Source of the DNA: Acholeplasma laidlawii PG-8A
GTDB lineage: Bacteria > Bacillota_I > Bacilli_A > Acholeplasmatales > Acholeplasmataceae
Length of the DNA stretch: 32,000 nt
NCBI RefSeq assembly: GCF_000018785.1
Contig: NC_010163.1
Span: 180,001 to 212,000, forward strand
Direction: 5' to 3'
The notes beneath the pieces were generated by a model. The model did no database searches, was not told the DNA's origin, and saw nothing but the letters and a program-made list of their open reading frames with translations. Within the stretch, counting starts at the first letter, position 1; each line of letters starts with the position of its first letter. Positions 1-32,000 of the stretch are shown in pieces. Position numbers and translations under genes: made by a program.

Positions 1-1204
1 TACATCAGAAGGTGTCGAAGTATATCGTCACGCTGATGATGAAGAACCATTTACAGCTTTAGCATTCAAAGTCATGACTGACCCATTTGTTGGTAAGTTA
101 ACATTCTTTAGAGTTTACTCAGGTAAAATCAAGAGTGGTTCATACGTACAAAACACAACAAAAGGTGAACGCGAAAGATTTGGTCGTATCTTACAAATGC
201 ACGCAAATACACGTCAAGAAATTGATGAAGTATATGCAGGTGATATCGCAGCTGCAGTTGGTTTAAAAGTTACTACTACAGGTAATACATTAGCAACACA
301 AAATGATGATATTATCTTAGAAAGTATGAACTTCCCTGAACCAGTTATTGAAGTTGCTGTTGAACCAAAAACTAAGAATGACCAAGACAAAATGGGTCAA
401 GCTTTAGCAAAACTTGCTGAAGAAGATCCAACATTCAAAACATATACAAATACTGAAACTGGCCAAACAATTATCGCTGGTATGGGTGAGTTACACTTAG
501 ATATCCTAGTAGATCGTATGAAACGTGAATTCAAAGTTGAAGCAAACGTTACAGAACCTCAAGTATCTTACCGTGAAACATTAACTGTACCAAATGAAAT
601 TGAAGCTAAGTTCATCCGTCAATCAGGTGGTCGTGGACAATACGGTCACGTTGTAATTGACTTTGAACCAAACCCAGGTAAAGGATTTGAATTCGTTGAC
701 AAAATTGTTGGTGGGGTTATTCCAAGAGAATATATTCCATCCGTACAAAAAGGTTTAGAAGAAGCTTTAGGTGGCGGTATCCTTGCAGGGTTCCCTGTTG
801 TTGATATTAAAGCTACATTAAAATTCGGTTCATACCACGATGTCGACTCCTCTGAAATGGCCTATAAAATTGCTGCAAGTATGGCATTAAAAGATGCTAA
901 AAATAAAGCAAATGCTGTCATTTTAGAACCAATTATGGATGTTGAAGTTGTTACTCCAAATGATTATGTAGGTAACGTTATTGGTGATATCACAAGCCGT
1001 CGTGGACGCTTGGAAAGCCAAGAAGGTAGAGGAAATGCAATTTCTATTCGTGCCTTCGTACCACTATCAGAAATGTTTGGTTATGCAACATCACTAAGAT
1101 CTAACACTCAAGGTAGAGCAACATTCGTTATGCAATTTGATCACTTCGATAAAGTACCTAAGAGTATTCAAGAAGAAATCATTAAAAAACGTGGTTCAAA
1201 CTAA
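1..1204 (+). CDS. fusA: Elongation factor G, C-terminal ~400 aa (5' end is upstream of the window)
   Basis: Frame 2 is open from base 2 ([41 protein letters not shown]...). EF-G signatures [27 protein letters not shown] and [13 protein letters not shown] are present. Stop TAA at 1202-1204. tuf follows, as in str operons. Confidence 0.97.
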
Positions 1205-1209
1205 TCCAC

Positions 1210-1238
1210 TTCACAAAAAATTAGTAATATGATAAAAT
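1210..1238 (+). promoter_or_regulatory. Candidate sigma-A promoter for tuf (TTCACA-17 nt-TAAAAT with upstream TG)
   Basis: TTCACA at 1210-1215, a 17-nt spacer, TG at 1230-1231 and TAAAAT at 1233-1238, about 50 nt upstream of the tuf ATG. Confidence 0.45.
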
Positions 1239-1290
1239 ATCTATTGATAGGCTATTGTATTAATTAAAAATTATAGGAGGCTTTTGCGTT

Positions 1291-2478
1291 ATGGCAAAAC
1301 AAAAATTCGAAAGAACAAAACCACACGTTAACGTTGGAACAATCGGACACGTTGACCATGGTAAAACTACATTAACTGCTGCAATTACATCAGTACTTGC
1401 AGGAAAAGGTTTAGCTACAAAAAGAGATTATAACCAAATCGATGGTGCACCAGAAGAAAAAGCTCGTGGTATAACTATTAACGCATCTCACGTTGAGTAT
1501 GAAACTGTAAACAGACACTACGCTCACGTAGACTGCCCAGGTCACGCTGACTATGTTAAAAACATGATTACAGGTGCTGCTCAAATGGACGGTGCTATCT
1601 TAGTTGTTTCTGCAGCGGATGGTCCAATGCCACAAACTCGTGAACATATTCTTTTATCACGCCAAGTTGGGGTACCTAAATTAGTAGTATTCTTAAACAA
1701 AGCTGACTTAGTTGATGACGAAGAGTTATTAGACTTAGTTGAAATGGAAGTTAGAGAATTATTATCAGAATATGATTTCCCAGGAGATGATATTCCAGTA
1801 ATTAAAGGATCTGCTTTAGGCGCTTTAGAAGGTAAACCAGAATGGGTTGCTAAAGTTGAAGAATTAATGGATGCAGTTGATGCATACATCGATACTCCAT
1901 TACGTGCTACTGACAAACCATTTATGATGCCAGTTGAAGACGTATTCACAATTACAGGTCGTGGTACAGTTGCTACAGGACGTGTTGATCGTGGTATCGT
2001 TAAAGTTGGTGACCAAGTTGAAATCGTTGGTATTACTGATACTAAAACTACAACTGTTACAGGTGTAGAAATGTTTAGAAAATTATTAGACCAAGCTGAA
2101 GCTGGAGACAACATCGGTGCTTTATTAAGAGGTGTTGATCGTGAAGGTGTAGAACGTGGTCAAGTATTATCAAAACCAGGTACAGTTAAACCTCATGCTA
2201 AATTCACTGCTCAAATTTATGTATTAAGTAAAGAAGAAGGTGGACGCCATACAGCGTTCTTCTCAAACTATCGTCCTCAATTCTACTTCAGAACTACAGA
2301 CATCACAGGTATCATCACTTTAGGTGAAGGTACTGAAATGGTTATGCCAGGTGATAACGCTGAAGTTACAGTAGAACTTATTCACCCAATCGCGCTTGAA
2401 GAAGGTACAAAATTCTCAATCCGCGAAGGTGGTAGAACAGTTGCTTCTGGATCAGTAGTTAAAATTCTTGCTGACTAA
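1291..2478 (+). CDS. tuf: Elongation factor Tu
   Basis: 395 aa with [18 protein letters not shown] and NKAD GTPase motifs. Strong SD TAGGAGG lies 9 nt upstream of the ATG. Confidence 0.99.
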
Positions 2479-2498
2479 TTAAAGTTTAAAAACTTATG

Positions 2499-2529
2499 GA
2501 ACCTATCCTGTTGGATAGGTTCTTTTTTA
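2499..2529 (+). terminator. Intrinsic terminator after tuf
   Basis: GAACCTATCC (2499-2508), loop TGTT, GGATAGGTTC (2513-2522), then TTTTTTAT. Confidence 0.85.
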
Positions 2530-2591
2530 TATACAATATATGTAATTCTTACGAGATTCATACCACAAAACCCCATCTGAAATACTATCTA

Positions 2592-2600
2592 TGATATAAT
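2592..2600 (+). promoter_or_regulatory. Extended -10 element (TGaTATAAT) upstream of tatD
   Basis: TG at 2592-2593 and TATAAT at 2595-2600, 30 nt before the tatD ATG. No good -35 is seen. Confidence 0.35.
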
Positions 2601-2629
2601 TTACTAGGAACAAATAAAAGGATTATTAT

Positions 2630-3388
2630 ATGATAGATACCCATGCACATATCAATACAAAAGAATTTGATAAAAGATTAGATGAAGTTTTAATGAACGC
2701 CAAATTAAATGGTGTGGATAAAATTTTAGTTGTCGGTATGGATACATACCATAACTTACGCGCTATTGAACTAGCTTCTACGTTTGATAACCTGTATGCA
2801 AGTGTTGGTATACACCCAACAAGTTTAAGTGGAGATGTTGAAGACTTACTTCCACTATTTAAACATAAGAAAGTAGTTGCTGTTGGAGAAACTGGCATAG
2901 ACCTTTATTGGGATAAGTCCAATTTAGATGAACAAATAAAGTATTTTACAGAACAAATTGAACTGGCCATTTCACTTAACTTGCCAATTATTGTTCATAC
3001 AAGAAATTCTTTTAATGAAGCCTATGAATGTCTTCTACCTTATAAAGGTAAAATTAAAGGTGTATTTCATTCCTTTTCATCAAATATAGAAGATGCAAAA
3101 AAAGCAATTGAACTTGGATTTCTAATTGGTATATCCGGTGTTGTAACCTTTAAAAAGGCTACAGATTTACATGAAATTGTTGAAAAAATAGATATATCTC
3201 ACATGATTTTAGAAACGGATTCACCGTATCTAGCACCTGTACCTTTTAGAGGTAAGATGAATGAACCAGGTTACACCAAATATGTATTAGAAACTGTTTC
3301 AAAAATTAAAAACATGGAAATCCATGAAGTAGATAAAATTACCACTTTAAATGCAATCAAGTTATTCCAATTGGAGGAAACACTATGA
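2630..3388 (+). CDS. tatD: TatD-family metal-dependent deoxyribonuclease/hydrolase
   Basis: 252 aa. N-terminal IDTHAHIN metal-binding motif, GETGIDLYW, IVHTRNS and ETDSPYLAP are typical of TatD/YabD. The stop TGA overlaps the next ATG (ATGA at 3385-3388). Confidence 0.93.
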   Translation: MIDTHAHINTKEFDKRLDEVLMNAKLNGVDKILVVGMDTYHNLRAIELASTFDNLYASVGIHPTSLSGDVEDLLPLFKHKKVVAVGETGIDLYWDKSNLDEQIKYFTEQIELAISLNLPIIVHTRNSFNEAYECLLPYKGKIKGVFHSFSSNIEDAKKAIELGFLIGISGVVTFKKATDLHEIVEKIDISHMILETDSPYLAPVPFRGKMNEPGYTKYVLETVSKIKNMEIHEVDKITTLNAIKLFQLEETL

Positions 3389-4140
3389 AAAAAATATTGA
3401 ATATCTTATTACTCTTAGTATTAATTTTCACCTTAAGTAGCTGTACAGCACTTGAAGCATATGCAGATAATATTAGACCAACTACTTACGCACCAGCTTT
3501 AACAGAATCTGAAGCAGGATTTATCGAGATGTTACCAGATTTGAAACGTGCTGGTATTTCAGTCAATAATCCTACAATTTTAGGTGATGAGACACAAACT
3601 AGAAAAGGTTCTGGTGTGATTATTAAAAAAGAAACTGGTGGGTTAAATACCGTATACTATGCACTGACTACACAATGGGTTGTAGAAAATTCACTAACGG
3701 TGACAATATTCACTGAAAATGGCACAAGTATTTCAGGTCAAGTGTTAAACTCTAAAATAAGTTATGAGGCTGATGAAGATATCGCTTTGATTAGATTCTC
3801 ATCTTCAGAGAATTTACATGTTGTAGAACTCAAAAGAATTGATGAGGGTGTATCACTAGATAATTTAACTATTTTTTCTATAGCAACGCCTATTTCAACA
3901 GCGTATTTAAACTTTGTAACAAACCCTGCGCTCATTATGGGTGTTTATGATAACCGTATTGTACATGGTACAAATTTAAACTTTGGAACCCTTGGTTCAC
4001 CGCTTTATTTAAAATCAACGGGAGAACTTATCGGTATTAATGTGAAATATTCATTTACAGCTGGTGGTCGCCCTGAAGTTTTAATTAATGAAGCGATACA
4101 TATTAATAGGGTGATAGATCTTGTTGAAGGGTACCTATAA
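3385..4140 (+). CDS. Lipoprotein, trypsin-fold (S1C/HtrA-like) paralog lacking catalytic His and Ser (predicted pseudoprotease)
   Basis: Signal peptide plus lipobox LSSC (Cys20). It aligns with the downstream protease: GSGVII...YYALTTQWVV versus GSGLIF...YYVLTNNHVV; DEDIALIRF versus DDIAIVRF; GTLGSPLY versus GNSGGPLF. SD GGAGGAAA at 3373-3380. Confidence 0.8.
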   Translation: MKKILNILLLLVLIFTLSSCTALEAYADNIRPTTYAPALTESEAGFIEMLPDLKRAGISVNNPTILGDETQTRKGSGVIIKKETGGLNTVYYALTTQWVVENSLTVTIFTENGTSISGQVLNSKISYEADEDIALIRFSSSENLHVVELKRIDEGVSLDNLTIFSIATPISTAYLNFVTNPALIMGVYDNRIVHGTNLNFGTLGSPLYLKSTGELIGINVKYSFTAGGRPEVLINEAIHINRVIDLVEGYL

Positions 4141-4144
4141 GTCT

Positions 4145-5233
4145 ATGAAAAAAGTATACGCATTTAGTTTAGTGCTATTACTACTTTTATTAACGAGTTG
4201 CTTGCCTAGTGACATAGCACATCCAATAAGGGATGTGCCAACAGAAGCCGAATTTCAAGCGTTAGTAGAAGATTTAAGTGATAGTACAGTCAATTTATTT
4301 GGCTATTACATGACTTTTGAAGTGTCATTAGGATCAGGGTTAATCTTTGATAGAGAACCTTCAAAAGACGGTATGTATTACTATTATGTTTTAACGAATA
4401 ATCATGTGGTGGAAACCATGACTTATATGAAAGTTAAAACAAATCAAGGTAACATCGAAATTGGTGATATCTACGCTTTTCCACTCTCAGAAACTGATAA
4501 CGATGACATAGCAATTGTTCGTTTTGAATCTAGTTATGAATATCCATTAATTGAAATTAAACCACTAGATACTGAAACAAATACTCACGTTCAATTATCT
4601 GTTGGACAATATGTATTTGGTATAGGTACGCCAGTATCTAAAGATAATTTTAATTTAACAACTAATCTAGGTATTATTTCTGATCTTAATAGCTACTATG
4701 TCAGTCATACAGCAAATATTAATCCAGGTAACTCAGGGGGACCACTATTTAGTTATGATGGTACATTTATTGGTGTCAATACTCAACGTGTTGAAATCAT
4801 TAATGGTGAAACAATTTATTTAGTGGGTGATGCCATCCATGTTAATAAAGTAGCAGAAGTTATTCAAAGAAGATTAGGTAATGTGACACCTAAATTAGGT
4901 ATTATCATCCGTCCATATGATGATTTTGTAAGTATGGAATATGAAGCATATTTTGGTGATAAAGCAGCAGACTTTGATCCTTATGATTATGTACCTAAAA
5001 ATTCTAGTGGTGTTGTAATCATAGAAGTTAATAGTACAAGATCAAGTGCTGGTGTTTTAGAAAGATTTGATTTGGTTCAAAAACTAAATGGTGTTGAGAT
5101 TAAATCAAATGAGGACTTAATTAATGCAATCGGCACACTTCAAGTAGGTAATACTTACACATTTGAAGTGGTTAGATTCAATGAAGATTTACACATATTT
5201 GAAAATCTTGAACTGGAGGTAGTTATCAAATGA
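4145..5233 (+). CDS. HtrA/DegP-like serine protease lipoprotein with C-terminal PDZ domain
   Basis: Signal peptide plus lipobox LTSC. Catalytic triad context TNNHVV (His87), DDIAIVRF (Asp121) and GNSGGPLF (Ser197), numbered from the ATG at 4145. PDZ-like tail SGVVIIEVNSTRSSAGVLERFDLVQKLNGVEIKS. I prefer the ATG at 4145 over the in-frame TTG at 4121 because it starts the signal peptide. Confidence 0.85.
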   Translation: MKKVYAFSLVLLLLLLTSCLPSDIAHPIRDVPTEAEFQALVEDLSDSTVNLFGYYMTFEVSLGSGLIFDREPSKDGMYYYYVLTNNHVVETMTYMKVKTNQGNIEIGDIYAFPLSETDNDDIAIVRFESSYEYPLIEIKPLDTETNTHVQLSVGQYVFGIGTPVSKDNFNLTTNLGIISDLNSYYVSHTANINPGNSGGPLFSYDGTFIGVNTQRVEIINGETIYLVGDAIHVNKVAEVIQRRLGNVTPKLGIIIRPYDDFVSMEYEAYFGDKAADFDPYDYVPKNSSGVVIIEVNSTRSSAGVLERFDLVQKLNGVEIKSNEDLINAIGTLQVGNTYTFEVVRFNEDLHIFENLELEVVIK

Positions 5234-5679
5234 AACTTGTACATAACTATTTAACAAAAACAAATCAAACGATAAGCTTTGCAGAATCTATGACTGGAGG
5301 ACGCTTAAGTTACGAATTGGTTAAGTTCCAAGGTGCTTCAAAAATCTTTAAAGAAGGATTCATTTTATATAGTGATGAAGCTAAGGTGAGAACCTTAAAA
5401 ATGGATCAAAAAGATATTGATAAATATGGTGTGGTTTCACATGAAATTGCATCTTTAATGGCAACTCAATTACAAAAAATTACAGGTGCTGATTTTGCTG
5501 TATCAGTGACTGGTTATGCAAGTGGAAAAGATAAGAATATGGCTTACGTAGGGGTTTTACACAAGGGATTACTCTATGTAGATGATATTGTTTTCTACCC
5601 AGAAGATAGCCGTGAACAAAACATTAAAACAACCGTTAGAAAAGTTGTGAAAATGTTACATGAAATTATCAAAAAGTAA
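5230..5679 (+). CDS. pncC: CinA C-terminal domain protein / nicotinamide-nucleotide amidase (PncC-like)
   Basis: 149 aa. FAESMTGGRLS matches the CinA-C AESCTGG motif, and VSVTGYASG is also present. The ATGA overlap at 5230-5233 implies coupling with the protease gene. Confidence 0.8.
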   Translation: MKLVHNYLTKTNQTISFAESMTGGRLSYELVKFQGASKIFKEGFILYSDEAKVRTLKMDQKDIDKYGVVSHEIASLMATQLQKITGADFAVSVTGYASGKDKNMAYVGVLHKGLLYVDDIVFYPEDSREQNIKTTVRKVVKMLHEIIKK

Positions 5680-5681
5680 GG

Positions 5682-5710
5682 TTGCTATTTCATTTATTTA
5701 GTGATATAAT
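5682..5710 (+). promoter_or_regulatory. Candidate promoter of the rpsF-ssb-rpsR operon (TTGCTA-17 nt-TATAAT, with TG)
   Basis: TTGCTA at 5682-5687, a 17-nt spacer ending in gTGa, and TATAAT at 5705-5710. Confidence 0.55.
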
Positions 5711-5786
5711 TAGAAAGCATGTAAAAATGCAAAAAATTGATCCTTGTCAGAGATGACCAAGAAGTCCAAAAGGAGGAAAAAAAACG
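5711..5786 (+). promoter_or_regulatory. Structured 5' leader of rpsF (possible S6:S18 autoregulatory element)
   Basis: Hairpin CTTGTCA-GAGA-TGAcCAAG (5743-5761) has a GNRA-type loop and one bulged C. TCCTT at 5741-5745 can alternatively pair with the SD core AAGGA at 5770-5774. Confidence 0.3.
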
Positions 5787-6074
5787 ATGAGAAAGTACGA
5801 ATTAATGTACATCGCTAATCCACAATTAGACCCAGAAAAATTAAAAGGTCTTGTTGCTAACCTATCAAACGTAATCACATCAAACGGTGGTTCTGTTTTA
5901 TCTTTAAAAGAAATCGGGTTAAAAGATTTAGCATACGAAATCAACAAACATAGAAAAGGTTACTATGTATGGATGTTGGTTGAAGCATCGCCAGAAGCGA
6001 TTGCTGAATACAAACGTGTCGTTAATATTACTGAATCAGTGATTCGTAATATTGAAGTCAAAGAAGGCGAATAA
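5787..6074 (+). CDS. rpsF: 30S ribosomal protein S6
   Basis: 95 aa, MRKYELMYI... is a typical S6 N-terminus. SD AAAGGAGGAAAA lies upstream. Confidence 0.97.
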
Positions 6075-6076
6075 TT

Positions 6077-6523
6077 ATGATTAATCGTGTCGTATTAGTT
6101 GGCCGTATAACAAAAGATGTAGACCATAGAGTGACCACCTCAGGTGCAAGCGTTGTGAGTTTTACATTAGCTGTGAATCGTAATTTCACTTCTGCAAGTG
6201 GTGAAAGAGAAGCAGACTTCATTAACTGTGTTACATGGAGAGCATCTGCAGATTTCATGAAAAATTATGTTAAAAAGGGTAACTTACTAGCTGTTGATGG
6301 TCGCATGCAAACAAGAAATTATGAAGATAATGATGGCCGCACAGTATACATTACAGAAGTTGTAGCAGACAGCGTACAACTATTAGAGTCTAGAAGTTCT
6401 AATCAATCTGATAACTCTGGACAATATAGAAATAAATATGAGGCAAATCAATCAAATGATGCTCAAGATGAATTGTATGAAAGTACAAAAAACTTGATTG
6501 CTGATGATGATTTACCATTTTAA
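6077..6523 (+). CDS. ssb: Single-stranded DNA-binding protein
   Basis: 148 aa. OB-fold N-terminus [14 protein letters not shown] and an acidic C-terminal tip DDDLPF. Confidence 0.97.
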
Positions 6524-6538
6524 GAAAGGAATTTAACA

Positions 6539-6781
6539 ATGCAAGACAGAAAAAATCGTGCTGGTGGATTTAGAAAACGTAAAAAAGTTTGTTTCTTTAC
6601 ACAAAATAAATTTACCCATATTGACTTTAAAGATACAGAATTGCTAAAAAGATTTATCACTGAACGTGGTAAGATCTTACCAAGACGTGTGACTGGTACT
6701 TCAGCAAAATGGCAAAGACCACTAGCTGTAGCTATTAAACGTGCTCGTCATATGGCATTATTACCATTCGTTAAAGAATAA
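6539..6781 (+). CDS. rpsR: 30S ribosomal protein S18
   Basis: 80 aa. KKVCFFT...[26 protein letters not shown] is canonical S18. Confidence 0.97.
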
Positions 6782-6803
6782 TATAAAATTAAAATTATAA
6801 TTC

Positions 6804-6838
6804 AAAACAGAAACTAAATAGAGTTTCTGTTTTTTTTA
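6804..6838 (+). terminator. Intrinsic terminator after rpsR
   Basis: ACAGAAACT (6807-6815), loop AAATAG, AGTTTCTGT (6822-6830), then an 8-T run. Confidence 0.85.
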
Positions 6839-6892
6839 AACATTAAATTATCGTGCGAAGAATGAAACATTCACCTCATAATCACTAAATTA

Positions 6893-6901
6893 TGATATAA
6901 T
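6893..6901 (+). promoter_or_regulatory. Extended -10 element (TGaTATAAT) upstream of gdpP
   Basis: TG at 6893-6894 and TATAAT at 6896-6901, 26 nt before the ATG at 6927. Confidence 0.35.
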
Positions 6902-6926
6902 TTATTAAAGAAAGGGGCTTATATGA

Positions 6927-9383
6927 ATGCGTAAATTAATCAATGGAATTTTAATCACTTTATGGGTAATAGCTTTTTTGGTATTTACTCTAGTAACCTT
7001 TACAGAAATGTTTAATCAAATTCCTAACATTAAATTCATCTCCTATATGACTTTTATAGTTATAACACTTTTAGCAGTGTTTGTTTTAATATTAACTATT
7101 GTAAATAATTATAAACAGTACATTAAGAATTTACAGAATAGACTTGCAAGGTGGAGTAAACTATCACCACGTGTCAATCAAGTTGGTGATGATGCCTTTC
7201 ATGAATTACCGATAGGTATTTTAGTACTTGATGAAGGATTAAAAGAAATTAAATGGGTGAACCAATATGCTAAAGTCATATTTGAAGGTAGGTTAATTGA
7301 CCGACCTGTTGCAGAGATATCTGCATCTTTAGCAGATTATTTATTAAGTGATAATAAACAACCCATAACTATCTCAGTTAAAGACCAAAAATATGAAGTG
7401 TTATATAAAGACTCTTTCCAAGTTATCTACCTATTTAATGTTACATCCAGAGAAAATGTGAAGTTGGAATTCATTAAAAACTTACCAGCTATTGGTATAT
7501 TAAATCTTGATAACTTTGAAGATAATATGACAAACTTTGATATCTCAGAACAAACGAGTATCAAAGGTGAGTATTTATCAGCCATAGCAGATTGGGTAGA
7601 TGAATACAATGGTTATTTAAAACCATACGGTGATAACCGAATGGTGATGTTAATCAAACGTAAACGATTAGAAGATATGATGGCTAAGAAGTTTGATATC
7701 TTAGAGCATATACGTGATATATCAACCAATTATGGTATTAGAGTGACCTTATCCATTGGTATTGCATCATGGGATTTAGAATATGATGAATTATCAGATT
7801 ATGCCCAAAACGCGATTGAACTTGCTGAAAAGCGTGGTGGTGACCAAGCGGTTGTAAATATTCAAAATCAAAAGATTGCATACTTTGGTGCGAAATTAGA
7901 ATCGATTACTAGATCAAGTAGAACCAATGCTAGGCTAGCTGCTCAAATGCTAGGGGATACCTTAAATAAGGCAGACCAAATCTATATTATGGGTCATGAT
8001 CAAACGGATTTAGACTCATTTGGTGCAATGATAGGTGCACTTAAAATGTCACTTACAACACCGGATATTGCTGCATATTTAATTGTTGATATGGAAAAGT
8101 TAGATCCGACAGTTACTGATGTTTATAATTACTTATTATCCATGAATCACCTAGTAACCAAACACGTTATTACAACTCAAGAAGCCCTAGCACGTAAAAC
8201 TAAAGATACTCTGCTCATGATTTTAGATACTCAAAACCCGCAAATCGTTCACAGTAAGGAACTTCTTGATTTAAAATTAAAGACTGCTGTCATTGACCAC
8301 CACCGTGGTAATGAAGCATCCATTAAAGGCGATTTCTCGTTTATTGATCCGGGTGCCTCATCTACAGTAGAGCTTATGATGGAGTTATTTAGTTTCTTCC
8401 CTGTTGAAATACAATTAGATGCTCCTGAGGCAAGTGTCATGTATGGTGGTATCATTTTAGATACAAACACCTTTACATATAGAACCAATGCTAGAACGTT
8501 TGATGTTGCATCTAAGTTAAAAGATTATGGTGCAGACACCATGATGGTTAAAACATGGCTAAGAAGTGATTTAAACAGAATTATTAAACAAAACGAATTA
8601 CTGGGTAAAGTTGAAATATTCTTAGATAGATTTGCTATTGTAAAGACCGAAGACGTCTTTAATGATCGTACGTTTATTGCCCAGCTTTCAGAATCCTTAC
8701 TAGAAATTAAAAATGTAGATGCATCCTTTACAATTGTTAATTTCTCAGATGGTACTGTTGGTATTTCAGCACGAAGTTTTGGTGCAATTAACGTTCAGCT
8801 ACTCATGGAAGAAATGGGCGGTGGTGGACATTTAAGTTCTGCAGCGACCCAAATTAAAGATGTAAGTGTCAATGATGCTTACCTACAATTAAAACATATA
8901 TTAGAATTAGAATATGGAGGAGACAATACACCTATGAAAGTTATATTATTAGAAGATGTTAAAGGTAAAGGTAAAAAGGATCAAGTGATTGAATTAGCAG
9001 GTGGTTATGCCAACTACTTAATTTCAAATAAACTTGCTGTTTTTGCAAATGAGGAAAACATTAAAAAACTAGAAGATAAAAAAGAAAAAGAACGTGAAGA
9101 GGCTGCAAAATACTTAGAATTAATGAAGAAGGTTGCTTCTGAAATTGAAGGTAAATCTATTACATTATCTATTAATGTTGGTGCGGATGGTAAACGCTTT
9201 GGTTCGATTACAACAAAGCAAATCGTTGAAGCATTCCATGAAAAACATGGTGTGATGATTGATAAAAAGCGTTTAGAATTAGCAAATGACATTGGATCTG
9301 TTGGTATTTATCCAGTAACTGTAAGTTTAGATAAAGGTGTAAAGGCAACATTTGAAGTAAATATAATTGAAAGAAGAGATTAG
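6927..9383 (+). CDS. gdpP: GdpP-type membrane c-di-AMP phosphodiesterase (2 TM, PAS-like, degenerate GGDEF, DHH/DHHA1) reading in frame, without a stop, into ribosomal protein L9
   Basis: 818-aa uninterrupted ORF. Two N-terminal TM helices; DHH motifs MGHDQTDLDSFGA and IDHHRG; DHHA1 motif GGGGH. Residues 1-669 match the length of a stand-alone GdpP, and residues 670-818 are L9. Confidence 0.85.
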   Translation: MRKLINGILITLWVIAFLVFTLVTFTEMFNQIPNIKFISYMTFIVITLLAVFVLILTIVNNYKQYIKNLQNRLARWSKLSPRVNQVGDDAFHELPIGILVLDEGLKEIKWVNQYAKVIFEGRLIDRPVAEISASLADYLLSDNKQPITISVKDQKYEVLYKDSFQVIYLFNVTSRENVKLEFIKNLPAIGILNLDNFEDNMTNFDISEQTSIKGEYLSAIADWVDEYNGYLKPYGDNRMVMLIKRKRLEDMMAKKFDILEHIRDISTNYGIRVTLSIGIASWDLEYDELSDYAQNAIELAEKRGGDQAVVNIQNQKIAYFGAKLESITRSSRTNARLAAQMLGDTLNKADQIYIMGHDQTDLDSFGAMIGALKMSLTTPDIAAYLIVDMEKLDPTVTDVYNYLLSMNHLVTKHVITTQEALARKTKDTLLMILDTQNPQIVHSKELLDLKLKTAVIDHHRGNEASIKGDFSFIDPGASSTVELMMELFSFFPVEIQLDAPEASVMYGGIILDTNTFTYRTNARTFDVASKLKDYGADTMMVKTWLRSDLNRIIKQNELLGKVEIFLDRFAIVKTEDVFNDRTFIAQLSESLLEIKNVDASFTIVNFSDGTVGISARSFGAINVQLLMEEMGGGGHLSSAATQIKDVSVNDAYLQLKHILELEYGGDNTPMKVILLEDVKGKGKKDQVIELAGGYANYLISNKLAVFANEENIKKLEDKKEKEREEAAKYLELMKKVASEIEGKSITLSINVGADGKRFGSITTKQIVEAFHEKHGVMIDKKRLELANDIGSVGIYPVTVSLDKGVKATFEVNIIERRD
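8934..9383 (+). CDS. rplI: 50S ribosomal protein L9 (as an internal-start product or as the C-terminal module of the GdpP ORF)
   Basis: MKVILLEDVKGKGKKDQVIELAGGYANYLI... is a canonical L9 N-domain. The 149 aa is the normal L9 size. GGAGGAG at 8916-8922 lies 11 nt upstream of the ATG at 8934. It is in the same frame as gdpP with no intervening stop. Confidence 0.8.
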   Translation: MKVILLEDVKGKGKKDQVIELAGGYANYLISNKLAVFANEENIKKLEDKKEKEREEAAKYLELMKKVASEIEGKSITLSINVGADGKRFGSITTKQIVEAFHEKHGVMIDKKRLELANDIGSVGIYPVTVSLDKGVKATFEVNIIERRD

Positions 9384-9385
9384 TT

Positions 9386-10720
9386 ATGGCCAATAAAATT
9401 CCTAACGCAGTAGATGCTGAAAAATCAGTATTAGGGGCTATTCTTTTAGATAGTCAAACTGCACCGAATATTTTTGATGAGATCTCCGAAAGTGATTTTT
9501 ACTTAAATGCACATGGACTTATCTTTCAAGCAATGAAGGATTTGTATAATGATCGTAAATCGATTGACTACACATCATTAAAATCAATCTTAGAGCATAA
9601 ATCTCAATTAGAAACTGTTGGTGGATTATCTTATATTCTTGATTTATCAGAATATACTGTATCCATTGACCATATTGATACCTATATTGAAATTGTTAAA
9701 GACTTATCCTTAAAAAGAGATGTTATTAGAATTACACAAGAGCTTGCTACTCAAGGTCTTACATCAGATATTAACTCTGCTGAATACTTAGATAAAGTTG
9801 AAGGTGCAATCTTAAGTTTATCTCAAAGAAGAAAAGTTGGAGCATTTAAAAATATCGAAGATATTGTTGGCGATGTCACCGAAAAATTACATCACTTACA
9901 AAATCAAAAAGGTGAAGTAACAGGTTTAAGAACTGGTTATGCTACATTAGATAAATATACGAATGGGCTTCAACCAGAAGAACTTATTATCTTAGCTGCT
10001 AGACCTGCTGTTGGTAAATCAGCGTTTGCGATGAACCTAGCTTTAAATGCTGCTAAGTATAATAAAGGCGGTAAAGCGGGCGTTGCAATTTTCTCTCTTG
10101 AAATGAGTAATGAACAATTAGTAACCCGTATGATAGCAAGTATGTCTCATATAGAAAACTCTAAATTAAGAACAGGTTTTTTAACACCACAAGAATGGCG
10201 TAACTATGAGAATATGACAGGTATTTTAAATGACTATAATATCTATTTTGATGATTCATCTTCATCAAATATCAATGATATTAGAGCAAAATGTCGCCGT
10301 CTTGCTCAAGAAGGTAAATTAGATTTTGTTGTGATTGACTATCTTCAATTAATTCATGCTGATGGTAATAACAGACAAGAAGAAGTTTCTAAAATCTCTA
10401 GAGCTTTAAAACAAATGGCTAAAGAATTACGTGTTCCGGTACTGGCATTAAGTCAGCTTTCTCGTGATGTTGAAAAATCAACGGATAAGCGTCCAACGCT
10501 TGCGCACTTAAGAGAATCTGGTTCGATCGAGCAAGATGCCGATATTGTTATGTTTATTCATAGAGAAGAATACTATGCAGCATCAAGTGATGGTGAACAA
10601 ACAGGACAAACAGAAATCTTGGTGCGTAAAAACCGTCAAGGACGTATTGGTGAAATTAACTTTATCTTCTCACCTCAATACTCAAGATTTGATGAACAAT
10701 CCAATATTGAAGAAGCTTAA
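9386..10720 (+). CDS. dnaB: Replicative DNA helicase (DnaB/DnaC-Bsu type)
   Basis: 444 aa. Walker A ARPAVGKSAF, Walker B FVVIDYLQL, SQLSR and the LRESGSIEQDAD motif. Confidence 0.97.
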   Translation: MANKIPNAVDAEKSVLGAILLDSQTAPNIFDEISESDFYLNAHGLIFQAMKDLYNDRKSIDYTSLKSILEHKSQLETVGGLSYILDLSEYTVSIDHIDTYIEIVKDLSLKRDVIRITQELATQGLTSDINSAEYLDKVEGAILSLSQRRKVGAFKNIEDIVGDVTEKLHHLQNQKGEVTGLRTGYATLDKYTNGLQPEELIILAARPAVGKSAFAMNLALNAAKYNKGGKAGVAIFSLEMSNEQLVTRMIASMSHIENSKLRTGFLTPQEWRNYENMTGILNDYNIYFDDSSSSNINDIRAKCRRLAQEGKLDFVVIDYLQLIHADGNNRQEEVSKISRALKQMAKELRVPVLALSQLSRDVEKSTDKRPTLAHLRESGSIEQDADIVMFIHREEYYAASSDGEQTGQTEILVRKNRQGRIGEINFIFSPQYSRFDEQSNIEEA

Positions 10721-10740
10721 TCATTATAAAACAATAACAA

Positions 10741-10770
10741 AAAAACCTGGAAAATTTCCAGGTTTTTGTT
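10741..10770. terminator. Bidirectional intrinsic terminator between convergent dnaB and dps
   Basis: Near-perfect palindrome AAAAACCTGGAAA/TTTCCAGGTTTTT, flanked by an A-run on the left and a T-run on the right, so it reads as stem plus U-tract on both strands. Confidence 0.85.
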
Positions 10771-10780
10771 TATATGCACA

Positions 10781-11215
10781 CTATTTATTGAATGCGGAAA
10801 ACATCCAAATGTGTTTTTCAAATGATGCAACAGCACCAATTAACATATCTGCTGTTTGTTCATCTTCTTGTGATTGACTTTCCTTAGTTAATGCTTTAAA
10901 TTCAGTAACTAATTGTTTTAGGTCATCCACTAATTCGTCTACCATCAATTTAGAATCTAATGTCTCTGTTTCTTTAAGTGTTGTTAGTTTTAGATAGGCA
11001 CTTAAAGTAGATGCTGGTTTACCACCGATAATAATTAATCTTTCAGCAAACGCGTCATATAATTCATTGACCTCATCGTAAAGTGATTCAAACTTTTCGT
11101 GTAAAGTGAAGAAGCCTTTCCCTTCAATAAACCAGTGAAAATGATGTAGCTTTGTGAAAAGTGTTGCAAGATTGGCTACCTGTTGATTCAATCCATTGTG
11201 TAATTGATTGTTCAT
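10781..11215 (-). CDS. dps: Dps-family DNA-protecting ferritin-like protein
   Basis: 144 aa. LHHFHWFIEGKGFFTLHEKFESLYDE is the Dps ferroxidase-site helix pattern. SD AAGGAGG is at 7-nt spacing. Confidence 0.9.
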   Translation of the reverse strand: MNNQLHNGLNQQVANLATLFTKLHHFHWFIEGKGFFTLHEKFESLYDEVNELYDAFAERLIIIGGKPASTLSAYLKLTTLKETETLDSKLMVDELVDDLKQLVTEFKALTKESQSQEDEQTADMLIGAVASFEKHIWMFSAFNK

Positions 11216-11241
11216 AAAATATACCTCCTTTGTATGACTAT

Positions 11242-11250
11242 ATCATATCA
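11242..11250 (-). promoter_or_regulatory. Extended -10 element (TGaTATGAT) for dps
   Basis: The minus strand reads TTTGATATGAT about 25 nt upstream of the dps SD. Confidence 0.35.
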
Positions 11251-11266
11251 AAAATAGGGTGTTTTG

Positions 11267-11275
11267 TGGTAAAAT
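11267..11275 (+). promoter_or_regulatory. Extended -10 element (TGgTAAAAT) for the chrA pair
   Basis: TG at 11267-11268 and TAAAAT at 11270-11275, 33 nt before the ATG at 11308. Confidence 0.35.
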
Positions 11276-11307
11276 ATACAAGCATGTGGCAGAAAGTTGA
11301 GGCGTTT

Positions 11308-11871
11308 ATGGGAAAGAATAGTTATTTCAATATATTTATTTCGTTTTTTAAAATCGGACTATTTACCTTTGGTGGTGGATATGCAATGATGCGTGTTATG
11401 GAACGAGAATTTGTAGAAAACAAAAAGTGGATGGATTCAAAATCCATGTTAGATTTACTGGCAATATCACAATCTACACCTGGACCGTTTGCAATTAATA
11501 GTGCAACCTATATTGGTTACCAACAAAAAAAGGTTGGGGGATCAGTTGCAGCAACCTTAGGTGTTGTATTACCATCCTTTATCATTATTATATTAATTAG
11601 TATATTTTTAGAAGCGTTTAGTCAAAACATTCATATTCAAAATGTTTTAAAAGGTATTAATGCAGGTGTTGCTGTATTAATATTCAATGCGTGGTTTTCT
11701 TTATCAAAAAGCTTAGGAGTGACTGTGATCAATGTCATACTCATGGCTATTGGATTTTTAATCTCATTATTTATACCAAGTTTCTCTGTTGTATACTTAA
11801 TTATCATTACTGCAATATTTGCAATCATTTATGGACTATTCATGAATCGAGGAAAAGTAGATGCTAATTGA
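11308..11871 (+). CDS. chrA: Short-chain chromate transporter (CHR family) subunit 1
   Basis: FKIGLFTFGGGYAMM and STPGPFAINSATYIG are CHR-domain motifs. I chose the ATG at 11308 (SD GAGG 6 nt upstream) rather than the TTG at 11230, which would overlap the dps promoter and RBS. It overlaps the next gene by 11 nt. Confidence 0.85.
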   Translation: MGKNSYFNIFISFFKIGLFTFGGGYAMMRVMEREFVENKKWMDSKSMLDLLAISQSTPGPFAINSATYIGYQQKKVGGSVAATLGVVLPSFIIIILISIFLEAFSQNIHIQNVLKGINAGVAVLIFNAWFSLSKSLGVTVINVILMAIGFLISLFIPSFSVVYLIIITAIFAIIYGLFMNRGKVDAN

Positions 11872-12427
11872 GTTAATACAGTTATTCCTAATATTCTTTA
11901 AAATCGGTTTATTTACATTTGGTGGTGGTTATGCAATGATACCACTTATCCGTAATGAAGTTGTTGGTGCAGGCTATCTATCGATTGTTCAAGTAGATCA
12001 ATTTATTGGTATTGCGGAATCAACACCTGGTCCTTTTGCAATAAATATAGCAACTTTTGTAGGATATAACTCGTTTGGTGTATGGGGTTCAATTTTGGCC
12101 ACTTTAGGGGTTGTTTTACCAAGTTTTATCATAATTATCTTAATTGCTATATTTAGTGCTAAAATATTAAAGTCTAAACCTGTTAGATATGCATTAAGTT
12201 GGATTAATCCATTAACTGTAGGTCTTATTTTGTCTGCTGGGGTTTCAGTTGTAATTAATGCGATTTTTGGTAGTATTGAAGGTTTAGTTGCATTTAATAC
12301 AGATTATATTGCCTTGGTGATATTTGGTCTTGTATTGGTTGTGTCATTTGTATTTAAAAAGATAAATCCTATATGGCTGATCATACTATCGGGTATACTT
12401 GGATTTATTGGTTATACTATTTTCTAA
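11861..12427 (+). CDS. chrA: Short-chain chromate transporter (CHR family) subunit 2
   Basis: Paralogous to the previous gene: FKIGLFTFGGGYAMIP, STPGPFAINIATFVGY and GVVLPSFIIIILI are repeated almost verbatim. Confidence 0.85.
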   Translation: MLIELIQLFLIFFKIGLFTFGGGYAMIPLIRNEVVGAGYLSIVQVDQFIGIAESTPGPFAINIATFVGYNSFGVWGSILATLGVVLPSFIIIILIAIFSAKILKSKPVRYALSWINPLTVGLILSAGVSVVINAIFGSIEGLVAFNTDYIALVIFGLVLVVSFVFKKINPIWLIILSGILGFIGYTIF

Positions 12428-12437
12428 GGAGAAAATT

Positions 12438-13502
12438 ATGTTTGAAAGATTAGAAGTCATGAGAAAAACGTATTATGCGTTACAAGAAAAATTGGCATCA
12501 GGTATTAGTGATGTCAAAGAGATTACAAAACTCATGAAAGAACTTAAAAGTTTAGAAGATGCTGTCGTAGCATATGAAAAATATTTAAGTTTAAAAGAAC
12601 AATTAAAAGATTTAGAAGAACTACTTGAGTTAGAAACTGAAAGTAGTGTTTTAGAAATGGCGAAAGCTGAAGAAAAATCACTAGAAAGTGATATTGAAAA
12701 CTTAGAAGAAAGTTTACGTATTTTACTTCTACCTAAAGATCCAGATGACGATAAAAACGTCATCATTGAAATTAAGGGTGCAGCAGGTGGAGATGAAGGT
12801 AACATCTTTGCAGGTGATTTATTTAAAATGTATTCTAAATATGCTGAAAGTATGGGCTGGAAAGTTACACTTGTAAATACAACACCAGGTTCTAGTGGTG
12901 GTTTTGCAGGTATAGAGTTCATCATTTCTGGTGAGAATGCATTTAGTTATTTAAAACACGAATCCGGTGTACACCGCGTACAACGCGTACCTGAAACAGA
13001 AAGCCAAGGGCGCATTCATACTTCAACTGCAGTCGTACTTGCATTACCTGAACAAGAGGATATTGAGTATGATGTCAAGTGGGAAGATATCCGTTTTGAT
13101 ACATATAACTCATCAGGTGCAGGTGGACAATCTGTTAATACAACTTATTCAGCAGTTCGTTTAACGCATATACCTACAAATGTCGTTGTAACATCACAAG
13201 AAGAACGTAGTCAACATGCAAATAAGGATAGAGCTTATAAATTATTAGTCACTCGTATTTATGATAAAATTCAACAAGAGCAACTAGAAAAAGAAGGCGA
13301 AAGTAGAAAAGCTTTAATCGGACGTGGTAACCGTAGTGAAAAGATTAGAACCTATAACTACCCACAAAACCGAGTAACAGATCACCGTATTGGTTTAACC
13401 ATTAATAGACTAGATGCAATTATGGAAGGTCGTATTGATTTAATTATCGAACCACTCATTAACGAAATCCAAAAAGAAGCATTAGAAGGACAATCAAAGT
13501 GA
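12438..13502 (+). CDS. prfA: Peptide chain release factor 1
   Basis: PET tripeptide context (RVQRVPETESQGRIHTS) and the GGQ motif (SSGAGGQSVNTT). Start is the ATG at 12438 after SD AAGGAGAA. The longer ORF from 12399 overlaps chrA and lacks an SD. Confidence 0.96.
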   Translation: MFERLEVMRKTYYALQEKLASGISDVKEITKLMKELKSLEDAVVAYEKYLSLKEQLKDLEELLELETESSVLEMAKAEEKSLESDIENLEESLRILLLPKDPDDDKNVIIEIKGAAGGDEGNIFAGDLFKMYSKYAESMGWKVTLVNTTPGSSGGFAGIEFIISGENAFSYLKHESGVHRVQRVPETESQGRIHTSTAVVLALPEQEDIEYDVKWEDIRFDTYNSSGAGGQSVNTTYSAVRLTHIPTNVVVTSQEERSQHANKDRAYKLLVTRIYDKIQQEQLEKEGESRKALIGRGNRSEKIRTYNYPQNRVTDHRIGLTINRLDAIMEGRIDLIIEPLINEIQKEALEGQSK

Positions 13503-14350
13503 CACTTCAAGACTTAGTAAAAACCTATGAAAAAAGGGTTATCAGTTTAGGTAAAGAACCACATGCAATGAGTTGGTTAATTACCGAATTATCAGGTTAT
13601 TCACCAACAGAGTTTTATTTAAAGATGAATTCTAAAGTAAGTGAAGAACTCATTAACAAAATCGAAGATGGTTTTAAACGCTACGCCATAGAAGGTACCC
13701 CTGTACAACATATTGTAGGTTACTCTTACTTTTATGGTTACAAATTTAAAGTCAGTGATCAAGTATTAATACCAAGAAGAGAAACAGAACAATTAGTGGA
13801 AGAAACACTACTTATCTATGACACATATTTTGAAGACCAAAAAGTCGATGTACTTGATTTAGGTACCGGTAGTGGAGCGATTGCTATTACATTATCTATT
13901 GAAGAACCTAACATGCAAGTAGAGGCATCAGATATCTCTGTGACAGCACTTATGGTTGCAAGAGAAAACCAATTAAACTTAAGCAGCAAAGTGAATTTTA
14001 TTGCATCGGATTGGTTTAGTAACATCAACAAAAAATACGATATAATCGTCGCAAATCCGCCTTACATTCCAAATGATGAAGCAGTAGAGGATGTTGTAAC
14101 AAAAGAACCTAGTTTAGCCCTTTACGGCGGTGTAGATGGACTTGAACCTTATGAGATTATCTTAAAGAATGCTAAAAACTATCTAAAAGAAAAGGCACTC
14201 ATTGCCTTTGAACATAGTATGTATCAAAGTGAAAATTTAAAAACTTTAATCTTAAAATATTTTAAAGATGCTAAAGTAAGACAACTAAAAGACTTACAAG
14301 GTAAAGATCGTATGACGTTTGTTGGTTTAGGTGGTGTATTTAATGACTAA
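13499..14350 (+). CDS. prmC: Release-factor glutamine N5-methyltransferase
   Basis: SAM motif VLDLGTGSGAI and catalytic NPPY (IVANPPYIP). The GTG start overlaps the prfA stop (GTGA). Confidence 0.92.
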   Translation: MTLQDLVKTYEKRVISLGKEPHAMSWLITELSGYSPTEFYLKMNSKVSEELINKIEDGFKRYAIEGTPVQHIVGYSYFYGYKFKVSDQVLIPRRETEQLVEETLLIYDTYFEDQKVDVLDLGTGSGAIAITLSIEEPNMQVEASDISVTALMVARENQLNLSSKVNFIASDWFSNINKKYDIIVANPPYIPNDEAVEDVVTKEPSLALYGGVDGLEPYEIILKNAKNYLKEKALIAFEHSMYQSENLKTLILKYFKDAKVRQLKDLQGKDRMTFVGLGGVFND

Positions 14351-14891
14351 ATTACTTATTTTCCCAACTGATACTGTTTATGGATTAGGCACACCTTATT
14401 TAGATAAGGAAGGCTTAAAACAAATCTATGAAATTAAAGGTAGAGACTTTAATAAACCCATAGCAATTTTAATTTCAAACTTAGAACAAGTAAAAGAGAT
14501 TGCTAAGGCGAGTGATAATGCTTTAAAAGTAGCATCTAAATTTTGGCCAGGTGGGTTAACACTTATCTTTGAAAGTAGTGATGCTTACTATCAACAAAGT
14601 GGAGAAAAAACAATCGGACTTAGAATGCCAAATCATAAATTAGCTTTAAAGTTAATCGATGAACTAGGACCACTAAAAACAACCTCTGTAAACTACTCAA
14701 ATCAACCACCATTAAATGATTATGATGCAATCATGAAGGTATTTGGTGATAAAGTAGACAAGGTTTACCCAAATGAAGAGTCTTTAAGTGAGGTATCGTC
14801 TACAGTCATAGACTTTACACATGATTTACCATCACTTATTAGACAAGGTGACATCACACTTGATGAAATAATGAAAGTTCTTGAAAAATAG
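14343..14891 (+). CDS. tsaC: L-threonylcarbamoyladenylate synthase, short TsaC/YrdC type
   Basis: FPTDTVYGLG, the FWPGGLTLI motif and SVNYSNQPP. I prefer the ATG at 14343 to the GTG at 14331. Its position after prfA-prmC matches B. subtilis ywlC. Confidence 0.88.
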   Translation: MTKLLIFPTDTVYGLGTPYLDKEGLKQIYEIKGRDFNKPIAILISNLEQVKEIAKASDNALKVASKFWPGGLTLIFESSDAYYQQSGEKTIGLRMPNHKLALKLIDELGPLKTTSVNYSNQPPLNDYDAIMKVFGDKVDKVYPNEESLSEVSSTVIDFTHDLPSLIRQGDITLDEIMKVLEK

Positions 14892-14920
14892 AACTTTTTT
14901 CATGAAAATTTTTCATTATA

Positions 14921-14929
14921 TGATAAAAT
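14921..14929 (+). promoter_or_regulatory. Extended -10 element (TGaTAAAAT) upstream of typA
   Basis: TG at 14921-14922 and TAAAAT at 14924-14929, 31 nt before the ATG at 14960. Confidence 0.35.
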
Positions 14930-14959
14930 GATAAAGGCTTATAAAAGGAAGTATAAAAT

Positions 14960-16774
14960 ATGGAAATTAGAAACGTTGCCATCATCGCTCACGTCGATCA
15001 TGGAAAAACTACTTTAGTAGATAAACTACTACAACAATCAAGTGAATATCGTGAAAACTCACACATGCAAGAACGTGCAATGGACAACATTGATATTGAA
15101 CGTGAAAGAGGTATTACAATTCTTGCAAAAGCTACCTCAATTGAATACGGTAATTATCGTATTAACATTATGGATACCCCAGGGCACGCCGATTTTGGTG
15201 GTGAAGTTGAACGTATTATGAAACTTGTTGATGGTGTATTACTATTAGTAGACGCTAAAGACGGTGTCATGCCACAAACAAAATTCGTTTTAAGAAAAGC
15301 TTTAGAAGAAAAATTAAAACCGATTGTTGTTATCAATAAAATTGACAGACCATTTGCAGATCCTAAAAAGACTGTAAACCAAGTGTTTGACCTATTTATT
15401 GATCTAGGTGCAACCGATGATCAATTGGAATTTCCAATTATTTATGCTTCTGGTTTATTAGGTTTATCAAGTTTTGATGTTGAATTTGAATCAGCTAAAA
15501 ATATGAAACCATTATTAGATACAATTGTTAACCATGTATCTAAACCAGATGTTAAACTTGATGGACCATTACTTTTCCAACCAGCATTAATTGACTATAA
15601 TGACTATGTTGGTCGTATGGGTATTGGTAAAGTATTTCAAGGCACATTAAAAGTAAACTCATTTGTATCTTGTCTACGTCCTAATGGAAAAGTAGATAAT
15701 TTTAGAATTCAAAAACTATATCGTTATAGTGGTTTAACAAAAGTTGAAACTGCTGAAGCTTATGCTGGCGATATTGTTGCGATTGCTGGATTAAGTGATA
15801 TCTTTGTTGGAGACACCATTACTGAAGTTGGTGAAACTACAAGATTACCTTTACTACACATCGATGAACCAACTGTTCAAATGACTTTCTTAACAAATAG
15901 TTCACCTTTTGCAGGTCAAGAAGGTAAGTTTGTTACAGCAAGTAAGATTGATGAAAGATTAACTAGAGAAGTTCAAAAAGACGTATCCTTAAAAGTGGAA
16001 AAAGAACCAGGTTCTGAAAGTTGGTTAGTTTCAGGACGCGGAGAATTACACTTAGGTATTTTAATTGAAACAATGCGTAGAGAAGGCTTTGAATTTGCTG
16101 TATCTAGGCCTAAAGTTATTATTAAAAATATCGATGGCGTATTAAGTGAACCACATGAAGAAGTTCAAGTGGATACACCTAATGAATTTGTTGGTAGCGT
16201 GATGGAATTACTCGGTAACCGTAAAGGTGAAGTTATTAAAATGGACCAAGGTGTTAACGAAACAAGACTTGTATATAACATGTCTTCACGTGGATTAATT
16301 GGCCTTATGACACAATTTTTAACTGCTACTAAAGGTTATGGTGTACTAGCACATAGTTTCTTAGAATACAAAAAAATGTCAAATGACAATATAGGTAGTC
16401 GCCAAAACGGAGCACTTGTCTCACTTAAAGATGGTCAAACTACAGCTTATGCCATTGGACACTTAGAAGATAGAGGACAATTCTTTATCGAACCAAGAGT
16501 CAATGTTTACGAAGGTATGATTGTTGGTATGAATAATAAAGATAATGACTTAGTCATCAACGTCGTTGAAGAAAAGAAATTAACAAATATGCGTACATCT
16601 GGTAAAGACAATACAGTTGTCTTAAAAAGACCAATTGAAATGAGTTTAGAAGCATGTATGGACTTCATCAATGATGATGAATTAATTGAAATTACTCCAA
16701 AATCAATTCGTATTAGAAAAAAATATTTAAAAGCAAACGAACGTAAAAAAGCAAACTATAGTCAAAATCAATAA
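14960..16774 (+). CDS. typA: Translational GTPase TypA/BipA
   Basis: 604 aa. [22 protein letters not shown] and NKID motifs, plus a BipA-specific C-terminal region. Confidence 0.96.
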
Positions 16775-16810
16775 TTGATATGAATATCAACCAATTAATC
16801 GATATTATTA

Positions 16811-16819
16811 TGTTATAAT
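16811..16819 (+). promoter_or_regulatory. Extended -10 element (TGtTATAAT) upstream of rpiB-upp
   Basis: TG at 16811-16812 and TATAAT at 16814-16819, 25 nt before the ATG at 16844. Confidence 0.4.
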
Positions 16820-16843
16820 AAATAAAAATGAGGATGGTGACAT

Positions 16844-17284
16844 ATGAAAATAGGCATTGGCGCAGATCATGCGGGATTTAATAGAAAAACTGAAATCATT
16901 GAGTACTTAACTAAAAAAGGTTATGATGTTGTTGATTTCGGAGCACACTCAGTAGACCGAGTAGATTACCCTGATTATGCAAAAACAGTTTCAGAAGCTG
17001 TTGTAAATAAGGAAGTCGAAGTCGGATTATTAGTATGTGGTACTGGTATTGGTATGAGTATTGCAGCAAATAAAGTCAAAGGTATTAGAGCAGCTCACGT
17101 CTTTGATGAATTAACTGCTAGACTTGCAAGAGAGCATAATCATGCAAATGTGATTGCTTTTGGTGGCAGAAACCAAACAACATCAGAATCAAAAATTATT
17201 GTTGATGCATATTTAAATGCACATGAAGAATCTCGTCATCAACATCGCGTAGACAAGATTGCAGCTATTGAAAATGGTGAGTAA
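16844..17284 (+). CDS. rpiB: Ribose-5-phosphate isomerase B (RpiB/LacA family)
   Basis: 146 aa. MKIGIGADHAGF, LVCGTGIGMSIAANK and EHNHANV. Confidence 0.93.
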   Translation: MKIGIGADHAGFNRKTEIIEYLTKKGYDVVDFGAHSVDRVDYPDYAKTVSEAVVNKEVEVGLLVCGTGIGMSIAANKVKGIRAAHVFDELTARLAREHNHANVIAFGGRNQTTSESKIIVDAYLNAHEESRHQHRVDKIAAIENGE

Positions 17285-17287
17285 ACC

Positions 17288-17914
17288 ATGGGCAAACTTG
17301 TTGTATTAAATCACCCATTAATCGATCATAAAATGGCACTTATAAGAGATAAAAACACCAGTACAAAAACATTTAGAGAAACTGTTGGAGAAATTGGTGC
17401 ATTAATCACTTATGAAATCACAAAAGATCTAGAAACTGTTGAAATTGAAGTGGAAACTCCAATTCAAAAAACAATTTGTAGACAATTAAAAAAACAACTT
17501 GTTATCGTTCCAATTTTAAGAGCAGGACTCGGTATGGTGAATGGTATTCATGATATGGTACCAAGTGCAAAAATAGGCCATATTGGTTTATATAGAGATG
17601 AAAAATCTCTAGAACCAGTATCTTATTATGCAAAATTCCCAACAGACATATTAGATGGTGTAGTGTTAGTTGTTGACCCAATGCTTGCAACGGGTGGATC
17701 AGCTACTGCAGCAATCACTGAACTTAAAAATCGTGGAGCTAAAGATGTTAGATTTGTTGGTCTAGTAGGGTGTCCTGAAGGTGTTAAACGTCTTCAAATG
17801 GATCATCCGGATGTACCAATATATTTAGCAGCATTAGATGAGAAACTTAATGAGGTTGGCTACATTGTACCAGGACTTGGAGATGCAGGAGACCGCCTCT
17901 TCGGTACTAAATAA
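17288..17914 (+). CDS. upp: Uracil phosphoribosyltransferase
   Basis: 208 aa. [12 protein letters not shown] loop [12 protein letters not shown] and [12 protein letters not shown]. Confidence 0.97.
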
Positions 17915-18129
17915 TGAATCCATATGTGACTTATATTGTATTTTGGTCTGTATTTGTAGTAGGTTTCTTCGTAAGTTTTAGAATTCTACAAGCAATAGAA
18001 ATAGAAAAATATTTCAAAAAGTATAGACTCTTTGAAATCAATGCAGCATATTTAATTCTTTCATTATTAACTAGTTACTTTTTAGCTAAAATGTTATTAG
18101 ACATTATTGAATTATTTCCAAGGAACTAA
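17914..18129 (+). CDS. Small two-TM membrane protein (DUF1146/YwzB-like)
   Basis: 71 aa with two hydrophobic helices. It lies immediately downstream of upp (TAATG overlap), as ywzB does in B. subtilis. The family assignment rests on context and composition only. Confidence 0.6.
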   Translation: MNPYVTYIVFWSVFVVGFFVSFRILQAIEIEKYFKKYRLFEINAAYLILSLLTSYFLAKMLLDIIELFPRN

Positions 18130-18702
18130 AATATCTTTAGTTCCTTTTTCTTTTACCAATTTAAACAAATGACGATGTTCTTCAATTAAACTTAAGTCAT
18201 CCGTAAAAGAAAGTTCATATATGACGTCACCTAAAAAATCTTTATGTGTGATAAAGTCTTTAAAAAGGTGATCGATTAAACCGATTTGATCATATTTAAA
18301 TGTGACTTCAAAATTGGTTGTAGTTATCTTTTTTAAAATAGGTGCATCAATTAAAACTTGTGAGATAGATTTAGCATACGCTCTAATTAAACCACCCGCA
18401 CCAAGTTTGATACCGCCAAAATAGCGCACCACAACAGCAAAACAATTTTGTAGATTGTGTTTGTTTAAAACCTCAAGCATGGGTACGCCTGCTGTACCAG
18501 AGGGTTCACCGTCATCATTTGATCCTTGAGAGTTTTCAAAGACATATGCTGTACAATAGTGGGTTGCTTTAGGATAAGTCTTTTTAATGATTTTAAGTAT
18601 TTCAGGCATGTCTAAAATACTATCTATGGGTGTAATAATAGCTATGAATTCTGACTTATCAATAATAATTTTATGTTCAATTTGTTTTTCTAGATAATAC
18701 AT
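18112..18702 (-). CDS. yigZ: YigZ/IMPACT-family protein (UPF0029)
   Basis: 196 aa. SNDDGEPSGTAGVPMLEVL and VVVRYFGGIKLGAGGLIRAY are the IMPACT N-domain signatures. SD AAGGTGA. Confidence 0.88.
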   Translation of the reverse strand: MYYLEKQIEHKIIIDKSEFIAIITPIDSILDMPEILKIIKKTYPKATHYCTAYVFENSQGSNDDGEPSGTAGVPMLEVLNKHNLQNCFAVVVRYFGGIKLGAGGLIRAYAKSISQVLIDAPILKKITTTNFEVTFKYDQIGLIDHLFKDFITHKDFLGDVIYELSFTDDLSLIEEHRHLFKLVKEKGTKDILVPWK

Positions 18703-18790
18703 ATAATCACCTTATATAAAAGTATATCATAAAAACATATAAGTTTTTCACACATTTATTGAGTCCTCCCTTTTTATAATGTGCTATTTT

Positions 18791-18799
18791 TGATATAAT
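18791..18799 (+). promoter_or_regulatory. Extended -10 element (TGaTATAAT) upstream of cca-yhaM
   Basis: TG at 18791-18792 and TATAAT at 18794-18799. Confidence 0.4.
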
Positions 18800-18837
18800 G
18801 TTAAAGGTATATAAAATAATTGGTAGGTTATAAAAAT

Positions 18838-19986
18838 ATGAGTTTAAAATCAGCGAAAAATTTAATCAGAGATTTAAAGAAACATGGCTATCAAGCTTAC
18901 TTAGTTGGAGGCGTGGTCAGAGACTTTCTAATGAAAGCCAAGTTTAGTGATATCGATATAACTACCAGTGCCAAACCATATGAAGTTATGAAACATTTTA
19001 AGGCGGTCCCTACAGGTATTAAATATGGTACGATAACTATCATGTATGATAATGTATCCTTTGAAGTGACAACCTTTAGAACAGATGGTCCTACATCTGA
19101 CTTTAGACATCCGGATTCCGTCATTTACTCAGATAACGTTAATGATGATGTGATGCGTCGTGATTTTACAATGAATGGTATCTTAATGGATGAGTATCAA
19201 AATATCTATGACTACGTAGGTGGTCAAAGAGATATCGAACATAAAATCATCCGTGCGATTGGAGATCCAAACGAACGCTTTAAAGAAGATGCACTACGTA
19301 TGTTACGAGCATTCTATTTCCAATCCAAATTAGGCTTTGAAATAGAACCTGTAACCAAACAAGCAATTCAAGATAATGCACATTTAATTAAAGAGTTAGC
19401 GATGGAACGCATTCATGCTGAACTCATTAAAATACTTAAAGGTAAACATCTAAAAACGGCCTTAAACTCCATGATTGAAACAGGTATACATAAAGTACTA
19501 CCTGGATTAGAAAAAGGGATTATACATACCGCTAATTTAGAAGAAATGCCTTTTATTGATACATTCTTTGCTTTATCATTTACTTTAAACAATGGATTTA
19601 TTCCGGCTAAATGGACATTTTCAAATAGACACCGTCATAAATATCAAAAGGCAAGTGAACTTGCTTTAATGCACCCAACAACAATTCCAGATACTGCACT
19701 GTATCACTATGGATTAGAGATATCTTTACTTGCTAATAAAGTGAACTTTAACTTAGGTAAACAAAGTTATCAAAATCAATCACTTCAAGAAAGATTTAAT
19801 AACTTACCACTAAAAAGTGAGTTGGATCTTGCACTGACAAGTCAAGAGATTATGAATATTGTAAATAAAAAAGCCGGTGCTTGGTTAGGTAAATTAAAAG
19901 CACACATGATTGATCATATTCTAGAAAAGAAACTGTCTAACAATAAAGAAGCATTAACAAGTTTTGTTAGTACATATGAGGTGTAA
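18838..19986 (+). CDS. cca: CCA-adding tRNA nucleotidyltransferase
   Basis: AYLVGGVVRDFLM, DIDITT and RRDFTMNG motifs. The ATG at 18838 gives an N-terminus the same length as Bacillus Cca. An in-frame TTG at 18820 is possible. Confidence 0.92.
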   Translation: MSLKSAKNLIRDLKKHGYQAYLVGGVVRDFLMKAKFSDIDITTSAKPYEVMKHFKAVPTGIKYGTITIMYDNVSFEVTTFRTDGPTSDFRHPDSVIYSDNVNDDVMRRDFTMNGILMDEYQNIYDYVGGQRDIEHKIIRAIGDPNERFKEDALRMLRAFYFQSKLGFEIEPVTKQAIQDNAHLIKELAMERIHAELIKILKGKHLKTALNSMIETGIHKVLPGLEKGIIHTANLEEMPFIDTFFALSFTLNNGFIPAKWTFSNRHRHKYQKASELALMHPTTIPDTALYHYGLEISLLANKVNFNLGKQSYQNQSLQERFNNLPLKSELDLALTSQEIMNIVNKKAGAWLGKLKAHMIDHILEKKLSNNKEALTSFVSTYEV

Positions 19987-19989
19987 CAG

Positions 19990-20895
19990 ATGGACATAAT
20001 TATTGGTAAAGTAGAATCTATTAATAAAGGTGACAACTATTGTAATGCATCTTTATCCTTAGAAGATAAAAAACATTTCAATGTGAAATTAAATATGGAA
20101 GATGATCAATTACTTGCTATAGGTAAAGTATTTGTCTTTGAAGTAGAAGCTTTTTACAAAGAAGAAGTTAAACAATTTAAAGCACTCAAGATAACACCTT
20201 TAGAAGTTTCAGATGTTCCTAAACAAGATAAAAATAGACTGTATTCATTATTCTATGATTATGCACCAATTCCTTTAAAAGATATTCGTCTAGGTATTGA
20301 ATCCTTCTTAAATAGAATAGAAAATAAGATTCTAAAAGATGTAACAACACTTGTATATGAAAAACATGAAGGTCAATATTACTTGCATCCTGCAGCGACT
20401 AAATTTCACCATGCCTATGTAGGTGGCTTAGCTTATCATACATTTACCATGTTAAAATTAGTCGATGCGATGTTAAGTGTATATGACTATTTGGATAAAG
20501 ACTTACTCTATGCAGCTACGATACTACATGACATTTCAAAAATTGATGAAATGACGGGTGTAGATGGCGAGTATACAACAGAAGGCTTACTCATTGGTCA
20601 CTTAGTGATGGCAAGCATTGAAGTTGAAAAAGCTGCAACCATATTAGGTGTAGAAGATAGTGAAGAAGTACTTTTATTAAAACACTTAATCGTTTCACAT
20701 CATGGACAACTAAATTTCGGTTCTCCAAAAAAACCTCAAACTGGGGAAGCATTGCTTCTTTGGTATATTGATTCCATTGACTCTAAGTTTACAGAATTAA
20801 AAACAGCCTTAGAATCTACTAAAGCTGGTGAGTTTACTCAAAGTGTTGCAGTACTAGATAAGATGCGTTTCTATAAATCAAAACTTAAAAAATAA
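19990..20895 (+). CDS. yhaM: 3'-5' exoribonuclease YhaM (OB-fold + HD domain)
   Basis: 301 aa. HD-domain residues HHAYVGGLAYHT, LHDISK and SHHG, plus an N-terminal OB-like segment. Confidence 0.85.
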   Translation: MDIIIGKVESINKGDNYCNASLSLEDKKHFNVKLNMEDDQLLAIGKVFVFEVEAFYKEEVKQFKALKITPLEVSDVPKQDKNRLYSLFYDYAPIPLKDIRLGIESFLNRIENKILKDVTTLVYEKHEGQYYLHPAATKFHHAYVGGLAYHTFTMLKLVDAMLSVYDYLDKDLLYAATILHDISKIDEMTGVDGEYTTEGLLIGHLVMASIEVEKAATILGVEDSEEVLLLKHLIVSHHGQLNFGSPKKPQTGEALLLWYIDSIDSKFTELKTALESTKAGEFTQSVAVLDKMRFYKSKLKK

Positions 20896-20901
20896 CGAAT
20901 T

Positions 20902-20933
20902 ATCCTTAGGTCCTAGACTTAGGGATTTTTTTT
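20902..20933 (+). terminator. Intrinsic terminator after yhaM
   Basis: ATCCTTAGG (20902-20910) pairs with CTTAGGGAT (20918-20926): 9 bp including 2 G-U pairs. An 8-T run follows. Confidence 0.6.
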
Positions 20934-20947
20934 ATGTAGATATATAT

Positions 20948-20980
20948 AGAAAAATGCGACTATTTCTAGTCGCATTTAAA
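20948..20980 (-). terminator. Intrinsic terminator of the large lipoprotein gene
   Basis: 11-bp stem AAATGCGACTA (20952-20962) / TAGTCGCATTT (20967-20977) with a 4-nt loop. On the minus strand TTTTCTATAT follows it, 20 nt after the stop. Confidence 0.8.
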
Positions 20981-20996
20981 CTTGTATATTTATGAA

Positions 20997-23900
20997 TTAA
21001 GCACCTTGTAATACGTTGAAGAAATCACCGTATGAAGCTGCGAATGATGCATTGTATGCACGATCATAGATTGTTGAACCTGTACCATCGATACCATCAA
21101 AGTAAGCATAACTGAAGAATTGGTTGAAGTTAGCATCTCTTAATACTTGTAATCTTGCATTTAAGTCTGCATTAGCTAATACGATATCGCCTTCAAAGAT
21201 GTATTGGAATGCAATTTCTAATTGTGCGAATGTAGAAGTATATTTAGTATTTGAGAAGATTGGTCCGAAGTATTTAGATATTGTAGTTTGTAGTGCTGTT
21301 GGCAAGGTAGTAATACCCTTTTCATCTTTAGCTTCTTCAATATAGATATATAATTGTTCCCAAGTAATTTCATTACCATCGTTGTTGTAACCAACAACTT
21401 TTGTACCTGATACGTAAGGATTATCTAATTTTGAAGTGTAATCTAATTTTTCAGATTCTGCAACTGCTTCTAATAAAGCTGATTGTTGGTGTACGAATGA
21501 TTTAGCAATAACTAAATGCCATCCAAATGCTGTACGAACTGCCGCATTACCATCTGATTCAATCTTAGATGCTGAATCGATGTTTGTTGGAGCATACATT
21601 GGAAGAAGTGCATTAGCACGGTTAACTTTTTCTTCTTGAGTTGGAGCAACACCATTATCAGGTGCGTTTACTTGATCTTTAATGTATTGAGCCATGTTAA
21701 TTGCATATTCGTAGAAGTCTGCATCTAAACCGTTTTGTGAACCTGGGAAGTTTGTCTCATTTGAGATTGTTCCTAAGTCTTGGTAAACAAGTTTGATACC
21801 AGCTTTTCTAAATGGAACCCAAACGTCTTCACGGTTGAATGAGTTGATGTATTCATCAATTTCTTCTTGTGTAGCATCTGTACCTGGGTAGGCAACAGTA
21901 GTTAATGTATAACGTGTTGAGTTATTGTATGATTGAACAACATTTTGTAAACCTTGAGTAATAGATGGTGCTAATTTTGCACGTTTGTTAACTTGAATAA
22001 TTAATTGTTGGATTAATACTTCTAATTCATCACGTGTAGCTTGATCTAATTCATTTGGATTGTCTGGTTGTCCATCACGGTCTAAGTCGATTTGGAATAA
22101 TAAGTGTGATGCATCAATTGCTACATCATTAGCTTGTAATGTGTTTGCAAGTGTTGCTAACTTAGTATAAATATTGTTGTCAACTGTATCGTGATCAAAG
22201 TGAACTGTTAAGTCTTCTTGGAATAATTTTCTTAACTCTTGTTGTACATAGATTTTATCTAATGCATCTTCAGTAGCGCTTCTACCATCTTGTGCCCAAG
22301 CACCAAATCCTAGAAGTAAGAATTTTTCAATACCCATAGTTGCTGGGAAACCAGCTGATTGGTATTGGTTTGCTAAGAACGGGTTTACATATTGAGTTTC
22401 AAATTGTTTTCTGAAGTCTTTCATATCATCAGCTGTAATTTCAGCACCATAAGCATCTCTTAATTTTTCAATGAAGATAATGTCTAATGCAGTTGATAAG
22501 CCTAATGTTTCTTCTACATAAGCGAAGAAGTCATTTACAGTTAATACTGTACCATTTACATCTAATAATGTGTTGTTGTCTTTATAACCTTTTGAACCTT
22601 TATATTCATTTTGATTAGCGTATAATTCACGAATAATTGGATCATAGATATTAATTTTAACATCTTTATATCTTTCAGTTACTTTAGAAGTTACGTAAGT
22701 AGTAGTTAGTCTTTGTTCGATTAATTTAGCATAAGCTTCATTTTTGTAAGCTTGTGCTGGTTCGTTTTCTAAGAACTTAACATTTTCAGCATCAGTTTCA
22801 TCTAAGATATCTTTATCATCATCACGGTTGTCATCTAATAAGAATAATAGATATTGACCACCAGCGATGGATTGTACTTGACGTGAATATGGTTTAGCGT
22901 AAGGTACATCATCCGCATCACGGCCATTACCACCATCATATAATACGTTTGAATCCATGTTGTATACTGTATTTCTTAAATCTGCTGCTGAAGCAAATCT
23001 TGGATCAGTATATTCCATTGTGAATTCAGCGATTAAGTCATTCATTGAAATAGCACTTGATGCTAAGTCAGCTGCATAAGTAGTATCGTGTAATTCATCA
23101 TAGATTTCTAAGAATACTTGTAATACTTGGTTATTACCTTGTGCATCATCTAATAATAAAGCTGCATCAGTAGTAGAGTTGATTACATATTTGCTGTAGT
23201 ATGTAGCAAAATCAGTATTTCTGTAGTCAACAGTCTTTAAATTGTTTGGATCTTGTTTAAGATCGTTAACTAAGATGTCTAAAGCTTTTTGATGATAACC
23301 ATCTGTACTCCATTCAGGGTGAGAAGAACCACCTTGTAAAATGTCGATTAAATCTTGATCAGCGATATTTGGAATTCTATACCATTCACCACGTGAGTTT
23401 GACTTAATAGAGTGTTTACGTAAAGCTGTTTCATACTCTAATACAGATTCGAATTTAACAATAACTACTGAAGTGTCATAACGACCAGCAATATTATTCT
23501 TGTAGTAAGTAACTGCATGAGCTTCGGAAATGTAAGCTGTTGAGTCTTCATCGTTAATATCGCCTGTTTCAGCGCCGACTGTATCCCCTAATAAGCCATT
23601 TGCATAAACTTTCTTTTGAACTGGTAATTTGTATTGATCAAGTAAAGCATCAATTATCCCTTGATAAGCTGGATAAGCTGCTTTGTTGACATAACCAAAT
23701 ACAAATGGAGCATCTTTATCAAAGTCAACTGCTTGACCTCTCGCGATCACATCTGCTATAACATCATCTAAGAAGTTGATTAAATCGTCTTTATCAACAC
23801 CTGGATTTGTAATAATAAATGAGTCCACAAATGATAAGATTCTTTGTGCAAGCATACTATCTGGAAGATCATTTAGTTGCTCTGGTGTGATTGCTGCAGA

Positions 23901-24221
23901 TGAGAAGAGTGCTGTATTGATTTCTTGTTCAAATGCTTTAACCTCGAAAACTGATAGATTTGCCTTGTCAATTACTACATCAGCAAAAACTACCTCATCA
24001 ATATAAGTGTTTAATCTATTAATTGAAGATGTTCTTAATTGATCATATAATTGTTTTTCTGTTACAGTGTTGCCGCCTATTGTTACGTAGGCATTATCTC
24101 CCAATGAACCATATGGAACCTTATTTGTTGGTCCACATGCCACCAAGATGAGCGCAGAAACTGCTACCATTAAAAAAATAGCGATTTTCCTAGCTGAGAA
24201 TATTGTTTTTAATTTATTCAT
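20997..24221 (-). CDS. Very large (1074 aa) surface lipoprotein with PrsA/SurA-like chaperone segments and an expanded parvulin-like PPIase domain
   Basis: Signal peptide with lipobox LVAC (Cys29) and SD TAAGGAGTG. Residues 44-70 (YVTIGGNTVTEKQLYDQLR) and 551-612 (LLDVNGTVLTVNDFFAYVEETLG...ITADDMKDFRKQ) resemble the PrsA N-domain. IDASHLLF (701-709) and FGWHLVIAK (899-907) resemble the first and last strands of a parvulin fold (compare ASHILV and YGYHIIKK in B. subtilis PrsA). Confidence 0.6.
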   Translation of the reverse strand: MNKLKTIFSARKIAIFLMVAVSALILVACGPTNKVPYGSLGDNAYVTIGGNTVTEKQLYDQLRTSSINRLNTYIDEVVFADVVIDKANLSVFEVKAFEQEINTALFSSAAITPEQLNDLPDSMLAQRILSFVDSFIITNPGVDKDDLINFLDDVIADVIARGQAVDFDKDAPFVFGYVNKAAYPAYQGIIDALLDQYKLPVQKKVYANGLLGDTVGAETGDINDEDSTAYISEAHAVTYYKNNIAGRYDTSVVIVKFESVLEYETALRKHSIKSNSRGEWYRIPNIADQDLIDILQGGSSHPEWSTDGYHQKALDILVNDLKQDPNNLKTVDYRNTDFATYYSKYVINSTTDAALLLDDAQGNNQVLQVFLEIYDELHDTTYAADLASSAISMNDLIAEFTMEYTDPRFASAADLRNTVYNMDSNVLYDGGNGRDADDVPYAKPYSRQVQSIAGGQYLLFLLDDNRDDDKDILDETDAENVKFLENEPAQAYKNEAYAKLIEQRLTTTYVTSKVTERYKDVKINIYDPIIRELYANQNEYKGSKGYKDNNTLLDVNGTVLTVNDFFAYVEETLGLSTALDIIFIEKLRDAYGAEITADDMKDFRKQFETQYVNPFLANQYQSAGFPATMGIEKFLLLGFGAWAQDGRSATEDALDKIYVQQELRKLFQEDLTVHFDHDTVDNNIYTKLATLANTLQANDVAIDASHLLFQIDLDRDGQPDNPNELDQATRDELEVLIQQLIIQVNKRAKLAPSITQGLQNVVQSYNNSTRYTLTTVAYPGTDATQEEIDEYINSFNREDVWVPFRKAGIKLVYQDLGTISNETNFPGSQNGLDADFYEYAINMAQYIKDQVNAPDNGVAPTQEEKVNRANALLPMYAPTNIDSASKIESDGNAAVRTAFGWHLVIAKSFVHQQSALLEAVAESEKLDYTSKLDNPYVSGTKVVGYNNDGNEITWEQLYIYIEEAKDEKGITTLPTALQTTISKYFGPIFSNTKYTSTFAQLEIAFQYIFEGDIVLANADLNARLQVLRDANFNQFFSYAYFDGIDGTGSTIYDRAYNASFAASYGDFFNVLQGA

Positions 24222-24268
24222 AAATGCGATTCACTCCTTAATTGTGTTGAAAAAATTACAGCACATAT

Positions 24269-24297
24269 AATATAGCATTTTTTAGCGCTTATTGCAA
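24269..24297 (-). promoter_or_regulatory. Candidate promoter of the large lipoprotein gene (TTGCAA-17 nt-TATATT on the minus strand)
   Basis: The minus strand reads TTGCAA (24297-24292), the 17-nt spacer TAAGCGCTAAAAAATGC, then TATATT (24274-24269), about 45 nt upstream of the ATG. Confidence 0.5.
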
Positions 24298-24342
24298 CCA
24301 CTTTTTACCTGTTTTAACATTTATATCATGCTAAAAAATGCT
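24274..24342. repeat. 13-bp perfect inverted repeat AGCATTTTTTAGC / GCTAAAAAATGCT separated by 43 bp in a divergent promoter region
   Basis: The arms at 24274-24286 and 24330-24342 are exact reverse complements. The left arm fills the spacer of the minus-strand promoter. The right arm sits at about the -35 position of the yycJ promoter. Confidence 0.7.
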
Positions 24343-24350
24343 TAAAACTA

Positions 24351-24359
24351 TGCTACAAT
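24351..24359 (+). promoter_or_regulatory. Extended -10 element (TGcTACAAT) upstream of yycJ-rlmH
   Basis: TG at 24351-24352 and TACAAT at 24354-24359, 19 nt before the ATG at 24378. Confidence 0.4.
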
Positions 24360-24377
24360 AGTGATAGGTGAAAAATT

Positions 24378-25148
24378 ATGGAAGTATTTGTATTAGCCTC
24401 AGGCTCTAAAGGAAATATAACATACGTTAAAAACGAGGTCGTATCATTCTTTATTGATGTAGGTATTAGTTATAAAAAGATTGTTCAAAAAATGAAAGCA
24501 TATGGTGAAGATGTAAGCGCTGTAAACACGCTATTTTTGACACATGAACACTCAGATCACATATTTGGGTTACTTGGGATGCTTAAGGCTGGACATTTAA
24601 AAGAGGTATATTTAACTCAAGGAACACTAGATTCTTTAAGTAGTGAAGTGAGACAATTACTACCTAAAACAGTGATTATAAAAGCCGATGAATCCTTTGA
24701 ATTTAGGCAGTTTAAAGTACTGCCAATTTTACTGTCTCATGATGCAAAAGAACCGGTTGGGTTTAGGTTTGATTGGAGAGAAAAAAGCTTCGTTTGTTTA
24801 ACTGATACTGGGTATGTAGATGAGTCATATCATGAGGTCTTAAAAGATGCAGACCTTTATCTTTTAGAGTCTAATTTTGACCCTAAAAAACTACTTGGTT
24901 CAAGAAGACCTTTCGCATTAAAACAACGTATTTTAGGTATTCAAGGACACCTTTCTAATGAAGAGGCTGCTGTCTTAATGAATAAACTCATTCAAAATAA
25001 GAGGTCTAAATGGATTGTTGCACATATTAGTGAAGAATGTAATGATGCCTTTGACATTGAAAAAGCAATTGTAGATCATGTAGAAGACTTACTTAAGATT
25101 GATGTGATCTTTGCATCACAAGAATCCTTACCGGGTATTAAACTATGA
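24378..25148 (+). CDS. yycJ: MBL-fold metallo-hydrolase, YycJ/WalJ-like
   Basis: 256 aa. HxHxDH motif (LTHEHSDHIFG), downstream H and D ligands, and a GHLSNEEA motif typical of YycJ. Confidence 0.85.
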   Translation: MEVFVLASGSKGNITYVKNEVVSFFIDVGISYKKIVQKMKAYGEDVSAVNTLFLTHEHSDHIFGLLGMLKAGHLKEVYLTQGTLDSLSSEVRQLLPKTVIIKADESFEFRQFKVLPILLSHDAKEPVGFRFDWREKSFVCLTDTGYVDESYHEVLKDADLYLLESNFDPKKLLGSRRPFALKQRILGIQGHLSNEEAAVLMNKLIQNKRSKWIVAHISEECNDAFDIEKAIVDHVEDLLKIDVIFASQESLPGIKL

Positions 25149-25588
25149 AAGTAAAGATTATTAGTGTTGGTAAAGTTAAAGATAAGGGATTAAATGAATT
25201 AATCAATTACTACGCAAAACAAATAAAAACCATTGAAATGGTTGAAATAACAGATGAAGCAAGTATCACAGGTATGGAAAAAGAAGGACAAAAAATATTG
25301 TCTAAAATCGCAAAAGATAGTTATGTCATATCACTAGCTATTGAAGGTAAGATGTTAGATAGTGTTGAGTTTGCAGACACCTTAGATCATGTCACAACAA
25401 ACTTTGGTCCGTCAATTACCTTCATCATTGGTGGCTCATTTGGTTTAAGTCATGCTGTTAAAGAAAAGTCAAATCTGCTTTTATCTTTTTCAAAGATGAC
25501 TTTCCCACACCAGTTAATGAAACTATTTTTAGTAGAACAAATTTTTAGAGCACAAGCTATTTTAAACAATCACCCTTATCATAAATAA
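25145..25588 (+). CDS. rlmH: 23S rRNA (pseudouridine1915-N3)-methyltransferase RlmH (SPOUT)
   Basis: 147 aa. MKVKIISVGK... and IGGSFGLS...FPHQLMKLFLVEQIFRA are characteristic. It is coupled to yycJ by an ATGA overlap. Confidence 0.93.
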   Translation: MKVKIISVGKVKDKGLNELINYYAKQIKTIEMVEITDEASITGMEKEGQKILSKIAKDSYVISLAIEGKMLDSVEFADTLDHVTTNFGPSITFIIGGSFGLSHAVKEKSNLLLSFSKMTFPHQLMKLFLVEQIFRAQAILNNHPYHK

Positions 25589-25604
25589 AGGTGATTGTTT
25601 TTAT
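25566..25604 (+). terminator. Intrinsic terminator overlapping the rlmH stop codon
   Basis: ACAATCACC (25566-25574) pairs with GGTGATTGT (25590-25598), 9 bp. The 15-nt loop contains the stop TAA. TTTTATT follows. Confidence 0.6.
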
Positions 25605-25644
25605 TAAGATAGATTCTAATGATTAATCAAGACTTTTAGTGTAA

Positions 25645-25672
25645 TTGCTGGTAAAATTAATGTAGATATAAA
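25645..25672 (+). promoter_or_regulatory. Candidate mscL promoter (TTGCTG-16 nt-TATAAA)
   Basis: TTGCTG at 25645-25650 and TATAAA at 25667-25672. Confidence 0.35.
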
Positions 25673-25697
25673 ATATAAACTATATAGGAAAGGATAT

Positions 25698-25730
25698 ATA
25701 TTATAAAAGAGATATACTCTTTTATAATAT
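25698..25730. repeat. 14-bp perfect inverted repeat (ATATTATAAAAGAG / CTCTTTTATAATAT) with a 5-nt spacer, 13 nt upstream of mscL
   Basis: The arms at 25698-25711 and 25717-25730 are exact reverse complements. The right arm contains a TATAAT hexamer (25722-25727). Confidence 0.7.
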
Positions 25731-25743
25731 TGAGAAGATAAGT

Positions 25744-26280
25744 ATGGGTAAACAAATCAAAATATCCAAGGAACAACGTAAAAAAGGTTTCTTAAATGGA
25801 TTTAAGAATTTTATCATGCGTGGAAACGTTATTGATATGGCAGTGGGTGTAATTGTTGGTGGAGCTTTCGGTAAGATTGTTACAAGTCTTGTCAATGACA
25901 TTATATTACCTCCAATTGGTGTTTTATTAGGCGGTGTGGAGTTTAGAGACTTACAAGCACTGATTCATCAAAAACCAGTTTTAGATGATAATGGTGCACA
26001 AGTCGTGATTGATGGTATTGCACAATTTAATAATGTATATATTCGTTATGGGAATTTAATTCAAATCATTTTAGAATTCTTAATTATTGCATTTTCTATT
26101 TATCTCGTTTTATATATCTTTATAAAACGTAAGGAACAAGAAGAGAAATTTATTGCTGAAGAAAAAGCAAGACTAGAAAAATTAGAAGCTGAAAAAAATC
26201 CTCCAAAACCAGCACCAAAACCAGAAGACATTCAATTGCTAATCGAAATTAGGGATTTACTAAAGAAAAATGAAAAGTAA
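25744..26280 (+). CDS. mscL: Large-conductance mechanosensitive channel MscL (extended variant, 178 aa)
   Basis: RGNVIDMAVGVIVGGAFGKIVTSLVNDIILPPIG is the canonical TM1 region. The C-terminal EDIQLLIEIRDLLKK resembles the MscL C-terminal helix. Confidence 0.93.
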   Translation: MGKQIKISKEQRKKGFLNGFKNFIMRGNVIDMAVGVIVGGAFGKIVTSLVNDIILPPIGVLLGGVEFRDLQALIHQKPVLDDNGAQVVIDGIAQFNNVYIRYGNLIQIILEFLIIAFSIYLVLYIFIKRKEQEEKFIAEEKARLEKLEAEKNPPKPAPKPEDIQLLIEIRDLLKKNEK

Positions 26281-27121
26281 ATTTAAGGTAATCGTCTGCT
26301 CTAACTCTGCAATAGATTATTTAGAGTATGATAAGCAAATTGATATTTTTAGAAGTATGATTCACTTTGGGGATGAATCTTATAACGATTTTATTGATTT
26401 AGATGCTAAAACATTTTATGAGCGCATTAAAAAAGAACCAGATAATATACCTAAGACAAGTTATGTAGCACCAGGCTACATGCTAAATACATTTGATAAA
26501 CTCTACAAAGAAGGGTTCACTGATGTGCTAGTCATTGTCATAGCTAAACCACTTTCAGGTCTTCATGATGCAATTGTTCAATTGTCCAAAGAAACTAAAC
26601 TCAAGGTTCATGTGTATGATTCAAAAACACTTGCATACCCTGAAAGTTATATGGCAATGACTGCACAAAAGATGTTTAATTTAGGCGCTAACCTTAAAGA
26701 GGTTTTAGGTGTTTTAGATTATATAAGAGATCATCATAAAATGTATTTTGCTGTTGATACATTACTATATTTAGTTAAAAATGGTAGGTTATCTAAATTA
26801 AGCGGTACCTTAGGGTCTATCTTAAAAATTAAGCCAGTACTTACCTTATCTAAAGAAGGTAAGGTCGAAACACTAGAAAAAATTAGAACCTCTAAAAAGG
26901 CACTAGAGCGTATTGTAGATCTGTATTTAGAAGATACTAAAGATAAAGATGTTATCACCTTCATATCACATGCACATCATGATGATGGTGTGAAGTTAAT
27001 ATCTGATATGGTACATAGAGTCTACCCAAATAGAGAGATTGTTACCAGTTACTTAACACCGGTTGTGGGTGCACATTGTGGCCCTAAGGCAATTTCTATT
27101 GGATATATTATTAAACAATAA
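26270..27121 (+). CDS. degV: DegV-family fatty-acid-binding protein
   Basis: 283 aa. KVIVCSNSAIDY..., TSYVAPG, SGLHD and HCGPKAISIGY follow the DegV pattern. It overlaps mscL by 11 nt. Confidence 0.88.
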   Translation: MKSKFKVIVCSNSAIDYLEYDKQIDIFRSMIHFGDESYNDFIDLDAKTFYERIKKEPDNIPKTSYVAPGYMLNTFDKLYKEGFTDVLVIVIAKPLSGLHDAIVQLSKETKLKVHVYDSKTLAYPESYMAMTAQKMFNLGANLKEVLGVLDYIRDHHKMYFAVDTLLYLVKNGRLSKLSGTLGSILKIKPVLTLSKEGKVETLEKIRTSKKALERIVDLYLEDTKDKDVITFISHAHHDDGVKLISDMVHRVYPNREIVTSYLTPVVGAHCGPKAISIGYIIKQ

Positions 27122-27134
27122 TAAAATTTTTGTG

Positions 27135-27163
27135 TTGTAAAGTTTTTTGAATTATGATAATAT
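27135..27163 (+). promoter_or_regulatory. Candidate promoter of the aro operon leader (TTGTAA-17 nt-TAATAT with TG)
   Basis: TTGTAA at 27135-27140, a 17-nt spacer, TG at 27155-27156 and TAATAT at 27158-27163. Confidence 0.5.
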
Positions 27164-27183
27164 ACTATCAACATAAGAAAGTT

Positions 27184-27329
27184 GGTCACATTATGTTTAT
27201 AAATCAAGCTTATTACTACTTTTATCAAATGTAAAAGGACTTGCAGCAAAGCGCATTCCTTTTTAAGTTATTAAAAGAAGTTAAGGAATGTGACCCCAGC
27301 ATAAACAATTAATGATTATGACTCCTTAA
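27184..27329 (+). promoter_or_regulatory. Chain of mutually exclusive RNA pairings (anti-antiterminator / antiterminator candidates)
   Basis: AAAAGGA 27233-27239 pairs with TCCTTTT 27257-27263. CATTCCTT 27254-27261 pairs with AAGGAATG 27283-27290. TTAAGGA 27281-27287 pairs with TCCTTAA 27323-27329. GGTCACATT 27184-27192 pairs with AATGTGACC 27287-27295. Confidence 0.5.
27193..27234 (+). CDS. Candidate aromatic leader peptide MFINQAYYYFYQM (13 codons, 4 Tyr + 2 Phe)
   Basis: ATG at 27193, TAT TAC TAC TTT TAT at 27211-27225, and TAA at 27232-27234. It lies in the 5' leader of an aromatic amino acid operon, upstream of alternative hairpins and a terminator. The SD is weak (AAGAAAG at 27175-27181). 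Confidence 0.55.
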   Translation: MFINQAYYYFYQM

Positions 27330-27360
27330 GGGCTACAAACCTTTAAGGAGTTTTTTGTTT
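27321..27360 (+). terminator. Leader (attenuator) intrinsic terminator 27 nt upstream of aroF
   Basis: ACTCCTTAAGG (27321-27331) pairs with CCTTTAAGGAGT (27340-27351): 11 bp with one bulged T and an 8-nt loop. TTTTTTGTTT follows. Confidence 0.75.
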
Positions 27361-27386
27361 CAAAAAATAGAAAGAGAGAAAAAAAG

Positions 27387-28409
27387 ATGATTGTTCAAAT
27401 GAAAAAAGGTGCAACTAAAGATGAAGTTGATCACATACAAAAATATTTAATCAATAAAGGCTTTGGTATTAAAGACGCTTCAAGTGATGAAGTGACACTG
27501 TTTGGTGTTTTAGGTGATGTGAAATCTTTAGATCCTACACAACTACGTGTATTTTCCGGTGTTGAAAATGTGACAAGAATTTCTAGTCCATACAAGTTAG
27601 CTTCAAAAGCATTTAAAAAAGAACCTACCATTATCACTTTAAAAAATGGCGTTGTGATTGGTGGGGATGATTTTGTTGTTATGAGTGGTCCATGTAGTGT
27701 GGAAAGTGAAGAACAACTAAGAATTATTGCTAAAGCAGTTAAAGATAGTGGTTCTAATGTTTTAAGAGGTGGTGTATTTAAACCACGTACTTCACCATAT
27801 GCTTTCCAAGGATTAGGTATTGAAGGTTTAAAAATGATGCGTAAAGTGGCAGATGAATTTGGTATGGCTATCATTACTGAACTTATGGGTACAGAGCATA
27901 TAGATGAATTTGTTAAATACGTAGATATCATTCAGTTAGGTGCAAGAAATATGCAAAACTTTGACCTACTTAAAGCTGTTGGTAAAACAAATATTCCAGT
28001 ACTTCTTAAAAGAGGTTTAAGTGCTACGATTGAAGAGTGGCTCATGAGTGCCGAATACATTATGGCATCCGGTAATGATCAAGTTATCTTATGTGAACGA
28101 GGCATTAGAACTTTCGAAAAATACACAAGAAATACACTGGATATTTCTGCTGTATTAGCAGTGAGAGAACTCTCACACCTACCTGTGATTGTAGACCCTT
28201 CACACGCTGCTGGTAAATGGGAAATGATTGAATCTTTATCGCTAGCTTCACTTGCTGTTGAAGCAGATGGCATTATTGTTGAAGTACACCATGACCCAGA
28301 AAATGCACTATCTGATGGTGCACAAAGTTTAAAACCACATAAGTTTGAACATATGATGGATCGTCTTGAAAAAGCATCTACAGTATTTTCAAAACAACTG
28401 AAACGATGA
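27387..28409 (+). CDS. aroF: 3-deoxy-7-phosphoheptulonate (DAHP) synthase, type I-beta with N-terminal ferredoxin-like regulatory domain
   Basis: 340 aa, collinear with Thermotoga-type DAHPS: MIVQMKKGATKDEV... regulatory domain, then GPCSVES, KPRTSPYAFQGLG, LCERGIRTFE and VDPSH. Confidence 0.93.
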   Translation: MIVQMKKGATKDEVDHIQKYLINKGFGIKDASSDEVTLFGVLGDVKSLDPTQLRVFSGVENVTRISSPYKLASKAFKKEPTIITLKNGVVIGGDDFVVMSGPCSVESEEQLRIIAKAVKDSGSNVLRGGVFKPRTSPYAFQGLGIEGLKMMRKVADEFGMAIITELMGTEHIDEFVKYVDIIQLGARNMQNFDLLKAVGKTNIPVLLKRGLSATIEEWLMSAEYIMASGNDQVILCERGIRTFEKYTRNTLDISAVLAVRELSHLPVIVDPSHAAGKWEMIESLSLASLAVEADGIIVEVHHDPENALSDGAQSLKPHKFEHMMDRLEKASTVFSKQLKR

Positions 28410-29239
28410 AGATATTTATTGTTGGACTTGGTCTTATGGGAGCAAGTTATGCTCAAAAATTAACAAGTGTTGGACACGATGTTTTTGGGTTTGATAAAGA
28501 TCATAACACCAACTTAAAAGCGCTTAATGAAGGTGTTATAAAAGGTTATAATTTAAAGGATATGAAAGATTGTGAACTTGTCATACTTGCTTTATATCCA
28601 AATCAAATATTTGAATTTATCAAATCAAATTTATCTTACTTTGATACACAACTAATAACCGATATCAGCGGTACTAAAACTAAACTTCTAGATGAGGTGT
28701 TAGAATTACTACCTAAATCAATTAATTATGTATCCCATCACCCGATGGCTGGTAGAGAAAAGTCAGGTTATGATCATAAAGATGTAACGATGTTTAAAAA
28801 TGCTAATTTTTTAATCATCGACTCACACCATGCAAAACCACATCACATTGAAACAATTAAAAAACTAGGATTAGATTTAGGATTTAAAAGGCAAATTGTT
28901 TTATCTGCCTATGAACATGATGAACTTATTGCACATACATCCCAGTTAACCCATTTAATTGCAGTATCGTTGATGCTTATGAATAAAAATGAACATACAA
29001 AAGATGCGACTGGAGATTCATTTAGAGATTTAACAAGAATTGCAAATATTAATGAAATCTTATGGACAGAACTCTTTTTAGATAATAAGAACGCTCTTAT
29101 CCAAAAAATAGATGAATTTGTAGATGTTTTAGGTGAACTTAAACATGATATATTAGCCTCAAATGAAGTTATATTGAAAGAAAAGCTTAAAGAATCTAAG
29201 AAAAGGAGAATTAGCTTTGATGAGACAAACACTCGATAA
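28406..29239 (+). CDS. tyrA: Prephenate dehydrogenase
   Basis: N-terminal Rossmann motif IVGLGLMGAS and the SHHPMAG catalytic motif. Coupled to aroF by an ATGA overlap. Confidence 0.9.
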   Translation: MKIFIVGLGLMGASYAQKLTSVGHDVFGFDKDHNTNLKALNEGVIKGYNLKDMKDCELVILALYPNQIFEFIKSNLSYFDTQLITDISGTKTKLLDEVLELLPKSINYVSHHPMAGREKSGYDHKDVTMFKNANFLIIDSHHAKPHHIETIKKLGLDLGFKRQIVLSAYEHDELIAHTSQLTHLIAVSLMLMNKNEHTKDATGDSFRDLTRIANINEILWTELFLDNKNALIQKIDEFVDVLGELKHDILASNEVILKEKLKESKKRRISFDETNTR

Positions 29240-30218
29240 TTATGAAATAGTAGTTAAACAAAATTTGATGAATGATTTGGGTGAGGAAATAACTAGTGTT
29301 TATCCTTATAAAGATATTTTTGTTATTACTGACCATAATGTATTTAAACTATATGAAAACTTATTAACAACGAAGTTAAATATGTTTAATTTAAAATTTG
29401 TAAGTGTTGAACCAGGCGAACAATCAAAATCTTTAAGCACCTACCAAGAAGTTGTTCAAAAATTACTTAAATTAGGTATGAGAAAGAATCATTTACTTAT
29501 TGCCTTAGGTGGTGGTGTAGTAGGAGATTTAGCTGGATTTGTTGCAGCTACTTTATTTAGAGGTGCACCATTTATTCAAATACCAACAACGTTACTAGCG
29601 ATGGTAGATTCATCAATTGGCGGTAAAACTGGTCTAGATTTAAATGAAGGTAAAAATTTAATTGGTGCTTACAAAAATCCACTTAAAGTTTTAATTGATC
29701 CTTCATTTTTAGATACATTACCTAAAGTAGAATATAAAAATGGATTAGCAGAAGTATTAAAACATGGACTCATTGGGGATCCTAAATTATATGAATATTT
29801 AAAAGTAAATGATAAATTAACACTGAATGAAATCAAACGTGCAATTCAAGTCAAAGTGAACATTGTTAAAAAAGATCCGTTTGAACAAAACGAACGTATG
29901 TTCTTAAATTTTGGACATACCTTTGGACATGCAATCGAGCGTCATTATGATTTTGCAATCAAACACGGTGTAGCAATTAGCTATGGTATGTTAATTAGTT
30001 TAGAATTAGGCATTAAAGCAAAGATTACACCAGCACATCTTTTTGATGATGTTAAAAACATTTTATTAAGATTAGAACTAGTTAAAGAACCTTTATTAGA
30101 TAAAAAACAATTTATAGAATATATAGGTTTTGACAAGAAAAACCTAGCGGATGGTTTACGTTTTGTTTATATCAAAAACATAGGTGAACCAATCATTAAG
30201 AAAGGTGTTGAAATATAA
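29220..30218 (+). CDS. aroB: 3-dehydroquinate synthase
   Basis: GGGVVGDLAGFVAA, PTTLLAMVDSSIGGKTG and the His ligands FGHTFGHAIE. The ATG at 29220 lies 11 nt after SD AGGAGA. An in-frame TTG at 29217 is also possible. Confidence 0.93.
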   Translation: MRQTLDNYEIVVKQNLMNDLGEEITSVYPYKDIFVITDHNVFKLYENLLTTKLNMFNLKFVSVEPGEQSKSLSTYQEVVQKLLKLGMRKNHLLIALGGGVVGDLAGFVAATLFRGAPFIQIPTTLLAMVDSSIGGKTGLDLNEGKNLIGAYKNPLKVLIDPSFLDTLPKVEYKNGLAEVLKHGLIGDPKLYEYLKVNDKLTLNEIKRAIQVKVNIVKKDPFEQNERMFLNFGHTFGHAIERHYDFAIKHGVAISYGMLISLELGIKAKITPAHLFDDVKNILLRLELVKEPLLDKKQFIEYIGFDKKNLADGLRFVYIKNIGEPIIKKGVEI

Positions 30219-30219
30219 A

Positions 30220-31461
30220 GTGCTAGAAATTATTCCAACCAATTTATCAGGTGAAGTAAAGATTGTTTCATCTAAATCTTTATCACACCGATATGTACTT
30301 GCAGCAGCTCTTGCACATGGACAATCAAAGATTGATAACATATTAGACTCTGATGATTTAATAGCCACACAAAGCGCTTTAAAAAGTTTAGGTGCAACCA
30401 TTAATCAAGGATTAATTACAGGTGGTAAGGTTCAAAGAGTACATGAAACTATTGATTGTTTTGAGTCTGGTTCTACATTAAGATTTTTAATTCCGGTCGC
30501 AATGCTTCAAGATAAACCTGTGACATTCACGGGTAAAAATCAACTACCATTTCGTACTCAAGAAATGTATGAAAACCTCTTTAAAGAAACTTATCAATTT
30601 GAGCATCCAAAAGATAAGTGGTTACCACTTACTGTAAGTGGTCCACTTAAAGGTGGTACATATCACTTAAGAGGTGATGTAAGTAGCCAGTTTATTACAG
30701 GCTTACTTTATGCTTTACCACTTGCACCAAATGATTCTGAAATTATTTTAACCTCGCACTTAGAATCTGTTGGTTATGTAGATATGACACTCGATGTATT
30801 AGATAAATTTGGTATTAAGATTATTAAAACTGTAAATGGTTATAAGATACCTGGAAACCAACACTATAATCCGGGCAACTACAGTGTAGAAGGTGATTTT
30901 AGTGGGGCAGCATTTTTTGTTGCAGCAGGCTTACTTGCTGGACCAATTCACTTAACTAATTTAAATCACCATAGTTTACAAGGTGATAAAGAAATTATTG
31001 ATCTTGCAGTGAAGATGGGTGGAGATATTACACCCACAAGTGAAGGTTATTTGGTTAAACCATCTAAATTAAAAGGTATTTCTATTGATGTCGGACAAAT
31101 TCCAGATTTAGGTCCGATACTTATGGTACTTGGTGCACTTGCAGAAGGTACTACAATTATTCATAACGCATCTAGATTACGTATTAAAGAATCTGATAGA
31201 TTAAATGCTATGGTAACAAACCTTAAAGCACTTGGTGCAAACATTAAAGAAATAGGGGATACTGTAGAAATTAAAGGTGTTTCTAAACTAAAAGGCGGCG
31301 TTCTAGTTTCAAGTTATAAAGATCATAGAATTGCCATGTCGATGGCGGTTGCCTCCATCATGTGCGAACAACCAATTACACTAGATGATGAGACTGTAGT
31401 GTCTAAAAGTTATCCAAATTTCTTTGAAAGTTTTAAAGCGTTAGGAGGTCAAGTAAAGTGA
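30220..31461 (+). CDS. aroA: 3-phosphoshikimate 1-carboxyvinyltransferase (EPSP synthase)
   Basis: SKSLSHRYVL, GDVSSQFITGLL, RIKESDRL and DHRIAMS. I favour the GTG at 30220, just after the aroB stop and giving the usual N-terminus. The in-frame ATG at 30184 would add 12 aa and overlap aroB. Confidence 0.9.
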   Translation: MLEIIPTNLSGEVKIVSSKSLSHRYVLAAALAHGQSKIDNILDSDDLIATQSALKSLGATINQGLITGGKVQRVHETIDCFESGSTLRFLIPVAMLQDKPVTFTGKNQLPFRTQEMYENLFKETYQFEHPKDKWLPLTVSGPLKGGTYHLRGDVSSQFITGLLYALPLAPNDSEIILTSHLESVGYVDMTLDVLDKFGIKIIKTVNGYKIPGNQHYNPGNYSVEGDFSGAAFFVAAGLLAGPIHLTNLNHHSLQGDKEIIDLAVKMGGDITPTSEGYLVKPSKLKGISIDVGQIPDLGPILMVLGALAEGTTIIHNASRLRIKESDRLNAMVTNLKALGANIKEIGDTVEIKGVSKLKGGVLVSSYKDHRIAMSMAVASIMCEQPITLDDETVVSKSYPNFFESFKALGGQVK

Positions 31462-31712
31462 GTTTAGAACCCTTAAGAAATGAAATTGATAAAGTGGATA
31501 AAGAACTTGTCAAATTATTAGAGCGCCGTTTTGAATTAGTAAAAGAAATTGGCGACTATAAGAAGTTACATAACTTGCCAGTTCTAGATCTAGCAAGAGA
31601 ACAACAAGTACTTCAAAAGAAAAAGGAACAACTCTCCAATAAGGACTTATGGCCTCACTTTGAAAAGTTGTTTCAACATATTATGAATATCTCAAAAGAA
31701 TTAGAAAAATGA
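31458..31712 (+). CDS. Chorismate mutase, small AroQ class
   Basis: 84 aa. LRNEIDKVDKELVKLLERRFELVKEIGDYK...PVLDLAREQQVL is the AroQ helix pattern. The GTG start follows SD AGGAGG and overlaps the aroA stop. Confidence 0.85.
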   Translation: MSLEPLRNEIDKVDKELVKLLERRFELVKEIGDYKKLHNLPVLDLAREQQVLQKKKEQLSNKDLWPHFEKLFQHIMNISKELEK

Positions 31713-32000
31713 AAGTATTTGGATTAATTGGACATCCATTAGGGCACTCTAAGTCGCCTAAATTACATAAAATCATTGCTAGTTATTTTAGTAGACAACT
31801 AGTTTATAAATTATTTGATATGGATCACATCGATAAAGTAAAACCATTGATTGAAGGGTTAAAAAATGGTACATATCATGGTTTTAATGTAACCATTCCA
31901 TATAAGGAAGCAGTGCTTCCCTTTTTGGATATCATAACACCTAAAGCTCAAAAGATAGGTGCAGTAAACACTATCTATTTTAAAGATAATCAAGTCATAG
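31709..32000 (+). CDS. aroE: Shikimate dehydrogenase, N-terminal 97 aa (continues past the window)
   Basis: MKVFGLIGHPLGHSKSPKLH... and GFNVTIPYKE are shikimate dehydrogenase motifs. ATGA overlap with the chorismate mutase stop. Confidence 0.88.
   Translation, partial: MKVFGLIGHPLGHSKSPKLHKIIASYFSRQLVYKLFDMDHIDKVKPLIEGLKNGTYHGFNVTIPYKEAVLPFLDIITPKAQKIGAVNTIYFKDNQVI

Follow-up and report, generated by a model that had tools for sequence, protein, structure and literature searches.

A candidate tyrosine-codon leader-peptide attenuator upstream of the aroF operon in Acholeplasma laidlawii and related Acholeplasmataceae

Introduction

What occupies the DNA between degV (26270-27121) and aroF (27387-28409, DAHP synthase) in Acholeplasma laidlawii PG-8A? 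At 265 nt this gap is the longest non-coding stretch of the window, by which we mean the whole 32,000 nucleotides analyzed here (NC_010163.1, positions 180,001 to 212,000; coordinates below count from its first letter); two gaps that seem longer hold ORFs of the size of rpsF, ssb and rpsR. An initial annotation proposed that the gap carries a Tyr-biased leader-peptide transcription attenuator for the aro genes. The conservation of the parts of this element and of their spacing in 28 leaders supports that proposal, and the element is probably a ribosome-mediated attenuator that would read the supply of charged tRNA-Tyr and control the operon aroF-tyrA-aroB-aroA-chorismate mutase-aroE.

A conserved leader precedes aroF

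27387..32000, + strand: putative regulated operon aroF-tyrA-aroB-aroA-chorismate mutase-aroE, from NCBIfam and Pfam matches, with aroE cut by the window end
27135..27140, + strand: -35-like hexamer TTGTAA, read directly; a TTGT-type box lies at equal spacing in relatives
27155..27163, + strand: extended -10 element TGaTAATAT, read directly and conserved in relatives

Downstream of aroF the gene order is tyrA, aroB, aroA, chorismate mutase and the start of aroE. The leader occurs upstream of aroF in 28 distinct Acholeplasmataceae genomes irrespective of the upstream gene, which is degV in the window and a divergent PadR-like gene in a Mariniplasma-like group. Comparison of these orthologs finds a mini-ORF, a hairpin at its stop codon, a helix between segments 2 and 3 and a terminator kept in all 28; the initial annotation had described each of them in the window. 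The AroF protein encoded in the window and its A. laidlawii 8195 counterpart share 96% identity, and their leaders are nearly identical.

The promoter proposed for this leader (a 17-nt spacer, TG at 27155-56 and the -10 hexamer TAATAT at 27158) is present and conserved in relatives, but only 8 of its 12 positions agree with the consensus, which is below the scanner threshold, so the scan does not list it. The motifs TGATAATAT, TGATAGTAT or TGATACTCT are kept at the 5' edge of all leaders. Transcription would start near 27170 and yield a leader RNA of about 185 nt.

The leader mini-ORF

27193..27234, + strand: leader mini-ORF encoding MFINQAYYYFYQM, stop included, by direct reading; an equivalent ORF is present in 28/28 leaders
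27211..27225, + strand: putative regulatory codon run TAT TAC TAC TTT TAT (YYYFY), codons 7-11, with Tyr codons conserved in relatives
27176..27192, + strand: putative ribosome-binding region AGAAAGTTGG and strand 0 GGTCACATT (27184-27192), the 5' strand of P0

The 13-codon frame runs from the ATG at 27193 to the TAA at 27232-27234 and contains five aromatic codons at 27211-27225, as first described. Runs of at least five aromatic codons appear on the plus strand in 0.46% of shuffles of the gap (P 0.0046). Among the 28 leaders the mini-ORF spans 13-16 codons and carries 2-6 Tyr codons, usually 4-6; these total 121 and comprise 90 TAT and 31 TAC codons in synonymous exchange. The N-terminal codons vary and the frame is preserved, one to three codons follow the last Tyr codon, and the stop codon adjoins the P1 hairpin in every leader. 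The median start of P1 lies at +1 nt relative to the stop codon, with +10 nt for the last Tyr codon and +22 nt for the first. With a length of 13-16 codons, a variable N terminus, exchange of TAT and TAC and a fixed distance from stop codon to P1, the mini-ORF behaves like a translated frame. The window has AGAAAGTTGG ahead of it, and the other group has A(A/G)GGTGAT; the resemblance of AGAAAGTTGG to the AGAAAGAGAG of aroF itself suggests that it serves as a ribosome-binding site.

Ordinary genes in the window contain aromatic runs too, with five observed against 1.8 expected.

Alternative helices in the leader RNA

27233..27244, + strand: segment 1, the P1 5' arm AAAAGGAcuTGC, which overlaps the stop codon; P1 folds in 28/28 leaders
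27253..27263, + strand: segment 2 GCATTCCTTTT, the P1 3' arm and alternative partner of segment 3; GCATTCCTTTTT is invariant in all leaders
27281..27299, + strand: segment 3 and its 3' flank TTAAGGAATGTGACCCCAG, a hub strand with segment 2, strand 0 and the terminator apex as alternative partners
27300..27320, + strand: small hairpin P4 (CATAA...TTATG), innermost tier of the candidate antiterminator, with arms that are complementary despite sequence differences
27320..27361, + strand: intrinsic terminator, stem 27320-27352 and U tract 27352-27361, from a terminator scan; probability 0.98 in folding

The region 27165-27365 folds at -46.2 kcal/mol (z = -3.66), and 0 of 200 shuffles are as stable. 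Three of the complementarities pointed out earlier are indeed present: AAAAGGA (27233-39) with TCCTTTT (27257-63), CATTCCTT (27254-61) with AAGGAATG (27283-90), and GGTCACATT (27184-92) with AATGTGACC (27287-95). The first belongs to P1, which has a fold energy of -8 to -12 kcal/mol in 28/28 leaders and in which all cells pair in the Mariniplasma-like group. If a ribosome holds the stop codon in its A site, modeling suggests that it would cover segment 1. The second belongs to the 2:3 helix (-13.9 kcal/mol in the window; family mean -12.2, z = -3.4), in which 96% of cells pair. Duplex z-scores are -2.8 for P1, -3.4 for 2:3 and -5.4 for the terminator, and 96-100% of cells pair across these three helices.

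The third complementarity is P0, a long-range helix between strand 0 and 27287-27295 (-13.6 kcal/mol, z = -3.6) that reaches a probability of 0.92 when the untranslated leader is folded. One leader (L004) contains a compensatory change within it, GGTAACAT:ATGTTACC. The AAGGAA and A(C/G)CCAA stretches of the segment 3 region are invariant or nearly so among the leaders. A different strand could take this role in the Mariniplasma-like group: (U)GGCUG codons just 5' of its Tyr run pair with the CAGCC of the segment 3 flank at -8 to -12 kcal/mol, and this strand falls within the footprint of a stalled ribosome.

The predicted terminator is recovered by the scanner at 27320-27352 with 13 pairs followed by TTTTGTTT, where 0.4 matches are expected by chance. 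It is kept in both groups with differing stem sequences and ends only 35 nt from aroF. The scan finds no terminator belonging to degV itself before 27320.

The near invariance of the segments limits what covariation can add. Within the larger group none of P1, 2:3 and the terminator shows two-sided changes, and the pair counts for its 20 sequences (93-100% pairing) thus neither support nor refute the helices. A metagenome scan for more diverse relatives mostly returned the same leaders and added no covariation. A second copy of the motif in the window was rejected: the one further exact CATTCCTTTT is intragenic and at chance level.

Identity of the antiterminator

The initial annotation had the pairing of segments 1 and 2 leave TTAAGGA (27281-87) free to form a 7-bp antiterminator with TCCTTAA (27323-29). 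These strands are complementary, all leaders keep the AAGGA of segment 3 and the TCCTT of the terminator 5' arm unchanged, and the helix pairs in 93% of its cells. TCCTT stays constant even where its terminator partner is a G (13 U-G versus 7 U-A), which hints at a second constraint. However, pairing beyond the AAGGA core is not kept, leaving 5 bp in most relatives, and the helix is no better than shuffles: its energy is -7.6 kcal/mol in the window and averages -6.6 across relatives, with z = -0.8. Its probability is at most 0.07 under every mask and transcript length tested, and forcing it to form costs several kcal/mol relative to the alternative described next. This exact chain is unlikely, and TTAAGGA:TCCTTAA was rejected as the main antiterminator.

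A candidate three-tier antiterminator fits better. In this model segment 3 and its flank would pair with the apex, the loop and the beginning of the 3' arm of the terminator, which supplies GGG at the apex (27330-32), TACA in the loop (27334-37) and CCTT (27340-43). The predicted pairs are 27283-86:27340-43, 27289-92:27334-37, 27294-96:27330-32 and 27298-99:27322-23. The same architecture recurs in 28/28 leaders with differing sequences (AGGAAC:GTTCCT, AGGACA:TGTCCT, AGGAGCC:GGTTCCT, AAGGAAT:ATTCCTT), and the terminator loops carry an ACA that faces a TGT. Across leaders the antiterminator is more stable than shuffles of its 5' strand, with a mean z of -1.85, a partly circular figure in that the pairs were themselves derived from constrained folds; in the window alone it is not significant (z = -0.35, with 33% of shuffles as stable). 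The MAFFT alignment is off register by one base in one clade (L014/16/18/20), and the antiterminator was assessed from per-sequence folds instead of columns.

The P4 hairpin would form the innermost tier. Its arms change between leaders and remain complementary (CATAAAA:TTTTATG, ATGAG:CTCAT, AGTCA:TGACT, ATGA:TCAT). As an independent hairpin P4 was rejected: taken by itself it reaches stable energies (-2.7 to -4.7 kcal/mol) in the Acholeplasma group but is near 0 in the other group, so that it would matter only as the inner tier of the antiterminator.

Energies in the window are -18.7 kcal/mol for the terminator versus -11.7 for the antiterminator. The two structures are about equal in the Mariniplasma-like version of the leader, whereas the terminator dominates in the A. 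laidlawii version.

Folding with a ribosome at defined positions

Masking the nucleotides that a ribosome at the stop codon would cover flips the fold in silico from 1:2 to 2:3 pairing, in keeping with the switch first proposed, and the spacing between P1 and the stop codon fits this masking logic. With a ribosome at the first Tyr codon of the 28 leaders, mean probabilities are 0.81 for P1 and 0.80 for the antiterminator, which exceeds 0.5 in 26 of the 28. A ribosome at the stop codon gives means of 0.70 for 2:3 and 0.25 for the antiterminator, and the terminator then exceeds 0.9 in 28/28. Without a ribosome the mean terminator probability is 0.96. A stalled ribosome holds the terminator below 0.5 in 11 of the 28 leaders when they are folded at full length and at equilibrium.

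The window sequence shows no switch at equilibrium; 2:3 is dominant at every ribosome position, and a stalled ribosome gives probabilities of only 0.11 for P1 and 0.19 for the antiterminator. Given also the dominance of the terminator in this version, read-through in A. laidlawii would depend on kinetic trapping of P1. A related consideration is that, in the Acholeplasma group, a ribosome stalled at codons 7-11 would not cover strand 0. P0 may thus form during a stall and bring about termination, unless the start site is occupied by a second ribosome or a 30S subunit.

Proposed mechanism

When tyrosine is plentiful, a ribosome that reaches the stop codon would cover segment 1 and melt P1, as the stop codon lies inside the P1 5' arm. 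Segment 2 (GCAUUCCUU) could then capture segment 3 (AAGGAAUG), the terminator at 27320-27352 would form, and transcription would stop. When tyrosine is scarce, the ribosome would stall on the Tyr codons, 10-22 nt before P1. P1 would persist and hold segment 2, so that the freed segment 3 and its flank could build the three-tier antiterminator around P4 from AAGG:CCUU, UGUG:UACA and CCC:GGG. This structure would sequester the terminator apex, its loop and the first bases of its 3' arm, and RNA polymerase would read through. If the leader is not translated, its ribosome-binding region GGUCACAUU could pair with the flank of segment 3 to give P0, which would block the antiterminator and make termination the default.

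Sequence and computation show the parts with their conservation and spacing and, in silico, the switch. We infer that the ribosome stalls, in which kinetic order the RNA folds, how strand 0 is excluded during a stall and which structure is the antiterminator. A more specific reading, which we hold only tentatively and rate slightly below an even chance, is that the element is a dedicated sensor of Tyr and not of Phe with an extra layer of pairing, such that a stall keeps P1, the terminating ribosome melts P1 and a third strand acts as a default-off lock. In Acholeplasma the mini-ORF's ribosome-binding site would serve as that strand; in the Mariniplasma-like group it would be the codons that directly precede the Tyr run.

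Alternative explanations

The aromatic genes of low-GC Gram-positive bacteria are commonly under T-box or protein-mediated attenuation. This habit favors an RNA that binds a ligand or protein (a riboswitch, a T-box variant or a TRAP- or CsrA-like target at the AAGGA repeats) with an incidental mini-ORF, as do the high conservation of several strands and the three occurrences of AAGGA. However, all of the conserved stretches are explained by alternative pairings, and there is no conserved pocket, because loops and spacers vary in both length and sequence. The frame, the Tyr codons and the stop position of the mini-ORF are kept across 28 genomes, which argues against an incidental role. Scanned with Rfam 15 at gathering scores, neither the entire window nor seven related loci match any family, and the region around the leader (27050-27450) has no match up to E = 10, which excludes at these thresholds the T-box family (RF00230) that the initial annotation had flagged. 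The Trp, His, Leu, Thr, Phe and leu/phe leader families of Rfam were considered as well and have no match in the window or the seven loci. A ligand- or protein-binding RNA is very unlikely.

The mini-ORF could instead sense phenylalanine, as the text of Brewer et al. has it. Many leaders have TTT as codon 2, and the run includes one Phe codon in the window and in four relatives. Nevertheless, Phe is entirely absent from 5 of the 28 leader peptides and enters the run only in part of the Acholeplasma group; it does not belong to the conserved signal. The conserved T run CCTTTTT sits past the stop codon, in the P1 3' arm. The Tyr bias does stand, with Tyr in all 28 leaders and tyrA as the second gene of the operon. 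Sensing of Phe is most improbable, and the leader is better read as responding to Tyr.

YYYxY could also act as a TnaC-like nascent arrest peptide, for which the signal is free tyrosine within the ribosome rather than a lack of charged tRNA. In its favor, the motif is conserved and the last Tyr is followed by exactly 1-3 codons. Against it, the residues that flank the run are not conserved, and arrest by free tyrosine would activate biosynthesis at high Tyr, the reverse of the expected logic. A series of end-product codons is the signature of a hungry-codon mechanism. An arrest peptide is highly implausible.

There is next to no probability that the hairpin serves only as the degV terminator and that the mini-ORF arose by chance in an AT-rich spacer: degV has no other terminator before 27320 and ordinary genes of the window also contain aromatic runs, yet such a run is rare in shuffles of the gap and recurs in 28 genomes, and the comparative gene context of the other group refutes this reading, with leader and terminator traveling with aroF where the upstream gene is different and divergent. 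The 35 nt between terminator and aroF require that aroF be transcribed through the terminator, which may also end degV transcripts.

Relation to known systems

The attenuator proposed here is the published uORFC-13-1 element and hence is already known. That motif was discovered in A. laidlawii PG-8A (genome no. 13) and was found there only in Acholeplasma and environmental DNA and exclusively upstream of aroF (Brewer et al. 2021, RNA Biol 18:2417; PMC8632094). The description there comprises promoter boxes (-35 and -10), an RBS, the start codon of a uORF, one additional base-paired substructure and, directly downstream, an intrinsic terminator; for this candidate motif its authors independently proposed that the uORF controls termination, with phenylalanine as the signal (PMC8632094). 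All of these parts are present at 27135-27361, immediately upstream of aroF. The motif is absent from Rfam 15. The text of the 2021 paper describes Phe sensing, leaves the Tyr run unmentioned and offers neither an alternative-structure model nor an experiment. The present analysis adds the Tyr signal, the geometry of the stop codon and P1, the 2:3 and P0 helices, the candidate antiterminator and the occurrence of the leader in Mariniplasma-like Acholeplasmataceae.

The leaders trpL, pheL and hisL combine a short ORF, tandem codons for the end product, mutually exclusive hairpins and a terminator, and they terminate by default without translation. The leader studied here shares the ORF, codons, hairpins and terminator and is predicted to terminate by default as well, and its chain of more than four strands resembles that of the his leader. 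In the trp and phe leaders the stalled ribosome itself masks the first strand, whereas here a stall would spare P1 and the terminating ribosome would melt it, which amounts to one more layer of pairing. T-box RNAs are the usual regulators of aromatic amino acid genes in low-GC Gram-positive bacteria. They resemble this element as leader RNAs with competing terminator and antiterminator structures and tRNA charging as the input; in contrast, the A. laidlawii leader has no specifier loop or T-box sequence and would use a translating ribosome for sensing.

The aroR leader peptide of Corynebacterium glutamicum (Phe-Tyr-Phe) attenuates an operon headed by aroF (Neshat et al. 2014, as related in the review PMC11802643). 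Both cases pair an aromatic-codon leader peptide with an operon that starts with a DAHP synthase gene, but C. glutamicum belongs to a different phylum and its leader responds to Phe according to that review, whereas here the run comprises 4-6 Tyr codons. No sequence relationship between aroR and the present leader is evident. The suggestion that leader-peptide attenuation would be unusual in this type of genome does not hold, given that the same element was published in 2021 (PMC8632094) and that other Firmicutes attenuators have been predicted or studied. His-leader attenuators are predicted in Firmicutes including Erysipelotrichales (PMC9413887); of these cases only the ilv-leu leader peptide of S. 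aureus, as its abstract describes, is the subject of an experimental study (PMC5794164). These likewise use leader-peptide attenuation but concern other amino acids and other sequences. Such Firmicutes cases, including relatives of the Mollicutes lineage, show that this mode of control extends beyond Proteobacteria and Actinobacteria. A literature search for later studies of uORFC-13-1 and for leader peptides with Tyr codons turned up nothing beyond the 2021 paper and C. glutamicum aroR.

Implications

The finding opens no new category: leader-peptide attenuation has been known as a mechanism since the 1970s, and this example of it has been in print since 2021. Its published interpretation as a Phe sensor should probably be changed to Tyr. 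For annotation, the 265-nt gap before Acholeplasma aroF is neither empty spacer nor merely a degV terminator; it is to be described as a regulatory leader with a predicted translated mini-ORF. The element also provides a compact system for testing how ribosome position directs RNA folding, with about 185 nt, clear predicted states and two natural versions. Within the literature searched, confirmation would make it the first Tyr-specific leader-peptide attenuator to be worked out, as well as the first such attenuator from the Mollicutes lineage. This lineage is usually considered poor in regulation, and the sequences suggest that leader-peptide attenuation extends into it.

Locus and leader peptide

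At 265 nt, the gap between degV and aroF is the window's longest non-coding stretch, a claim of the initial annotation that stands after the rpsF-ssb-rpsR genes are counted in. The mini-ORF, four short complementarities and 9-bp long-range pair listed there are all found where they were placed.

26270-27121, DegV-family gene, 5' of the aroF leader
27193 (ATG) to 27232-27234 (TAA), mini-ORF, product MFINQAYYYFYQM
27211-27225, aromatic codon run of the mini-ORF
27320-27352, terminator (scanner match), with a T tract next to it
27387-28409, AroF (DAHP synthase), 96% identical to the A. laidlawii strain 8195 protein
3' of aroF, in this order: tyrA, aroB, aroA, a monofunctional chorismate mutase and the start of aroE

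We judge this leader quite probably to be a ribosome-mediated Tyr attenuator. A Tyr-sensing leader peptide was also the original interpretation, which is right in kind and errs in one structural detail, the antiterminator. A run of at least five aromatic codons arises by chance in 0.46% of shuffled gaps. The window has five aromatic runs in all six frames where shuffles predict 1.8, so the run by itself is weak evidence without its surrounding context. By coordinates, the window's two other + strand runs, another YYYFY (4176-4190) and WYWYWY (17038-17055), fall inside long ORFs (4121-5233 and 16844-17284). The proposed promoter, kept in relatives, has an upstream TG; it matches the consensus modestly (8/12) and is unlisted by the promoter scanner. 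Between the end of degV at 27121 and the leader terminator at 27320, degV has no terminator of its own; its transcripts probably run into the aroF leader, to end at or be regulated by the leader terminator.

Conservation of the leader

An AroF scan of species-representative genomes returned 38 loci. Aligning their aroF upstream regions, as had been proposed, finds the same leader in 28 distinct Acholeplasmataceae genomes, divided between an Acholeplasma group (8, window included) and a Mariniplasma-like group (20); a metagenome scan gained only near-duplicates. The mini-ORF has 13-16 codons with a freely variable N-terminal part, and its run (YYYFY, YYYYY, YYYYYY, YYYAY and YRYYYY among other types) holds 2-6 Tyr codons, 121 in total (90 TAT, 31 TAC), followed by 1-3 more codons and the stop. 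Phe is not conserved: it is absent from five leader peptides and lies inside the run in part of the Acholeplasma group only. The spacing of stop codon, Tyr codons and P1, the hairpin between segments 1 and 2, is strikingly constant. Counted from the stop codon's first base, the median start of P1 is +1 nt (range -1 to 7); counted from the last Tyr codon it is +10 nt (8-14), and from the run's first Tyr codon +22 nt (18-25). The gene 5' of the leader in the Mariniplasma-like group is a divergent PadR-family gene and not degV, which indicates that the terminator belongs to the aroF leader.

Several related loci depart from this pattern. In the clade of L014, L016, L018 and L020 (leaders at about 2830-2965), just 2-3 Tyr codons occur with an interrupting Arg CGA (TAT CGA TAT), and pairing of the ribosome-binding region with segment 3 is stronger, at -11.5 to -13.5 kcal/mol in L014, L018 and L020 and -8.0 in L016. 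The run is Y-R/C-YYYY in L015, L023 and L046. The aroF of one Mariniplasma lineage (L009:1-70 and L055:1-164) shares 70% identity with the query, but this lineage lacks the leader entirely; the different sequence 5' of this aroF has neither mini-ORF nor terminator. At least one loss or replacement of the attenuator has thus occurred in the family.

Alternative helices and the terminator

The whole leader region folds at -46.2 kcal/mol (z = -3.66), far better than shuffles. P1 (AAAAGGAcuTGC with GCAuTCCTTTT) is present in 28/28 leaders at -8 to -12 kcal/mol. The alternative partner of segment 2 is segment 3, which gives CATTCCTT:AAGGAATG in the window and GGCaTTCCTT:AAGGAAcaGCC in the Mariniplasma-like group. 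Family mean duplex energies are -10.1 kcal/mol for 1:2 (z -2.8 versus shuffles), -12.2 for 2:3 (z -3.4) and -13.0 for the terminator (z -5.4). In a 20-sequence alignment, 96-100% of the cells in these three helices are paired and there are no two-sided pair changes, the sole variation being A/G facing a constant U. Covariation therefore speaks neither for nor against them, since the strands are too conserved for two-sided change. P0, the long-range helix between strand 0 (27184-27192) and the 3' flank of segment 3 (27287-27295), is GGTCACATT:AATGTGACC in the window (-13.6 kcal/mol, z -3.6). It has a compensatory change in the related locus L004 (GGTAACAT:ATGTTACC) and register variants in L007 and L028.

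Among the strands at 27233-27263, 27283-27288 and 27321-27351 in the window, and their counterparts in all related leaders, the pyrimidine ones (CAUUCCUUUUU, CUCCUU/AUCCUU) resemble the 16S rRNA 3' tail. The purine strands AAAGGA, AAGGAA and AAGGAG are Shine-Dalgarno-like, and the first lies exactly at the mini-ORF stop codon. A ribosome or 30S subunit may bind such strands, for example holding a terminating ribosome on segment 1.

A three-tier antiterminator candidate

The weak link in the original model is its antiterminator, TTAAGGA (27281-27287) with TCCTTAA (27323-27329). This pairing is worth -7.6 kcal/mol in the window (family mean -6.6, z = -0.8), and its ensemble probability never exceeds 0.07 with any of the ribosome masks or transcript lengths applied. 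When the RNA 3' of P1 is folded with the terminator's distal 3' arm still unavailable, a three-tier stem forms in 28/28 leaders.

Outer tier: AAGG 27283-27286 with CCTT 27340-27343; segment 3 core with the terminator loop end and first 3'-arm bases
Middle tier: TGTG 27289-27292 with TACA 27334-27337, and CCC 27294-27296 with GGG 27330-27332; segment 3 3' flank with the terminator apex and loop
Inner tier: the small hairpin P4 (27300-27320)

Other leaders form the outer tier as AGGAAC:GTTCCT, AGGACA:TGTCCT, AGGAGCC:GGTTCCT or AAGGAAT:ATTCCTT, and the middle tier is CCAA:TTGG in the Mariniplasma-like group. This stem would explain three otherwise puzzling features: the invariant A(C/G)CCAA on the 3' side of segment 3, the conservation of P4, and the ACA that is always found in terminator loops, facing TGT. 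Antiterminator and terminator are about equal in the Mariniplasma-like group (each about -12 to -13 kcal/mol), whereas the antiterminator is the weaker in the window (-11.7 versus -18.7 kcal/mol). Against 5'-strand shuffles the family mean z is -1.85, with 9% of shuffles as good on average, and the window alone is not favoured (z -0.35, 33% as good). The modeled three-tier stem is the better-supported candidate but is not established, and we give it an even chance of being the antiterminator.

Folding as a function of ribosome position

In the proposed mechanism, a ribosome that reaches the stop codon when Tyr is replete would melt P1, so that 2:3 and then the terminator form and transcription ends. 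If Tyr is limited, the ribosome would stall before P1, which keeps hold of segment 2; segment 3 would then build the antiterminator, and polymerase would enter aroF-tyrA-aroB-aroA-CM-aroE. If the mini-ORF is not translated, P0, P1 and the terminator would form and leave the operon off. The stalled ribosome would thus protect a hairpin rather than mask a strand as in trp and phe attenuators, and the chain is one link longer. The multi-strand chain recalls that of the his leader.

Mean pairing probabilities in 28 leaders, with the RNA 3' of the ribosome folded alone and the ribosome's leading edge set 12 nt beyond the A-site codon's first base
First Tyr codon, antiterminator just complete: P1 0.81, antiterminator 0.80; antiterminator >0.5 in 26/28
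Stop codon, antiterminator just complete: 2:3 0.70, antiterminator 0.25; antiterminator <0.35 in 22/28
Stop codon, full length: terminator 0.98; >0.9 in 28/28
First Tyr codon, full length: terminator 0.62; <0.5 in 11/28, all Mariniplasma-like

The exceptions are the window and L028, in which 2:3 wins at equilibrium for any ribosome position. Read-through in A. laidlawii must consequently rely on P1 forming first and lasting while polymerase travels the roughly 65 nt that remain before the U tract. By rough reasoning rather than simulation, P1 stability puts the P1 opening time in about the same range as polymerase transit, which makes this plausible but unproven.

With no ribosome, whole-leader folds give mean probabilities of 0.96 for the terminator and 0.02 for the antiterminator. 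P0 would account for this termination in the Acholeplasma group because it ties the segment 3 flank to the ribosome-binding region of the mini-ORF. In most Mariniplasma-like leaders, the equivalent of strand 0 is (U)GGCUG, the codons directly 5' of the Tyr run, and its pairing with CAGCC is worth -8 to -12 kcal/mol (z -2 to -5). A ribosome that stalls on the Tyr codons has (U)GGCUG inside its footprint, the classical arrangement. In the window, a ribosome stalling at codons 7-11 leaves strand 0 just beyond its footprint; the pairing of strand 0 would have to be blocked by another agent, for instance a ribosome that is initiating or queued.

Other elements upstream of aroF

Limnochordia and other Bacillota MAGs have a different, far longer ORF of 45-59 codons upstream of aroF (L031:2744-2970, L032:1771-1975, L033:2753-2966, L034:2728-2972 and also L060). 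All three aromatic residues abound in the conserved core of this ORF (for example FYFSWGYYFFSAGYYFW). On its 3' side the ORF has a conserved terminator (GGAGACTTTTAG...AGTCTC, then a T run), and on its 5' side a -10 box, likewise conserved (CTATATAAT). Near the 3' end of this ORF, TTCTAAGAG looks complementary to the terminator sequence CTTTTAGAA and may therefore be an antiterminator strand. The long-ORF leader has no Rfam match and could represent an aromatic leader-peptide attenuator of its own, so far undescribed.

L026:2350-2740, and its equivalent in most Mariniplasma-like loci, holds the divergent PadR-family gene (106 aa; Pfam PF03551, E = 4e-17) 5' of the leader. Two TGTG-N5-CACA palindromes, TGTGTTTTACACA and TGTGCAAAACACA, flank a TATAAT box between PadR and aroF. 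They are likely an operator pair, as this region is highly conserved between species.

Relation to known RNAs

The suggested Rfam check gives no family at gathering score in the window and seven related loci, and a permissive scan of 27050-27450 gives noise only, with T-box absent. Leader loops and spacers differ in length and sequence while every invariant stretch is a strand of the alternative helices, which argues against a ligand-binding pocket.

The same element has been published as the "uORFC-13-1 motif" (Brewer et al. 2021, RNA Biol 18:2417, PMC8632094), discovered from that study's genome 13, A. laidlawii PG-8A. The text of that paper gives 24 unique representatives, limited to Acholeplasma and environmental DNA and always 5' of aroF, and describes promoter boxes, RBS, start codon, one more paired substructure and an intrinsic terminator directly 3'. 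It proposes that the uORF controls termination and ascribes the sensing to phenylalanine; this text contains no Tyr run, alternative-fold model or experiment. No later papers naming the motif were found in the searchable literature. The closest studied analogue is the aroR leader peptide (Phe-Tyr-Phe) 5' of aroF in C. glutamicum, as summarised in a review (PMC11802643). The initial annotation called such attenuation unusual in low-GC Gram-positives, which is only partly true and overstates the novelty: his-operon leader-peptide attenuators are predicted in several Firmicutes, Erysipelotrichales included (PMC9413887), and the S. aureus ilv-leu attenuator is a studied case (PMC5794164).

What is added here would refine a published candidate: the assignment to Tyr, the conserved geometry, a model of three states that includes a candidate antiterminator, and a wider distribution.
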